Shown here: piece after piece, positions 1 through 64,000 of the stretch
Position numbering within the stretch: the first letter of the stretch is position 1
How the letters are laid out: each line of letters opens with the position of its first letter
Source of the DNA: Chitinophagales bacterium
GTDB lineage: Bacteria; Bacteroidota; Bacteroidia; Chitinophagales; JADJOU01
Assembly: GCA_044368655.1 (NCBI GenBank)
Contig: JBIPPB010000001.1
Coordinates: 154,918 to 218,917 of the forward strand
Direction of reading: 5' to 3'
Length of the DNA: 64,000 bases
The notes under the pieces: model-generated
Databases searched by the model: none
What the model saw: the letters and a program-made list of their open reading frames with translations, nothing else
Told to the model about the DNA's origin: nothing
Program-made: the position numbers and the translations under genes

Positions 1-493
1 AAAAATGCGACCTTTTCATTTTGGTGGCGAAATGATAAAAGAAGTTTTTTTAGATCGATTTACGATTAATGAACTGCCCTACAAATTTGAAGCAGGAACA
101 CCAAATATCGCGGATGTTATTGCATTGAAAGAAGCGGTTGGATTTATTAATAATATTGCATTTGAAAACATTATTGAAATCGAACACCGAATTTATGAGT
201 ACTTATATGCTAAAATGATGGAGTTGGATGAAATAAAAATTTATTCTCCCTATCAAAAAAGTATAGGCGCCTTATCATTTAATATTCAAGAGGTCCATCC
301 ATATGATGTTGGTCAAATGCTTGATTCGCAAGGCATCGCTATTCGCACAGGACATCACTGTTGCCAGCCACTCATGCGAGCACTAAATATCGAAGGAACG
401 TGTAGGGCTTCATTAAGTATTTATAACACCGAAGAAGAAATCGATCAATTTATAAATGTTTTAAAAAGGGTTATTAAAATATTAAAACCTTAA
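1..493 (+). CDS. sufS: Cysteine desulfurase (SufS/CsdA family), C-terminal fragment; 5' end lies outside the window
   Basis: The frame is open to the window edge. The C-terminal active-site loop RTGHHCCQPLM with the catalytic Cys, followed by RASLSIYNTEEEID, is typical of group II cysteine desulfurases. Confidence 0.85.
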   Translation, partial: KMRPFHFGGEMIKEVFLDRFTINELPYKFEAGTPNIADVIALKEAVGFINNIAFENIIEIEHRIYEYLYAKMMELDEIKIYSPYQKSIGALSFNIQEVHPYDVGQMLDSQGIAIRTGHHCCQPLMRALNIEGTCRASLSIYNTEEEIDQFINVLKRVIKILKP

Positions 494-568
494 AAACGTT
501 AAAAGATTTGAATTGTATCTTGATTTTTATATGAAATCATTACTTTTGCTTAATTAACTTTTTTGAAT

Positions 569-3500
569 ATGAAATCCAAAATTCTTTTTAGTGTCTTATT
601 TTTCTTTCTAGTTTGTCTAAATACAGGTTACGCTCAAGAGAAATATTTTGATCCACAGCCACAAAACTTTTTAAGTCAACTAAAAACCCTTTTTAAAGAA
701 AATGGCAAAGAAGAATTGATGGAATTATATAAAAAATTAGAGCAAGATTATAAAGAGCAAAAAATTAGTGATAAGCAGCAAGAAAGAATGGTAGATATTC
801 TAAATATCATGCATTTTAGAAAAATGCAGGTTTATCCGTATTATCGCAATTTTATTGAAGCCGCCAATATGGCCCATCAATCCGGTTATGATGAAGTTTT
901 TTTGGATCGATGGTATAGTTATGTTAAAGGCGTTCTTAAAAATGCAAAAGTTGGGCAAAATAAAGATTTTAATTTATTCATTGATTTTTCAAATGATTTA
1001 TTTTCAAAAAATTGTTTGGTGGCCGATAAATCCAAAAATTGGATGATTGATTCTAAAGATTTAAATTTTAGTTATATTGATGGAAAAACGTATGTAAAAA
1101 TTGTCAATACAAATTTAAAAGGGTTTTTTGATAAAGATACCTTAACGATTTATAATACTAATGGTATTTATAGTGTCAACGATAAATTATGGAAAGGCGA
1201 TAAAGGAAAAATCACTTGGCAGCGTGTGGGGCTTCCTGCAGAGGCATTTATTGGCAATTATATTATTGATATGACCAAAAGTGAATATGAAGTGGATTCG
1301 GCTCGTTTAGTGTATCCTGAATTTTTTGGTCAAGCAATTTATGGAAAGATATTAGATAAAATTACTAAACATTCCGATACCGAAAAAATAAATTATCCGC
1401 AATTTTATTCTTATGGAAAATCGTATAGTTTTAATAATGCCGTAGCTTCCAATGTATTCTGTAGTGGTGGATTTATCATAAAAGGAAAAAAAGTAAATGT
1501 AGGAAGTAAAGATGGTGAAATTGTAAGAGTAGAAATAAAAAATGCGTTAGGAAAACAAATTTTTGCAGCCGAAGGAAGTCTCGCTATTTTTGAAAAAGGT
1601 AAATATATTTCGATGCAAGAATCTCGCATTGTGCTTTATGCAAAAAATGATAGTATTTTTCATCCTTTCTGTCAATTTAAGTATGATGTAGCCAAACGAG
1701 AACTTCGTGTAAATCAAGAATATTTTGGAAGCGGGCGATCAAGATTCAGAAGTTCGTATCATAAAATGAGCTTTGAAACCGAAATGTTAACTTGGAACAT
1801 TGATAGTACAAATATTTTATTACAAAATTTAGTTGGAAAAGGAAAAAATGCCACAAAATTTGTATCCGATCATAATTTTGACAAAAATACCTATAATTTG
1901 GCCCGAACCGCTGCGGTTGATAATGATCCTTTATCCTTATTATCTAAGCTAAACGAACAATATCCGGAAGGCGTATCTGTTGAAGAATTTGCTAAAAAAT
2001 TAGGGCCTGCATTTTCGGTTTCAGCCGTTTTACCCGCAATTTTTATGCTTGAAAAAGAAGGATTTGTAACCTATAAGTCCGTAGAACGAAAAATTATGGT
2101 TAATCAAGATTATGCCAAATTTTACATCATGGCCAATGCAAAACGAAAGGATTATGATATTATTAGATTTAATGGATATGGCGTCGATAAAGTAGGAACG
2201 TATAACACCAAAACAAATGTACTCAAAGCAAGCAATGTAGCTAAAATACCGTTTAACGATTCTTCAAAAGTTTACGCGTATCCAAGCGATACGTCGTCCG
2301 TAATTATTAATAATGATCGAATTTTTGATTTTTCAGGTAAGATTTTTGCCGGCCGAATGGACATTTATGGACAAAATTTTAATTTTAATTACGATTCGTT
2401 TCAACTAAAATCAAAACAAATAAATGTTCTTAAAATTAATATTCCGGGTAAAAAAGATGCAGCTACCGGAGAGGATATTACACAAAAACCATTGGCTTCT
2501 CAATTAGATAGTTTTAAAGGAATTCTTCAGATTAACAGTCGATTTAATCGATCGGGAAAAGAATCTGCTCGAAAATATCCAATTTTGACAACAACATCAA
2601 ATGCGTATGTTTATTACGATCATTCTCATGTGTTTGGGGGTATTTATAAAAGAGATAAATTCAAGTTTGAAGTTTCTCCATTTAAAAAAGATTCTTTACA
2701 ATATTTTGAACCCGACTTATTAACGTTCGACGGAAAATTATATTCTCACGACATATTTAATGTGTTTCCTGAAAAACTATCAATCCAAAAAGACTTATCA
2801 CTTGGATTTACAACCCAAACGCCACCAACAGGTTTAATTTCATATAAAAATAAAGGGAGTTTTAATGGTCAGGTACATCTGAGCAATCAAGGATTAATAG
2901 GAAAAGGAGTTCAAAAACATCAATCTCTTGAATTAACTGCAGACAGTATTTTGTATTTTCCCGAACGGGCATTTTTGGAAGCACAAAATTTGGAAATGAA
3001 AACACAAAAAATACCCATCGAGCTTCCACAAATATCTGCTCAAAATACACTAGTAGATTGGAAACCTTATCAAGATACAATGGTTTTAGTAGCACCAAAA
3101 GCCAAGCCATTTAGTATGTTTGACAAAGCTACAGAAATGCATGGGGTATTAACATTAACCAATTTAGGACTTTTTGGAAAAGGTTATCTAGATTTTCCTG
3201 AGGCCAAAATTGCTTCAAACCAAATGGTTTTTAAATCTAAAATAATGACTGCTGATACGTCTTCAATGGAAATTAAAAGTATCGGAAACAAAGTAACATT
3301 TAAAACCCCCAATGTAAGCACCAAAATGGATTTTGAACGTAAAATTGGAGAGTTTAAATCGAACGCTGCAGATATTTCCACGATTTTTGCTGAAAATAAA
3401 TATAAAGCCGAAATTAATGAGTTTACTTGGGATATGAATAAGAAGATTTTAACATTTACGTCTCCTCCAAATAGTATTGGTTCTAAGTTTACTTCGATTC

Positions 3501-5566
3501 ATCCCGACCAAGATAGCCTTTTCTTTTTTGCAAAAAAAGCAGAATATAACATGACCTCATCCATTATAAAAGTGGAAGGAGCAGAGGAAATTCGTATTGC
3601 AGATAGTAGAGTAATGCCTTTTGAAGGTAAGTTAACCATTTTACCAGATGCCAAAATGCAAACGCTAGAAAATGCCATTATTGAAGGTGATACAAGTAAT
3701 GCTTGGCATGTTTTTGATAAATGCAAATTAAACATTCATGGTAAAAATGACATGGTTGGTATAGGTAACTATACTTTAAAAGTTAATAATAAAGATCATG
3801 CGATTTCGCTTACATCCATTCGTGTAGCTAAGAAAGAAGTAGGGAAAGATAAAAAAAGAATGCCAATTATTGCAAGTACAATAGAAGGTAAAGGAATGGT
3901 AAAACAAGATCAAGATTTTAAATTATATCGAAATGTTGATTTTTATGGAGAAGTAACTGTATTTATGAATCAAATGTTTCCGCATTTTTCGGGCCAACAA
4001 AGAATCTTATTTGATGTGCCTAGTTATAAAACACCTTGGTTTTCGGTCGATAATACGATCAATGTAGAATCGTTTCAATTTATAAATAAAAATTTAGCAA
4101 CTAAAGATGGCGATGCATTAGTAACTGGTTTTATTGTAGATCGTTCGGAAGACGCTCCAAAAGGATTATATACTTCTATTTTAAATAAACTTAATAATCC
4201 TCAAGATCAAATTGCGATGGATTGTCGAGGTGTCGTAAGTCATAATGCGGAGAAGAATATGTATGTTTTTGGAGACTCTTCAAAAATAATAGCCAATCAA
4301 AAACAAGGCAATAAAATGGAATATAAAGATTCATCAGGAATTATTAAATCCGAAGGATTGTTTGATCCTAAATTAAAAATGGGAGGAATTCCTGTTGTTT
4401 TAGGAGGAACGATAGATAATAACATCGTTGAACAAAAATATGATTTTAACGTAACTGCGGCAATGAAAATTCAAATAGATCCAAGAATTTTAAATGTTTT
4501 AGCCAATACAATTTTTGTTGAGTTTGAAGAAAGTAAAGATATTTCTTATGACAAAAGTCAAACAAAAAAACAATTAGAACAAATTTTATTTCCACAAGAA
4601 ATTAAAAAAATAGAGGATGACATAGCAAAATCAGGCTTGCCGATGTCGGCGCCAAAGATTTCACCGTATAATTTATATTTAACCAATTTAGCTTTAGAAT
4701 GGGATAAAGAGGATTTGTGTTATCGATCAAGAGGCGCTTTTGGATTATCAAGCATGGGTGGAATAATGATTAATAAAGAAGTGGTAGGGTTTTTAGAAAT
4801 GGGATATGGAGAATATCAAGATTTTTTTAATTTATATTTTAAAGCTAAAAATAAAGAATGGTTTTATATCACTTACTCCGATGGTGTTTTAGGATTGGTA
4901 AGTTCTAACGAGAATTTTAATAATATGCTTTCGGCGGTAGATCCTAAAAAAAGATATGTAAGAAAAAATGAAAAGGAGTTTTATAAATTTATGCCTGCCG
5001 GAAATTATGAAGCCGACCAGTTTTATAAAAGAATGCGAAATGGAGGTAAATTCGCAACAGAAGATAAATCAAAATATTTTGGATTTGAAAAACCAGATTA
5101 TTCCGAAAAAGATTTGAAAGAGGCTGAAAAATTTGAAGAATCTACGCCAGAGTTAGAAGCAATAAAAAGAGAAAATGCGATTCAAGATAGCTTGATTGAA
5201 GCCATGGAAAAGAAAATTGCCGATGAAGAAAAGCAAAGAGAAGAAGAGCGCATTAATAGTAAAAAAAGCTTGAGAGAACGCATGGAAGAATCTTTGAAAA
5301 AGGCCCAAGAGTCCGAAATTGAAGATATTGTAAAAGATGAACCTGCAACTGAGGCTCCAAAAGAAGAAATACCTTCGGAAAATACGCCAAAAGAAGAGTC
5401 TCCAAAAGAAGAGCCCCCTGTTAAAACGGAAGAACAAAAGAGCGAAGATGGAGAGGAAAAAGCGCCTACACCAGATATAGAAAAACAGGATGGTGAGCGA
5501 AATCAAGAAACAACGCCTCCAGCTAAAAAAGAAATTCCGGAAGATTTATTTAATAAATATTTTTAA
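569..5566 (+). CDS. Very large exported protein of unknown function (about 1665 aa) with an acidic Pro/Glu/Lys-rich disordered C-terminal tail
   Basis: Uninterrupted 5-kb ORF. The ATG at 569 (the tracked start at 563 is TTG) gives the signal peptide MKSKILFSVLFFFLVCLNTGYA|QE. The last ~140 aa are low complexity with PKEE repeats. I recognised no catalytic motif. Confidence 0.6.
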   Translation: MKSKILFSVLFFFLVCLNTGYAQEKYFDPQPQNFLSQLKTLFKENGKEELMELYKKLEQDYKEQKISDKQQERMVDILNIMHFRKMQVYPYYRNFIEAANMAHQSGYDEVFLDRWYSYVKGVLKNAKVGQNKDFNLFIDFSNDLFSKNCLVADKSKNWMIDSKDLNFSYIDGKTYVKIVNTNLKGFFDKDTLTIYNTNGIYSVNDKLWKGDKGKITWQRVGLPAEAFIGNYIIDMTKSEYEVDSARLVYPEFFGQAIYGKILDKITKHSDTEKINYPQFYSYGKSYSFNNAVASNVFCSGGFIIKGKKVNVGSKDGEIVRVEIKNALGKQIFAAEGSLAIFEKGKYISMQESRIVLYAKNDSIFHPFCQFKYDVAKRELRVNQEYFGSGRSRFRSSYHKMSFETEMLTWNIDSTNILLQNLVGKGKNATKFVSDHNFDKNTYNLARTAAVDNDPLSLLSKLNEQYPEGVSVEEFAKKLGPAFSVSAVLPAIFMLEKEGFVTYKSVERKIMVNQDYAKFYIMANAKRKDYDIIRFNGYGVDKVGTYNTKTNVLKASNVAKIPFNDSSKVYAYPSDTSSVIINNDRIFDFSGKIFAGRMDIYGQNFNFNYDSFQLKSKQINVLKINIPGKKDAATGEDITQKPLASQLDSFKGILQINSRFNRSGKESARKYPILTTTSNAYVYYDHSHVFGGIYKRDKFKFEVSPFKKDSLQYFEPDLLTFDGKLYSHDIFNVFPEKLSIQKDLSLGFTTQTPPTGLISYKNKGSFNGQVHLSNQGLIGKGVQKHQSLELTADSILYFPERAFLEAQNLEMKTQKIPIELPQISAQNTLVDWKPYQDTMVLVAPKAKPFSMFDKATEMHGVLTLTNLGLFGKGYLDFPEAKIASNQMVFKSKIMTADTSSMEIKSIGNKVTFKTPNVSTKMDFERKIGEFKSNAADISTIFAENKYKAEINEFTWDMNKKILTFTSPPNSIGSKFTSIHPDQDSLFFFAKKAEYNMTSSIIKVEGAEEIRIADSRVMPFEGKLTILPDAKMQTLENAIIEGDTSNAWHVFDKCKLNIHGKNDMVGIGNYTLKVNNKDHAISLTSIRVAKKEVGKDKKRMPIIASTIEGKGMVKQDQDFKLYRNVDFYGEVTVFMNQMFPHFSGQQRILFDVPSYKTPWFSVDNTINVESFQFINKNLATKDGDALVTGFIVDRSEDAPKGLYTSILNKLNNPQDQIAMDCRGVVSHNAEKNMYVFGDSSKIIANQKQGNKMEYKDSSGIIKSEGLFDPKLKMGGIPVVLGGTIDNNIVEQKYDFNVTAAMKIQIDPRILNVLANTIFVEFEESKDISYDKSQTKKQLEQILFPQEIKKIEDDIAKSGLPMSAPKISPYNLYLTNLALEWDKEDLCYRSRGAFGLSSMGGIMINKEVVGFLEMGYGEYQDFFNLYFKAKNKEWFYITYSDGVLGLVSSNENFNNMLSAVDPKKRYVRKNEKEFYKFMPAGNYEADQFYKRMRNGGKFATEDKSKYFGFEKPDYSEKDLKEAEKFEESTPELEAIKRENAIQDSLIEAMEKKIADEEKQREEERINSKKSLRERMEESLKKAQESEIEDIVKDEPATEAPKEEIPSENTPKEESPKEEPPVKTEEQKSEDGEEKAPTPDIEKQDGERNQETTPPAKKEIPEDLFNKYF

Positions 5567-5575
5567 TAATTGTTT

Positions 5576-6487
5576 ATGAAATCGATTTATTTAATTTTTT
5601 GGCTGTTTGTTTTATTATTTAATAATACGATTGAAGCTCAAAAAAAGAGCGCAGTAAAAAAAACGACGAAAACTATAAAGGAAGTCCCTGATAGTTTAAA
5701 AAACGGAACGTACAAATGGTATTATAAAATAAATGGCGCTATAGAACGTGAAGAACAATGGAAAAATGGCAAAAAACATGGAAGCCATTGGATTTATTTT
5801 CCAAATGGAAAGGTTTTTGAATACATTGAATATACTGAGGGTAAAAAACAAGGTGCGTATAAACAATATGACCAAAATGGAAATGTAATTCAGTTCGGAT
5901 TTTATACAAATGACCTGGAAGACAAAGAATGGAAATACTATTTTTCAAATGGAAATTTACAAATGGTAAAAAATTATCAAGAAGGAAAAGATCATGGAAA
6001 TACAGTAATGTATGATACTATCGGAATCTTACTTTTAGATGGTAATTATAAAAATGGCAAAAAACACGGCAAGTGGATCGATTATCATGACAATGGTAAA
6101 AAAAGATTAGATGCCTATTTTAAAAATGACAATTACGAGGGGCCATATATGTCGTTTTGGGAAAATGGTCAAATTCAGTCTCAATCCTATTTGATTGATG
6201 GTAAATTAGAAGGACAAGAACAAAAATTTACTCAAGAAGGAAAACCTCAATCTCGATTTACCTATCGAAATGGCATTTTGGCAGGTGCTTTTGAAACGTT
6301 TTATGATGACGGTGCTTTAAAAGAAAATGGTATGTACAAATCGGGGAAATTGGATGGAATGTATAAAGCTTTTTATCAAAATGGAAAAGTAAAAGAAGAA
6401 GGACTATATAACCAAGGTAATAAAAGTGGCAAATGGTTTTATTATGATGCTAAAGGCAAAAAAACAAAAATTAAATACACAAATTAA
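5576..6487 (+). CDS. Exported MORN-repeat-variant protein (YwqK-like repeat family)
   Basis: Signal peptide ending IEA|QKK. About 10 tandem copies of the G-x-W-x-Y-Y/F-x-NG-x-(K/L) motif (e.g. NGKKHGSHWIYFPNGK, NGKKHGKWIDYHDNGK). Starts 10 nt after the giant ORF. Confidence 0.7.
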   Translation: MKSIYLIFWLFVLLFNNTIEAQKKSAVKKTTKTIKEVPDSLKNGTYKWYYKINGAIEREEQWKNGKKHGSHWIYFPNGKVFEYIEYTEGKKQGAYKQYDQNGNVIQFGFYTNDLEDKEWKYYFSNGNLQMVKNYQEGKDHGNTVMYDTIGILLLDGNYKNGKKHGKWIDYHDNGKKRLDAYFKNDNYEGPYMSFWENGQIQSQSYLIDGKLEGQEQKFTQEGKPQSRFTYRNGILAGAFETFYDDGALKENGMYKSGKLDGMYKAFYQNGKVKEEGLYNQGNKSGKWFYYDAKGKKTKIKYTN

Positions 6488-6981
6488 TGACATTAAAAGA
6501 AAAGCTAAGTGAAATTAAAATGGTGCTACTCGATGTAGATGGAACCATGACGGATGGCGGTATTTATGTTAATATGGACGGTTCGCAGTTCAAAAGATTT
6601 CATGCACACGATGGGGAAGGCATTCGAAGAGCTCAAGATGCTGGAATTATTATAGGAATTATAAGCGCGGCAACCTTAGCAAAAGATTTAATAGAAAGTA
6701 GAGCCAAAATGCTCGGCGTTAAATGGGTTCATGCACAACGAAGCTCAAAAGTTGAGGTAGCGAAAACCTGGGCAAAAGAATTGGGTCTTGAACCCAATCA
6801 AATCGCGTTTATGGGAGATGATATTATAGATTTAGAAGTAATGAATTGGTGTGGTGTGGCAGCGGCACCAGCTAATGCGCATCATTCTATCGATGCATGT
6901 GTAGACATTAAAACAAATAAATCTGGAGGCTTTGGAGCGGTAAGAGAATTCTTAGATTTATTACTAGAAAGTCAAAAATAA
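6487..6981 (+). CDS. kdsC: KDO 8-phosphate phosphatase (HAD superfamily, KdsC)
   Basis: HAD motif I LLDVDGTMTDG, motif IV FMGDDIIDLEVM and a ~164-aa size typical of KdsC. TAATG overlap with the upstream gene. Confidence 0.75.
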   Translation: MTLKEKLSEIKMVLLDVDGTMTDGGIYVNMDGSQFKRFHAHDGEGIRRAQDAGIIIGIISAATLAKDLIESRAKMLGVKWVHAQRSSKVEVAKTWAKELGLEPNQIAFMGDDIIDLEVMNWCGVAAAPANAHHSIDACVDIKTNKSGGFGAVREFLDLLLESQK

Positions 6982-6982
6982 G

Positions 6983-7261
6983 TTGAAAAAGTATGTATTG
7001 CTTTTTATATGGTTAGCTATTCCATTTGTTTTAATCGTGCTTCCAAAAGAATTTTTTGACGAAGGGCAAACGATATGCTTATTTACTTTAGCAACGGGAA
7101 AAAATTGTTTGGGTTGCGGTATGACAAAAGCCATCATACGATGTATTCATTTTGACTTTTATGGAGCATGGCAAAAAAATCCATTTAGTTTTCTTATGTT
7201 TCCTCTTCTAATTTTTATTTATATAAAAATGGGGTTAGCAATATATAATAAAAATCTGTAA
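6983..7261 (+). CDS. Small membrane protein, DUF2752-like
   Basis: 92 aa, N-terminal TM segment, CLGCGMTKA (CxxCG-T-[KR]-A) motif characteristic of DUF2752. TTG start. Confidence 0.5.
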   Translation: MKKYVLLFIWLAIPFVLIVLPKEFFDEGQTICLFTLATGKNCLGCGMTKAIIRCIHFDFYGAWQKNPFSFLMFPLLIFIYIKMGLAIYNKNL

Positions 7262-7309
7262 TACAATTCCATCTAAAAATATGTAACTTTGCAATTATTA
7301 AATCAAATT

Positions 7310-7738
7310 CATATGGTTAATATTTCAGTTACAAATGCTCCAATACTTATATTATTAGTTTTTTTTGCAATCACATTTATTCAATCGGGAATAGATAAGC
7401 TTTTAAATACCCAAGGAAATATGGATTGGTTTAAAAGTCAATTTAAAGAGACCTTTCTAAATTCAATTATTGTACCTTCATTTTGGCTGATTACCATTCA
7501 GGAGATTATAGCAGGATTTTCGGCTTTGGCGGTATTTTTTATGATACTTTTTAATTTATCTTTGAGCTATATTCTTTTCTATGTTTTTGTGTTTCAAGCA
7601 TTCGTTTTACTACAATTGTTTTTTGGTCAACGCATTGCAAAAGACTATGTAGGTGCCTCTGGGATTGTACCTTATCTGATTACAAGCATTTTAGCACATT
7701 TTTATTTACTAAATTTTCATACCGTATTATTTAAATGA
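7310..7738 (+). CDS. DoxX-like integral membrane protein
   Basis: Four predicted TM helices and a QSGIDKL motif near helix 1, as in DoxX-family proteins. First ATG is at 7310 (tracked start 7289 is TTG). ATGA overlap with korA. Confidence 0.5.
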   Translation, partial: HMVNISVTNAPILILLVFFAITFIQSGIDKLLNTQGNMDWFKSQFKETFLNSIIVPSFWLITIQEIIAGFSALAVFFMILFNLSLSYILFYVFVFQAFVLLQLFFGQRIAKDYVGASGIVPYLITSILAHFYLLNFHTVLFK

Positions 7739-9522
7739 AAAGTGTTGTAGCTTTATTTGCAGGTGATTCTGGAGATGGAATACAGTTGTTAGGAACCTTA
7801 TTTTCGGACAACATTGCGCTTCAAAAATATAATTTAAAAACGTTTCCAGATTTTCCAGCAGAAATTCGTGCTCCAGCCGGAACCGTTAATGGCGTTTCAG
7901 GTTTTCAAATTCAATGGGGTGGCGCTGATGTATATACGCCAGGCGATGCGGCTGACATTTTTGTAGCCTTTAATGCGGCGGCATTTAAGAAATTTTATCC
8001 ACAAATTTCAAAATCCGCATTAGTCATCTACGATCCCGAAGGTTTTGATTCAAAGAATTGCAAATTGGCACAATTTGATGCTACAGAATTAGACTTCATT
8101 CCAAATCCAAAATTATCGGTTGCTTTAAGTCAGCTTACACAAGATTGTTTAAATGAAACGGAGTTATCAGCAAAAGAAAAAAATCAAAATAAAAATATTT
8201 TTGCGTTAGGACTCTTGCTTTTTGCGGTAGAACATAAATTAGATTCGGTTTTAAACTTAATGCAATCCAAATTTGGCAAAAAACAACAGGTTTTTGATGC
8301 CATGACAAAGACATTAAAAATGGGATTTTATTACGCAGAAACCATTGAGTTTTCAATATCATTTGTAAATGAGATTCCAAAGTTAGATTTTGAAAAAGGC
8401 TTGTATCGAAATATACAAGGTAATACGGCAGTTGCATTAGCGATTGTTGCTTCGAGATGGATTTTTGATAAAACGGTGTTTTTTGGAGGATATCCAATTA
8501 CGCCAGCCTCAGATATTCTTCACGAATTGGTAAAACATAATTATGAAGGCATTGAAATTATGCAAGCCGAAGATGAAATAGCTGCAGTATCTATGGCGAT
8601 TGGTGCTGCATATGGAGGAGCAATAGGAGTTACGGCCTCTTCTGGGCCAGGAATTGATTTAAAACAAGAAGCAATAAGTTTGGCTCAAAGTGCCGAATTA
8701 CCTTTATTGATTATTGATGTTATGCGCGCTGGGCCAAGTACTGGAATGCCTACAAAACTCGAGCAGTCCGATTTAGAAACCGTTTATTATGGTAGACACG
8801 GCGAATCTCCAGTGCCAATTGTAGCTATAAAAAGCCCATCAACAGCATTTGAAACAACACTCAAGGCTATTGAAATTATGATAAAATATCAAACGCCGGT
8901 TTTTTTATTGAGCGATGTTAGTATAGCAAATGGAAGCGAATCATGGAAAATTCCGAATTTGACAAAAACAAATATTCAAAATTCAGAAGATGCAAATCCT
9001 TTTCATCGAAATGAAAATTTGGTAAAACCGTGGATTAAGCCTGGAACACCCGATCGTCAATTTATCATCGGAGGGTTAGAAAAAAATTCGGAAAATGGAG
9101 GGATTAGTTATGATCCAAAGAACCACGAAGTAATGACTCAAATTCGAAGTCAAAAAGTCCAAAATATTGCTAAAGAAATTTCTCAATTGGAATTGGATAC
9201 ACAAATTGAAAATAGCAACACGCTTATCATTTCATGGGGAAGTACATACGGTTCGGTAAAAAGTGCAGTTAAGACTTATAATGAGTCTGAAAAAGAATCG
9301 CCAATTTCACATTTGCACTTAGAATGGATTCATCCATTTCCGTCTAATTTGGACCAAATAATAAATTCGTTTGAAAAAATAGCCGTTGCTGAGCTTAATG
9401 CAGGTCAGTTGGCAAATATTATAGCTTCTCGAATTGGGAAACCAATAGAAAAGATTAATAAAATACAAGGAATTCCATTTTTAACTAATGAATTAATTGA
9501 TGCATTCAAAAATATTAAATAA
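7735..9522 (+). CDS. korA: 2-oxoglutarate/2-oxoacid:ferredoxin (acceptor) oxidoreductase, alpha subunit
   Basis: 595 aa. N-terminal FAGDSGDGIQLLG (gamma-like domain) followed by GGYPITPASDILHEL ... AEDEIAAVSMAIGAAYGG ... SSGPGIDL, typical of KorA. Confidence 0.85.
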   Translation: MKSVVALFAGDSGDGIQLLGTLFSDNIALQKYNLKTFPDFPAEIRAPAGTVNGVSGFQIQWGGADVYTPGDAADIFVAFNAAAFKKFYPQISKSALVIYDPEGFDSKNCKLAQFDATELDFIPNPKLSVALSQLTQDCLNETELSAKEKNQNKNIFALGLLLFAVEHKLDSVLNLMQSKFGKKQQVFDAMTKTLKMGFYYAETIEFSISFVNEIPKLDFEKGLYRNIQGNTAVALAIVASRWIFDKTVFFGGYPITPASDILHELVKHNYEGIEIMQAEDEIAAVSMAIGAAYGGAIGVTASSGPGIDLKQEAISLAQSAELPLLIIDVMRAGPSTGMPTKLEQSDLETVYYGRHGESPVPIVAIKSPSTAFETTLKAIEIMIKYQTPVFLLSDVSIANGSESWKIPNLTKTNIQNSEDANPFHRNENLVKPWIKPGTPDRQFIIGGLEKNSENGGISYDPKNHEVMTQIRSQKVQNIAKEISQLELDTQIENSNTLIISWGSTYGSVKSAVKTYNESEKESPISHLHLEWIHPFPSNLDQIINSFEKIAVAELNAGQLANIIASRIGKPIEKINKIQGIPFLTNELIDAFKNIK

Positions 9523-10501
9523 GTTAGTCATAGCGTTTTTTTTATTTTTTGTTTACCAAGCAGATGCGCAAGAGATGGGGGCATTTTTACCCTTTGATAG
9601 TGTTGTTAAATCCCAACAAATAGAAGTTACAAGAGCCATTGTTTCTTCGTTGTCTCATGAGAGTTTTCAAGGAAGAAATATGCGAGATGGTTCTATAGAG
9701 TTGACGAAAAATTTTATAGAAAATTTTTTAAAAAAACATCAAATAAAGCCTTTAATTGGGGGGATTTATCGCAATAAATTTAAGTTTGATCAAAATTTTT
9801 TAGCCGAAAATATCGTCGGGGTTATTGATAATATAAAACCAAAAAACGAATATATCGTTTTGTGTGCTAATTATGACCATTTAGGCATAACAGACAATTT
9901 TGAAGGCACCAATGATTACGTATATAATGGTGCTAATGATAACGCTACGGGCTGTGCGGCTTTAATGCAAATGGCACAATTTTTAGCTCGATTTAAATTT
10001 ACCAATAAAGTATTAATTGTATTTTTTGCAGGCAAACACGAAGGAAATTATGGTGCGGGATATTTTGCAGATTATGCTAAAAGGAATAATGTAAATATCA
10101 AAGCGGTAATAAATTTTGAAATGTTAGGAAGGCCATTTCAAGACCAAAAAGGCAAAGTATATATGAATGATAATGAGTTGTCAAATTTATCTTTTGAAAT
10201 TAATTATGCACTCAGAGAAAAGTTTATTGTTGAAAAAATGGAGTCACATGAAGATGATATTTTTGAAGTAGAACCAAAGCAAGATCATATTCCATTTTAT
10301 AATTTATACGGTATACCGGCTAATACTATTTCTACTTTTGACCCACATACCGACACTATTTATATGACTACTAAAGACGATGAAAAAAGTATTGATTTTG
10401 TCAACTTACATCAAATTATTAATAAAATGACCTATGCCGTTTATCATATTTTATATCATAATACTGAAATAAAAACGGAAGCAAAAAAAGAAGAAGAATA
10501 A
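9500..10501 (+). CDS. Exported M28-family metallopeptidase
   Basis: Signal peptide ending ADA|QE. The NGANDNATGCAALMQMAQ zinc-ligand region and a downstream FEMLG segment are typical of M28 aminopeptidases. Confidence 0.75.
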   Translation: MHSKILNKLVIAFFLFFVYQADAQEMGAFLPFDSVVKSQQIEVTRAIVSSLSHESFQGRNMRDGSIELTKNFIENFLKKHQIKPLIGGIYRNKFKFDQNFLAENIVGVIDNIKPKNEYIVLCANYDHLGITDNFEGTNDYVYNGANDNATGCAALMQMAQFLARFKFTNKVLIVFFAGKHEGNYGAGYFADYAKRNNVNIKAVINFEMLGRPFQDQKGKVYMNDNELSNLSFEINYALREKFIVEKMESHEDDIFEVEPKQDHIPFYNLYGIPANTISTFDPHTDTIYMTTKDDEKSIDFVNLHQIINKMTYAVYHILYHNTEIKTEAKKEEE

Positions 10502-10581
10502 CCTGTTCAAAAATCTGATTTTTTTCGAATAATAAAATCGAAATCTATTACTTTTGTAACATTTCAATAATAAAAAAATAT

Positions 10582-12120
10582 ATGAATCCTCAACAAATTC
10601 TAAAAGAAAAAAGAGCACTTGCACAATTGGGAGGTGGACAAAAAAGAATTGATTCGCAACATGCAAAAGGAAAATTAACGGCTCGTGAGCGTGTTGAAAT
10701 ATTGTTAGATGCAAATTCTTTTGAAGAAATTGGAATGTTTGTGGAGCATCGCTGCAAAGATTTTGGAATGGAAAAAGATATTATACTTGGCGATGGTGTC
10801 ATTACGGGATATGGAACGATTGATGGACGATTGGTTTATGTGTTTTCTCAAGACTTTACGGTTTTTGGAGGCTCTTTATCCGAAACGCATGCAGAAAAAA
10901 TATGTAAAATTATGGATTTGGCCATGCAAAATGGTGCACCTGTAATTGGATTAAACGACAGTGGGGGCGCCCGAATTCAAGAAGGTGTTCAAAGCTTGGG
11001 AGGCTACGCCGATATATTTTATAGAAATACAAGAGCCAGCGGCGTGATTCCTCAAATATCTGCTATATTGGGGCCTTGTGCAGGTGGAGCGGTGTATTCA
11101 CCAGCAATTACGGACTTTATTTTTATGGTCGAAAAAACAAGCTACATGTTTGTAACAGGGCCAAATGTAGTAAAAACAGTTACTCACGAAGATATAACGA
11201 GTGAAGCGCTTGGAGGTGCCGAAACACATGCGTCAATAAGTGGCGTAACCCATTTTAAAACAGCTAATGAAGTAGAATGCCTTCAGTCAATTCGTCGCTT
11301 GATGCAATATATTCCTTCAAATTGTGAAGATGAAGCGCCTGTTTATGATTATGAAGCTCAAGATGAACTTCGAATAAAATTAGATAATATTATTCCAGCA
11401 AATGCCAATCAGCCTTATGACATGAAAGAAGTCATTTCGGAAATTATAGATACCGATAGTTTTATGGAAGTACATAAAGATTGGGCAGAAAATATTATTT
11501 GTGGTTTTGCTAAATTAGGGGGAAGAAGTATTGGAATTGTAGCGAATCAGCCGAGTAGCTTAGCGGGGGTTTTGGATATCAATTCTTCAAGAAAAGCAGG
11601 TCGATTTGTTCGTTTTTGTGATGCATTTAATATTCCTTTGCTTACTTTGGTAGATGTACCTGGATTCTTGCCGGGTAAAGATCAAGAATGGCAAGGAATA
11701 ATAACCAATGGTGCCAAACTTCTATATGCATTTAGCGAAGCGACGGTTCCAAAAATTACGGTGATTACTCGAAAAGCATATGGAGGTGCTTATGACGTCA
11801 TGAATTCAAAACATATCGGAGCGGACATGAATTTTGCTTGGCCTTCTGCTGAAATTGCAGTAATGGGCGCTAAAGGAGCTGCGGAAATTATTTTTAAAAA
11901 TGAAATAGCCGCTTCGACGGATAAAGATGCTACTTGGAAGCAGAAAGAAATGGAATATACCGAAACATTTGCTAATCCATATAAAGCAGCAGCAAGAGGA
12001 TTTATAGATGAAGTGATTATGCCGCATGAAACAAGAAAAAAACTAATAAAAGCATTTGATATGCTTAAGAATAAAGTGGTAGCCTTGCCAAAGAAAAAAC
12101 ATGACAATATTCCACTTTAA
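10582..12120 (+). CDS. Acyl-CoA carboxylase carboxyltransferase (beta) subunit, propionyl-CoA carboxylase beta / methylmalonyl-CoA decarboxylase alpha family
   Basis: 512 aa. Hallmarks [57 protein letters not shown]. Confidence 0.88.
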
Positions 12121-12130
12121 TTTTTTGTAT

Positions 12131-13009
12131 ATGCATCAGGCTTTATTTGTAGTTAATAACCTATCCGGAACGGTATCAAAATATAATATTTCAAAAATTG
12201 TAGAACTCAATTTGGATACGGATAAATTTCAATATTCATTTTTCTATATTGATGAAAAAACCAATTCAAATGAATATCAATCTATTTTTGAAAAAAATTA
12301 TGATGTTATTGTTTCGGTTGGAGGTGACGGCACGTTATTGGAAATAGGACAGAATTTAATAAACCAAAAAACTATTTTAGGAATTGTTCCTATCGGAAGT
12401 GGAAATGGATTGGCAACACATCTTGGATATAAACCAAGAAATATAGAGCAGGCTTTTGATGCAATAAATCGATTAGAAGTTATAGAAATTGATGCGGCTC
12501 AAATCAACGAAAGTTATTTTTTTAGTAATTTTGGTTATGGTATTGATGCTAAAATTGCAAAAGACTTTAAAACGAAGAAAAACAGAGGATTTTTAGTTTA
12601 TTCGTGGCTTACTGTCAAACGTTTTTTTAAACTAAAAACGCAAAAAGTAGCGTATAAAATACATGGAGAAACCTTTAAAGTACAAACGTACTTATTTAAT
12701 GTTTTTAATTCTAATTTATTTGGATATAATGTGGGTTTAATTCCTTGGGCGTCCGCTTTTGATCAAAAATTAGATTTGGTGTATCTAAAGAAATTTCCTT
12801 TTTGGAGGCTACCTTATATTTCTTTTTGTATATTGATAAAAAAACCCGAATGGATTAAAGAAATGGTTTATCAAGAAATGGAAGAAATTGAAATTATAAA
12901 TAATAAAGGTAAGATGAAATATCAAGTAGATGGAGATCCTAAAATCACAAAAGAAAATTTGAGAATTAAAATTATACCAAAAGCCCTTCGAGTGGTAAAA
13001 CCATTATAA
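12131..13009 (+). CDS. Lipid/diacylglycerol kinase family protein (YegS/BmrU-like)
   Basis: DAGK catalytic-domain motifs VNNLSG, VSVGGDGTLLE and PIGSGNGLA. I prefer the ATG at 12131 over 12101, which would overlap the upstream gene. Confidence 0.75.
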   Translation: MHQALFVVNNLSGTVSKYNISKIVELNLDTDKFQYSFFYIDEKTNSNEYQSIFEKNYDVIVSVGGDGTLLEIGQNLINQKTILGIVPIGSGNGLATHLGYKPRNIEQAFDAINRLEVIEIDAAQINESYFFSNFGYGIDAKIAKDFKTKKNRGFLVYSWLTVKRFFKLKTQKVAYKIHGETFKVQTYLFNVFNSNLFGYNVGLIPWASAFDQKLDLVYLKKFPFWRLPYISFCILIKKPEWIKEMVYQEMEEIEIINNKGKMKYQVDGDPKITKENLRIKIIPKALRVVKPL

Positions 13010-13034
13010 AAAACACAACATAAAAAAAAATGAT

Positions 13035-13042
13035 TATATTTG
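13035..13042 (+). promoter_or_regulatory. Bacteroidota -7-type promoter box (TATATTTG) upstream of tRNA-Leu
   Basis: Matches the TAnnTTTG consensus 18 nt before the mature tRNA 5' end. No clear -33 TTTG. Confidence 0.4.
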
Positions 13043-13060
13043 CAATCCCATTCGCATAAT

Positions 13061-13144
13061 GCCCGTGTGGCGGAATTGGTAGACGCGCTAGACTCAAAAT
13101 CTGGTTCTGGTAACGGAGTGCTGGTTCGATTCCAGTCGCGGGTA
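13061..13144 (+). tRNA. tRNA-Leu (anticodon CAA), class II with long variable arm
   Basis: Hand-folded. Acceptor GCCCGTG/CGCGGGT, D stem GCG/CGC with GG loop, anticodon stem CTAGA/TCTGG, loop CTCAAAA, long variable arm, T arm with GGTTCGATTCC, discriminator A. CCA is not encoded. Confidence 0.93.
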
Positions 13145-13152
13145 CAAAAAAA

Positions 13153-13183
13153 AGAGCTTCTCAATTGAGAAGCTCTTTTTTTG
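13153..13183. terminator. Bidirectional rho-independent terminator
   Basis: Perfect 10-bp stem AGAGCTTCTC / GAGAAGCTCT with loop AATT, an A-run upstream and a T-run downstream. It can serve tRNA-Leu (+) and the convergent small genes (-). Confidence 0.75.
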
Positions 13184-13184
13184 T

Positions 13185-13355
13185 TTATTTTTTTTTGTAA
13201 ATCTTTAAGAAAATAAAAATTCCAATTAAAATTAAAATGATATTACCTGTTAAGTAGCCTTTGTCAAAACTTGTGAAACTCGTCTTGTTGATTATTTTTA
13301 AAACGGAAAAAATTCCAAATAATACAATAAAGGCTAAAAAAAGATATTTTTTCAT
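13185..13355 (-). CDS. Possible small membrane protein (56 aa), below the ORF-track size cutoff
   Basis: My own translation gives ATG ... TAA = MKKYLFLAFIVLFGIFSVLKIINKTSFTSFDKGYLTGNIILILIGIFIFLKIYKKK. It has two hydrophobic helices, lies 14 nt downstream of the Bor-like gene on the same strand, and ends at the terminator. Confidence 0.3.
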   Translation of the reverse strand: MKKYLFLAFIVLFGIFSVLKIINKTSFTSFDKGYLTGNIILILIGIFIFLKIYKKK

Positions 13356-13368
13356 TAATTTTTTTAAT

Positions 13369-13662
13369 CTATTTTCTTACGGTAGTCGTTGTAGGTGTAT
13401 AAATACCAAAAGTAATCGCGTTGATTAATCCATCTATAAATGAATGCTTAACAGTTACTTCATAATCTTGAGCGTCTCCTGCCATTTCTTTAGCATTTGA
13501 AGTACTGATTGGTGCTAATCCATAGATTAGATAATGATTTTTTTTGCTATATTCAATGCCCGTTTGAGAGCCTTTACCCACTTTCATTGTATAGGTATAG
13601 CATGACGAAATGGAAAATAAAACTCCAATAAATAATACAATTGTTAAAAATGACTTTTTCAT
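13369..13662 (-). CDS. Bor/Iss-family-like small lipoprotein
   Basis: Lipobox LFSISSC. The C-terminal FIDGLINAITFGIYTPTTTTV closely parallels the lambda Bor FVNGLLGFITLGIYTPLEARV. I prefer the start at MKKSFL (13662). Confidence 0.65.
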   Translation of the reverse strand: MKKSFLTIVLFIGVLFSISSCYTYTMKVGKGSQTGIEYSKKNHYLIYGLAPISTSNAKEMAGDAQDYEVTVKHSFIDGLINAITFGIYTPTTTTVRK

Positions 13663-13793
13663 AAAATGATTTTTGGTTTTAAAATAAGTCACAAATGTAT
13701 ATAAAAAATTATATTGAAAACAAACTTTTTATAATAATTATATCTAGTGCGTTCTTTTATACTAAAATTAGTATAGACTTATCAAAAAAATAC

Positions 13794-13801
13794 TATTTTT
13801 G
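13794..13801 (+). promoter_or_regulatory. -7-type promoter box (TATTTTTG) only 4 nt upstream of the lepA ATG
   Basis: Exact TAnnTTTG match. Its position implies a leaderless or near-leaderless transcript. Confidence 0.4.
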
Positions 13802-13805
13802 CTCT

Positions 13806-15608
13806 ATGAAGAGTTTACCTATTAGAAATTTTTGTATTATTGCGCATATTGACCATGGGAAAAGCACTTTGGCCGATCGATTATTAGATTATACAAACAC
13901 CATTACTGAACGACAAAAACAAGACCAATTGTTGGATGATATGGACTTGGAGCGAGAACGCGGAATTACGATTAAAAGCCATGCCATTCAAATGGACTAT
14001 ATCTTTGAAGGACAGGCTTACAAAATTAATTTAATTGATACGCCGGGGCATGTAGATTTTTCTTATGAAGTCAGCCGAAGTATTGCTTCTTGTGAGGGGG
14101 CACTTTTATTGGTTGACGCCACTCAAGGCATACAAGCGCAAACCATTTCTAATTTATATTTAGCGTTAGAAAATGATCTTGAAATTATACCCGTTGTCAA
14201 TAAAATTGATATGGACGGCGCTATGATTGAAGAAGTGAAAGATCAAATTGTAGATTTGATTGGATGTCCTCGTGAAGATATTTTGGAAGCCAGTGGCAAA
14301 TCAGGAATTGGTATTGAAGGGATTTTAAAAGCTGTTATTGAGCGTGTGCCTGCACCAAAAGGAGAAGAAGACGCAAAGCTTCAGGCGATGATTTTTGATT
14401 CTGTTTTTAATCCTTTTAGAGGGGTAATTGCCTATTTTAGAATTTTTAATGGCATTATCAAAAAGAATGATAAAGTCCGTTTTATTAATACGGGAAAAGA
14501 TTATACCGCCGATGAAATAGGTATTTTACGATTGACGCCAGAGCCTAAAGAAGAGCTTCGGGCAGGCGACGTAGGTTATATCATTACCGGAATCAAACAA
14601 GCAAAAGAAATTAAAGTTGGAGATACCGTTACTTTGGCTTCAAATCCTGCTACCGAAGGCGTTAAGGGTTTTGAAGATGTAAAACCAATGGTATTTGCAG
14701 GTATTTATCCTATCGATACGGATGATTTTGAAGATTTAAGAGACAGCTTGGACAAATTACAACTTAATGATGCATCGCTTGTTTTTGAACCCGAAACATC
14801 GGTAGCCTTAGGGTTTGGCTTTAGATGTGGATTCTTAGGATTGCTTCATTTAGAAATCATTAGTGAACGACTGGAGCGCGAGTTTGATCAAAATATTATT
14901 GTAACGGTTCCTCAAGTGAGTTATCATTGTTATTTGAGTAAAGAAAAAGATAAACAAATATACTTACACAATCCTTCCGAACTTCCTGATGTAACAACAA
15001 TCGATCGAATTGAAGAACCATGGATTAAGTCTCAAATTATTACAAAACCAGAATATATCGGTAGTTTGATTAATTTGTGTATGGAAAAACGAGGTATTTT
15101 GTTAAATCAAATTTACCTAACTCCAGAACGTGTTGAGCTTCAATTCGAATTGCCTTTGGCCGAAATTGTTTTTGATTTTTATGATAAACTAAAATCCATC
15201 TCTAAAGGTTATGCTTCTTTTGATTATCAAATTACAGGGTACAGACCCGGCGATTTAGTAAAATTAGATATTAAACTAAATGGTGAAAATGTAGATGCTT
15301 TTTCATCAATGATTCACCGAGACAAAGCCTATGATTTTGGTAGAAGATTATGTGAAAAATTAAAAGATTTGATACCAAAACAGCAATTCGTAATTGCCAT
15401 TCAAGCAGCTATCGGAATGAAAATTATTTCAAGAGAAACCATTTCGGCTATGCGAAAAGATGTTACCGCAAAATGTTATGGTGGTGATATTTCTAGAAAA
15501 CGAAAACTATTGGAAAAACAAAAGAAAGGAAAGAAAAAAATGCGTCAATTTGGAAAAGTAGAAGTTCCGCAAGAAGCGTTTTTGGCGGTATTAAAACTCA
15601 ACGATTAA
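13806..15608 (+). CDS. lepA: Elongation factor 4 (LepA)
   Basis: [23 protein letters not shown]1 motif, [13 protein letters not shown], and the conserved LepA C-terminus [24 protein letters not shown]. The tracked 13695 start adds a non-homologous extension. Confidence 0.95.
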
Positions 15609-15628
15609 TCTATATTTTCAAAACAATC

Positions 15629-17113
15629 ATGCAAAAACAAATTAAAAATGCACTTGTTTCAGTGTATTACAAAGATGGCTTAGAGCCGATTATTAAACTA
15701 TTAGCAGCACAAGGCACTAAATTGTATTCATCGGGAGGCACATATCAATTCATCAAAGATTTAGGTTTAGAGTGCACCAAAGTTGAAGATTTAACAGGAT
15801 TTCCCGAAATTTTAGATGGCCGTGTAAAAACCCTACATCCTAAAGTTTTTGGAGGTTTGTTAGGGATTCAAAATAATGAACAACATCATCAACAATTGGT
15901 TCAGCATCAAATTCCAGCATATGATTTAATGATTTGTACGTTATACCCATTTAAAGAGTATTTAGAGAAAAATGCATCGCATGAAGAATTAATTGAAAAA
16001 ATTGATATTGGAGGAGTTAGTTTGATTCGTGCGGCAGCCAAAAACTATCAAGATGTTCTATGTGTGGCTAATGCAGCGGATTATTCAGAAGTTTTAGATG
16101 TTTTACAAAACAATCAAAACGACATTTCTTTTAGAAAAAAAATGGCGGCACAAGCATTTAAAACAATTTCGGAATATGACAAACAAATTTCGGATTATTT
16201 TAATGCTTCTGAAAATATGTCTTTAAGATATGGCGAAAATCCACACCAAAAGGCATCGTTTCAAGGTGATTTTAATGCAATGTTTCAGCAACTTCATGGA
16301 AAAGAAATCAGCTACAACAATATTCTTGACTTGGACGCAGCGGTTAAAGTGATTGCAGAATTTGAAGCACCTACGTTTGCGATACTAAAACATAACAATA
16401 CGTGTGGACTCGCTTCGGACAGCAGTTTATCAAAAGCATATCAAAAAGCCTTAGCTTCCGATCCGGTAAGCGCATTCGGAGGTGTTTTGATTTGTAATCG
16501 TCCAATAGATATAGAAACCGCAACATTGATTGATACGTTATTTTGCGAGATTTTAGTTGCGCCTGCATATGAAGAAGGTACATTTGAAATTTTGAGCAAG
16601 AAAAAGAATAGAATTATCTTAATTCAAAAAACACAAGTAGCGTCTCAATCGGAAAATGTTAGAACCGTTTTAAATGGCCAATTGATTCAAGATGCAGACC
16701 AAAAGACAGAAAACAGAAAGGATTGGAATCAAGTTTCTGGAACACCTTTAACAGAAGAAGAAACTTTAGATTTAGAATTTTCGATAAAAGCAGTAAAACA
16801 TCTAAAATCCAATGCGATTGCTTTAGTTAAAAATCAACAATTAGTGGCTATGGGTTGTGGAATGGTATCTCGAGTGGATGCATTACGACATGCTATAAAA
16901 AAAGCGGAAGAGTTTGGTCTTTCATTAGAAGGAGCTACGATGGCAAGTGATGCCTTTTTTCCGTTTGCAGATTGTGTATCTATTGCTAACGAAAATGGTA
17001 TAAAAAACGTAGCGCAACCAGGAGGCTCTATTAAAGATCAAGACAGTATTGACTTTTGTATCAATAATAATATTAAAATGGTCTTAACGGGTGTAAGACA
17101 TTTTAATCATTAG
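15629..17113 (+). CDS. purH: Bifunctional AICAR formyltransferase / IMP cyclohydrolase
   Basis: N-terminal ALVSVYYKDGL (MGS-like domain), GRVKTLHPKVFGGLL, GGVSLIRAAAKN and C-terminal QPGGSIKDQDSI ... TGVRHFNH. Confidence 0.95.
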   Translation: MQKQIKNALVSVYYKDGLEPIIKLLAAQGTKLYSSGGTYQFIKDLGLECTKVEDLTGFPEILDGRVKTLHPKVFGGLLGIQNNEQHHQQLVQHQIPAYDLMICTLYPFKEYLEKNASHEELIEKIDIGGVSLIRAAAKNYQDVLCVANAADYSEVLDVLQNNQNDISFRKKMAAQAFKTISEYDKQISDYFNASENMSLRYGENPHQKASFQGDFNAMFQQLHGKEISYNNILDLDAAVKVIAEFEAPTFAILKHNNTCGLASDSSLSKAYQKALASDPVSAFGGVLICNRPIDIETATLIDTLFCEILVAPAYEEGTFEILSKKKNRIILIQKTQVASQSENVRTVLNGQLIQDADQKTENRKDWNQVSGTPLTEEETLDLEFSIKAVKHLKSNAIALVKNQQLVAMGCGMVSRVDALRHAIKKAEEFGLSLEGATMASDAFFPFADCVSIANENGIKNVAQPGGSIKDQDSIDFCINNNIKMVLTGVRHFNH

Positions 17114-17203
17114 AATATAATGTAAACGCAGCCCAACTTTTTAGTAAATGCATAAAAAATAAGCTTAATTTAATATTGATTTATATTCTTCTGGAATGTT
17201 CTT

Positions 17204-19822
17204 TTAATTTTCTTCATTTTCTTTATCCAAATATTCTTGAACTACTTCTATTGCGTTGGTTATTACATCGCTAAGTGCTGTAATGAAATAGCCTTCTTCA
17301 GCCATATTCATCGCATGTTTTAGTGCTTTTACTTCTTTGGGTATAATTTCATAAGAAACTTCTTTGCCCGATGCATTGAGTCCATCTAAAATCAATCCTG
17401 TAATATTTTCCTCAGTTCGCCCTCTAAGATGTTTTTCTTGTCTAATGATGATATGGTCAAACATTCGTCCTGCTATTTGTGCACATTCTCTAATGTCCTC
17501 ATCTCTTCGGTCACCCACACCAGCTATGATACCAATTTTCTTTTTGGCATCTATTGAAGAAAGAAAATCTTCTATTCCCAAATATCCCGTTGGATTGTGA
17601 GCAAAGTCTATCATCACTTTAAATTTCTTAAATTCAAAGATGTTCATTCTTCCTGGCGTTTGTGCGGCACCTGGCAAAAATGTTTTTAAAGATAAGCTGA
17701 TATCATCGGTTTTAAATCCATATAGATAACTTGCTAAAGAAGCCGCCAATACATTCGCTATCATATATTTGGCTTTGCCTCCAAATGTCAAAGGTACATG
17801 AGCCGCTTTATCAATTCTGATTTTCCATTCGCCTTTCTTTATGGTTATAAATCCATTTTCGTAAACCGCTAATATTTTATTTTGCTTCGTTAATTTTTTA
17901 GAATTGGAGCTTGTTTCGTCCATAGAAAAATAGGCAATATTACAATCCAAATCATTCGCAATTTTCATACAGTTAATATCGTCGGCATTCAAAATAGCCC
18001 ATCCGTTCTTTTTTACACTTTTGACTACTACCGATTTTACTCGAGCCAGATCTTCTATCGTATCGATATCACTTATACCCAAATGGTCTCCTTGAAGATT
18101 GGTTATTATACCAATATCACAGCTATTGAAGCCTAGTCCAGACCTGAGGATTCCTCCTCTAGCAGTTTCTAATACCGCTACTTCTACACTGGGGTCTTTT
18201 AGGATATATTCGGCCGATAATGGGCCCGTAGTATCACCTTTTTCCATCATGTGATTTTGGATATAAATTCCATCTGAAGTAGTAAAACCAACCTTAAATC
18301 CATTGTTTTTGATAATATGGGCTATCAATCGAGTTGTTGTCGTTTTTCCATTTGTTCCCGTTATGGCTATTATTGGAATTCTACTTGGCTTCCCGAGTGG
18401 GTAGAGCATGTCTATCACGGGTGAGGCTACGTTTCTAGGAAGTCCTTCTGCAGGAGCTAAGTGCATACGAAATCCCGGTGCTGCATTCACTTCTAATATA
18501 CAACCTCCATTTACTTTGAGAGGTTCGGTTAGATTAGGTGCCATTATATCTATTCCACAAATATCTAATCCTATTATTCTAGAAATTCGCTCGCACAAAA
18601 AGATATTTTCGGGGTGCATCATATCGGTCACATCTGTTGAAGTTCCCCCTGTGCTTAAGTTTGCAGTTGATTTTAAATATACGATTTCATTTTTTTTAGG
18701 GATCGTATTTAGCGTATACCCTTTCTTTTCCAGCAAATCTTCCGAATCTCGGTCTATGGTTATTTCGGTCAATACATTTTCATGTCCATATCCTCTTCGA
18801 GGGTCTTTGTTGGTTTCATCTACTAGTTCTTGAATCGTGTTTACTCCATTTCCAACTACATTTGCAGGTTCGCGTCTTGCGGCGGCTACAAGTTTGTTGT
18901 CAATGACCAATACTCGAAAATCATGTCCTGTTACATATTTTTCTACAATTACTTTTCTACTTATTTTTTTGGCTACTTCTAACCCTTCTATAGCTTCATC
19001 CCACGTTTTTATATTTATGGAAATTCCTCGTCCATGATTGCCATCCAAAGGTTTTATTACAATTGGATACCCTATTTTATTGATTACATTTTCCAAATCT
19101 TCAATATCTATACAAATATCTCCTTTTGGAACAGGAATCGACGCCAAGTCTAGCATTCGTTTTGTAGATTCTTTGTCACACGCCAAATCTACCGCTATAG
19201 AACTGGTTTTGCAGGTTATAGTTGCCTGAAAACGCATTTGATTAATACCGTATCCCAATTGAACCAAAGAATTAGAACCTAATCGAATCCATGGTATATC
19301 TCTAGCTACTGCTTCGTCTACAATACTTCCTGTAGAAGGGCCTAGCCTTACACGTTCTCTAATTTCCTTCATTTTTTGAATATCAGCCTCCAAATCATAA
19401 GGCTTGTCATCTATCAATGCCTGAGCCAATGCTACCGATGCTTCTGCTGCATACAATCCTACATTCTCTTCCAAATAGCTGAATACTACATTATAAACTC
19501 CGGGCGTCTTGGTTTCTCTAGTTCTTCCAAATCCCGTATCCATTCCAGCCAATGTTTGAATTTCCAGCGCTATGTGTTCTATCACATGTCCCATCCACGT
19601 TCCATTGTCTACTCTATGAAAAAAACCACCTCGCACGCCTTCCGAACATCTATGTTCTATCATAGAAGGAATCATCGCTTCGAGCCTTTCTCTAAATCCC
19701 TTAATTTTGTTTGTAGGTAATTCTTCCAATTCTTCTAAATCCAATCGCATTTGAATGAGTTTTTTTCTATTGATACTCCAAATATTGGGGCCACGTAATG
19801 CTTGAATTTTAAGAATTTTCAT
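17204..19822 (-). CDS. cphA: Cyanophycin synthetase (CphA1 type: N domain, ATP-grasp G domain, Mur-ligase-like M domain)
   Basis: N-terminus MKILKIQALRGPNIWS, ATP-grasp region, and Mur-ligase P-loop AITGTNGKTTTTRL. The ATG at 19822 matches the canonical CphA N-terminus (tracked start 19840 is TTG). Confidence 0.93.
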   Translation of the reverse strand: MKILKIQALRGPNIWSINRKKLIQMRLDLEELEELPTNKIKGFRERLEAMIPSMIEHRCSEGVRGGFFHRVDNGTWMGHVIEHIALEIQTLAGMDTGFGRTRETKTPGVYNVVFSYLEENVGLYAAEASVALAQALIDDKPYDLEADIQKMKEIRERVRLGPSTGSIVDEAVARDIPWIRLGSNSLVQLGYGINQMRFQATITCKTSSIAVDLACDKESTKRMLDLASIPVPKGDICIDIEDLENVINKIGYPIVIKPLDGNHGRGISINIKTWDEAIEGLEVAKKISRKVIVEKYVTGHDFRVLVIDNKLVAAARREPANVVGNGVNTIQELVDETNKDPRRGYGHENVLTEITIDRDSEDLLEKKGYTLNTIPKKNEIVYLKSTANLSTGGTSTDVTDMMHPENIFLCERISRIIGLDICGIDIMAPNLTEPLKVNGGCILEVNAAPGFRMHLAPAEGLPRNVASPVIDMLYPLGKPSRIPIIAITGTNGKTTTTRLIAHIIKNNGFKVGFTTSDGIYIQNHMMEKGDTTGPLSAEYILKDPSVEVAVLETARGGILRSGLGFNSCDIGIITNLQGDHLGISDIDTIEDLARVKSVVVKSVKKNGWAILNADDINCMKIANDLDCNIAYFSMDETSSNSKKLTKQNKILAVYENGFITIKKGEWKIRIDKAAHVPLTFGGKAKYMIANVLAASLASYLYGFKTDDISLSLKTFLPGAAQTPGRMNIFEFKKFKVMIDFAHNPTGYLGIEDFLSSIDAKKKIGIIAGVGDRRDEDIRECAQIAGRMFDHIIIRQEKHLRGRTEENITGLILDGLNASGKEVSYEIIPKEVKALKHAMNMAEEGYFITALSDVITNAIEVVQEYLDKENEEN

Positions 19823-20159
19823 GTTTAATATTTTTAACAAATTGGTAATTAATCTATTTTTTCTTCAGAAAAAATTGAATAGTCTAATGTTCAAAAGCTT
19901 CCAAAAGTTCAAATGTAATAATTAATTAGTAAATATCATTAAAATTTTTCTTAAATTTCATGAGAGATTGTAAATGTTATAGCATTTTTATTAAAAGATA
20001 GCATTCTTCTAAAATATGAATTTTAATACCTCTTTTGAAAAGATATTTTATAAAACGTCCTTTTGCAGATAATATTTAAATAGACTTCTTTATGCTAAAT
20101 CATTGAACGTAATGCACATGTTGTGGAAAATAGAGTGCAATACTATGCTTTAATATTAC

Positions 20160-20167
20160 TAGCTTTG
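20160..20167 (+). promoter_or_regulatory. -7-type promoter box (TAGCTTTG) 5 nt upstream of the cphB ATG
   Basis: Exact TAnnTTTG match in the cphA/cphB divergent spacer. It implies a near-leaderless mRNA. Confidence 0.4.
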
Positions 20168-20172
20168 CATCT

Positions 20173-21048
20173 ATGATTAAAGGAAAATTAGTAGTAATTG
20201 GTGGTGCAGTAGATAAAGGTAGCTTTACAGAAAGCGATTTTGATGCGAATGTAGAGAAAAATTTAAATTTCTTTGAAAAAGGAATTTTAAAGCGAATCAT
20301 AGACGAATCTCCTTTTAAACAAGAATCTAGAATAGAGATAATAACTACTGCATCCAAAATCCCAAAGACAGTAGGCCCTGAATACAAACGCGCATTTGAA
20401 TATTTGCAAGCAAAAAATGTAGATGTTCTTCATGTCGAAAATAGAGAAATTGCCAATAGCGAAGATACATTGAAAAGAATACATGAAGCCAATGTTGTCT
20501 TATTTACTGGAGGAGACCAATTGAGATTGACATCCATTTTGGGAGGAACAAAATTTCACGATATTTTATTGAATAAATATAAAACGGAAGATTTTGTATA
20601 TGTAGGAACTTCGGCAGGAGCTGCCGCAGCATCCAACAATATGATTTATCAGGGCTCTAGCCATGAAGCTTTGCTCAAAGGTGAAGTTAAAATTACAAGT
20701 GGATTGGGATTGATAGATGATGTCATTATCGATACACATTTTGTACAAAGAGGAAGGATTGGAAGACTTTTTCAAGCAGTAGTAGGCAATCCAAAAGTAT
20801 TGGGCATTGGGCTAGGAGAAGATACAGGACTTTTTATCAAAAATCATCACATGGAAGCTATTGGTTCGGGATTGGTAATATTGGTAGATGGCAGAGATGT
20901 GAAAGATACCAATTTAACTTCGATAGAACTAGGTGAACCGATTTCTATCAATCATATTGTTACACATGTCATGAGTCAAAATGACACATTTGATTTGAAT
21001 ACTTATAAAATGACAATCAAATCATCTAGCTTTGCATTAGTTCCTTAA
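20173..21048 (+). CDS. cphB: Cyanophycinase (peptidase S51)
   Basis: KLVVIGGAVDKG N-terminus, FTGGDQLRL, and the nucleophile segment VGTSAGAAA, typical of CphB/CphE. Divergent from cphA. Confidence 0.9.
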   Translation: MIKGKLVVIGGAVDKGSFTESDFDANVEKNLNFFEKGILKRIIDESPFKQESRIEIITTASKIPKTVGPEYKRAFEYLQAKNVDVLHVENREIANSEDTLKRIHEANVVLFTGGDQLRLTSILGGTKFHDILLNKYKTEDFVYVGTSAGAAAASNNMIYQGSSHEALLKGEVKITSGLGLIDDVIIDTHFVQRGRIGRLFQAVVGNPKVLGIGLGEDTGLFIKNHHMEAIGSGLVILVDGRDVKDTNLTSIELGEPISINHIVTHVMSQNDTFDLNTYKMTIKSSSFALVP

Positions 21049-21134
21049 TATAGATAATTTTATATACATCATTTTTGTAATAAATTATACAAATGGAAGT
21101 ATTTAGCTTTTTTCATTTCATTTAAAATAAAATC

Positions 21135-21977
21135 ATGAAATTAATTATACACGGTGGTTTTTTTTCGGAGTCTTCGCAGTCCAATGAAACAAAACTGTTG
21201 AAACAACGTGCTATTTCAAAAATTGTAACGGATTCTTACGAATTTCTAAAGACTCATACGGCATTGGAAACAGCAGTCTTTGCTATTACTTTGTTAGAAA
21301 ACGATGAATTGTTTAATGCAGGTACAGGTTCTATGATTCAAAGCGATGGCAAAATACGGATGAGCGCATCCCTTATGGACGGGGTATCCAAAAAGATGAG
21401 TGGTGTCATAAACATTGAAAATGTAAAAAATCCCATACAAATAGCGTTAGAATTACAAAAAGAACAAGATCGAATTCTAGCAGGTGAAGGTGCTGAAACG
21501 TATGCTAGGAAATTGGGAATACCAAGTTGCTCTGTTGAAACAAAAAGCAGGAGAAAGGAATATGAAACCAAACTAAAATCCTTGGGAATGGGAACGGTTG
21601 GTTGTGTTGTCATTGATCATAAAGGACATATTGCCGCGGGAACTTCCACGGGAGGAAAAGGATTTGAATTGGTAGGAAGAGTATCGGATTCAGCCACGGT
21701 TGCAGGCAATTATGCCAATGATTTTTGTGGTGTGAGTCTTACGGGAGTAGGTGAAGATATAGTGAGTGGTGCTATGGCTGCCAAAATAGTTACTAGAGTT
21801 ACTGACGGAATGACGCTGACCACAGCGGTTCAAAAAACCTTTGAGGAAATTAAACCTTTCGATGGATTTGCGGGTGCTATATGTATTGATAGTCAAGGAA
21901 ATATTGCGCATTTAGATTCATTTCCTTCTATGGTGTATGCTAGCTACGATGGTATAGTTCTCGATGTTTTTGGATAA
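21135..21977 (+). CDS. iaaA: Isoaspartyl peptidase / L-asparaginase (Ntn hydrolase, IaaA-like)
   Basis: NAGTGS, autoprocessing site G|TVGCVVID, and TSTGG / GAG motifs of plant-type asparaginases. Directly follows cphB. Confidence 0.85.
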   Translation: MKLIIHGGFFSESSQSNETKLLKQRAISKIVTDSYEFLKTHTALETAVFAITLLENDELFNAGTGSMIQSDGKIRMSASLMDGVSKKMSGVINIENVKNPIQIALELQKEQDRILAGEGAETYARKLGIPSCSVETKSRRKEYETKLKSLGMGTVGCVVIDHKGHIAAGTSTGGKGFELVGRVSDSATVAGNYANDFCGVSLTGVGEDIVSGAMAAKIVTRVTDGMTLTTAVQKTFEEIKPFDGFAGAICIDSQGNIAHLDSFPSMVYASYDGIVLDVFG

Positions 21978-22047
21978 ATAATGCTATGTTTTATTTATTT
22001 AGATTTTTGAAAATTTCGGTCATTTAGCGGATTATTATAAAACTTAT

Positions 22048-22782
22048 ATGAAAATTTTTTGTTTTTCTTTGCTTTTAATTTGTCAAATTGCTATTGCTCA
22101 AGAGCCAAAAAAAGGCTTTGGACTTTCCGAAAAAAAAGGCTTTGGAGCATCTCAACTCGATTCCCTCAATGTTTCTTGGTTTTATAATTGGGATTTGGAA
22201 TCCAAAATCAACACAAAAATTGAATTTGTGCCTATGATATTTTCGCTAAAGAAAATAAAAGCGCTGAAATATTATAATATACTTCTTGCTTTTAACGAAC
22301 CAGACCATTCCAAACAAGCAAATATTTCAAGTTTTGAAGCAAATGAAAAGTGGAATGAAATAGCTGCCAAATCTCATCAAATTGGAAGCCCAGCCCTCGC
22401 TGGAAATCTATTGAAAGATTCGAATTGGTTGGATAAATTCATCTTATCTAATCCTAAAATTGATTTTATCTGTATTCATTGGTACAAAGGGTGCAATTCT
22501 AATAAGTTTATCAAGGATATACAAAAGATTATAAAAAAATACAACAAACCTGTATGGATAACCGAATTTGCACCTCAAACGGCATCCAGTAGCAAAAAAG
22601 AACCTTATAAATTCAAACAAGACGAAATCAATCAATTTATCTCAAAAGTCTGTAATTGGATGAATACCGAACCAATGGTGTATCGTTATGCTTGGCACGA
22701 TTCCAAGAGTGGAAATACCGCATTGTTCGATTCCAATGGCCATCTAACAGAAACGGGAAAATGCTATGCTATAATCAAATAA
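22048..22782 (+). CDS. Exported clan GH-A glycoside hydrolase-like protein (glycosyl hydrolase catalytic core type)
   Basis: Signal peptide IAIA|QE. The spacing of AFNEPD (acid/base Glu) and ITEFA (nucleophile Glu) fits a (beta/alpha)8 clan A hydrolase. Family assignment is not certain. Confidence 0.55.
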   Translation: MKIFCFSLLLICQIAIAQEPKKGFGLSEKKGFGASQLDSLNVSWFYNWDLESKINTKIEFVPMIFSLKKIKALKYYNILLAFNEPDHSKQANISSFEANEKWNEIAAKSHQIGSPALAGNLLKDSNWLDKFILSNPKIDFICIHWYKGCNSNKFIKDIQKIIKKYNKPVWITEFAPQTASSSKKEPYKFKQDEINQFISKVCNWMNTEPMVYRYAWHDSKSGNTALFDSNGHLTETGKCYAIIK

Positions 22783-22788
22783 TTGTTT

Positions 22789-23151
22789 CTAATACTGCCC
22801 CGTCTGCAACAAAACCAGCGTACAAGCTTCTTCGTAGGCTATTCCTTTTTCTTCAAGAAGAGGATAGAACGCAGGATTTTCAGTACCTGGATTGAAAATG
22901 ACACGTTTAGGCTTGAGCGCTAGGATATAATCAAAATGAACGGTTTGATTCGTTGGATTGAGGTATAGACTTATGGTGTCCAATGCTTCGGGATAGAAAT
23001 ATTCATTCTGAATAGCTACATCGGCTATTTTTCCTGTGTTAAGACCATACGCATAAGTCGTATAATTGTATTTTCGCAGCATATTTACAGCCTTATTAGA
23101 ATATCTATCCGTATTCTCCGAGGCTCCAATGACTAATGTGGGTTTATTCAT
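22789..23151 (-). CDS. CoA-binding domain protein (YccU/YneT-like)
   Basis: About 120 aa. N-terminal TLVIGASENTDRYSNKAV pattern and C-terminal FNPGTEN, typical of the single-domain CoA-binding family. ATG at 23151. Confidence 0.7.
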   Translation of the reverse strand: MNKPTLVIGASENTDRYSNKAVNMLRKYNYTTYAYGLNTGKIADVAIQNEYFYPEALDTISLYLNPTNQTVHFDYILALKPKRVIFNPGTENPAFYPLLEEKGIAYEEACTLVLLQTGQY

Positions 23152-23280
23152 AATCAATTATTTGAAAAAATCTTCTTCTCAGGCTAAAGCCTGAGTCTAT
23201 TGAAAAAAGACCCCATTGGAGTTTTACGTTATCAATCAAGTTTTTAAATTATAAACTTGTGATTCCAACGAAATCATTTT

Positions 23281-23703
23281 TTAGCAATAATGTTCAAATA
23301 TTTTTTTAAGATGTTGGCCAATAGCTTCGGCTACATTTCCTTCAATTTGATGTCTTTCAATAAAGTGAACCAATTTATTTCCTTTAAAAAGCGCCATACT
23401 TGGCGAAGAAGGAGGATAAGGAAGCGTATAGCTTCGAGCTTGCGCTACAGCATCGGAATCAACACCCGCAAAAACGGTTGTTAATTTAGAAGGTTTTTTA
23501 TCGCTATTCTGAACAGCCCATCGTATTCCAGGTCTAGCTGCTCCAGCAGCACAACCACATACCGAGTTAATCACTAAAAGCGTTGTTTCTTCTTCGTTTG
23601 CATTTTCAAATACATCATCCACTTCTTGTGGTGTTTTTAATTCGTTAAATCCAATTTCTACTAATTCTTGGCGCATCGGCGCTACGAGTTCTTCAGGATA
23701 CAT
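23281..23703 (-). CDS. BrxA/BrxB-type bacilliredoxin (DUF1094 thioredoxin-fold)
   Basis: 140 aa with the diagnostic VINSVCGCAAGAARP redox motif. Confidence 0.8.
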   Translation of the reverse strand: MYPEELVAPMRQELVEIGFNELKTPQEVDDVFENANEEETTLLVINSVCGCAAGAARPGIRWAVQNSDKKPSKLTTVFAGVDSDAVAQARSYTLPYPPSSPSMALFKGNKLVHFIERHQIEGNVAEAIGQHLKKIFEHYC

Positions 23704-23767
23704 AATTTAATTCTTTTTAAGAAAAACAAAAGCACTTTTTAATTAGTTCCAAACGGTTGATGAATAA

Positions 23768-24817
23768 TTATGCGTTTTCTACTCTTTTATAATCTAAAGT
23801 ATAAATTAAATGACCTGCTCTTCCTTTTTTAAAAATCATTTGTCCTTTATCTTTACCTTTCCGAAGTCTCTTCTGTTCTTCAATAGGTAGCTTGATAAAA
23901 TCTTGACAAGATGGACTACAGCAGTTTTCATATTTTTCTTTACAAGTATCACATTGAATAAACAAAAGATGACATGCTTCATTAATACAATTGGTGTGTG
24001 TATCGGCAGGTGTTCCACACTGATGGCAATTACTGATAATATCTTCGGTAATTCGCTCTCCTAATCTTTCGTCAAAAACAAAATTTTTGCCTATGAACTT
24101 AGGTTTGATTTCATGCTCTTTACAATCTTTAGCATATTTGATGATACCACCCTCTAATTGAAAAACATTTTCAAACCCTTTGTATTTCATATAAGCACTT
24201 GCTTTTTCACAACGAATGCCTCCTGTACAATACATCAAAATAGGTTTATCTTTTCGATCTGCAAGTTGTTCGGCAACTTTTGGTAATTGCTCTCTAAACG
24301 TATCTACGTCTGGCAAAATAGCACCTTCAAAGTGTCCCACCTCACTTTCGTAATGATTTCTAAAATCAACAACGATGGTGTCTGGATTTTCCATCATCAT
24401 ATTAAAATCTTTGGCATTTAAATGAACGCCACAATTGGAAGAGTCAAATGCGGGATCTTCAATACCATCTGCCACAATTTTATTTCGAACCAAAATTTTT
24501 AATTTAAAAAACGATTTTCCTTGCTCTACAGCAATATTTCTTCGGATTTTTTTGGTTATGGGAAATTGTTCGAGATAGGTATTAAAAATATCAATATTTT
24601 TTGATGGAACACAAAGTTGTGCATTAATGCCTTCGTGGGCTATGTATATTCGTCCCATAACGCCCATAGCGAACCATGCGCGGTAAAATTCATCTCTTAA
24701 GGCTTGTGGATTTTCGATGTATTTATATCGATAAAATGAAATGGTTACAAAAGAATCCTCTACGTCTTTCAGTTTTTCTTTGAGTATTCTTTTATCTACT
24801 TTGTTAGACAGTTGCAT
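23768..24817 (-). CDS. trhO: Rhodanese-domain tRNA uridine(34) hydroxylase (TrhO/YceA, UPF0176)
   Basis: UPF0176 N-terminal domain, rhodanese active-site loop MYCTGGIRCEKA, and C-terminal Cys-rich CHQCG...C...C tail. Confidence 0.85.
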   Translation of the reverse strand: MQLSNKVDKRILKEKLKDVEDSFVTISFYRYKYIENPQALRDEFYRAWFAMGVMGRIYIAHEGINAQLCVPSKNIDIFNTYLEQFPITKKIRRNIAVEQGKSFFKLKILVRNKIVADGIEDPAFDSSNCGVHLNAKDFNMMMENPDTIVVDFRNHYESEVGHFEGAILPDVDTFREQLPKVAEQLADRKDKPILMYCTGGIRCEKASAYMKYKGFENVFQLEGGIIKYAKDCKEHEIKPKFIGKNFVFDERLGERITEDIISNCHQCGTPADTHTNCINEACHLLFIQCDTCKEKYENCCSPSCQDFIKLPIEEQKRLRKGKDKGQMIFKKGRAGHLIYTLDYKRVENA

Positions 24818-24961
24818 GCTGAATATTTTTTAGATAAAATAATTTAAGTGCAAAATTAAGTGCTAAAATTTAAATTTCGATTAATTTTTTATAATTATCT
24901 TTATTTCAATTTGTTATGAAATAAAAATAAAAGATTTTTAGGTCTTTTATTAAAGACTTCT

Positions 24962-24969
24962 TATCTTTG
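24962..24969 (+). promoter_or_regulatory. -7-type promoter box (TATCTTTG) upstream of the Rrf2 regulator gene
   Basis: Exact TAnnTTTG match 18 nt before the ATG at 24988. Confidence 0.45.
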
Positions 24970-24987
24970 CGCTAACAAAATAAAAAT

Positions 24988-25422
24988 ATGTTATCTAAAA
25001 CTTGTGAATATGCAATGCGAACCTTAATTTGTATTGCTTTGCATTATAAAGAAGAGGAACGTGTGGATTTAAAGAAAATAACAGAGATGATTCATGCACC
25101 GCTTCCATTCGTAATAAAAATTATGCAACAGCTAGCGAAAGCGGGATTAGTCATTTCAAAAAAAGGCCCTAATGGAGGATTTTTCTTATCGGAAGAACAA
25201 CGAAATATGCCTTTAATCAATATTATTAAATTGATAGATGGTAATGAGCTTTTTACCAATTGTATTTTGGGGTTAAAAAAATGTACCGAAAATAAACCAT
25301 GCCCGTTGCATTTTAAATTTAAACCAATAAAAGCCGAACTTCAAAAATTGTTTGATATGCATAGTATTGAAACGATTAAAAATGACCTTGAAACCCAACA
25401 GTTTTTTCTTTCCATTTCTTAA
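24988..25422 (+). CDS. Rrf2-family transcriptional regulator
   Basis: N-terminal MLSKTCEYAMRTLICIA wHTH, GPNGGFFL, and a C-terminal Cys cluster (C..C.....C) as in Fe-S-binding Rrf2 members. Confidence 0.8.
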   Translation: MLSKTCEYAMRTLICIALHYKEEERVDLKKITEMIHAPLPFVIKIMQQLAKAGLVISKKGPNGGFFLSEEQRNMPLINIIKLIDGNELFTNCILGLKKCTENKPCPLHFKFKPIKAELQKLFDMHSIETIKNDLETQQFFLSIS

Positions 25423-25434
25423 TAATTTCTAAAA

Positions 25435-27825
25435 ATGAACCGATCTCAAAATGCATTACATTGTTTCCATTGTGGAGATGTTTGTATGAGCAAAAAATGG
25501 CATTTCGGAGATCATTTTTTTTGTTGTAATGGCTGTCAAACGGTTTATCAAATATTAAATCAAAATGACATGTGTGCGTATTATGATTTAAATCAAAATC
25601 CGGGCATTGCAAATAAAGACGGAATTCGAAGTAATAAATATGATTTTTTAGAATTACCCGAGTTTAAAACCAAATGGATTCAGTTTTCAGACGCTAAAAA
25701 AAGTCATATAACGTTTTATATTCCACAAATGCACTGTAGCAGTTGTCTTTGGGTATTAGAGCGATTATACAAAATAAATCCTGCGGTAATTGAAAGCTCG
25801 GTTAATTTTAAGTCTAAAGAGCTTTTTGTTGTATTTAACCACAATCTAATATCAATAAAAGATTTGGTCATTTTATTGGCAAAAATTGGATATGAACCGA
25901 TTTTAGAAATAGACAAAAACGAGTCGGAAATTAAAAAAAATGTAGCACGAAAAAGGCTTTATAAAATTGGAGTGGCTGGATTTTGTTTTAGCAATATCAT
26001 GATGTTGAGTTTTCCCGAATATCTAACGGAAACGAATGCGGTTACGAGTCAACTTTCAAGAGGATTTCAAATCTTGGCGTTGATTTTATCCATTCCGGTT
26101 TTAGGTTATGCCGGTAATGAATTTTTTATTTCAGCATATAAAGGTTTGAAGCATCGAATAATAAATATCGATTTTCCTGTTGCGGCAGCCCTACTCATTA
26201 CGTTTTTTAGAAGTTTATATGAAATGCAACATACCTTAGGTATTGGATATTTAGACAGTATGTCGGGCGTTGTCTTTTTTTTATTAATTGGAAGGTGGCT
26301 GCAAGAAAAAACCGAAACACATATTGTTTTTAATCGAGAATTTACATCGTTTTTACCTATTGCTGTTTTTAAGAAAAATGAAAATGGCTTTACGCCCGAA
26401 AACATTAAAAATATCCAAAAAAACGATATATTAAAAATTCATGCGCAAGAAATTATACCAGTTGATGGCATATTAAGTAAAGGAAATGCGATGTTGGATT
26501 ATAGTTTTGTAACCGGAGAAAGTCAGATTATCGCTTCGCAAATTGGCGAAGTCATTTATGCCGGCGCCAAACAAACCCAAGGTGCTATTGAAATAATGGC
26601 AAGCCATAGCGTTTCTCAGAGTTATTTGAATAGTTTATGGAATAAAAATAGAAATGCAAGTGAGGTGATTAAAGAAAAATTTGAAGATATTTTATCCCAA
26701 TATTTTAGTTTGTTGGTTTTTCTTTTGGGGCTTTCGGCAGGTGTTTTTTGGTATTTTAATAATGAAATGCAGCTTATGTGGAACGCTATGACAACAGTTT
26801 TTATTATCGCGTGTCCTTGTGCGCTGCTTTTGGCAACCAATTTTACAAATGGAAATATCATGCGATTGTTAAATCTATGGGGTATGTATTTAAAAAATGC
26901 AGACGTTTTAAGTCAAATCCAAGAGATCAAACATTTCGTTTTTGATAAAACGGGAACGATCACACATCATCATGACGATCAAATTTCATTTGAAGGCGCG
27001 CTATTAAAAGATGAAGAAATCAATGATATTGCAGCGATTCTATGGCAATCCAAACATCCCATTGCTCAGGCGGTTTTTCAGTTTTTAAAAATTCCTATAG
27101 AAAAAACAAATATTTTGATAGAAGAAGTGGAAGGAAAAGGAATTCTTGCAAAAAAGAATCATTTCGAATTTAAGCTCGGTAGCGCCGCTTTTGTGGGTTT
27201 AGAAAACGAAGTTATTGAAAATGCTTCGGTGCTTTATGTCAAAATTAATGATGATATTAAAGGTAAATTCTTAATTCATAAAGCGTTTCGTGATGGTGCA
27301 TTAGCAATGATTCATAGATTTTCCAAAAGGTATAAAACAAGCATTTTGTCGGGGGATAGTAATTATCAAGAAGCGTATTTAAGTTCGCATTTACCCAATA
27401 CAAAATTGTTATTCCATCAAAAACCCGAAGATAAATTAGCATATATTTTGGATGTTCAAAATAAAAGTCAAAAAGTGATGATGGTTGGAGATGGATTGAA
27501 TGATGCCTTAGCCCTTTCAAAAAGTCATGTAGGGATTGCCGTTGCTGAGGATTTTAATACATTTACACCTGCGGCTAAAGCGATTTTGAAAGCCAAAAAT
27601 ATTACTATGCTACCTAAAATTATCGAATTGGTAAAATTTGGTAAATTGGTGATTTGGATTTGTTTTATTTTCTCCATAATATTTAATGTCATTGGATTAT
27701 TTTATGCCGTTCAGGGCACATTAAAACCTATAATTGCAGCAATATTGATGACGTCGAGTAGCCTCGGTATTATATTGATTAGTTATGGATTGAGTTCGTT
27801 AAAGATGAAATCATTAAAAAAATGA
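25435..27825 (+). CDS. ccoI: Heavy-metal (copper) translocating P1B-type ATPase, CcoI/FixI-like
   Basis: N-terminal CFHCG...CCNGCQTVYQIL metal-binding domain typical of FixI/CcoI, HMA MHCSSC, TGES, CPC, DKTGT and GDGLND motifs. Confidence 0.85.
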   Translation: MNRSQNALHCFHCGDVCMSKKWHFGDHFFCCNGCQTVYQILNQNDMCAYYDLNQNPGIANKDGIRSNKYDFLELPEFKTKWIQFSDAKKSHITFYIPQMHCSSCLWVLERLYKINPAVIESSVNFKSKELFVVFNHNLISIKDLVILLAKIGYEPILEIDKNESEIKKNVARKRLYKIGVAGFCFSNIMMLSFPEYLTETNAVTSQLSRGFQILALILSIPVLGYAGNEFFISAYKGLKHRIINIDFPVAAALLITFFRSLYEMQHTLGIGYLDSMSGVVFFLLIGRWLQEKTETHIVFNREFTSFLPIAVFKKNENGFTPENIKNIQKNDILKIHAQEIIPVDGILSKGNAMLDYSFVTGESQIIASQIGEVIYAGAKQTQGAIEIMASHSVSQSYLNSLWNKNRNASEVIKEKFEDILSQYFSLLVFLLGLSAGVFWYFNNEMQLMWNAMTTVFIIACPCALLLATNFTNGNIMRLLNLWGMYLKNADVLSQIQEIKHFVFDKTGTITHHHDDQISFEGALLKDEEINDIAAILWQSKHPIAQAVFQFLKIPIEKTNILIEEVEGKGILAKKNHFEFKLGSAAFVGLENEVIENASVLYVKINDDIKGKFLIHKAFRDGALAMIHRFSKRYKTSILSGDSNYQEAYLSSHLPNTKLLFHQKPEDKLAYILDVQNKSQKVMMVGDGLNDALALSKSHVGIAVAEDFNTFTPAAKAILKAKNITMLPKIIELVKFGKLVIWICFIFSIIFNVIGLFYAVQGTLKPIIAAILMTSSSLGIILISYGLSSLKMKSLKK

Positions 27826-27837
27826 CAATAAAAATCG

Positions 27838-27845
27838 TATTTTTG
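27838..27845 (+). promoter_or_regulatory. -7-type promoter box (TATTTTTG)
   Basis: Exact TAnnTTTG match 23 nt before the ATG at 27869. Confidence 0.4.
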
Positions 27846-27868
27846 TCTAATATATTTAAATTATTCTA

Positions 27869-28489
27869 ATGTCCAATACGACTTCTTCTAAAAAAACCAT
27901 CAACGTTATTCTATTTTTTATAGTCATTATTGCCGCTATTTTTCTTTATTTTAAAAGCACACAAAATGATAAAAAGGTAGAAGAAGATGCGCAGATTATT
28001 TTAAAATCAGTAACTTCTGTAAGTAAATTAGTTGTGCTTGAAAGTCAGTGGAGCGAAATTTACACGTATAAAGAAACCGAAAAGGTCTTTTTTAATCTTG
28101 TGCCCACCGAAAAAAAGGCCATTGTTTTACTCAAAGCCAAAGCGCAAATTAGTTACGATTTAAAAAAATTAAAAATCAAGATAGATAAAGAAAACAAACA
28201 GTTAATTATTCAATCCTTACCTAAGGAAGAAATCATGATTGAGCCTGATTTAGAATATTATGATATCGAAACCAGTGTTTTTAATAAATTTAAGCCTTCG
28301 GATTTTAATAAAATTCAAAAAAATGCAAAAGCCTTTGTTTTAAATGAAATCGAAAAAAGTGGCTTAAAAAATCAAGCAAAACAAGTTTTTATAGAAAAAT
28401 TACAGTCGTTAATTTCGCTTACCGAAGGCTTGGGCTGGACCGTAAAATACGAAGGAACTATTGAAAATTATATTAAGGATAAAATCTAA
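27869..28489 (+). CDS. Membrane-anchored protein, DUF4230-like
   Basis: N-terminal TM helix. Size and the VLESQWSEIYTYKE-type segment resemble DUF4230. Function unknown. Confidence 0.45.
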   Translation: MSNTTSSKKTINVILFFIVIIAAIFLYFKSTQNDKKVEEDAQIILKSVTSVSKLVVLESQWSEIYTYKETEKVFFNLVPTEKKAIVLLKAKAQISYDLKKLKIKIDKENKQLIIQSLPKEEIMIEPDLEYYDIETSVFNKFKPSDFNKIQKNAKAFVLNEIEKSGLKNQAKQVFIEKLQSLISLTEGLGWTVKYEGTIENYIKDKI

Positions 28490-28494
28490 TTTTT

Positions 28495-29070
28495 ATGATG
28501 CATCAAATCTTAGTCGCTTCGGGCAATCAAAATAAAATTGATGAAATGCGCGCCATACTCAAAACCAAATTTGAAGTATTGGGCTTAAAAGACATAAATT
28601 GGACGGAAGAAATTCCAGAGCCTTTTGATACCATTCGTGAAAATGCGATTCATAAGGCGCATTATTTTTTTGAGAAAACCGGCAAACCTTGTTTTTCGGA
28701 AGATAGTGGGCTGGAAGTGGACGCATTAGATGGAAAGCCAAGCGCCTTTAGCGCACGATTTGCAGGACCCGAAAAAAATGATTTAGCCAATATTCATAAA
28801 GTTCTTGAATTAATGCAAGGCGTTGAAAATCGTAAAGCACAATTTAAATCCGTAATGGTTTTTTATGATGGAAGCCAAGAAATCATTACCGAAGGCGTAA
28901 TGAAGGGAACTATAATCCATGAAATCAAAGGTGAAAATGGTTTTGGTTATGATCCTATTTTTATGGCTGATAATCAAACGTTGACCAATGCCCAATTAAC
29001 CAAAGTGCAAAAAAATGAAATCAGCCATCGCCGAAAAGCATTGGACAAAATGATAGCAATGTTGCGTTAA
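28495..29070 (+). CDS. rdgB: Non-canonical purine NTP pyrophosphatase (RdgB/HAM1)
   Basis: VASGNQNKIDE, FSEDSGLEVDAL, FGYDPIF and SHRRKAL motifs. Confidence 0.9.
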   Translation: MMHQILVASGNQNKIDEMRAILKTKFEVLGLKDINWTEEIPEPFDTIRENAIHKAHYFFEKTGKPCFSEDSGLEVDALDGKPSAFSARFAGPEKNDLANIHKVLELMQGVENRKAQFKSVMVFYDGSQEIITEGVMKGTIIHEIKGENGFGYDPIFMADNQTLTNAQLTKVQKNEISHRRKALDKMIAMLR

Positions 29071-29072
29071 TA

Positions 29073-29414
29073 TTAAGGCTTAATCTTTTGAACATGTGTA
29101 GCGACATGGTCAATTTTTTGGTGAATTATAGAAATTCCAACCGTATCATAATTTAAACCTTGTAAAAGAGAATCTACTTCGAAATTTGTTTTTTCGATAT
29201 CTTGCCAAATCGATAGAAACGAAGAATCCATAAGAATGGAATCCGGCATTTTGTTGATTTTCTCTTTAATTTCGGCAAACTTGATTTTTACCGCTGAGAT
29301 TTCAGAACTTTTCTTTGTAGAACTTCGATATTTTTTGAAAATAAAAAATACAGCAAAAATATTGATTACAACAAGGATAAAAATGGCAAATAAATATATT
29401 TTTTTAATTTGCAT
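29073..29414 (-). CDS. Hypothetical membrane-anchored protein
   Basis: 113 aa with a single N-terminal TM helix. No recognisable domain. Confidence 0.45.
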   Translation of the reverse strand: MQIKKIYLFAIFILVVINIFAVFFIFKKYRSSTKKSSEISAVKIKFAEIKEKINKMPDSILMDSSFLSIWQDIEKTNFEVDSLLQGLNYDTVGISIIHQKIDHVATHVQKIKP

Positions 29415-29568
29415 GTGCTTTTATTCGGATTAAAAAACCATCAAAATAGTACCATAAACTAAAATGGACTACAAATTTACGAATTATATTTTTTCTGTAA
29501 TGTATAAATAACTAATCTCCAATTTTTGGCTAATTTTTTGTTTCTTTGCATTTTAAAAATAAAATAAG

Positions 29569-31977
29569 ATGAAGATTTCTTGGAATTGGCTTTGTGATTA
29601 CATCTCAACGACGTTAAGCGTTGAAGAAATAGGTGTAATTTTAACTCAAATTGGCTTAGAAGTGGAAATGATTGAAAAAGTGCAATCGATTCCGGGCGGT
29701 TTGGAAGGAATTTTTATCGGAGAAGTGCTCGATGTTGTTAAGCATGAAAATGCAGATAAATTAAATGTAACTAAAGTAAATTTGGGTGAAGCGTTTGGTG
29801 TTCAACAAATTGTTTGTGGTGCGCCAAATGTAGCCGTTGGTCAAAAAGTGGTTGTGGCCACGGTGGGTAGTATTTTACATCCAAAAAATGGAAATCCTTT
29901 TGAAATAAAAGCGGCCAAAATAAGAGGCGTAGAAAGTCATGGTATGATTTGCGCCGAAGATGAAATCGGTATTGGAGCTAGTCATGATGGTATTATTGTT
30001 TTGCCACAAGATGCACAAATAGGAATACCTGCAAGCGAATATTATCATATAGATTCGGATGCTGCAATTGAAATTGGATTAACTCCAAATCGAATGGATG
30101 CGATGAGCCACAAAGGCGTTGCGCGCGACATACATGTAGCCCTAACGGCAAGAAATATTCCGCATGAATATTTCCCGATGGGCAAGGTTTTCAAAAATAT
30201 ATCAAAGGGCGAAAAAAAGAAACTTAGCGTATCGGTTTCTTCTGAAAATTGTTCGATGTATCAAGCAACGCTTCTTGAAAATATTCAAAATATGGAATCG
30301 CCGAAATGGTTAAAATTCCGATTAGAAGTTATTGGAGAGCGAAGTATTAATGCGGTCGTGGATTGTAGTAATTTTATACTCCATGATTTAGGCCAACCGA
30401 CACATTGTTTTGATGCTAGCCAAATTAAAAATCATACATTACAAGTTAAAGAACTTTTGCAACAAGAAAAATTTGCGTCTTTAATCGATCAAGAATTTGA
30501 ACTTACCGCAGGGGATTTGGTTATTGCAGATGAAAATAAAACGTTATGTTTAGCAGGGATTGTTGGTGGAAGCAACAGTAGTGTTTCGGCCAATACAAAA
30601 TCGATATTATTAGAAACGGCGTATTTTAATCCAACTAAAATACGACAAACAACGACAAGAATTGGTTTCCGTTCCGAATCGGCATCAAAGTTCGAAAAAG
30701 GAATTGACCCACATGGATTGGATTTAGCCAATCAAAAAATGCTAAATATGTTGGGCGAAATTACAGGCGCTACATTAAACTCGGAAATTGTTTCGATTTG
30801 CAATCAAGAATTTAAACCGTATTCGGTTCCTTTAACTTTTGATAAATTATATCAATACGCAGGGTTTGAAATAGATAAAAAACAGGTACATCAAATTCTA
30901 ACATCATTAGAAATTCAAGTGCTTTCTGAATCGTCGGAAGCGCTTCAACTCGAAGTGCCGCATTTTAAATATGATGTTACCCGCGAGGAAGATGTTATTG
31001 AAGAAATCATGCGAATTGTTGGATTTGATCAAATCCCATATCCAAAGTTTCTGAGATCCACATTGAGTTTTAAACCGCACAAGACTATTTTTGAATTGGA
31101 GGAGCAACTTGCCAATGATTTAGTTGGACAGGGCCATTTTGAAATCATGACCAATTCCATCGCTTCAAGTAAAATCTATCAAAGCGAACATCGTGTGCCA
31201 TTGTTAAATGCGATGACCAGCGAACTGGATACCATGCGCGAAGATTTGATTTCGGGATTTTTGGAAGTAGCGAGCTATAATATTAATCGGGATCAAAAAG
31301 ATTTAAAATTGTTTGAATTTGGAAATGCGTATTTCAAAAAAGAAGCGTATGGACAAAAAAGGCATTTGGCAATCTTGCATTCCGGTCAATTTGAAGTAGG
31401 ATATTGGCAAAATCCAAAAGGTGTTTCTTCCAGCTTTTATAGTTTGATGGGGACGGTAAATCAAATTGTAAATCGTTTTGCTAAAAAATTAGAATTAAAA
31501 GCGATTGCGCATAATTCATTTGAGGATGCTTTAGAAATTATTTGTAATAAAAAAACAGTTGGAATCATCGGAATGATTTCGCCTAAAGTTGCAAAAGCGT
31601 ATGGATTAAAACAAAAAATCTATTTTGCGCAATTGGATATCGAGCCGTTGTTTGAAATTGCACAACAAATCAAAATTTCATATAAAGAGATTTCGAAATT
31701 CCCTCCAGTGAAGCGGGATTTTGCCTTAATGATTCAAGAAAATATAACGCTAGATCAAATCGAAAAAATATGCAAAACCCAACTTAAAGAGCATTTAATT
31801 GACTTTTATTTGTTTGATGTGTTTAAAGACCCTACGTGGCAGAATCAAAAATCTTATGCGATTCGATTGGTTTTAGAAAATAAAGAAAAGACCTTTGAGG
31901 ATAAAGAAATCGATCATTTGATGCTTCCTTTAATTCAAAAACTTGAAAAAGAAATCGGCGCGACGATACGGAGTTGA
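29569..31977 (+). CDS. pheT: Phenylalanine--tRNA ligase beta subunit
   Basis: MKISWNWL N-terminus, tRNA-binding OB domain (HENADKLNVTKVN), B3/4 and B5 domains, C-terminal FDVF...KSYAIRL anticodon-binding-like domain. Confidence 0.95.
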   Translation: MKISWNWLCDYISTTLSVEEIGVILTQIGLEVEMIEKVQSIPGGLEGIFIGEVLDVVKHENADKLNVTKVNLGEAFGVQQIVCGAPNVAVGQKVVVATVGSILHPKNGNPFEIKAAKIRGVESHGMICAEDEIGIGASHDGIIVLPQDAQIGIPASEYYHIDSDAAIEIGLTPNRMDAMSHKGVARDIHVALTARNIPHEYFPMGKVFKNISKGEKKKLSVSVSSENCSMYQATLLENIQNMESPKWLKFRLEVIGERSINAVVDCSNFILHDLGQPTHCFDASQIKNHTLQVKELLQQEKFASLIDQEFELTAGDLVIADENKTLCLAGIVGGSNSSVSANTKSILLETAYFNPTKIRQTTTRIGFRSESASKFEKGIDPHGLDLANQKMLNMLGEITGATLNSEIVSICNQEFKPYSVPLTFDKLYQYAGFEIDKKQVHQILTSLEIQVLSESSEALQLEVPHFKYDVTREEDVIEEIMRIVGFDQIPYPKFLRSTLSFKPHKTIFELEEQLANDLVGQGHFEIMTNSIASSKIYQSEHRVPLLNAMTSELDTMREDLISGFLEVASYNINRDQKDLKLFEFGNAYFKKEAYGQKRHLAILHSGQFEVGYWQNPKGVSSSFYSLMGTVNQIVNRFAKKLELKAIAHNSFEDALEIICNKKTVGIIGMISPKVAKAYGLKQKIYFAQLDIEPLFEIAQQIKISYKEISKFPPVKRDFALMIQENITLDQIEKICKTQLKEHLIDFYLFDVFKDPTWQNQKSYAIRLVLENKEKTFEDKEIDHLMLPLIQKLEKEIGATIRS

Positions 31978-32064
31978 TTTTATAAAAATTACTACATTTG
32001 TGATTAAATTAAGTAGTTTAAGGCGAGTCTATAAAATCAAGGCCTATAAAAATAAATTTATATT

Positions 32065-34410
32065 ATGACAGAACAAGAAATTAAAAGAGGGGTTAAAGAG
32101 GTTTGTGAAATTTCTACAGAAATAGCAACTCTTTATGCAGACAATAATGCTTTAGTAGCAAAATTAAATTTAGTCCCACAAGATGAACTACAAAAGGCTT
32201 CCGATTATTACGCTTCACGTTCAGGGGTTATTGTTGACTTAAGAAAAGATGTTTTAAAATTTCTCAAAGAAGGTAATAAACTCGACTTGTCGACACTTGA
32301 AGGCTTCATTGTTAAACATAAGACAGGAAAAGAGAATCAATATCGTGCCTACAAAAACTATTTTTCGATTTTCTTTCCAATCATCACTTTCTACGGACAC
32401 AATCCAATAAGAAAATTTATTGATGATTTTATTTCTGAAATAATCAAACGCCTTGACTTAAATGGGAAAGTAAAGCACATATACTTTGACTTTCAAGGAG
32501 CAAGACAACAAGGAAGCGATAGACTGTGGTTTGCAATATTCAACAACAAACAAGCAACTCAATCGACAGGGTTACAAATTTTTGCTGACTTTCATCACGG
32601 AACAATTAAATATGGTGTTTACAGACATTCAGACGAATCATATTTAAAAGGTCCGATAGAAGTATCTCCTGAAAATTTTGATTTTGAAGAGATGATAAAG
32701 TTGTATTCGGACAACAAAAACTTGATAATCGATGATGAGCCGATAAAAGACAAATTACTGACTATTCCTCTTAATCAAAAAAGACTTTATAAAATATCGC
32801 ATGGCTCCTTTAAAACTAAAGCTAATGAAAGTATCAGAGATGTATTTAAAGAGAATCAATGGATAGTTATTCATGAAAACACCGGAAAAGGTCAAGCCGA
32901 AGCCTTTAAAAATGATTTAACAGAAGGCGACTATGTTTACATTACCATTGGCGGAAATGAGTTATTTACGATTGCAAAAGTAAAAGCAGGATCTTGGGGC
33001 TATGTTCCCGAAGATATAACTGATGAAAATCGATGGATATATAGAGAAGTTCAATACATTAAATCAGCGAAAAACCCTGACCCTTCTCCTTTAAAACCAT
33101 TCAAAGAGTTTATTTATCCAAGTGGCAACAGCACGTTTACAGAAATTACAATTGATAAAATAGAAGAGGCAAACACAAATATTTTTGAGCCTCATTTTGG
33201 AGTAGAGTTTATTTCCGAAGGTGCTGCAAAAATTAAGGTGCAAGGGGAATTACAAAAGCATCCGAACAATATTATCTTATTTGGACCTCCAGGAACAGGT
33301 AAGACTTACAATAGCATTGACAAAGCAGTTGAAATTGTAACTGGAATTAAAAGTAATCATGAAGACAGCAAAGTAATCTTCGACAAATTAAAAAAAGAAG
33401 GGCAAATAGAATTCGTTACATTTCATCAAAACTATTCCTACGAAGACTTTATGGTTGGAATACGACCTGATATTGAATTCGAACATTTGCGCTTCAAACC
33501 TTACAGAGGAATTTTTTATGAGATAGCAAAAAAAGCAAGAGAGAATTATTTTGCTTCAAAAGAACAAACAGCATTGGCCAAGTCCTTTGACCAAGTTTTC
33601 AGTGAAATCATTAAGCCAATTGATGAAAAAAATGAAAGCGTTGAAATCACAATGGTTTCTGGTCTTAAATATAAAATCACTGATGTAAGCGACACAACTA
33701 TTCATTTTACAAAGCCATCGGGCGGCACTCAACACACTCTAAGTATTCAAACACTTCAAGATGTAGTTGAAGGTATTAAAGAGGTTACATCTGGACTTTC
33801 CGTTTACTATAATCCCCTAGCGAAACTTATCCGAGAAAAAAGAAAGCCAGTGGGCAACGCACAAAAAGAGAAACTCAAAAATTTCGTATTAATCATTGAT
33901 GAAATTAATCGAGCAAATATTTCTAAGGTATTTGGAGAATTAATCACTCTTTTGGAAGAAGACAAAAGAATTGATGCAAAAAACGAATTACGACTTACAC
34001 TACCAAACGGAGATAAAGAATTTGGGGTACCGCCAAATCTATATCTTGTTGGCACGATGAATACCGCTGATAAATCAATTGCTCTTATCGATATTGCACT
34101 TAGAAGACGTTTTGAGTTTATTGGATATTTCCCTGATTATAGTAAGTTGGAAGAGAGTGATGGCGTTTTTCTAAAACACATCAACAAGGAAATATATTCT
34201 CGTAAAAAATCGGCTGATTATCTAATTGGGCATGCCTACTTTATGACTGGACTCGACACATTCAAAATTATCAAAAACAAAATTATACCGCTTCTTATGG
34301 AATATTTTTCGGGTAAAACTGAAGTTGTCGAAGAAATATTTAAAAATAGTTCTTGGAGCATCAAATATGACATTGAGAAATATGATTGGATTATTCAACC
34401 GATAAGTTAA
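32065..34410 (+). CDS. mcrB: McrB-family GTP-dependent AAA+ restriction subunit with a ~400-aa N-terminal extension
   Basis: Walker A LFGPPGTGKT (aa 406-414), Walker B LIIDEINRANISKVFGEL, and the McrB signature GTMNTADKSIALIDIALRRRFEF. Confidence 0.85.
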   Translation: MTEQEIKRGVKEVCEISTEIATLYADNNALVAKLNLVPQDELQKASDYYASRSGVIVDLRKDVLKFLKEGNKLDLSTLEGFIVKHKTGKENQYRAYKNYFSIFFPIITFYGHNPIRKFIDDFISEIIKRLDLNGKVKHIYFDFQGARQQGSDRLWFAIFNNKQATQSTGLQIFADFHHGTIKYGVYRHSDESYLKGPIEVSPENFDFEEMIKLYSDNKNLIIDDEPIKDKLLTIPLNQKRLYKISHGSFKTKANESIRDVFKENQWIVIHENTGKGQAEAFKNDLTEGDYVYITIGGNELFTIAKVKAGSWGYVPEDITDENRWIYREVQYIKSAKNPDPSPLKPFKEFIYPSGNSTFTEITIDKIEEANTNIFEPHFGVEFISEGAAKIKVQGELQKHPNNIILFGPPGTGKTYNSIDKAVEIVTGIKSNHEDSKVIFDKLKKEGQIEFVTFHQNYSYEDFMVGIRPDIEFEHLRFKPYRGIFYEIAKKARENYFASKEQTALAKSFDQVFSEIIKPIDEKNESVEITMVSGLKYKITDVSDTTIHFTKPSGGTQHTLSIQTLQDVVEGIKEVTSGLSVYYNPLAKLIREKRKPVGNAQKEKLKNFVLIIDEINRANISKVFGELITLLEEDKRIDAKNELRLTLPNGDKEFGVPPNLYLVGTMNTADKSIALIDIALRRRFEFIGYFPDYSKLEESDGVFLKHINKEIYSRKKSADYLIGHAYFMTGLDTFKIIKNKIIPLLMEYFSGKTEVVEEIFKNSSWSIKYDIEKYDWIIQPIS

Positions 34411-35729
34411 TGTTTACTCTATTTGAATATGGCGAACAGATATCCGTAAAAGACAGAAAAGGTCTTGAGGGATATTTGCGTTTCCTATGGCAGGATTATA
34501 AAAACCTGTGGGTTGATGAAAATCAAGAAACAGAAAATGTAAACAACTCAAATTATCAACCTTTTATTTCTTTTGATGGCGAAAAGGCTAAAGCAAATAA
34601 TTTTGTTGGCTTCATAAATTGCAATGATGATTCTTTAGAAATTTACCCAAAGGTTTTTCAAAATATGCTATATCCAAATAAGGATTTAATGCATAGGCAT
34701 TTGTTCTTTTGGTTTAGCTATTGTAAAAAAATAAAATTTCCCTTTAACCAATCTTTCCTAGACAACTTTGAAATCGACCGATTCCCTGAATTGATTATTT
34801 ATTTAATCGGAAAACAAATCAACGAAACTGTAAGCGCAAAACCTTATTCTGCTTATGAGGAAGTAGAAGAGGCATTATTGACACCAAGAGGAAAAATTAA
34901 TTTTAATAGATACACAACAAGCTTATCATATGGCAGACATCAATTTATTGATTGTGATTATGAGCCTTTCGTTTACGACAATAAAGTCAATAGAATAATT
35001 AAACATTGCGTTCGTCTGTTATTAACACAAACAACAATACCTGAAACACAAAGAATTCTTCATGAAATCATTCATATACTTGACGAAGTTGAAGACCAAA
35101 CCTGTACAATAAATCAACTGAATCAAATAAGAGTACCAACTTTATTTGACGAGTATGAAGATGTGATGCAATGCTGTAGAATGATTCTTGAAAATCAGAT
35201 TTATTCTCATGCTGAAAATGAAATGAAAAATTGGAGTTTGCTATTTCCTATGGAATATGTTTTTGAAGATTTCATTTCGGGTTTTCTAAAAGACCATTTT
35301 AGCAAGGACTTTGAAATTGAGTCCCAAAAATCGGAACTATATCTTCATCAAAATCCGAAAACATTTAACTTACAACACGACATTTTATTGACAAATAAAA
35401 AGACTAAAGAGAAAGTAATTATCGACACAAAATATAAGCCTAGATGGGATTTAAAATCATCCGACAACAAAAAAGGCGTTTCTCAGACAGATATGTATCA
35501 AATGATTAGTTATGCATATCGAAGAGGAACAGAAAAGGTAATTCTAATTTATCCAAACACTTCTGAAAAATTAGCAGAAGATTATGTTTTCAAAATTCAG
35601 AAATCAAATCAAAATGAGGAAATAAAAATCAAAATCGTTGACGTGCCATTTTGGTCTTCGGTTGACCATTTTGAAGTTGAAACAAAGTTATTAATCAAGC
35701 TTGACAATCTATTACGTAACGACTTTTGA
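34410..35729 (+). CDS. mcrC: McrC-family restriction endonuclease subunit (PD-(D/E)xK)
   Basis: TAATG-coupled to mcrB. The C-terminal nuclease core VIIDTKYK plus TDMYQMISYAY is typical of McrC. Confidence 0.8.
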   Translation: MFTLFEYGEQISVKDRKGLEGYLRFLWQDYKNLWVDENQETENVNNSNYQPFISFDGEKAKANNFVGFINCNDDSLEIYPKVFQNMLYPNKDLMHRHLFFWFSYCKKIKFPFNQSFLDNFEIDRFPELIIYLIGKQINETVSAKPYSAYEEVEEALLTPRGKINFNRYTTSLSYGRHQFIDCDYEPFVYDNKVNRIIKHCVRLLLTQTTIPETQRILHEIIHILDEVEDQTCTINQLNQIRVPTLFDEYEDVMQCCRMILENQIYSHAENEMKNWSLLFPMEYVFEDFISGFLKDHFSKDFEIESQKSELYLHQNPKTFNLQHDILLTNKKTKEKVIIDTKYKPRWDLKSSDNKKGVSQTDMYQMISYAYRRGTEKVILIYPNTSEKLAEDYVFKIQKSNQNEEIKIKIVDVPFWSSVDHFEVETKLLIKLDNLLRNDF

Positions 35730-35848
35730 CTAATTCCTCAACCTCACTTCATCTCATCACAAATAGAAGGTCGGTGAAGAAAATTGAGATTGTAATTGAA
35801 GACAAGCATCAAGGTGTTAGTTCAACAATAAAAAGTTAAACACTCCCT

Positions 35849-37246
35849 TCACATTTTCTCCAATTGTTCTAAAAGCCATTTTTTGTTAATCATATTGGCT
35901 TCATCAATTTGAGTTTTTAAGTTTTTCTTTTTGGATGCGGTGGCTTTAAAGTGCAGTGCGTAAAGTTTTTTAATAAATTTTAAAAAATTAAGGTGGTTAG
36001 CGGCGCGTTCGTTTGAAAACGATTTATTTCGTTTGATATAAATATACAAACTGCTGCAATTATAATTTAGCGCTTCTTCATCTTTAAGCATAAAATAGCA
36101 GCGAATGATAAGAATCCGAGCATTTAAGGCATAAAAGGCATCGGTATATTTTACCTGCAAAAGCTGACGCATCGCTTGTGGGTATTCATTTTTTTCAAAA
36201 TACATACGCGCCAAGTTAAAATTATACGAATTTTCTTGGTCGGCATAGGGCACCAATTTATGATATTCATTAATAAAATTGGCGACCCATTCCATTTCTT
36301 GAATTTGAAGCCCACAGAATACGATATTTCTAAACCGCTCCGAAGGCAAATCGCCTTCGTGATGGTAATGCCTCAAGCTAGCTTTGTAGAGCTCAAATAA
36401 ATATTCCAGAAAATCATTATTCCCGGCATTGATTTTTTTAATGCAAAAATTAGATAAATACGTAATCATCGTCTTAGAATCCTCTATGTTTTCTTGATCT
36501 AGAATGACCTCATCTTTTAAGAATAAAAAAGAGTCCATGTCATTATTTTTAAGAATTAAATAGAGCGAAATATACCAATTGATAAATTTTGGATAAAGCA
36601 GCCGTTTTTCAATGATATCTTCCAATATCGAATCGTTGATAAATTCAATCGGCTTTATTTGTTTCATCCGAGCTTCAAGATTCAGATGCAAACACGCCGA
36701 TTCAATTATCTCAAAAATCAGTTTATGTTCTTTCTTTTGAAAATATTCGGAATAACTTTGACTTAATTTGTCGATATTTGATTCATTCTGAATTAAATAG
36801 GTTAGTTTATTTTTACTTTTTTGATATTCAAAATTAAAATTGTCTTCGGCGTTGGGTTCCGAATTTTTGATTTCGGAATGCAGCAAAAAATGAAGATTTT
36901 TCTTCATTTTATTTTTGGTATAAAAATAATTGCTGGCTTCAAAAGACAATTTTGGTTGCTCTTCAATCGAACGAAGCATCATAAATTTTTCCAAAACTTT
37001 GAGTAAACGACTTTGATAAACCCTTAGCGATAAATCGCTGTAAGGCATTTCGGGCCCAAACACATAATGAAAACATTCGTTTTTGTCCCATTCGGTTTCA
37101 AAATGGATTTGTTCGCTAAAAAATTCGTGGAGTTTATTTAAATAGTCGCTTTGATTGATAAAAGGTAATTTCAAAAAAGCCTCAATATCTTTTTTATCAC
37201 TTTTGGAGAGGTGCAGATAATATTCTTCGATTTTACTTTTAGACAT
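35849..37246 (-). CDS. Hypothetical all-helical (TPR-like?) protein, ~465 aa
   Basis: Long ORF with codon usage like its neighbours, ATG at 37246 (tracked 37267 is TTG). No catalytic or NTP-binding motif recognised. Confidence 0.55.
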   Translation of the reverse strand: MSKSKIEEYYLHLSKSDKKDIEAFLKLPFINQSDYLNKLHEFFSEQIHFETEWDKNECFHYVFGPEMPYSDLSLRVYQSRLLKVLEKFMMLRSIEEQPKLSFEASNYFYTKNKMKKNLHFLLHSEIKNSEPNAEDNFNFEYQKSKNKLTYLIQNESNIDKLSQSYSEYFQKKEHKLIFEIIESACLHLNLEARMKQIKPIEFINDSILEDIIEKRLLYPKFINWYISLYLILKNNDMDSFLFLKDEVILDQENIEDSKTMITYLSNFCIKKINAGNNDFLEYLFELYKASLRHYHHEGDLPSERFRNIVFCGLQIQEMEWVANFINEYHKLVPYADQENSYNFNLARMYFEKNEYPQAMRQLLQVKYTDAFYALNARILIIRCYFMLKDEEALNYNCSSLYIYIKRNKSFSNERAANHLNFLKFIKKLYALHFKATASKKKNLKTQIDEANMINKKWLLEQLEKM

Positions 37247-37489
37247 CGTTTTTATTCTTTTAACCAATTATTAGACTATTAAATTGTATTTAACGAAATT
37301 CAACGCAAATTTAATTTGTAACAAAAATAATATAAAATCAAACAATATTATGAATTTTTTGTGAATTAATTTTGTTATTACTGTAACAAAAGTAGTAAAT
37401 TGTGTAAAAAAATGATGGAAAATTAAAGCATTTTTGTACTCAGATAACCAAAAGAAATATTTTTTAATCAAAAAAAAGGGGGTTTGCTT

Positions 37490-38836
37490 ATGAAAAATTT
37501 TTACATTTTTATTTTAAGTATTTTAGGAGGAATGGCTTCTTTGTATGGTCAAAATGGCACACAAGCCGATAGCGCAAGAGTTATTATTGGTTCTCAAGTT
37601 CAGCTTAGTATTGATGTGTTATCCAACGATAATCTGGTTGCGGGTAAAAACTACAGTCTCGAAAGTGTATTTAAATCGGTTACAAGCCAAGCTATAAATA
37701 TTTCGATTGTTAATGGAAAAGCGGTTTATCAAGATATTCAAGGCACTTCATTAGCGAATGATACTTTTTTTTATGTTGCAAAAAATCTAAATGACAATTC
37801 ATTAGACACCAATTTTGTCGTGGTTCGTAAAACCGATTTGCCGCTTGATGTCAGCCCTGGCGATGCAAATAAAGATAATATTTGCAATCATTTAGATGTT
37901 TTAAATATTGGTATTGGATTTGGAAAAACCAATCAAGAGCGTGAAGGAATTTATAAAACGAATACTTGGGGCGTTTTGAGAGCTTATAATTGGAATACTT
38001 CAATTGGTACAAACAACGCAAAACATGCCGATGCTGATGGCGATGGAAAAATTGACAGTTTGGGAGATATTGCCACGGTTTATAAAAACTACAACAGAAC
38101 GGTCAATGCGCCAAATAGTATTTACAGCCCTACGGGAGGCAAAAACTTTGTGATTTTAAGTCCCGATACGCTTAAACTCGTTGGTTCAAGTCAAACATTT
38201 GGGGTCAATATTCAGTTGGGTACGGCTGCGGATAAAGTGGAAGCCAACCATGGAATTGCATTTTCAATCGTTTATGATAAAAAGGTCTTTAAAAAAGAAA
38301 AGATTTCATTTGTGCCCAATAATTGGTATGGCAATGCGTCCATCATTCCATTTTGGTTTCATGATACCGCCAATGGAAAATTTGACATTGCGTTAACCAA
38401 AAGAAATCAAGTAAATAGCGAATCATGGGGCGATATCGGACGCGTAGATATTGTAATCGATGATATTTTAGATGGATTAACAGATGGTATTCAAACGAAT
38501 TTCAAAATCGAAAAAGCGTTATTGGTTAATGAAAGCCTAACGCCGCTTCCGGTTACCATTCCTTCGCCAAAAGTAATAACAATTAAAAAAGCAGGAAGCG
38601 CCGTTCAAAATGTAAATAAAAAAGAGCTCCAAATTCAAATAAATCCATCTAATTTGAATATACAAAGTAGCCAAAATATTAAAAAATTGAATATTTTTTC
38701 TATTTTAGGGCAAACGATGTATTCAAGAGAAGCGATTCGCGCGTCGCAACAAATAGAGATTGCTATTGAAAATTGGCCTTCGGGAGTTTATTTTATTCAA
38801 GCAGATCAAAATACTTATAAAATCTTAATCCCGTAG
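37490..38836 (+). CDS. Secreted T9SS cargo protein with dockerin-like Ca-binding repeats and a cohesin-like region
   Basis: Signal peptide SLYG|QN. DANKDNICNHLDVLNI and DADGDGKIDSLGDIATV EF-hand/dockerin-like repeats. C-terminal sorting domain LNIFSILGQTMY...GVYFIQADQNTYKILIP. Confidence 0.75.
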   Translation: MKNFYIFILSILGGMASLYGQNGTQADSARVIIGSQVQLSIDVLSNDNLVAGKNYSLESVFKSVTSQAINISIVNGKAVYQDIQGTSLANDTFFYVAKNLNDNSLDTNFVVVRKTDLPLDVSPGDANKDNICNHLDVLNIGIGFGKTNQEREGIYKTNTWGVLRAYNWNTSIGTNNAKHADADGDGKIDSLGDIATVYKNYNRTVNAPNSIYSPTGGKNFVILSPDTLKLVGSSQTFGVNIQLGTAADKVEANHGIAFSIVYDKKVFKKEKISFVPNNWYGNASIIPFWFHDTANGKFDIALTKRNQVNSESWGDIGRVDIVIDDILDGLTDGIQTNFKIEKALLVNESLTPLPVTIPSPKVITIKKAGSAVQNVNKKELQIQINPSNLNIQSSQNIKKLNIFSILGQTMYSREAIRASQQIEIAIENWPSGVYFIQADQNTYKILIP

Positions 38837-38910
38837 ACGACATTAGACATTTTCCATATTTCCGCTTAAAAATTAGATTGGGGAGTAATTTTTAGCAAAA
38901 CCATTAAGAA

Positions 38911-38947
38911 GGAAGCCAAACTTGTAAACGTTGGCTTCCTTTTTTTC
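38911..38947 (+). terminator. Rho-independent terminator
   Basis: Perfect 9-bp stem GGAAGCCAA / TTGGCTTCC followed by T7. Confidence 0.75.
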
Positions 38948-39033
38948 TGCCTTTTTGTCATTTTTTGATTTTGGTATATAAATTGAATGTATTTTTATAG
39001 ATTCAATTTATTAATTAACTTAAAATATAATTT

Positions 39034-40905
39034 ATGAACAAAGGTAAAATTAACGTTCAGGTAGAAAACATCTTTCCACTTATTAAGAAATTTTTGTATT
39101 CCGATCACGAAATCTTTTTAAGAGAGCTCATCAGCAACGCTACGGATGCAACCTTAAAATTAAAACATTTGTGCCAAATCGGACAAGCTCAAGTAGAATA
39201 CGGAGCGCCGATGATCGAAGTAAAAATAAATAAAGAACAAAAAACGCTTCATATCATCGATCAAGGATTGGGAATGAGCCAAGAAGAAGTTGAAAAATAT
39301 ATCAATCAAGTGGCTTTTTCGGGTGCGGGCGAGTTTTTAGAAAAATATAAAGACAGTGCCAAAGATTCAGGCATTATCGGACATTTTGGCTTAGGATTTT
39401 ACAGCGCCTTTATGGTCGCGCATAAAGTGGAAATTATAACCAAAAGTTATACCGATGCGCCGGCTGCACATTGGACTTGTGATGGTAGCCCGGAGTTTAC
39501 CCTCGATGCCCATACCAAAACAGAACGAGGCACCGAAATTATCTTGCATATCGCCGAGGATAGCGAAACGTTCTTAGAAGAACATAAAATTAAGGAATTG
39601 TTGAATAAATACAACAAATTCATGCCGATTCCGATTAAATTTGGAACTAAAAAAGAAACCCTTCCTTTACCTGAAGATGCACCTAAAGATGCAAAACCGG
39701 AGGAAATCGAAGTCGATAATATCATAAATATAACTCAGCCCGCATGGACTAAAAAACCTAATGATTTAAAAGATGAAGACTATAAAGAATTTTACAGACA
39801 GCTATATCCAATGCAATGGGAAGAACCCTTATTTCACATACACCTCAACGTGGACTTTCCATTCAACCTTACCGGCATACTCTATTTCCCTAAACTCAGC
39901 CCAAATTTACAAATACAGAAAGACCGTATCCAACTTTTCCAAAATCAAGTTTATGTAACGGATAATGTTGAAGGTATTGTGCCGGAGTTTTTAACGATGC
40001 TTCGTGGGGTTATTGACAGTCCGGATATTCCATTAAATGTGTCTAGATCGTATTTACAAGCGGATGGAAACGTGAAGAAGATTTCGGAATACATTACCAA
40101 AAAAGTCGCTGAAAAACTTCAAAGCTTGATTAAAGACCAACGAGAAGATTTTGAGAAAAAATGGAATGATATCAAAATTGTGATTGAATATGGAATGCTT
40201 TCGGAGGCCAAGTTTTATGAAAAAGCGGTCGATTTTGCTTTATATCCAGATACCGAAGGTAAATTTTATTTACTTAAAGAGGTTATTGAGCAGATTAAGC
40301 CTATTCAAACCGATAAAAACAATAAAACCATTGTTCTTTATACTTCCGATCCGAGCGCGCAGCACAGTTATATCGCGAGTGCCAAAGAAAGAGGTTATTT
40401 GGTCTTACATTTAGACAGCCCAATTGTAGCGCACTTGATTCAAAAATTAGAATCCGAGAATGAAAACATTCAATTCACCAGAGTGGATGCCGACACTTTA
40501 GACCAATTGATTCAAAAAGAAGATACTCAAATTTCTAAATTATCCGATTCGGAAAAAGAAGCTTTAAAAGCCCTTTTTGAAGAAGTGATTCCAAAAGAAA
40601 ACTTTAGTGTGCAATTACAACCAATGGCTTCAGATGCCCAGCCTATTTGGATTACGCAGCCCGAATTTATGCGCCGTATGAAAGATATGCAAGCCACAGG
40701 TGGTGGCGGATTTATGGCCATGGGCGGATTTCCTGAAATGTATAATTTGGTCGTAAATGAGAATCATCCTTTGGCTACAAAAATCATGGAATCTAAAGAC
40801 AAAGATTTAATTAAACATGCGTTTGATTTGGCGCGATTATCTCAAAACCTTTTGAAAGGCGAAGCCCTTACGCAGTTTATCAATAGTAGTTATAATAAGT
40901 TGTAA
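39034..40905 (+). CDS. htpG: Molecular chaperone HtpG (Hsp90)
   Basis: LYSDHEIFLRELISNATDA, GQFGLGFYSAFMVA-type motif (GHFGLGFYSAFMVA) and full-length middle and C-terminal domains. Confidence 0.95.
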   Translation: MNKGKINVQVENIFPLIKKFLYSDHEIFLRELISNATDATLKLKHLCQIGQAQVEYGAPMIEVKINKEQKTLHIIDQGLGMSQEEVEKYINQVAFSGAGEFLEKYKDSAKDSGIIGHFGLGFYSAFMVAHKVEIITKSYTDAPAAHWTCDGSPEFTLDAHTKTERGTEIILHIAEDSETFLEEHKIKELLNKYNKFMPIPIKFGTKKETLPLPEDAPKDAKPEEIEVDNIINITQPAWTKKPNDLKDEDYKEFYRQLYPMQWEEPLFHIHLNVDFPFNLTGILYFPKLSPNLQIQKDRIQLFQNQVYVTDNVEGIVPEFLTMLRGVIDSPDIPLNVSRSYLQADGNVKKISEYITKKVAEKLQSLIKDQREDFEKKWNDIKIVIEYGMLSEAKFYEKAVDFALYPDTEGKFYLLKEVIEQIKPIQTDKNNKTIVLYTSDPSAQHSYIASAKERGYLVLHLDSPIVAHLIQKLESENENIQFTRVDADTLDQLIQKEDTQISKLSDSEKEALKALFEEVIPKENFSVQLQPMASDAQPIWITQPEFMRRMKDMQATGGGGFMAMGGFPEMYNLVVNENHPLATKIMESKDKDLIKHAFDLARLSQNLLKGEALTQFINSSYNKL

Positions 40906-40934
40906 GAATTTTACAATTTATTTCAAAATTTTAA

Positions 40935-40964
40935 AACGAGGGCTAAGGCTCTCGTTTTTTTTAT
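40935..40964 (+). terminator. Rho-independent terminator after htpG
   Basis: 9-bp stem AACGAGGGC / GCTCTCGTT (one G-U), TAAG tetraloop, then a T-run. Confidence 0.8.
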
Positions 40965-41057
40965 TTTTTATAAACTATATTTTACATCTTTCAATCTCAA
41001 AATACTAAAAAATAAAAGGAAATATCCAATTAATTATTTAAATATTTTGGGTAGTTT

Positions 41058-43004
41058 TTAGAATTTATACAATCTATCCAATCCTTCTAATAATCTATCG
41101 TTTGCTAAAAAATTATTTTCAAGGACTTCGGCAAAAGGAATGGGTGTATCCAAACTCGCAATTCGAATAATAGGTGCATCCAAATCAAAAAAACACGTTT
41201 CTTGAACCCGAGCTACAATTTCGCCTCCAATGCCACCGGTCAAGCTATCTTCATGCAATACTAAGAGTTTCCCCGTATTTTTAACACTTTCAAATATGGT
41301 TTCATAATCTAGCGGAGCAAGTGTTCTTAAGTCAATTAAATCCGCAGAAATATGTGGCCGTTTTTCTAAGGCATCCAATGCCCAATGCACGCCAAGTCCA
41401 TAGGTTACAATCGTAAGATCAAGCCCTTTGGTCACTTTTGCGGCTTTACCAAAAGGAATATTGTAATAGCCTTCGGCTACATTTCCCGAAAGACTTCGAT
41501 ATAATTTTTTATGTTCAAAAAATAAAACCGGATTCGGGTCTTCGATGGCAGCTAAAAGTAATCCTTTGGCATCTTCAGGATTGGATGGATATGCAATTTT
41601 GAGCCCTGGTGTATGAAAAAACCAAGCTTCATTACTTTGGCTATGAAAAGGTCCTGCCGCCACTCCCGCGCCTGTTGGCATTCTGAAAACCGCATTGACA
41701 TGCTGTCCCCACCGCCAATGCAATTTCGCTACATTATTGATTAATTGATTAAAGCCTTCCGTTACAAAATCGGCAAACTGAAACTCCATAATGGAGCGCA
41801 TGCCGTTGATACTCAATCCTTGAGCCGTTCCTACAATCGCCGCTTCACATAGAGGCGTATTTCGTACACGAGCTTTTCCGTACTTTTCATAAAAACCATC
41901 GGTTGCTTTAAAAACGCCGCCGTATTCTGCAATATCTTGCCCCATAATTACTAAATCGGGGTATCGTTCCATAGCAATATCCATCGCTTCGGAAATACTA
42001 TCTATAAATCGGAGTGCACGTTCGCTGGCTTTAGGTTCCACGATTTCTAATTCAAAAGGCGAATAAACATCTTTTAACTCCGCTTCGGTATTGGGAGTAA
42101 TTTCGGGTTTTACAATCGTTTGATCTAATGCTTTATCAATCTCAATTTTAATTTTATTCTTGATAGCTTCAAGATCTTCTTTCTTAAGAATTTGATTGGA
42201 TTCTAAATAGGTTTCATACCATAAAATAGGATCTTTTTTTGACCATTCTTCTTGAAGTCCTTCGGGATAATATTTGGTACCGCTCGCTTCTTCGTGGCCA
42301 CGCATTCTAAACGTAATTGCTTCGATCAAATAAGGCTTCGGGTGTTCCGAAATTTCTTTTTTGACCTTTGATATCGTTTCAAGGACTTCTATAATATTAT
42401 TTCCATCAATCTGAACACCTTCGATGCCATATCCAATACATTTGTCAATAAATTGTTTGCATTTAAACTGTTCGGTCGATGGCGTGCTTAGTCCCCATTG
42501 GTTGTTTTCAATAACGAAAATGACAGGTAAATTCCATACGGCGGCCACATTGATTGCTTCGTGAAAATCGCCTTGACTGGCGCCACCGTCGCCACTAAAA
42601 ACCAAACAAACTTGTTTATTTTTTTTGAGCAAATTGCCTAATGCAATGCCATCCGCAACGCCAAGCTGACTGCCCAAATGCGAAATCATCCCTACAATCT
42701 TATAATCTTGAGTCCCAAAATGAAACGAACGGTCTCTTCCTTTTGTAAATCCGTCCATTTTTCCTTGAAATTGTGAAAACAAGGTTTCAAAAGGAATATT
42801 TCTTGTTGTAAACACACCTAAATTTCGGTGCATGGGCAAAATATATTCTTCCGAATCCAACGCTAATGTACATCCTACGGAAATGGCTTCTTGACCCCAA
42901 CTGCTAAACCATTTACTTATTTTTCCTTGTCGAAGGGCAATAAGCATTTTTTCTTCTATCAGTCGAGGCGTAACAAGTTTTTTATAGATTTCTAAATGAT
43001 TCAT
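41058..43004 (-). CDS. Fused alpha-keto acid dehydrogenase E1 component (alpha + beta, TPP-dependent)
   Basis: 648 aa. The N-terminal half carries the TPP motif GDGGASQGDFHEAINVAAVWNLPVIFVIENN. The C-terminal half is transketolase-like beta (RNTPLCEAAIVGTAQG). Confidence 0.85.
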   Translation of the reverse strand: MNHLEIYKKLVTPRLIEEKMLIALRQGKISKWFSSWGQEAISVGCTLALDSEEYILPMHRNLGVFTTRNIPFETLFSQFQGKMDGFTKGRDRSFHFGTQDYKIVGMISHLGSQLGVADGIALGNLLKKNKQVCLVFSGDGGASQGDFHEAINVAAVWNLPVIFVIENNQWGLSTPSTEQFKCKQFIDKCIGYGIEGVQIDGNNIIEVLETISKVKKEISEHPKPYLIEAITFRMRGHEEASGTKYYPEGLQEEWSKKDPILWYETYLESNQILKKEDLEAIKNKIKIEIDKALDQTIVKPEITPNTEAELKDVYSPFELEIVEPKASERALRFIDSISEAMDIAMERYPDLVIMGQDIAEYGGVFKATDGFYEKYGKARVRNTPLCEAAIVGTAQGLSINGMRSIMEFQFADFVTEGFNQLINNVAKLHWRWGQHVNAVFRMPTGAGVAAGPFHSQSNEAWFFHTPGLKIAYPSNPEDAKGLLLAAIEDPNPVLFFEHKKLYRSLSGNVAEGYYNIPFGKAAKVTKGLDLTIVTYGLGVHWALDALEKRPHISADLIDLRTLAPLDYETIFESVKNTGKLLVLHEDSLTGGIGGEIVARVQETCFFDLDAPIIRIASLDTPIPFAEVLENNFLANDRLLEGLDRLYKF

Positions 43005-43015
43005 GGTGGCTTAAT

Positions 43016-44545
43016 TTAGGATATCAATTGATTCCAAGACGTTTTTTGTGATATCAAAGCATGAACTTGATCGATAGGCATACGCTCTTGAAGCATCGTA
43101 TCACGATAACGAATGGTACAGGTATCATCTTCAAGCGATTGATGGTCAATCGTAATACAAAACGGCGTTCCTAAAGCATCCTGACGACGGTATCGTTTGC
43201 CGATACTGTCTTTTTCGTCATATTGAGTATAAAAATCCATTTTTAGTGCATTAAATAAGGTTTTTGCTTTTTCAGGCAGTCCGTCTTTTTTTACTAAAGG
43301 AAGAATCGCCACTTTATTCGGCGCAAGTGTAGGATGAATTTTCAGAACCACGCGCTCTTCACCGTTTTCTAATTTTTCTTTTTGAAAAGCACTGCTTAAA
43401 ATTGCTAAAAAAGTCCTAGAAACACCAATGGAAGTTTCTACTACGTAAGGAATATAACTTTGATTCAATTCAGGATCAAAATATTGTAATTTTTTCCCAC
43501 TTAACTCTTGGTGTTGCTTTAAGTCAAAATCCGTACGGCTATGAATACCTTCTAATTCTTTAAATCCAAAAGGAAATTCAAATTCGATATCAGTGGCCGC
43601 ATTGGCATAATGTGCGGTTTTGAGGTGGTCGTGAAATTTGTATTTTGCGGCATCAATACCTAGTTTTTGATGCCATTGGATTCGTGTTTCTTTCCAATAT
43701 TCATACCATTTCATTTCTTCGCCGGGTCTTACAAAAAATTGCATTTCCATTTGTTCAAACTCCCGCATTCTGAATATAAATTGTCGCGCCACGATTTCAT
43801 TTCGAAACGCCTTTCCAATTTGTGCTATTCCAAAAGGAATGCGCTGACGGCTCGTATTAAGTACGTTTAGGAAATTTACGAAAATGCCTTGCGCGGTTTC
43901 AGGTCTTAGGTAAATGGTATCTGAATCTTCGGCTACCGAACCCATCTGAGTCGAAAACATAAGGTTAAACTGTCTTACATCGGTCCAATTTCGGCTTCCG
44001 CTTATTGGGCAAACAATCTCGCAATCTTCAATGATTTTTTTGATTTCGTCTAATTGATTTTCTTCCAATGCTTTTTTAAATCGTCCATTTATCTGATCGA
44101 TTTTGGTTTGATACTCTAAAACTCTTGGATTGGTGCTTCGATACATTTCCGCATCAAAAGTTTCACCAAATCGTTTTGCCGCTTTTTCAATTTCTTTTTT
44201 GATTTTATCTTCAATTTTGGCTACGTGTTCTTCAATCAAAACATCCGCGCGGTATCTTTTTTTACTGTCTTTATTGTCGATTAATGGATCGTTAAACGCA
44301 TCGACGTGGCCGCTGGCTTTCCAAACTTTGGGGTGCATAAATATGGAACTATCAATGCCTACAATGTTTTCATGCATCTGCACCATGCTTTTCCACCAAT
44401 ATTCTTTGATATTATTGACAAGCAAAACGCCATTTTGCCCATAATCATAAACCGCGCCCAGTCCATCATATATTTCGCTACTCGGAAATATAAAACCATA
44501 TTCTTTTGAATGTGAAATAATATTTTTAAATAAATCGTCACTCAT
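43016..44545 (-). CDS. glyQS: Glycine--tRNA ligase (dimeric class II GlyQS type)
   Basis: EYGFIFPSSEIYDGLGAVYDYG, LRPETAQG and FRNEI motifs. ATG at 44545 (tracked 44563 is TTG). Confidence 0.93.
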   Translation of the reverse strand: MSDDLFKNIISHSKEYGFIFPSSEIYDGLGAVYDYGQNGVLLVNNIKEYWWKSMVQMHENIVGIDSSIFMHPKVWKASGHVDAFNDPLIDNKDSKKRYRADVLIEEHVAKIEDKIKKEIEKAAKRFGETFDAEMYRSTNPRVLEYQTKIDQINGRFKKALEENQLDEIKKIIEDCEIVCPISGSRNWTDVRQFNLMFSTQMGSVAEDSDTIYLRPETAQGIFVNFLNVLNTSRQRIPFGIAQIGKAFRNEIVARQFIFRMREFEQMEMQFFVRPGEEMKWYEYWKETRIQWHQKLGIDAAKYKFHDHLKTAHYANAATDIEFEFPFGFKELEGIHSRTDFDLKQHQELSGKKLQYFDPELNQSYIPYVVETSIGVSRTFLAILSSAFQKEKLENGEERVVLKIHPTLAPNKVAILPLVKKDGLPEKAKTLFNALKMDFYTQYDEKDSIGKRYRRQDALGTPFCITIDHQSLEDDTCTIRYRDTMLQERMPIDQVHALISQKTSWNQLIS

Positions 44546-44657
44546 AACTCTGTTTTTAATCAAGCTACAAAAGTAATCAAAAATATTTCTTTGATAGTAA
44601 AATCAATGGACGAAGTTAATATAAAAATTGGGTTTTATTTAGAATGTTTTTTTAGAA

Positions 44658-44675
44658 TTTTGGGCATGCCCAAAA
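44658..44675 (-). other. Perfect 18-nt palindrome TTTTGGGCATGCCCAAAA just downstream of the toxin gene (possible terminator or recombination scar)
   Basis: Read directly. Lies 8 nt past the toxin stop. No strong T-run follows on the minus strand, so terminator function is uncertain. Confidence 0.35.
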
Positions 44676-44682
44676 GGTAGGG

Positions 44683-44979
44683 TTATTCTATTTTGTCTCT
44701 TTTAAAATCACGGGCACCATGATAAATGGAAAGAATGTAAATATCTGCCCCTACTATTTTGTACATTATTCTATAATTCCATTGGAATATTTCTCTATAA
44801 TTTTCAATATTAATTTCGGGGATTATTCTACCTATTTTAGGGTATTTCTTAACAATTTTCACTTTTTTTCGGATAGCTCCTACTACATTTTTAGCATAGA
44901 ATTTACTATCTTTTGCTATAAAATCATAAATTTCATTGATATCATTTAAAGCAATTTCAGTCCAATTTAATCGAACCAT
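44683..44979 (-). CDS. Type II toxin, ParE/RelE superfamily
   Basis: 98 aa. The layout WTEIALNDINEIYDFIAKDS...YREIFQWNYRIMYKI...ILSIYHGARD is typical of plasmid-stabilisation ParE/RelE toxins. Overlaps the upstream small ORF by 13 nt. Confidence 0.75.
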   Translation of the reverse strand: MVRLNWTEIALNDINEIYDFIAKDSKFYAKNVVGAIRKKVKIVKKYPKIGRIIPEINIENYREIFQWNYRIMYKIVGADIYILSIYHGARDFKRDKIE

Positions 44980-45149
44980 TCATCCATCTTTTTATCGGCT
45001 TCTTCTTCAGAAAGAACTTGATTATTTAATATTTGAAGATCGGCGTCTGAAATTTTATTTATAAGTACTAGTTTTTCTAATAAATCATCTAACTCTAACT
45101 CATCGTCAAAGGTTTCTATGGTTTCTAAAACTTTACTTTTTAACAACAT
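44967..45149 (-). CDS. Putative cognate antitoxin (small acidic protein)
   Basis: 60 aa, acidic, with a C-terminal ...EEEADKKMDEWFD ending like the Bacteroidota addiction-module partners of ParE/RelE toxins. Position and overlap fit a TA operon. Confidence 0.5.
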   Translation of the reverse strand: MLLKSKVLETIETFDDELELDDLLEKLVLINKISDADLQILNNQVLSEEEADKKMDEWFD

Positions 45150-45574
45150 ATTTTTAATTTATAAAATATTAGATCTATGACGTATTCCTTGGGTTATGTT
45201 TATAAATGCAAAAATAATCATTATTTTTATAATTCTCAGATTTATTTTAGAATTTTTGTAGATGCGCTAAAAGATCGGTCTATTTGCTATTTCAACGCAC
45301 GCAAACAGCTAAAATCCTATATTTTCGGTTCGTGAGGACAAGAGTCAAGTCGGTGGAAAAAAGTTTTTTAAGGATGGATTTATGTCTTTTAATACGTCAC
45401 AAGTAACGCTTGTATTTCACAAATTTTCGTGCATTCGATGATATGTCAACTATAAAAAATAAAAAAATAAAATATACCGATTCATCTTTTATATACGCTT
45501 CATCCTTTTTTTTTTATTTTTGTGAAGGATATCAAAATGAAATACCATATCCAACATCATCTAAAACACATCAA

Positions 45575-46555
45575 ATGAGGCTTTTAATTATTTTTTTTAG
45601 TAGTATTTTTTTTATACAATCATGTCAATTTTTCGAAAATAAAGAAACTGCCGATACGACAAGCGAAGCGACATTAAAAAACCTACCAAAATTTAATAAA
45701 GACTTGGCCTATCAGTATATCGAAAAACAAATTTCTTTTGGTCCAAGGGTTCCAAGTAGTTCGGGGCATCAAAATTGTGCTGCATGGATTCTTTCTATTT
45801 TAAAAGAAGGAACCGATACTGCCTATTTTCAAGAATTTGAAACCACTACGTATGACCAAAAAAAGCACAAAGGAAAAAATATAATTGCTAAAATTAATCC
45901 TTCCAATCCCGTGCGCATAATGCTCAGCGCCCATTGGGACACAAGACCTGTAGCCGATCAAGATCCCAACGATCCTAAAAAGCCCATCTTGGGAGCGAAT
46001 GACGGTGGAAGTGGAGTTGGTGTTATTTTAGCCTTATTAGAATCGTTTAAACAAAAAAAACCGGACATTGGTATTGATATCGTTTTATTTGATATTGAAG
46101 ATTATGGACAACCCGAAAATAGTGGATTTCCCGAAATGCAAGACAGTTATTGCTTGGGTTCGCAGTATTGGTCTAAAAATAAAACCAACGATTTCCCGAT
46201 TCGATATGGCGTATTATTAGATATGGTGGGCGGTTTTAATGCTACATTTTATAAAGAAGGCACGAGTATGATGTTTGCACCCAATTTAGTGCATCGGATT
46301 TGGGGTATCGCATCGGATTTGGGATACAGTTCTTATTTTAAATCGCAAGTAGGGCCCGCCATAACCGATGATCATTCGTATGTAAACAGCATAGGTCAAA
46401 TTCCGATGATTGATATTATTCACTTAAATAAAGAAGGTACATCCGCTTTTGCGCATTATTGGCACACCCACAAAGATGATATGAGCTCGGTAGATAAAAA
46501 TGCATTAGATGCCGTGGGAAATGTACTTATTTATTGGATTTATGATGAAAATTAA
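45575..46555 (+). CDS. Lipoprotein M28-fold enzyme, glutaminyl cyclase-like (mammalian-type QC of Bacteroidota)
   Basis: Lipobox FFIQSC. SAHWDTRPVADQDP and GANDGGSGVGVILAL closely resemble the metal-site segments of Bacteroidota glutaminyl cyclases. I prefer the ATG at 45575 over the tracked 45410. Confidence 0.7.
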   Translation: MRLLIIFFSSIFFIQSCQFFENKETADTTSEATLKNLPKFNKDLAYQYIEKQISFGPRVPSSSGHQNCAAWILSILKEGTDTAYFQEFETTTYDQKKHKGKNIIAKINPSNPVRIMLSAHWDTRPVADQDPNDPKKPILGANDGGSGVGVILALLESFKQKKPDIGIDIVLFDIEDYGQPENSGFPEMQDSYCLGSQYWSKNKTNDFPIRYGVLLDMVGGFNATFYKEGTSMMFAPNLVHRIWGIASDLGYSSYFKSQVGPAITDDHSYVNSIGQIPMIDIIHLNKEGTSAFAHYWHTHKDDMSSVDKNALDAVGNVLIYWIYDEN

Positions 46556-46603
46556 AAAAAACGTACATTTTAACTCTATTTGTAAATGAAAACAAACTAA
46601 AAT

Positions 46604-47236
46604 ATGAAAAATTTCTTACTTATTTATGTATTATTTTTTTTTCAAATTGTAATTTATGGTCAAAAAATTGCAATTATAAAAGAAACGAATGAAGAAGTTG
46701 TTCTAAACGATGATGGAACTTGGAATTATTTATTAGGAAAGCCAGAAAAATTAGAAAATAAAGATACGTTATTATATTTAAAGCCTAAATTGGCTAATTA
46801 TTTATTAAAAAGCGAACGAATAAAATATGGCGTTTGGATAAATGATAAAGAATGGACGTTTTCTAAAAGTAAAGATGAGATGAGTCCTGTGGAGTATAAT
46901 TTTAGGCTTAAAGGTCAGGATGCTTATGGAATGATAATTTCGGAAAGAATAGAAACATCCATGGAATCTTTACTAGAAGTTGCGTTTCAGAACGCTCAAA
47001 GTATTGCTTCGGACGCCAAAATAGTAAATAAAGAAGTACGTAAAGTTAATGGCTCAATAATTCATTTCGTAGAGATGCATTGTACGATTCAAGGCATAAA
47101 ATTTATATATTTTGGGTATTATTTTACCAATGAAAATGGCACGATTCAATTTTTAGCGTTCACTTCGGATAAGTTATTAGAACGATATAAAAAGAAAATG
47201 GAAAATTTGATTAACGGTCTAGTAATTACAAAATAA
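46604..47236 (+). CDS. Hypothetical exported protein
   Basis: Signal peptide VIYG|QK. No recognised domain. Confidence 0.5.
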   Translation: MKNFLLIYVLFFFQIVIYGQKIAIIKETNEEVVLNDDGTWNYLLGKPEKLENKDTLLYLKPKLANYLLKSERIKYGVWINDKEWTFSKSKDEMSPVEYNFRLKGQDAYGMIISERIETSMESLLEVAFQNAQSIASDAKIVNKEVRKVNGSIIHFVEMHCTIQGIKFIYFGYYFTNENGTIQFLAFTSDKLLERYKKKMENLINGLVITK

Positions 47237-47380
47237 TTAAGCGTTTGATTTCTAATACCGTAAAAAATTATTAAGTAGTCTAATTTTCGCTGCACTCAAT
47301 TGAACTACGAATAATTAGTAACGGCATTTATTACAATTGTTATAACTATTGAATAATTATAAAGGAAGCCTTTATAGACC

Positions 47381-47701
47381 TTACTGAATTACTTCAATAA
47401 TCTTGCCGAGTTGTTCTTGCGATAACTGAATGGTAATGGTGGCGTTTGGACTGTAATTAGCTAAAATGTTTTTATTATTAGTTTGAGTTATAACCGCAGA
47501 ATGGGTAATCGTTCCAAAATCCGAACCTAATTTTTGTGCAATGTCTTCAATTTCGTTTAAAGTAAGCGGTACTTCCCCCGATTCTCTTCGAAGCCACGCA
47601 CTTCTCGATTTACCAATAAGTTCAGAAAAGTCATTGATATTCAGTTTCTTTTCTTTGTAGAGTTCTTTGATTTTGTTGAGTGCATATGTATTTCGATCCA
47701 T
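47381..47701 (-). CDS. XRE-family helix-turn-helix transcriptional regulator
   Basis: The N-terminal segment LNINDFSELIGKSRSAWLRRESGEVPLTLNEIEDIAQKLG fits the Cro/C1 HTH pattern. Confidence 0.7.
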   Translation of the reverse strand: MDRNTYALNKIKELYKEKKLNINDFSELIGKSRSAWLRRESGEVPLTLNEIEDIAQKLGSDFGTITHSAVITQTNNKNILANYSPNATITIQLSQEQLGKIIEVIQ

Positions 47702-47755
47702 AATTTTTTTCTTTAACGCAAAGATAATAATATTCCGATAAATGGACGAAATTTG

Positions 47756-47801
47756 TTTGGAAATAGGAATTTTTGTTTTTTGGGAAGGAATTATTTTTGT
47801 T
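47756..47801 (+). promoter_or_regulatory. Tandem imperfect ~22-bp repeats containing a TATTTTTG -7-type box, in the XRE/orphan-cassette divergent spacer
   Basis: TTTGGAAATAGGAATTTTTGTT (47756-47777) and TTTGGGAAGGAATTATTTTTGTT (47779-47801). AGGAATT cores are 21 bp apart. The TAnnTTTG match at 47792-47799 lies 31 nt before the ATG at 47831. The sequence is T-rich, so statistical support is modest. Confidence 0.3.
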
Positions 47802-47830
47802 GCTTATTACAAAATAAAACTATAAATTTT

Positions 47831-48343
47831 ATGAAAAAGATTTTACTATCATTTTTTATTATTTTATTAAATACATTTGTTGGTGCACAATCTAAATTAG
47901 TAACAAAATGGAATCCATATACAAAATCTTATGAAACAACATATCATGAAGATATTTATGAAAAAAGACAAAGAGAAATAGAAGAAGAGGAAAATGAAGA
48001 AAAAAGAAGACGTCAGAAATCTTATGAAGAGTCTGAAAAAAGTTATAATGAAACATTAAATAATTATATATATTCGAGAAATCGAATATATGAAAAAACT
48101 CAAAAGAGAGTTGAAGTAATGAATAATCTACATGAAAACATAAAATATTTATTTGATAGGATTTTGAAGTGCAATGATTTAAATGTAACACGAGAGTCCT
48201 TTTTAAAGAATTTAAAAACATTTACAGAGGCTCAAAATATTATGGAAGATATAAGATATACAAGTAATGAAAATTTCGTTAATATTTACGAATACACAAA
48301 AAAATTTTTAGAGTATATGAAAGATATAAAATGTAAAGATTAA
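47831..48343 (+). CDS. Hypothetical secreted, highly charged helical protein
   Basis: Signal peptide FVGA|QS from the ATG at 47831 (tracked 47753 start is unlikely). Contains a Glu/Lys/Arg-rich coiled-coil-like segment. Very AT-rich gene. Confidence 0.5.
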   Translation: MKKILLSFFIILLNTFVGAQSKLVTKWNPYTKSYETTYHEDIYEKRQREIEEEENEEKRRRQKSYEESEKSYNETLNNYIYSRNRIYEKTQKRVEVMNNLHENIKYLFDRILKCNDLNVTRESFLKNLKTFTEAQNIMEDIRYTSNENFVNIYEYTKKFLEYMKDIKCKD

Positions 48344-48349
48344 GCATAT

Positions 48350-48613
48350 ATGACCAATTTATTAAAACTATATTCAAAAGATAGCAATGAGTTTTTATTT
48401 TATCAATATATTAACGAAAAAATAGTTATATCTAAAGGTGATATAATTGAATATACTAAAGGGTATTTTGAACTTCTAAATAAAGAAAATCAATTAGAGT
48501 TTGTTTCATTAGGATTAACTATTGGAAAATATATTTGTATAAATCTTTGGATTGAAGAAAACGAAACATTAGGTGAAATTCAACAAATATTTTTAAAGCC
48601 GATTATTGAATAA
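48350..48613 (+). CDS. Hypothetical small cytoplasmic protein (87 aa)
   Basis: Starts 6 nt after the previous gene. No signal peptide and no recognised domain. Confidence 0.4.
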   Translation: MTNLLKLYSKDSNEFLFYQYINEKIVISKGDIIEYTKGYFELLNKENQLEFVSLGLTIGKYICINLWIEENETLGEIQQIFLKPIIE

Positions 48614-48673
48614 ATTTAACCCTTGTTAATTTTATAAATTTTTTTAAGCCTTTTAATTTAAGAGACGTTAATT

Positions 48674-49441
48674 ATGAAATTCCACAGTATATTTTTTCTT
48701 TTAATAGTTTTGGCTTCTTGTGTAAATTTAAATGATTCATTAGAAGTTGTAGACGGTCTAAAATTAGGTACATCTGTTTCAGATATTAATAGACAAAGTG
48801 ATAGCATTAATCTAAAGAAAACCTATTTAATAACAAATTTTGATCAAAAACTTATTTATGATATTGGTTATCCTATGGATATATGGTATGAAAAAATGTA
48901 CTTTCTTTCAAATGCAGTTAACTTTGATTATGGAAAAATTGTTGGAGTTTACGAAGTTTTTGGAGATAAAAATTATATTACTTCTATAGAATTACTTATT
49001 GGCAATACAACAAAATTAAAAGAAAATCTACTTTATTTTGACAATTCTGTAAATATTGGATCACTTGATAAAATTAAAGCGGAATTAGAAAAAAAATATG
49101 GTAAAGCAAAAAATTTAAACAGCTTTAAGATCCCATTTATTTATAATAATGAATATAAAAATGTACTTAATTTTAAAGAAGGAGAATGGATTAAATATCT
49201 AAAAGACGAAACAAGGAAAAATGAAACGATTCTTCCTATAGGATATGAATGGTCAACTAAAAAGATGAATATTTACTTGTGTTATGGGATAAAGAGCTAT
49301 TATACAGTTTATACCAAAGGAGGAGATTTCATAAATTTTCAAATGTTGTCCTCGGTTGACACTTCAGGATTAGAATATACATTTAGATATTCATATTTAA
49401 GATATGAAATAAAAGAGGAGGCAAAAGTGAAGAAATTTTAA
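48674..49441 (+). CDS. Hypothetical lipoprotein
   Basis: Lipobox VLASC. No recognised domain. Confidence 0.5.
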   Translation: MKFHSIFFLLIVLASCVNLNDSLEVVDGLKLGTSVSDINRQSDSINLKKTYLITNFDQKLIYDIGYPMDIWYEKMYFLSNAVNFDYGKIVGVYEVFGDKNYITSIELLIGNTTKLKENLLYFDNSVNIGSLDKIKAELEKKYGKAKNLNSFKIPFIYNNEYKNVLNFKEGEWIKYLKDETRKNETILPIGYEWSTKKMNIYLCYGIKSYYTVYTKGGDFINFQMLSSVDTSGLEYTFRYSYLRYEIKEEAKVKKF

Positions 49442-49668
49442 GTTAAAACTATAAATAATAATAAAAAATAGAATAACCATTGCTATATTTGTAATAAAAT
49501 AGGATATTGTAAGTTTGTAGTTTGAGGAGTTTTAAAAATCTATATAATTTAGTTGGATTTTTGGTTTTATTTATAACAAATATTTTAAATTTATATAATC
49601 AATTATAATTCTTTAAATGCATGAAAAAAATATTCTAACTTTAGTAAAATAAATTCAAAAGAAATACT

Positions 49669-50274
49669 ATGAATAGTTTTTTGTTAATAAATGTATTTAT
49701 CATCTCAATGTTTTTTTTAGTTGGATGTAATAAAAATATTGATGACCAATATTTACAAGAAGGAAATAATGAATATATTGAAAATGAAGACAATAGTTTA
49801 GAAAAAAACAGCTACAGAGATGGAACTTATTGTGGTGAAGTAGAGTATTATAATCCTACTACAGGAACAAGAAAAATATACGACTTAAATGTAGAAGTTG
49901 AAAACGGATTATTGACAATAATTCATTGGCCAAATAATGGCTGGCTAGATAATACCCATTTTTCTCCAAAGGATATAAATGATGGGGAATGCGAGTTTAT
50001 TTCTGACAAAGGCTGTCGTTATAAAGTCGTTTTAGGTGAAACTGGAGGATGTAGTTTTACTGATGAGTTTAAAATAAGAAGAGATGTAAATAATCATATA
50101 GAAACTGCAATTTGTCTTAGATGCGGAGACGACAATAAAGAGTCTTATGAGGATTATTGTTATTCTTGTAAAAAAAAAATTGAAGATGAGGAAGAAAACA
50201 CTTGTTCTAAATGTGGCAATTTTGAATATGGTGTATATGGAGAATTATGTACTTCTTGTAAAGGTGAAGAATAA
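49669..50274 (+). CDS. Hypothetical lipoprotein with a C-terminal four-CxxC (double zinc-ribbon-like) tail
   Basis: Lipobox LVGC. Conserved-looking core DGTYCGEVEYYNPTTGTRKIYDLNVEVENGLLTIIHWPNNGWLD. C-terminal CLRCG, CYSCK, CSKCG and CTSCK. Confidence 0.55.
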   Translation: MNSFLLINVFIISMFFLVGCNKNIDDQYLQEGNNEYIENEDNSLEKNSYRDGTYCGEVEYYNPTTGTRKIYDLNVEVENGLLTIIHWPNNGWLDNTHFSPKDINDGECEFISDKGCRYKVVLGETGGCSFTDEFKIRRDVNNHIETAICLRCGDDNKESYEDYCYSCKKKIEDEEENTCSKCGNFEYGVYGELCTSCKGEE

Positions 50275-50407
50275 ACAAGCTAAATCATACTCCTCATAAA
50301 ATATTATTAACCAATCATCTTGCTTTTGTTATAGATACGTTCGATTTTTACTAAAGCCTTTTGAGTAGATTGTTTTCACGTTCGCTTAAAAAGAGTCACT
50401 ATTTTGT

Positions 50408-50440
50408 TTTGTATTTTTTATATAATTTTACATAACTTTG
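50408..50440 (+). promoter_or_regulatory. Canonical Bacteroidota promoter TTTG-N21-TAACTTTG upstream of the Fic gene
   Basis: -33 TTTG at 50408-50411 and -7 TAACTTTG at 50433-50440, 31 nt before the ATG at 50472. Confidence 0.5.
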
Positions 50441-50471
50441 TGTATTGGAATTATTGAGCAACTAAAAGAAT

Positions 50472-51293
50472 ATGAAGGATATCGATCAGCTAATCACGCA
50501 GTACCGCACAGCAATGTGTCGGGTAGATGCATTACAGCATCAATTCTTTAACGAAATGGCGGTGGTATATCATTCGAATGCTATCGAAAATAGTACCCTC
50601 ACGCTCGATGAAACCATTCTATTGCTTGAGCATCGATTATCGCCCAATGGTAAGCCGCTCGCAGATATTTTTATGGCAGAAGACCACTATCAAGCCTTGA
50701 AGTTCATTTTGGAAATGGCGTATAATAAGCGTGCGCTAAGCCACGAATCCATAAAAGAAGTCGCTTCAAAACTAATGAAAAATACAGGAGGCGTCGTCGA
50801 GAGCATATCCGGAAGTTTTGATGTATCAAAGGGCGAATACCGAAAAGTTTTAGTCCGAGCTGGGCAAAGTGTTTTTCCCGACCCCAATAAAGTGCCTTTA
50901 CTCATGGAAGAATTCATTCATAGTATCAATGCATCGATGGATAAGGTTAAAAGTCCCATTGAGATTTATAATTTATCTTTTGATGCGCATTTTCAGGCGG
51001 TGTCCATTCATCCTTTTGGAGATGGCAATGGACGATTTTCTAGATTAATAATGAATTATATTCAAGCCTATCATCAAATGCCTCTTGTGTATATGGATCA
51101 AACAGACAAACAAAGGTATTTTGATACATTGGTTCAATCAAGAGCGAGTCAAAATATTGATTTATTCAGAACATATATGCTTGAATTGACGGTAAAATCG
51201 ATAGAAGAACAAATTGCATTTTATAATAAAAAATCATTCCATGCGTCGCCAAAAAATGACGAAAATGGTAAATTTCTGAGTTTGCTTTTTTAA
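50472..51293 (+). CDS. Fic-domain protein (class II, with N-terminal auto-inhibitory helix)
   Basis: Active-site motif HPFGDGNGRFSR (HxFx[DE]GNGRxxR). The inhibitory motif SNAIEN ([ST]xxxE[GN]) lies N-terminal in the same polypeptide. Confidence 0.88.
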   Translation: MKDIDQLITQYRTAMCRVDALQHQFFNEMAVVYHSNAIENSTLTLDETILLLEHRLSPNGKPLADIFMAEDHYQALKFILEMAYNKRALSHESIKEVASKLMKNTGGVVESISGSFDVSKGEYRKVLVRAGQSVFPDPNKVPLLMEEFIHSINASMDKVKSPIEIYNLSFDAHFQAVSIHPFGDGNGRFSRLIMNYIQAYHQMPLVYMDQTDKQRYFDTLVQSRASQNIDLFRTYMLELTVKSIEEQIAFYNKKSFHASPKNDENGKFLSLLF

Positions 51294-51326
51294 ATTATAC
51301 CAATTTTATATTATTTATGAAGTAAA

Positions 51327-51540
51327 TTAAATCCAATTAGTGCCTTAATCTAAGAATTTCTAATAACCTAATGCGTAATTTGAGTTAAACCCAAATTACG
51401 CATTAGAAAATGATTAATCGTATAATGTCTTGTAATTCAATTAATTTAACATTAATTGAAACAATCCATTTACGGGGTTAAACCCAACTAACGCCTTATT
51501 TTATTACTTCGTAATAATCTAATACGTAATTTGGGTTAAA
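51327..51540. repeat. Cluster of five copies of a ~22-bp motif (TTWAAYCCAAATTACGYATTAG-like) plus an unrelated hairpin, forming three consecutive stem-loops
   Basis: Copies at 51327-51348 (+, diverged), 51368-51388 (-), 51385-51406 (+), 51478-51499 (+, diverged) and 51519-51540 (-). Hairpins: 51368-51406 (15-bp perfect arms), 51436-51460 (10-bp perfect arms TTCAATTAAT/ATTAATTGAA) and 51478-51540 (long, imperfect). Confidence 0.75.
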
Positions 51541-52850
51541 TATGCTCCAATTTTTGTGCAATGATAATATGGAATATTATGAAGTATAAATGGTTTTTTT
51601 GTAAGTGTTTGGGAGGATTCTTTGGAGTATGGGCTTGCAGAAAGACGAATAGCTATAGGAGTGGCGGTATCGTCAATATATTGAAGCAGGGAGCGGAGCC
51701 GTCCGGTTTTTCCAGACTTTACTTCTATAGGATATACGGTATGGTTTGCTACAAATAAGTTGTCGATTTCGGCATTTGAATTATCGCGTTCTCGTACCCA
51801 AAAATAGGGTTTGTAGTGCAGCGAACCTTCAGTAGCTATAAGTTCTTGCGACACAATATGCTGTGCAATTTTGCCACGCATCATATCGCTAAGGTCGTGC
51901 ATTTGGATCATTTCGGCTTGCACATTGAGTAAATATAGTAAAAGCCCTGTATCTAAAAACTGCAATCGAGGACTTCGTTTGAGGTCAGGGATTATTGGAT
52001 AGCCCAGCTGTGTGGTAGGATGCACCACTTGAATAATTTTGGATCGATCTAGCGCCGAAAATGCTTCCGATACCTCTCTGGATTTATATGAAGATTTTCC
52101 AAAATTTTGATATTTGATTCGGTCTTTTTCCAGATGGGCATAACTCAAAATATGTTGAATCACTTTACGTTCGGTATCATTTTTGGCATATTTTGGAATA
52201 TCGTCACGGTAGCCTTGCCATAGATCTCCGTATATGGTAGATAGGCTTTGCATGTCTTTGGTATCTAAATAGTGCGCAATTACTTCGGGCATCCCACCAA
52301 TCATTGTGTATAGGTGAAATTGTTCTAGCAAAAGAGTGTGTGCAATATCAGAAACAGGCACTTCTTGGAAATAGGGTATCAGATGTGGTTGTGAGGCCTC
52401 TAAAAATTCCTCAAAATTAATTGGAAACAACGCCATTTGATGTACGCGCCCAACGGGAAAGGATTTAATATTTTTGAGTACAAATTCGAGCAATGAACCT
52501 GCTGCAATGACATCTAAATATGGGAAATCTTCATAAAAAAATCGTAACATCGTTATTGCTTTTTCAGATTCTTGAATTTCGTCAATAAAAAGGAGTGTTG
52601 GTTTTTGGGTAGTATATCCGTTTTTGAGTAGCAGGAATGCGACAAGTTTATCTATAGGCATGGTATCGAAAAGTATGCGCTCTTCTTCCCTCTCTAGATT
52701 GAGTAGTATTTTTTGTTCATAGGTATTTGAAAAATGGAGTACAAGGTTGGTTTTACCAACTTGCCGTGCCCCTCGGATTATCATCGGTTTTTTTCGAATA
52801 TCTTGTTTCCAAGCTTCTAATTTTTTTGTAGCACTTCTAAAAATATACAT
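51519..52850 (-). CDS. AAA+ ATPase with C-terminal DUF4143 / PD-(D/E)xK-like domain (COG1373-type)
   Basis: Walker A GARQVGKT, Walker B LLFIDEIQ, and a C-terminal EID-x12-EVK nuclease-like motif. I prefer the ATG at 52850 (tracked 52910 is TTG and reads through non-coding repeats). Confidence 0.85.
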   Translation of the reverse strand: MYIFRSATKKLEAWKQDIRKKPMIIRGARQVGKTNLVLHFSNTYEQKILLNLEREEERILFDTMPIDKLVAFLLLKNGYTTQKPTLLFIDEIQESEKAITMLRFFYEDFPYLDVIAAGSLLEFVLKNIKSFPVGRVHQMALFPINFEEFLEASQPHLIPYFQEVPVSDIAHTLLLEQFHLYTMIGGMPEVIAHYLDTKDMQSLSTIYGDLWQGYRDDIPKYAKNDTERKVIQHILSYAHLEKDRIKYQNFGKSSYKSREVSEAFSALDRSKIIQVVHPTTQLGYPIIPDLKRSPRLQFLDTGLLLYLLNVQAEMIQMHDLSDMMRGKIAQHIVSQELIATEGSLHYKPYFWVRERDNSNAEIDNLFVANHTVYPIEVKSGKTGRLRSLLQYIDDTATPIAIRLSASPYSKESSQTLTKKPFILHNIPYYHCTKIGAYLTQITY

Positions 52851-52867
52851 TAGGTTGATTTTGAATA

Positions 52868-52875
52868 CAAAAATA
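52868..52875 (-). promoter_or_regulatory. -7-type promoter box (TATTTTTG on the minus strand) for the ATPase gene
   Basis: The reverse complement of CAAAAATA matches TAnnTTTG, 17 nt before the ATG at 52850, directly abutting the repeat array. Confidence 0.4.
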
Positions 52876-52880
52876 CAGTT

Positions 52881-52970
52881 TTTGTAACAAAACGAACCAT
52901 AAATATTCAAAAATTTGTAACAAAACGAACCATAAAATTTGAATTATTTGTAACAAAACGAACCATAAAT
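52881..52970. repeat. Three perfect 23-bp direct repeats (TTTGTAACAAAACGAACCATAAA) on a 33-bp register; iteron/operator-like array
   Basis: Copies start at 52881, 52914 and 52947 with zero mismatches. The ~10-bp spacers differ. Confidence 0.9.
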
Positions 52971-53009
52971 AGAAATGAGAGTTCGTATTATAAATTCAAA
53001 ATAGGTATC

Positions 53010-53618
53010 TCAACAAACTTTAAATTCAAAAAGGGGTTGATTTTCAATAAAGCCTTTGTAGGATTCACCGATGGAAACCTTACCGACGCCTTTTGGGGTT
53101 CCGGTAAAGATTAAATCACCTTTTTGTAGGGTAAAATATTCGGAAATATAGCTAATAATTTGTGCTGAAGAATGTATCATTTCTTTGGTGTTTCCATTTT
53201 GAACTTCGGTTTCATTTTTTAATAAAGAAAATGAAAGGTTATCCAAATCCAGCGAATCTAAGGGTATAAATTGTCCAACGATTGCCGAATGATCAAACGC
53301 TTTTGCTATTTCCCATGGCAGTCCTTTTGATTTTAAATTTTCTTGAAGGTCGCGCGCTGTGAAATCAATTCCAACCGTAATTGCGTCTACATATTGAAGT
53401 GCAAATTTTGGTTGAATATGTTTTCCATTTTTACCAATTTTCAAAACCAATTCGCACTCATAATGCATGTTTTGGCTAAATTCGGGCAAAAACCATCGCG
53501 CTCCATTTGGATTTATCGCTGTGTTTGGTTTCATAAATAAAACAGGCGCTTCGGGCGTTTCATTTTTCAGCTCAGCAATATGTTCGGAATAATTTCGGCC
53601 GATACAAAATATTTTCAT
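53010..53618 (-). CDS. Fumarylacetoacetate hydrolase (FAH) family protein
   Basis: MKIFCIGRNYSEHIAEL N-terminus, metal-ligand pattern YECELV, and C-terminal GDLIFTGTPKGVG. Confidence 0.85.
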   Translation of the reverse strand: MKIFCIGRNYSEHIAELKNETPEAPVLFMKPNTAINPNGARWFLPEFSQNMHYECELVLKIGKNGKHIQPKFALQYVDAITVGIDFTARDLQENLKSKGLPWEIAKAFDHSAIVGQFIPLDSLDLDNLSFSLLKNETEVQNGNTKEMIHSSAQIISYISEYFTLQKGDLIFTGTPKGVGKVSIGESYKGFIENQPLFEFKVC

Positions 53619-53638
53619 TGAATTAAATTTAGATGGAT

Positions 53639-54052
53639 TTATAAAAAAATGACTTCGTGCGTAATCCTAGAAGATTTGCTCAACATGGCATGAACGCCAC
53701 AATAGGTTGTTATGGACATTTCAATTGCTTCATGGAATTTTTCTTGAAAATCAGGATCTAACTTTACGGTATAAACCAAATGAATGGTATCGTAAATTCT
53801 TGGATGTATATCGGTGAGCGAAGCTTTGGCAGAAACTTTAAAGGATTCAAGGGGCATTTTAAATTTTCGATGCATAATTGAAGCCACGTCCATTCCGGTG
53901 CAACCAGTAAGTGCCGTGAGCAATAGCTTTTTAGGCCCAACGCCTCGATGTTGATTGCCCATAGTCGTATTATCTAACGCTAAGGATTGTTCGTCTATTT
54001 TAGATTGAAAATAAAGGTCTTGTATCCATTCGGTTTCTACAAAATTTGCCAT
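53639..54052 (-). CDS. OsmC-family peroxiredoxin-like protein
   Basis: 137 aa with the two conserved Cys contexts LTGCTGMD and YCGVH. Confidence 0.75.
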   Translation of the reverse strand: MANFVETEWIQDLYFQSKIDEQSLALDNTTMGNQHRGVGPKKLLLTALTGCTGMDVASIMHRKFKMPLESFKVSAKASLTDIHPRIYDTIHLVYTVKLDPDFQEKFHEAIEMSITTYCGVHAMLSKSSRITHEVIFL

Positions 54053-54098
54053 GGTTATTATAATTTATACAAAAATATTTGATTTGATTTTAAAAAGT

Positions 54099-55520
54099 TT
54101 ATTTAATATCCAATTGAAATAAAAAATCTTTAAAAATATTTTTTTGGCTTGGAAGTGGCGCTTTTTGAATATTATTTCCACTATAATCAATTAAAAATGC
54201 TTGTGGGAGATTTTGAATTCGATATTTTTGAGCCATTTCGCTTTCGATACCTCCAGGATATGCAATGCCATGAACAATATTGTCTTGAGGCAAATTGCGC
54301 ATTGTTTTTTTCCATTGTGTTAACTGATTGTCTAAAGAAATAAAGAAAAGTTGTAATGGATGTTCGGGAAATTCGGATTTCCATTTTTGCAGCGCTTTTA
54401 TTTCTTCCATACAGCTTTCGCACCACGAAGCCCAAAAATATACATACATCATTTTACCACGAAAGGAATAGCTATGCATCGGTGTTTGGTTGATATCTTG
54501 CCAAAACATAGGTGGGTTGATTGCGTTTTTTTCATATTGAGCCATTTGTACGAGTTTGTTTTTTATGGCTGATTTTTGTTCGGTATTACGTAATTTTTCT
54601 GTAAAATAATAAATTTCATCTTTCAAATCTTGAGGTTTTCGAAACCATTTTAAATATTCATAAATGGTACCTTCGAGCAAGGCGTCTTGAATAAATGCAA
54701 TGGGATAATTTTTGGCTAGCTCAAACATTTTTTTATAAAAATAATGATGCTCGAATTGAAAAGTGGCGTCCTGGCTTGTATTTTGGACCGTTTGATATCG
54801 AAGGACTTTTTGGTGTAGCTTTACAAAATTAGGCGTAACCATTGTTGATGCATTGTGAGGCATCTGTTGAAATGCGTTGATCATTTCTTGGTACGATAAA
54901 TAAAAGGAATCCGAATGTTTAGAGCTATACAGCGGATAATCAATGATTTTTATCAATGCATTTGAAAAAAGGTATTCTTGATTAAAATAGTTTTTAAACG
55001 TTTCGGATAAATATGGATAATATAAACTTTCTTCAAACATTTGTTTTAAAATGGCTTTTTCAAATTCAATTTTAGAAACAAAATCCGAATAACTTAATGT
55101 TTTAGCCCAATTTTTAATGGAATCTTCATTAAATAAAATTTCGCGTTCTCGATTTATAAAAGCATGATCTTCGTTATTTATGGATTGTGTTATTAATGAA
55201 GATTTTATATCAGGGAAATTAATATCTAAGATGATGGTGGAATTTGGTATCGCAAAAACGTGGAACGTTTCATTTTTATACGCAATTTTGATTTCGGTAG
55301 GTTGAGTAACGGGAATACGAATTTCAAAAACGCCTTGATGCGGAAAAACCTCTTTTTTGGTACTTAAAATGGTCGGCGCTACAATTGGTTCGAAAATCAA
55401 AGCTTTGAGCGGCGCATCATCTTTGATGGTACCTCGAATGATAATATTTTGAGCTAAAGCGGTTTTTGCAAATATGATCAAGCCAAATAAGCAAATCCAG
55501 TAATATATTTTTGTTTTCAT
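54099..55520 (-). CDS. Exported TlpA-like thiol:disulfide oxidoreductase with a long N-terminal domain
   Basis: Signal peptide ALA|QN. C-terminal thioredoxin fold with YFWASWCESC (WCxxC). Confidence 0.75.
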   Translation of the reverse strand: MKTKIYYWICLFGLIIFAKTALAQNIIIRGTIKDDAPLKALIFEPIVAPTILSTKKEVFPHQGVFEIRIPVTQPTEIKIAYKNETFHVFAIPNSTIILDINFPDIKSSLITQSINNEDHAFINREREILFNEDSIKNWAKTLSYSDFVSKIEFEKAILKQMFEESLYYPYLSETFKNYFNQEYLFSNALIKIIDYPLYSSKHSDSFYLSYQEMINAFQQMPHNASTMVTPNFVKLHQKVLRYQTVQNTSQDATFQFEHHYFYKKMFELAKNYPIAFIQDALLEGTIYEYLKWFRKPQDLKDEIYYFTEKLRNTEQKSAIKNKLVQMAQYEKNAINPPMFWQDINQTPMHSYSFRGKMMYVYFWASWCESCMEEIKALQKWKSEFPEHPLQLFFISLDNQLTQWKKTMRNLPQDNIVHGIAYPGGIESEMAQKYRIQNLPQAFLIDYSGNNIQKAPLPSQKNIFKDFLFQLDIK

Positions 55521-55531
55521 TGGGCTAGATT

Positions 55532-56299
55532 TTATGATTCCATAGTATTATTTTCTTGATTAAGCGAAATCCAGAATTGGTTAATTTTGTCAGATAAAAC
55601 AATATTAATTTTTTGCTCTTGAACCAATTCTAAAATAGCCAAAAAGTAATAAATCGCATGAATTTTTGATTGAATGGTTTCAAAAAGTGTGGCAAAGTCT
55701 AATTTTTTTGCGTTTTGTATTCGTTTTAGAATATTACTTTTTTCAATAGAAATGTCATAAAAAATCGTTTTTATTTGATGAATATCTACTTTTTCGGCAT
55801 TATATTTTTGTTGAAGTAAAACTTGAAATGTTCGCATTAGTTTTGAAATCGATACATTTTCCATTTCAAAATCAGTCTGATATAATTTGGCAATCGATTC
55901 TATTTCTTCAATGGCACTGGTTCGGGCAACATGCTGAATTTGCTCGGATTCAAGCTCCATAAGCGTTTGACTCAATTCTTTAAATTGTTTATAATCTAAG
56001 ATTTTTTGTACCAATTCTTGTCTCGGGTCTAATTCATTGCCTTCATCATCAAGTATTTTTCTTGGCAAAAGCATTTGAGCTTTAATTTTCATTAACGTAG
56101 CCGCTACCAATATAAATTCGCTTGCCAATTCCATATTCATCTCTTGCATTTTGTGCATATAATCCAAAAAATTCTCTGTGATTTGTGCAATAGGAATATC
56201 GTAAATATCTAATTCATCTCTTTGAATAAAAAACAAAAGTAAATCAAAAGGTCCTTTAAAATGGGGTAAAGAAATTTCAAAAGAGGTATTTGGCTCCAT
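55532..56299 (-). CDS. scpA: Segregation and condensation protein A
   Basis: N-terminal FKGPFDLLLFFIQRDELDIYDIPIAQIT, characteristic of ScpA. Confidence 0.85.
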   Translation of the reverse strand: MEPNTSFEISLPHFKGPFDLLLFFIQRDELDIYDIPIAQITENFLDYMHKMQEMNMELASEFILVAATLMKIKAQMLLPRKILDDEGNELDPRQELVQKILDYKQFKELSQTLMELESEQIQHVARTSAIEEIESIAKLYQTDFEMENVSISKLMRTFQVLLQQKYNAEKVDIHQIKTIFYDISIEKSNILKRIQNAKKLDFATLFETIQSKIHAIYYFLAILELVQEQKINIVLSDKINQFWISLNQENNTMES

Positions 56300-56301
56300 A
56301 A

Positions 56302-57324
56302 TTATCGGGACATAATTTTTAGTGAAAATTCTTTAAATGCCTCATAATGCTCAATATTAGATCCTGCAAACTCTACACCAATGGTTCTTAAATTAAACTC
56401 GGTAAACGTATCTAAAATCCGTTCCAATTGTGGAATGGTATATCCCGCCAATGGCATTTTATACTTTTTATATTTCCAATGGTCATTCGCGGTAATTCCG
56501 GCCAATGAAAGTGCATTTTCAAACGATTGCTCGCGCATGGCAATTTTAATACGATATAGAAAAAGATAGGTATTAAAAATGCTACTCAGCGCCGCAAACA
56601 AATTCATGTTTTTTGGATTTTTAAAATAAAACTCGATTATTGTAAAAACGGCTTTATGATTTCGTTCGACCAATTTATCGGTAAAATCATAAATCGTAAA
56701 TTCTTTTTGAATACTCAAACTACTCAAAATCATTTCTTCGGTAAGCTCTGATTTATCTTGAGCTAAGGTTAATCGGAGTTTTCCTAATTCGTTAATAATA
56801 CTTTCAATATTATTACCCAATTGATCAATAATAAGTTGGATAACTTTTGGAGAGGCAGACAGCTTTAAAGTACTTAGCTGTTTTTTTACCCAGACTTCCA
56901 TATCGCGTTCTTTTATTTTATCCGACTTAAAATAAACGATGCTTTTAGGAAATTTTTTATCAATTTCTTTATGACCTCTATAGCTTAATATTAAAATTGT
57001 AGATGGGCTAGGATGCTTTAGATAATGAATTAATGTTTCAAGATCGCCTTTGGCATCTTTTACGTTTTTTACAACAACCAATTGTTTTGGATTTGAAGAA
57101 AAACTCATTGGAGTGGTTAAGCAAGTATTTCGGATGTCGTTAAACGTGGTATCTGGGCCATAAAGCACTTTTTGACAGAATGATTTCTCCTCATTCGGAA
57201 TACATTTATCAATAGCCAAGTCAATTAAGGTGTCGATGAAATAAGGCTCCTCGCCATAAAATATATAGCAATTTTGATAGGTGTTGCTTTTAAAATCTTT
57301 TAAAATTTCTTCGAAAGTTGCCAT
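56302..57324 (-). CDS. holA: DNA polymerase III delta subunit
   Basis: 340 aa. CYIFYGEEPYFIDTLID N-terminal pattern and a three-domain clamp-loader delta layout. Confidence 0.8.
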   Translation of the reverse strand: MATFEEILKDFKSNTYQNCYIFYGEEPYFIDTLIDLAIDKCIPNEEKSFCQKVLYGPDTTFNDIRNTCLTTPMSFSSNPKQLVVVKNVKDAKGDLETLIHYLKHPSPSTILILSYRGHKEIDKKFPKSIVYFKSDKIKERDMEVWVKKQLSTLKLSASPKVIQLIIDQLGNNIESIINELGKLRLTLAQDKSELTEEMILSSLSIQKEFTIYDFTDKLVERNHKAVFTIIEFYFKNPKNMNLFAALSSIFNTYLFLYRIKIAMREQSFENALSLAGITANDHWKYKKYKMPLAGYTIPQLERILDTFTEFNLRTIGVEFAGSNIEHYEAFKEFSLKIMSR

Positions 57325-57426
57325 TGAGTCTAATCTGAAACCGTTACAAATCTATTAATATTTTCAGAAAATAGTGGATTTACTTTTTAGTTTGATTTTT
57401 TACAGCAATTCAATTAGCCGTTTAAT

Positions 57427-57459
57427 CAAAAAAAAAGCGACTGAAATTTCAGTCGCTTT
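57427..57459 (-). terminator. Rho-independent terminator after the TPR gene
   Basis: Perfect palindrome AAAGCGACTGAAATTTCAGTCGCTTT followed by a T-run on the minus strand, 6 nt past the stop codon. Confidence 0.8.
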
Positions 57460-57464
57460 ATGAA

Positions 57465-59012
57465 TTATTTTAAGAATTTTTGAAGGTCAGTGGCTTCGGC
57501 ATTTGTTGGGTCTAATTCCAACACACTATCTATATATTGTTTTGCTAATGTGTTGTCATTTAAATTTTTGAGCGCATCTTTAGCTAAATAAATATTAGAT
57601 TTTACAATTGGAGTTTTAAATTTATCTTTCGAATTTACAGTTAACTCCACAAATTTTTTGAAATCATCACGAGCCGAAGCGGTTTTTTGCTCAGGATCCG
57701 CATAAAGTTTTACATTGGCTCTTTGGTAATACGTTCCAGGGCTATTTGGAGAGAGTTCAATAACTTTTCCATACCAAATTTCGGCATTTGCGTAATCTTT
57801 TTTAGCATAATAAGCGCCCGCTAATTGGAAATAATCATCCAAAGATGGATTTGGCATTTCAACACGAGCATTATAGTAAGAAATCGCTTTGTCAAACTGT
57901 TTCATTGATCTTAAAATATCGGCTACTTTTCGGATTAAATCGGCATCATCAGGTTTTGCTTCAACGGCTTGCTCTAAGAAAGAAATGGCTTTTGAAGTAT
58001 CTCCGCCCGAAGCTAAAGTTGCTTTTGATAAATATTCATAATCATCACCAATAATTTTATCTTTTGGCTGTGTGGCCATAAAATTATTTAGATAATTAAG
58101 CGCTTCGGTATATTTTCCAGTTTCAAAATACGAATATCCTATTAAACGGTTAAGATAGTTGTTCTTATCACTTTTTTTAGTAGCCTCTTCTACGACTGGA
58201 ATTAAAGAAGTGTATTCTTTAAGATAAAAATGAATATTTGCCATCATGGCTAAATCTTCGGGTAAACGATCGCCTTTTTCCAAAATAGTTTGATATGTTG
58301 TTTTGGCTTCATTATAATTTTTATACAAATATTGTAAGTAGCCAAAATAACTGAGCGCAAATAAATTGTTAGGATCTTTAGCTAATGCTTTGTCAAAATA
58401 CTCTTTAGCCAAAGAATAATTTTTAGAATTTAAATAAACACGTGCAATTTTTGCTTCGGGCAAAGCGCTATTTTTGTCAAAATCTGCCGCATATTCATAT
58501 TGAGTAATTGCTTGACCGCCATCTTGAGCCATTACACAAGCGTCGCCATATAAAATACGAAAATCAAAATTGCGTGGACTTAAATCAACGCCTTTTTTAC
58601 TCCACTCCATACCTTTTTCTTTGTTTGTCGCTTGAGAATTGGCATAAGCTTGTCCTATGGCTATAAACACTTTAGGGTCTTTATTTTTAGAAATCTTAGC
58701 GGCATTTTGAAAATATTCTTCCGCTTTTGCATCGCTTTTAGAATTTAAAGCCAACATTCCCAATCCAATCATTCCATATGGCTTGTCTTTAGCACTTTCA
58801 AATAAGGTCTTTGCTTGATCTTCTTGATCTATTTTAATCATACAAAGTCCGTTATAAAATAAAGCCTCTTCTTCAGTTGCTGAAGCAAAAGCTGCTTGAG
58901 CACTTTTCCATTTTAATTCATAAATATGTTGAAATCCTTTTGTTAATTGAGCATTAACAGATAAAGCAACAAAAAATAAGCCTAAAATAAAACCTTTTTT
59001 AATCATCGTCAT
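57465..59012 (-). CDS. Exported tetratricopeptide-repeat protein
   Basis: Signal peptide SVNA|QL. Multiple 34-aa TPR-like units (A..YY..G......Y..A...F.KA..L.P). Confidence 0.7.
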   Translation of the reverse strand: MTMIKKGFILGLFFVALSVNAQLTKGFQHIYELKWKSAQAAFASATEEEALFYNGLCMIKIDQEDQAKTLFESAKDKPYGMIGLGMLALNSKSDAKAEEYFQNAAKISKNKDPKVFIAIGQAYANSQATNKEKGMEWSKKGVDLSPRNFDFRILYGDACVMAQDGGQAITQYEYAADFDKNSALPEAKIARVYLNSKNYSLAKEYFDKALAKDPNNLFALSYFGYLQYLYKNYNEAKTTYQTILEKGDRLPEDLAMMANIHFYLKEYTSLIPVVEEATKKSDKNNYLNRLIGYSYFETGKYTEALNYLNNFMATQPKDKIIGDDYEYLSKATLASGGDTSKAISFLEQAVEAKPDDADLIRKVADILRSMKQFDKAISYYNARVEMPNPSLDDYFQLAGAYYAKKDYANAEIWYGKVIELSPNSPGTYYQRANVKLYADPEQKTASARDDFKKFVELTVNSKDKFKTPIVKSNIYLAKDALKNLNDNTLAKQYIDSVLELDPTNAEATDLQKFLK

Positions 59013-59157
59013 AACAATTTTTATTAATAAGATGCGAATATACGCAAATTGGTTTATTCCACTTTTTAAAATTAACGATTTTTATGAAGTTTACATTTTG
59101 ATAACAATATAATTTTTTTGAAACGAACTTAATTAGTAATGTTTAATTAAAATTAAA

Positions 59158-59165
59158 TATTTTTG
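59158..59165 (+). promoter_or_regulatory. -7-type promoter box (TATTTTTG) upstream of the polysaccharide export locus
   Basis: Exact TAnnTTTG match 22 nt before the GTG start at 59188. Confidence 0.45.
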
Positions 59166-59187
59166 CAAATTACACTTATTAAAACCC

Positions 59188-59994
59188 GTGAAAAGCTTAA
59201 AAAATCAATTATATTTCATTATAGTATTCTTGGCATCAATGATTTTATTGCTAAATCAATCTTGTCGTGCGGTATATCCCAATGTAATGTTTAAAAATAT
59301 AGATTCTACACAATTAGCTACTTCATTGAGTCGTTTGGAAGAAGATTATAAAATTAAAATAGGCGATGAACTTTTTATAAAAATATTTACAGGCAAGGGT
59401 GCTCAGTTAATTGAGCCTAGGACACCAGATTTAAATACTTCAGCTGGCGGAGGGGCCAATATGCAGTTCAATAACCTAACATTTATGGTTGAGAATGATG
59501 GTTATGCCGAATTGCCAATGATCGGTAAAAGAAAGGTAGAAGGGATGAGCGAAAATGATTTAAAAGATATTTTGACAAAAGAGTATGAAAAATATTATCA
59601 AAATCCATACTTATTTATCCGCGTAGAAAATCGCAGAGCCTTTGTATTTAAAGGGTCTTTAGGTCAGATTATTAATCTTAATCGTACGCCAACAAATATA
59701 TTTGAAGTATTGGCAAAATCGGGAGGGTTTGACCGAAATTACAAAGCACATAATATTAAAATCATAAGAGGAAATCTTAGAAATCCCGAGATATTTAATC
59801 TTGATTTAAGTACAATGAAAGGAATTTCTAATGCGGAGTTAATGGTTCAATCTAATGATATTATATATCTAGAAGAGAGAAGAAGGCCGGTATATCATGC
59901 GTTGAGCGAAGCATCAACTATAATTAGTCTTCCTTTGTCAATAGTATCCACTACAATTTCTAGTATTTTCTTAATTTCTATTATAAATAAATAA
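59188..59994 (+). CDS. wza: Polysaccharide export outer-membrane lipoprotein (Wza-like; Poly_export + SLBB)
   Basis: Lipobox LLNQSC. YKIKIGDELFIKIF Poly_export motif. The later RAFVFKGSLG...FEVLAKSGG segment is SLBB-like. GTG start. Confidence 0.78.
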   Translation: MKSLKNQLYFIIVFLASMILLLNQSCRAVYPNVMFKNIDSTQLATSLSRLEEDYKIKIGDELFIKIFTGKGAQLIEPRTPDLNTSAGGGANMQFNNLTFMVENDGYAELPMIGKRKVEGMSENDLKDILTKEYEKYYQNPYLFIRVENRRAFVFKGSLGQIINLNRTPTNIFEVLAKSGGFDRNYKAHNIKIIRGNLRNPEIFNLDLSTMKGISNAELMVQSNDIIYLEERRRPVYHALSEASTIISLPLSIVSTTISSIFLISIINK

Positions 59995-59998
59995 AATT

Positions 59999-62449
59999 TT
60001 GACTCCTTCAGAACAAATAGAAAAAGATCGTTTTAATAGTTTTATAGATGAGTTTAATGCTAAACTATTTATTTATATAACTCGTAAGAGTTTGTTTTTT
60101 ATTACATTAATTATATTTATTTCAATTTTAATACCAATTTTAATTGTACGATATACCACACCAATATATAAAGTAAATTCGGTATTGATTTATAAAAAGA
60201 AGTCTGAAGCTACAGATTTATTATCTAACATAGATTTAAAACAAGAGTCTAAAGATGCCACTAAGTTAAATAGAGATATTCAATTAATTAAGTCGGATTT
60301 TTTATTAGATAAATGTATAGATAGTTTTGGACTTAATTATTCCTTATATCGAGTCGGATTTTTACCGTTTAAGAGATTTGAGATTTATCCTCTTGATGAT
60401 TTTGAAATTGATAGGAATTCAAAAATAGTAAATAGTGCACTATACAACAATCCAATAGAAATTGAAGTCAATGGAAAAACGTATGATCTAAAATATAAAA
60501 TTAATTCTAAGAATGTTGTAAAAAGGAACATTCGTTTTGGAACACTTTTTAAGACGAAAGATTTAGAATTAAAATTAGATAACAAAGCAAATAAATTCGA
60601 GGTTGGAACGTATGAGCTGATTTTTAATAATAGTGAAAATATAAAAAAGTGGCTTCAGGATAACATTGAAATTGCAAAAGACGAAAATCAAGGAATCATT
60701 GATTTAACTGTAAAGACAAACCACTCTGGAAAAGCAACCCATATTTTAAATACATTAGTGAGTCAGTTTTTAATTTTTGATCGAGAAGAAAATCAAGAAA
60801 AGCTACAAAAATCGATTTCATTTATTGACATTCAATTAGATACCTTTAAACTAAATTTTTGGCAATCGGAAAATAAACTTAATAATTTAAAACAACAAAA
60901 TAATATATATAGTCCTTCCGATGAGCTAAGCGCATATTTATCTCAAATACAAGCATTAGAAATTCAAAGGCAAGAAATAGAATATCAGCTTGATGAATTA
61001 CGAAATTTAAAAGAAAATACCTCTCAAAATATTAGTATTGTTCAACTTTCTAAGATTGAAAAGGGGAGTAATATCAGTAATCTTTCTCAAAAAGTATTAC
61101 AGCGAAACATGCTTTTATTAGATTATAAGTCGGATCATCCCTCTATAAAAGCACTTAACAATCAGATAGAACATACAACTAGAGAAGTGAAACAGTTTTT
61201 ATATCAAAATATTAAAGATAACGAACTCAAGCTTCAAAGATTTAGAATGCAAGTGGGTCAAATTAAATCTAAAGTAAATGATGTTTCAGATTTATCTTCT
61301 CAATATGCTCAATTTGAGAAAGAGTCCTCTTTAAAAGAAAAATTTATATTTGACCTTTTAGATAAACGAAATCAATTTATGGTCATGAAGTCTGGAATAT
61401 TATCAGACTATGTGATGTTACAACCGCCAAAGATTGCTCCAGATCTCGTTGCTCCAAAATCAAAACTATTATATCTTTTAGGTTTTATATCTTTTATTTC
61501 GCTATCGCTTGGATTGGTCTTTATGCGATACACCCTTTTTGATAAAGTAATTTCTTTAGATGTCATCAAAAAACGCATTAATTCCCCAATTTTGGGAGTA
61601 ATACCTTTTGAACCAGAAGCGGAAGACCATTCGATAAAAAATAAAAAATCTCCTTTAACGAAAATTGTAGTTAATAATCATGCTAAATCAAGAATAGCAG
61701 AAGCATTCAAAAAAATTAGAGCAAGTTTAAAATATGCACACGCATCTAATTTTAAAACATTTGCAACTACAAGTACCATTTCAGGAGAAGGTAAAACCTT
61801 TGTATTAACAAATTTGGCATCTGTATATGCGCAGCTTGGAAAGCGAGTTGTTATTGTAGATTTAGACTTAAGAAAACCTCGTATTGCCAAATCTTTTAAA
61901 CTTAAAAATCATATTGGAATGAGTACGATTTTATGTAGTCATGAAGATTATAAACAATACGTACAAAAAGTAGATGGACTCGAAAATATCGATTTTATTA
62001 CTTCGGGGCCAATTCCTCCAAATCCATCGGAATTAATTTTAAGTCATCGATTTGATGAAATATTAAATCAGCTCAAAGATGACTATGATTATGTATTTAT
62101 TGATACGCCTCCAGTTGGTCTTGTCAACGAATCAATAGAAATTATAAATAAAGTAGATATTCCTATTTACATAATAAGAGCTAATTATAGTAAAATAGAT
62201 TTTATTAGCAATATTAAGATTATAAATGATCAATTGAAAAATAATACATTATATACTATAGTCAATCATTTTGGATCAGGGGCTTCAAGTTATGTTAATT
62301 CTTCATATGGTTATGGCTATGGTTATAGTTATGGCTATGGTTATGGCTATGGAAGTCGAAAAGATGACACTACCGAAGGTTATTATATTGAGTCCAAAAA
62401 TAATCAAAAGGTATATTTTTGGAAAAAATGGTTTGATTGGACACTTTAA
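59999..62449 (+). CDS. wzc: Polysaccharide co-polymerase / BY-tyrosine autokinase (Wzc-like) with a C-terminal Tyr-Gly repeat cluster
   Basis: N-terminal Wzz-type TM and coiled-coil region. Kinase Walker A SGEGKTF, A' VVIVDLDLRKP, Walker B VFIDTPP. C-terminal YGYGYGYSYGYGYGYG. TTG start. Confidence 0.85.
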   Translation: MTPSEQIEKDRFNSFIDEFNAKLFIYITRKSLFFITLIIFISILIPILIVRYTTPIYKVNSVLIYKKKSEATDLLSNIDLKQESKDATKLNRDIQLIKSDFLLDKCIDSFGLNYSLYRVGFLPFKRFEIYPLDDFEIDRNSKIVNSALYNNPIEIEVNGKTYDLKYKINSKNVVKRNIRFGTLFKTKDLELKLDNKANKFEVGTYELIFNNSENIKKWLQDNIEIAKDENQGIIDLTVKTNHSGKATHILNTLVSQFLIFDREENQEKLQKSISFIDIQLDTFKLNFWQSENKLNNLKQQNNIYSPSDELSAYLSQIQALEIQRQEIEYQLDELRNLKENTSQNISIVQLSKIEKGSNISNLSQKVLQRNMLLLDYKSDHPSIKALNNQIEHTTREVKQFLYQNIKDNELKLQRFRMQVGQIKSKVNDVSDLSSQYAQFEKESSLKEKFIFDLLDKRNQFMVMKSGILSDYVMLQPPKIAPDLVAPKSKLLYLLGFISFISLSLGLVFMRYTLFDKVISLDVIKKRINSPILGVIPFEPEAEDHSIKNKKSPLTKIVVNNHAKSRIAEAFKKIRASLKYAHASNFKTFATTSTISGEGKTFVLTNLASVYAQLGKRVVIVDLDLRKPRIAKSFKLKNHIGMSTILCSHEDYKQYVQKVDGLENIDFITSGPIPPNPSELILSHRFDEILNQLKDDYDYVFIDTPPVGLVNESIEIINKVDIPIYIIRANYSKIDFISNIKIINDQLKNNTLYTIVNHFGSGASSYVNSSYGYGYGYSYGYGYGYGSRKDDTTEGYYIESKNNQKVYFWKKWFDWTL
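62306..62352 (+). repeat. Hexanucleotide (TATGGY)n microsatellite encoding the Wzc tyrosine cluster
   Basis: TATGGTTATGGCTATGGTTATAGTTATGGCTATGGTTATGGCTATGG read directly; about 8 units. Confidence 0.9.
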
Positions 62450-62469
62450 ATATATTTTTTCAATAAAGC

Positions 62470-63552
62470 ATGATTCTAAATATTTTTTTTCTTATTTTTG
62501 GATTTATACTCTCCGCGGCAATTAATTGGATTTTAATTCATTTCTCATTTAATCTTGGTGTTCGAAATATTGAAAATGAAGTGCGATGGCAAGCAAGAAA
62601 ACCCTCATTAGGAGGCATTTCATTTATAATTATATTTTTAATTTTTGCATTGTTAGCCTCTTTTTTTATAACTCAAAATCCATCTTTCAAAGAAAAAATG
62701 CAAATATTAGGTACTATAATTGGGGTGATTTTAGGTTTTTTAATTGGATTAATAGACGATGCAAAAAATACCAATCCACTATTAAAGTTATTCGGTCAAG
62801 TTTCATGTGGAATTATTATTGCAGCATTTGGTATATTAATTCCAATTTCGGATAATTTAATTTGGAATTATATATTTACGATTTTTTGGACGGTATTTTT
62901 AATGAATTCTATAAATATGCTCGACAATATGGATGGATTAACCAGTTTAATTTCCATTTTTATTTTATCATCGATATTATCCTTTAATATTTTTTGTGGT
63001 TTTGAGCAAATTTATTCCTTAATTGGATTTGCAACAATTGCATCTTTAGTCGGCTTTTTGCTGTTTAATTGGAGCCCAAGTAAAATATATATGGGTGATA
63101 GTGGAAGTCAATTTTTAGGAATTTTGTTATCTTGTTTTTCAATTCTTTTTACTTGGAACTATAAGTCAGAAGGTGGAGGCTATTTTCAAATTCAACAATT
63201 ATTTCTTCCTTTTTTTATTTTTACCATTCCAATTTTTGATACAGCAACCGTTTTTTTTCATAGGCTTATGAAAAAACAATCTCCTTTTGTAGGGGGTAAA
63301 GATCACCTTTCACATCATTTGGTATATTTAGGTTTTAAAGATTATCAAGCGGTTTTTTTATTAGGAATGTTACAGCTTATTTTTTCAATTATAGCCTTTT
63401 ATATTTATTTTTTTCAATCAAAAGTTCCATTTATATTTTACTATGCATTTGCTTTTTGGACGTTTTCTTTTTTTATAATTCAAATTCTTTACATTATCGG
63501 TAAAAAAAGAAATGTATTAAACGAAGAAAAATCTAAAAATTCAAACTTTTAA
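62470..63552 (+). CDS. Polyprenyl-phosphate sugar-1-phosphate transferase (glycosyltransferase family 4, WecA/MraY-like)
   Basis: About 10 TM helices. Motifs GLIDD, NMLDNMDGL and MGDSGSQFLG are typical of the MraY/WecA family. Confidence 0.85.
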   Translation: MILNIFFLIFGFILSAAINWILIHFSFNLGVRNIENEVRWQARKPSLGGISFIIIFLIFALLASFFITQNPSFKEKMQILGTIIGVILGFLIGLIDDAKNTNPLLKLFGQVSCGIIIAAFGILIPISDNLIWNYIFTIFWTVFLMNSINMLDNMDGLTSLISIFILSSILSFNIFCGFEQIYSLIGFATIASLVGFLLFNWSPSKIYMGDSGSQFLGILLSCFSILFTWNYKSEGGGYFQIQQLFLPFFIFTIPIFDTATVFFHRLMKKQSPFVGGKDHLSHHLVYLGFKDYQAVFLLGMLQLIFSIIAFYIYFFQSKVPFIFYYAFAFWTFSFFIIQILYIIGKKRNVLNEEKSKNSNF

Positions 63553-64000
63553 GCATTTGTACCGAGCGATTTTTTATACATTTTAGCCATTTGGCTTCCA
63601 ATCCAACTTTTAGGAATTAAATGCATAAAATAATTTCCTATTCGATTAAAAAATCCAGGAATGTAAACTCTTTTTCTGGTAATAAGTGTTTTGATCGCTT
63701 CTTTAGCGGCAACATCCACCGGCATCATCCAAGATTTTAGTTTATTAAATTTTTTATCCGAAGTCATTTCAGTTTGAATGCCACCAGGTGTAAATATCGA
63801 AATTTGATAATTTGGGTTTTCATTTTCAAATCCTAAGGCATAGGCAAAATTAAAAAGAAACGCTTTGGTACCTGAATATAAGGCTTGATAAGGAACAGGA
63901 TGATATGCGCCCATACTACTAATTACCAAAATGCCTGATGGACTATTTTTGGATACAAAATGGTTATGGAAAATAGTGAGCATTTCTAAACTTCCATGAA
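63549..64000 (-). CDS. Short-chain dehydrogenase/reductase (SDR), C-terminal part; N-terminus lies beyond the window end
   Basis: The frame stays open to base 64000. VISSMGAY...YSGTKAF carries the catalytic Ser and YxxxK motif. Confidence 0.75.
   Translation of the reverse strand, partial: HGSLEMLTIFHNHFVSKNSPSGILVISSMGAYHPVPYQALYSGTKAFLFNFAYALGFENENPNYQISIFTPGGIQTEMTSDKKFNKLKSWMMPVDVAAKEAIKTLITRKRVYIPGFFNRIGNYFMHLIPKSWIGSQMAKMYKKSLGTNA

Follow-up and report, generated by a model that had tools for sequence, protein, structure and literature searches.

The array and its surroundings

The window analysed here is a 64-kb stretch of Chitinophagales DNA in which the 23-mer TTTGTAACAAAACGAACCATAAA occurs three times on the plus strand, without a mismatch and at a period of 33 bp (Table 1). 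The copies lie between the stop codon of an FAH gene (53010) and the start codon of a gene for an AAA_14/DUF4143 ATPase (52850), and a TATTTTTG box adjoins them on the minus strand. These landmarks were found where the initial annotation had placed them, and its three perfect copies were borne out by an exact scan, by shuffling (chance expectation for 23-mer matches 0.00, 100 shuffles) and by Tandem Repeats Finder, in which the array gave the highest score of the window (period 33, 2.8 copies, score 147). No fourth copy was seen at up to 3 mismatches on either strand of the whole window. Read on its sense strand, which is the minus strand, the array consists of the unit TTTATGGTTCGTTTTGTTACAAA followed by a 10-nt spacer.

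Upstream of the array and co-directional with the ATPase gene are genes for FAH, OsmC, a thioredoxin-like protein, ScpA and HolA, while a convergent gene downstream encodes a Fic protein matching PADLOC PDC-S04/SoFic; the locus is flanked by housekeeping genes. An HTH_3 gene is located 5 kb from the array (47381-47701). No integrase, transposase, Rep or cas gene was found in 36-64 kb of the window, and the earlier statement that rep, integrase and transposase genes are missing holds for this part, the one examined. Recombinase arm-type sites or transposon ends were rejected on the same absence of integrase and transposase genes, and on the lack of a second array after the gene in any locus. 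A CRISPR array was likewise discarded: the spacers are 10 nt long and mutually related, whereas CRISPR arrays have repeats of 23-47 bp and spacers of ~26-72 bp, and cas genes were missing from the same 36-64 kb. A search for structured RNA (Rfam, positions 50000-54000, E <= 1) returned nothing relevant.

Table 1. Coordinates of the array, the putative promoter box and the ATPase gene in the window
Feature	Position	Strand	Description
AAA_14/DUF4143 ATPase gene	51519..52850	-	443 aa; PADLOC PDC-S01; proposed array binder; Pfam, PADLOC, AlphaFold, Foldseek
Putative Bacteroidota-type -7 box	52868..52875	-	TATTTTTG; match to TAnnTTTG consensus only
R1, promoter-proximal 23-bp core	52881..52903	-	sense TTTATGGTTCGTTTTGTTACAAA; -53..-31 from ATG; exact copy
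R1-R2 spacer	52904..52913	-	sense TTTTTGAATA; low information content across homologues
R2, middle 23-bp core	52914..52936	-	-86..-64 from ATG; exact copy; offset -86 conserved
R2-R3 spacer	52937..52946	-	sense TAATTCAAAT
R3, distal 23-bp core	52947..52969	-	-119..-97 from ATG; exact copy

Within the array, pairwise comparison revealed 0/69 differences in the cores, whereas the 10-nt stretches following the cores gave 18/30 (Fisher p = 3e-12). The spacers do differ from one another, as described at the outset, but the first of them is TATTCAAAAA, 10 nt long and not 9, and the supposed third one (52970-52979) is flanking sequence. The two true spacers are still alike at 5/10 positions, and those of the orthologous array L003 (see below) at 8/10; the array therefore arose when a 33-bp unit was duplicated in tandem, and only the spacers drifted later. 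The initial annotation had preferred selection to a simple recent tandem duplication; the first half of that reading agrees with the preserved cores and diverged spacers, but tandem duplication of the unit was nevertheless the origin. A neutral minisatellite was rejected on this uneven divergence over the unit (p = 3e-12) and on the conservation of the register across the family.

A period of 33 bp corresponds to 3.14 turns of B-DNA, and successive units are rotated by ~50 degrees, such that the copies face the same side of the DNA only roughly. Internal dyad symmetry of the unit is weak at best. Curvature through phased A-tracts was dismissed, as the A/T runs in the unit, judged by eye, are not spaced at ~10.5 bp. 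The array had been called non-coding, since the one open reading frame across it begins at a TTG and brings in an extension without homology; indeed, the N-termini of 64 homologues align on the ATG at 52850, leaving the extended frame unsupported.

The ATPase and its predicted structure

The product of the gene scores 91.5 bits against Pfam AAA_14 (cut-off 27) and 68 bits against DUF4143 (cut-off 28.1), and matches the PADLOC PDC-S01 model PDLC04788 over residues 1-441 (E = 3.8e-162). These profile scores, all above the cut-offs, assign it to the PDC-S01 / AAA_14-DUF4143 family. PDC-S01 is an unvalidated single-gene defence candidate that ranked as the fourth commonest defence-type locus across prokaryotes in a 2026 survey (PMC12988326) and as the most frequent single locus in rumen genomes (PMC13356809). 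It has been described as an ATPase fused to a PD-(D/E)xK domain (PMC12988326, PMC13356809, PMC3424549), and DUF4143 has been placed in the PD-(D/E)XK superfamily (PMC3424549). We refer to the protein as a candidate anti-phage ATPase-nuclease.

The AlphaFold model (pLDDT 91.3, pTM 0.90) predicts an AAA+ domain (residues 1-165), a helical lid (166-224), a winged helix (~225-300) that includes the conserved helix YKSREVSEAF at residues ~255-269, and a PD-(D/E)xK nuclease domain (~301-443). In this C-terminal alpha/beta domain K378 is invariant and D363 and E376 are nearly so in alignments of 64 and 19 sequences; judged from these alignments, the PD-(D/E)xK catalytic residues are present. The top Foldseek matches in the PDB were the Orc1/Cdc6 proteins on origin DNA (2qby_B and 2qby_A, E = 2e-7), followed by ORC and Cdc6 subunits and then by STAND NTPases; a sequence search of the PDB with the ATPase gave no match. 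By fold similarity, the winged helix is a candidate DNA-binding domain.

The array in close relatives

An identical protein is encoded on two metagenome contigs, each with an identical 201-bp promoter region. An exact scan for the 23-mer through one genome per species (185,579 species) returned only the Chitinophagaceae MAG JAFEIJ010000027, at the orthologous FAH-ATPase-Fic locus (L003), and a dispersed genome-wide repeat, the outcome that would have counted against a link to the gene, is thereby excluded. The MAG locus contains three units, one core of which carries a single C-to-T change. Between it and the window there are 1/69 differences in the cores and 7/20 in the spacers (p = 8e-5); this comparison and the one made inside the window array (above) both indicate, at the level of the DNA sequence, that the cores are selected relative to flanking non-coding DNA. 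Similarity between the two loci collapses just upstream of the distal unit R3, where the MAG has 106 extra nt. Three units are also present in a strain whose protein is 98% identical, with one G-to-A change in the proximal core. Strain L004 has 2 units versus 3 in the window; its contig covers 141 residues of the protein, at 99% identity.

The same architecture is found with homologues of 80, 64, 60, 58, 57 and 56% identity, beside unrelated upstream genes. Counting the window, there are six of these (FAH, YhcG-like, HisRS, a CBM96/T9SS protein, a YegS-like kinase and a Por_Secre_tail protein). Offsets from the ATG are close to fixed: the units sit at -119/-86/-53 in the window, L005, L006 and L009, at -127/-94/-60 in L012 and at -121/-89/-56 in L016. 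Locus L015 has at least 5 units, running up to the contig end, and the identity of its spacers after the first three indicates a recent expansion. Across this clade the core has invariant columns, 17-23 (TTACAAA) and a few more; its middle is lineage-specific (TTCGTT, TGTAGT, TGTATT, TATACA) but uniform inside each array, and the spacers hold almost no information. At these loci the array travels with the ATPase gene. The proposed link between a selected multi-site array and this gene is supported by its presence in orthologues and paralogues, at 56-100% identity and in different neighbourhoods, as well as by the asymmetry between cores and spacers.

Duplications that may hint at insertion were seen at two loci. 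In L012 a 1.5-kb unit of gene plus array has the 3' end of the neighbouring gene on both sides, as a 256-bp direct duplication, and in L009 a 107-bp duplicated fragment of the adjoining crp-like gene stops 3 nt from the array. In the window, a duplication of the FAH 3' end beyond the ATPase/Fic block that would mark an insertion was sought and rejected, the match being only 19 nt long (E = 0.025). A transposon-like terminal inverted repeat, pairing the array with positions 51732-51758 towards the gene's 3' end (78% over 27 nt), was also rejected: it recurs only in the 80%-identical homologue, with 6 mismatches, and because it is absent from the other loci we regard it as a coincidence kept by coding conservation. 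Apart from this coding-sequence match and a weak, chance-level one ~1.9 kb downstream, no inverted copy of the array was present within 4 kb at up to 6 mismatches.

A 33-bp register across the family

Relatives of 21-43% identity were collected from annotated plasmids, phage records and a viral-contig scan (73 loci). This distant sample, drawn from viral-contig and plasmid collections, covers Bacteria and is biased to those of the gut. For each gene the best 18-nt direct repeat in the 200 nt upstream was determined at lags of 15-89 bp. The best lag was 32-34 bp in 33 of 53 non-redundant upstream regions and 65-67 bp in 6 of 53, in relatives down to ~25% identity; among strong repeats (at least 15 of 18 positions identical), 33/35 fell at one of these lags. 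Controls gave a lag of 32-34 bp far less often, in 5/51 regions after the gene, 2/46 regions 500-700 nt upstream and 2/53 shuffled upstream regions, and none of these repeats was strong.

Arrays were found in 38 of 60 non-redundant loci, with three units in 22, two in 8, four in 6 and six in 2. The other 22 had no array by the criterion used, some of them being degenerate or showing the 66-bp lag. Neither L017 (S. copri RS14575) nor a Treponema homologue of 21% identity has an array, from which it follows that the array is not obligatory. Clear arrays occur in Segatella copri, Parabacteroides distasonis, Collinsella aerofaciens (three perfect units of CACATTTTCCGATGGAAAAACGTG), Vibrio coralliilyticus, Acinetobacter, Glaesserella parasuis and Criblamydia sequanensis; those of Ruminococcus albus are weak, and in Fusobacterium the pattern is ambiguous. 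The 33-bp-spaced layout, as read from upstream sequence, recurs before relatives of the ATPase in at least five bacterial phyla, with cores that are unrelated between subfamilies (for example TTTTGCCCCATCTTTGAAAC, GCAGATTATTTCTCGGATTTGAGTA, TTTCGTTCATTTTATGTG, ATTTTCCATCCGAAAAGTGT and TTGAAAAGTCA). Many units of other subfamilies have internal dyad symmetry, such as TTTTCC-N3-GGAAAA or TTTTTATGCGCATAAAAA. The literature found, which includes the PDC source preprint and covers the journals incompletely, makes no mention of upstream repeats for the DUF4143/COG1373/PDC-S01 family, and as far as it goes, this very abundant family of defence candidates has in the array a hallmark that crosses phyla and had not been described before.

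Core sequences follow the protein, not the host

Two paralogues separated by 1.3 kb on contig L012 differ in their cores, ATGGTGTAGTTTGTTACAAA and ATGCCGAAAAGT..., and on the replicon of S. copri DSM 18205 the core of RS14040 is AAAAGTCCCTCATAAAAGTGT and that of RS14125 is CCGTCAAAACGTGAGAAATAG. Since paralogues in one genome differ in this way, the binder must be paralogue-specific. Conversely, the core ending in ...GAAAAGTG is common to 43-51%-identical proteins from Collinsella, Glaesserella, S. copri and two metagenomic loci, its hosts spanning Actinomycetota, Pseudomonadota and Bacteroidota, and 70%-identical proteins of Vibrio and Acinetobacter have the core TTTTATGCGCATAAAA in common. 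In these comparisons the core sequence tracks the protein subfamily across phyla, and not the host. No second gene that would be constant across the loci was seen.

Taken together, paralogue-private cores, cores that track the subfamily and the lack of another constant gene make a host regulator unlikely and leave the ATPase as the sole cis-encoded candidate. It is the best-supported option for the array binder, to which both the sequence comparisons and the predicted fold point. A match between core and protein is in itself no proof of recognition, because the gene and its upstream region are inherited together.

Position of the array relative to the promoter

The putative -7 box starts 5 nt from the end of R1, which in turn is 31 nt from the ATG, and sits 17 nt before the start codon. 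Transcription is predicted, from the consensus box, to start ~12-14 nt before the ATG; assuming a start at ~13 nt, R1 would span about -40 to -18 of the promoter. A TAnnTTTG box is equally placed in L005, L006, L009, L016 and others, and no good TTG -33 element occurs at the canonical spacing of 19-21 nt in the window clade. The idea that each 33-bp unit is a complete promoter was abandoned, as the upstream units in the window are without a -7 box in register. A sigma-70 promoter and terminator scan, a model that does not fit Bacteroidota promoters, found no terminator between the FAH gene and the array.

In other subfamilies the array takes up a different position with respect to the promoter, varying from upstream-abutting through straddling to downstream. 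At Firmicutes-like loci the unit TTGAAAAGT provides a -35 hexamer (TTGAAA) and a TATAAT follows 17 nt on, in the proximal spacer, while the last unit falls between the -10 box and the ribosome-binding site, over the start region. One unit lies downstream of the -7 box in L047/L052, as do all three in S. copri RS14125; at S. copri RS14040, ~29 nt separate the end of the last unit from the box downstream of it. Going by predicted promoter boxes, the sites abut or overlap the core promoter of the gene that they would regulate.

Discussion

We suggest that the array serves the ATPase gene as a private operator: the ATPase itself would assemble on it cooperatively and so autoregulate the gene, probably by repression; we give this explanation a somewhat better than even chance. 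The winged helix would read the 23-bp core, possibly with the AAA+ domain as a second contact, in the manner of Orc1/Cdc6 on origin boxes. Each 33-bp unit could be occupied by one protomer or one dimer, and AAA+ contacts between neighbouring subunits would render occupancy cooperative and probably nucleotide-dependent. Since R1 would cover about -40 to -18 and adjoins the -7 box, its occupancy would set the transcription of the ATPase gene. Negative feedback is the most likely outcome, which would keep the level of a potentially toxic nuclease low and buffered, and repression is favoured because in several other subfamilies units are found over the core promoter or downstream of it. The rotation of ~50 degrees per site might, as speculation, reflect a gently helical filament, or DNA wrapped round an oligomer in which three dimers make a hexamer. 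We infer the identity of the binder, the stoichiometry, the cooperativity and the sign of regulation, and the last of these is the least secure step, since the geometry in the window also fits a class II activator.

Such an activator, in the form of the ATPase or its ATP-bound oligomer at R1-R3, would recruit RNA polymerase in place of the weak -33 element and produce positive feedback or a switch-like burst. It would account for an array that in the window clade lies wholly upstream of a -7 box with no good TTG element at 19-21 nt, and it is consistent with the gap of ~29 nt between the last unit and the box at RS14040. However, activation is impossible from units placed over or after the core promoter, as they are in L047/L052, L074/L077 and S. 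copri RS14125, and a nuclease gene under positive feedback would put the cell at risk. We consider activation unlikely.

To a similar degree we doubt that the array is mainly an iteron-like or ORB-like assembly site for a resting immune sensor, or the cis end or origin of a small mobile cassette, with no role as a transcriptional operator. The ORC/Cdc6-like fold, the modal copy number of three (22/38 arrays), the occurrence of gene and array in many unrelated neighbourhoods and the flanking duplications in L012 and L009 would all be in keeping with it. For pure loading, though, there would be no need of arrays tied to the core promoter at near-fixed offsets from the ATG; moreover, a second, inverted array at the other end is lacking, the flanking duplication is absent in the window, and the presence of several paralogues on one replicon argues against active origins. 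A more elaborate version, to which we assign a lower probability still, takes the array as more than an operator, namely as the cis assembly site of a self-contained, horizontally moving cassette of "ORC-like initiator plus iteron" type. Three dimer sites would template an AAA+ hexamer that wraps ~100 bp of its own promoter, and the particle could be the poised resting state of a very widespread immune nuclease or the insertion machinery of the 1.5-2 kb cassette; the duplicated stretches of host genes around the unit in L012 and L009 are a hint of insertion.

Bacterial operators are most commonly bound by a separate, trans-encoded regulator, in this case perhaps a global or defence-island repressor of the host, and the HTH_3 gene 5 kb away in the window offers a conceivable source. 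Yet cores differ between paralogues within one genome, one core recurs with one protein subfamily across phyla, and no neighbouring gene is conserved across the loci; regulation in trans is therefore improbable in our view. Least probable of all, and very unlikely, is an array with no dedicated binder, be it a promoter minisatellite that acts like a contingency locus, with promoter geometry or strength set by the number of units (2, 3 or at least 6), or a neutral tandem duplication: near-identical strains do differ in unit number (L004 and the window) and L015 does have identical spacers after its first three, but the core and spacer asymmetry, the persistence of the 33-bp register and offsets while cores change completely, and the re-creation of the repeat in five phyla, not expected of a neutral one, speak against it.

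The preferred reading, autoregulation from a private operator, can be set against known systems. Iterons of theta plasmids (F, R6K, RK2, pPS10) are tandem direct repeats of ~20 bp in 3-7 copies, with a period of ~22 bp, and are bound by Rep initiators. The array resembles them in being tandem and direct, with a fixed helical-phase register, a conserved core with free spacers, a lineage-private sequence and a position adjoining the gene of its presumed binder. Unlike iterons, it belongs to an AAA+/winged-helix/PD-(D/E)xK gene with no Rep family by Pfam/NCBIfam (only AAA_14 and DUF4143), has a period of 33 rather than ~22 bp and overlaps the predicted core promoter of that gene; the two units 1.3 kb apart in L012 and the two or more arrays on one S. 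copri replicon would be incompatible with active origins. With archaeal Orc1/Cdc6 proteins and their ORB elements, the ATPase would share the order of AAA+ domain, lid and winged helix, at the level of the predicted fold only. Orc1/Cdc6 sites likewise lie beside the gene of their own binder, and a monomer contacts a ~30-bp element via winged helix and AAA+ domain. ORBs, however, are inverted round an AT-rich unwinding region, whereas units of the window type are all direct repeats at a promoter, and the ATPase is bacterial, has an extra C-terminal nuclease domain and shows no detectable sequence similarity to PDB entries.

DnaA on the boxes of the dnaA promoter and the STAND protein MalT on MalT boxes are oligomerising P-loop NTPases that bind cooperatively under nucleotide control, and DnaA represses its own gene. 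As proposed for the ATPase, each is a P-loop NTPase with a DNA-binding domain acting on several like-oriented promoter boxes. Their boxes are short (6-9 bp) and irregularly placed, in contrast to 23-bp cores in a strict 33-bp register, and their DNA-binding domains are unrelated (HTH domain IV in DnaA, a LuxR-type HTH in MalT). WYL repressors of the BrxR/CapW type are encoded by separate genes and control defence systems; the likeness would be a defence gene controlled through promoter repeats, as we propose here, but no second gene is conserved at the array loci, and the sole candidate for binding is the effector. The array can be classed as a phased operator or iteron-like array, a familiar type of element, while being a member of neither iterons nor ORB origins. 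Among the labels first offered for it, operator fits best; iteron and arm-type site each fail on defining features.

So far no mechanism beyond "ATPase fused to a nuclease" has been proposed for PDC-S01, and phased, paralogue-private promoter sites give the family its first concrete molecular handle. The array predicts that the ATPase is a sequence-specific DNA binder of ORC-like architecture, names its target and implies self-limited expression. It further predicts a single subunit or a dimer for every 33 bp, three units being the usual number. Clones used to test candidate defence genes usually include ~150 bp of native upstream DNA and may therefore either include or truncate the array. Cultured hosts with arrays are available in Segatella copri DSM 18205, Collinsella aerofaciens and Vibrio coralliilyticus, and arrays are also found on Acinetobacter plasmids. 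Genomes with tens of paralogues would need tens of mutually insulated operator-protein pairs, and may as such provide a natural system for the diversification of DNA-binding specificity.

Duplicated flanks around the array and ATPase gene

At L012, a homologous locus in the clade of the window ATPase, two direct copies of a 256-bp segment (88.7% identical) stand on either side of a 1.5-kb unit made up of the array and the ATPase gene; the duplicated segment is the 3' end of the adjoining YegS-like gene. The YegS-like gene upstream is complete, and past the ATPase gene comes an orphan fragment of 80 aa with 90% protein-level identity. This arrangement resembles a Campbell-type or att-like insertion; the 1.5-kb unit carries no recombinase. 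At L009, from the same clade, a 107-bp direct repeat pair (91% identical) encloses the array, the ATPase gene and ~300 nt further, and its upstream copy, which stops 3 nt short of the distal array unit, is an orphan piece of the downstream crp-like (cNMP-binding) gene. Flanking direct repeats were also present at L016, another locus of this clade (62 bp, 97%, REP-like), and at the further homologue loci L021, L049 and L069 (~100 bp, 76-80%). A search of the window for flanking direct repeats of the L009/L012 kind found none.

Part of a family member, its N-terminal third, lies in the record of Mycoplasma phage phiMFV1, which annotates it as an ORF that the prophage has disrupted.

Positions of the repeats, genes and regions discussed in this part
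Feature	Sequence	Position	Strand	Remarks
Fic-domain protein	window	50472-51293	+	convergent with ATPase; matches PADLOC PDC-S04/SoFic models
Fic-ATPase intergenic region	window	51290-51545
Inverted pair of TTAACCCAAATTACGTATTAG copies	window	51368-51406
Genes for small proteins	window	~46.6-50.3 kb
TATGGT repeat	window	62306-62352		tandem hexamer/18-mer; 7.8 copies; TRF score 66-80
816-aa ORF	window	59999-62449		contains the TATGGT repeat
256-bp duplication	L012	3573-3828, 5363-5618
107-bp repeat	L009	3773-3879, 5640-5746
Array	L015	1-204		reaches contig end
~21-nt tandem repeat	L005	380-500		just upstream of array
N-terminal third of family member	AY583235.1	3966-4439

Variation in unit number and other repeats

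The array of L015, also of this clade, comprises at least five units, and because the spacers after its first three units are identical (ATATTGTCAT), we infer that it has recently expanded. With at least five units there and two in the near-identical strain L004, against three in the window, unit number is polymorphic.

Repeats of other kinds occur near homologous ATPase genes. The tandem repeat of L005 is GC-richer (CTTCGCGGTTTCCTTAGCGTT...), and related copies lie ~150-430 nt past the stop of the same ATPase gene. No 33-bp array was found in L017:2160-2490 (Segatella copri DSM 18205 LK433_RS14575, a 39.5%-identical homologue); upstream of the annotated start codon of this gene stands a long palindromic structure built of GGAGTTAA/TTAACTCC repeats. 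Elsewhere in the window, the ORF holding the TATGGT repeat gives matches to P-loop NTPase domains of the ParA/MinD-like kind (AAA_31, CbiA, ParA).

The Fic-ATPase region and its neighbourhood

The stretch between the Fic and ATPase stop codons is predicted to fold into several hairpins, much more stably than shuffled sequence does (z = -7.3). The ATPase's final six codons and stop codon form TTAACCCAAATTACGTATTAG, of which two further copies make up an inverted pair. A 63-nt segment of this region is duplicated, its copies 151 nt apart, and ~96 nt of the region are missing from L003, the orthologous FAH-ATPase-Fic locus of a Chitinophagaceae MAG.

The ATPase-Fic pairing is present in L003 and L005 and absent from more distant homologues. 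The small proteins encoded nearby are mostly without annotation, with one HTH_3 protein among them, and this stretch, taken with the Fic and ATPase genes, has the look of a small islet of accessory or defence genes amid housekeeping genes.
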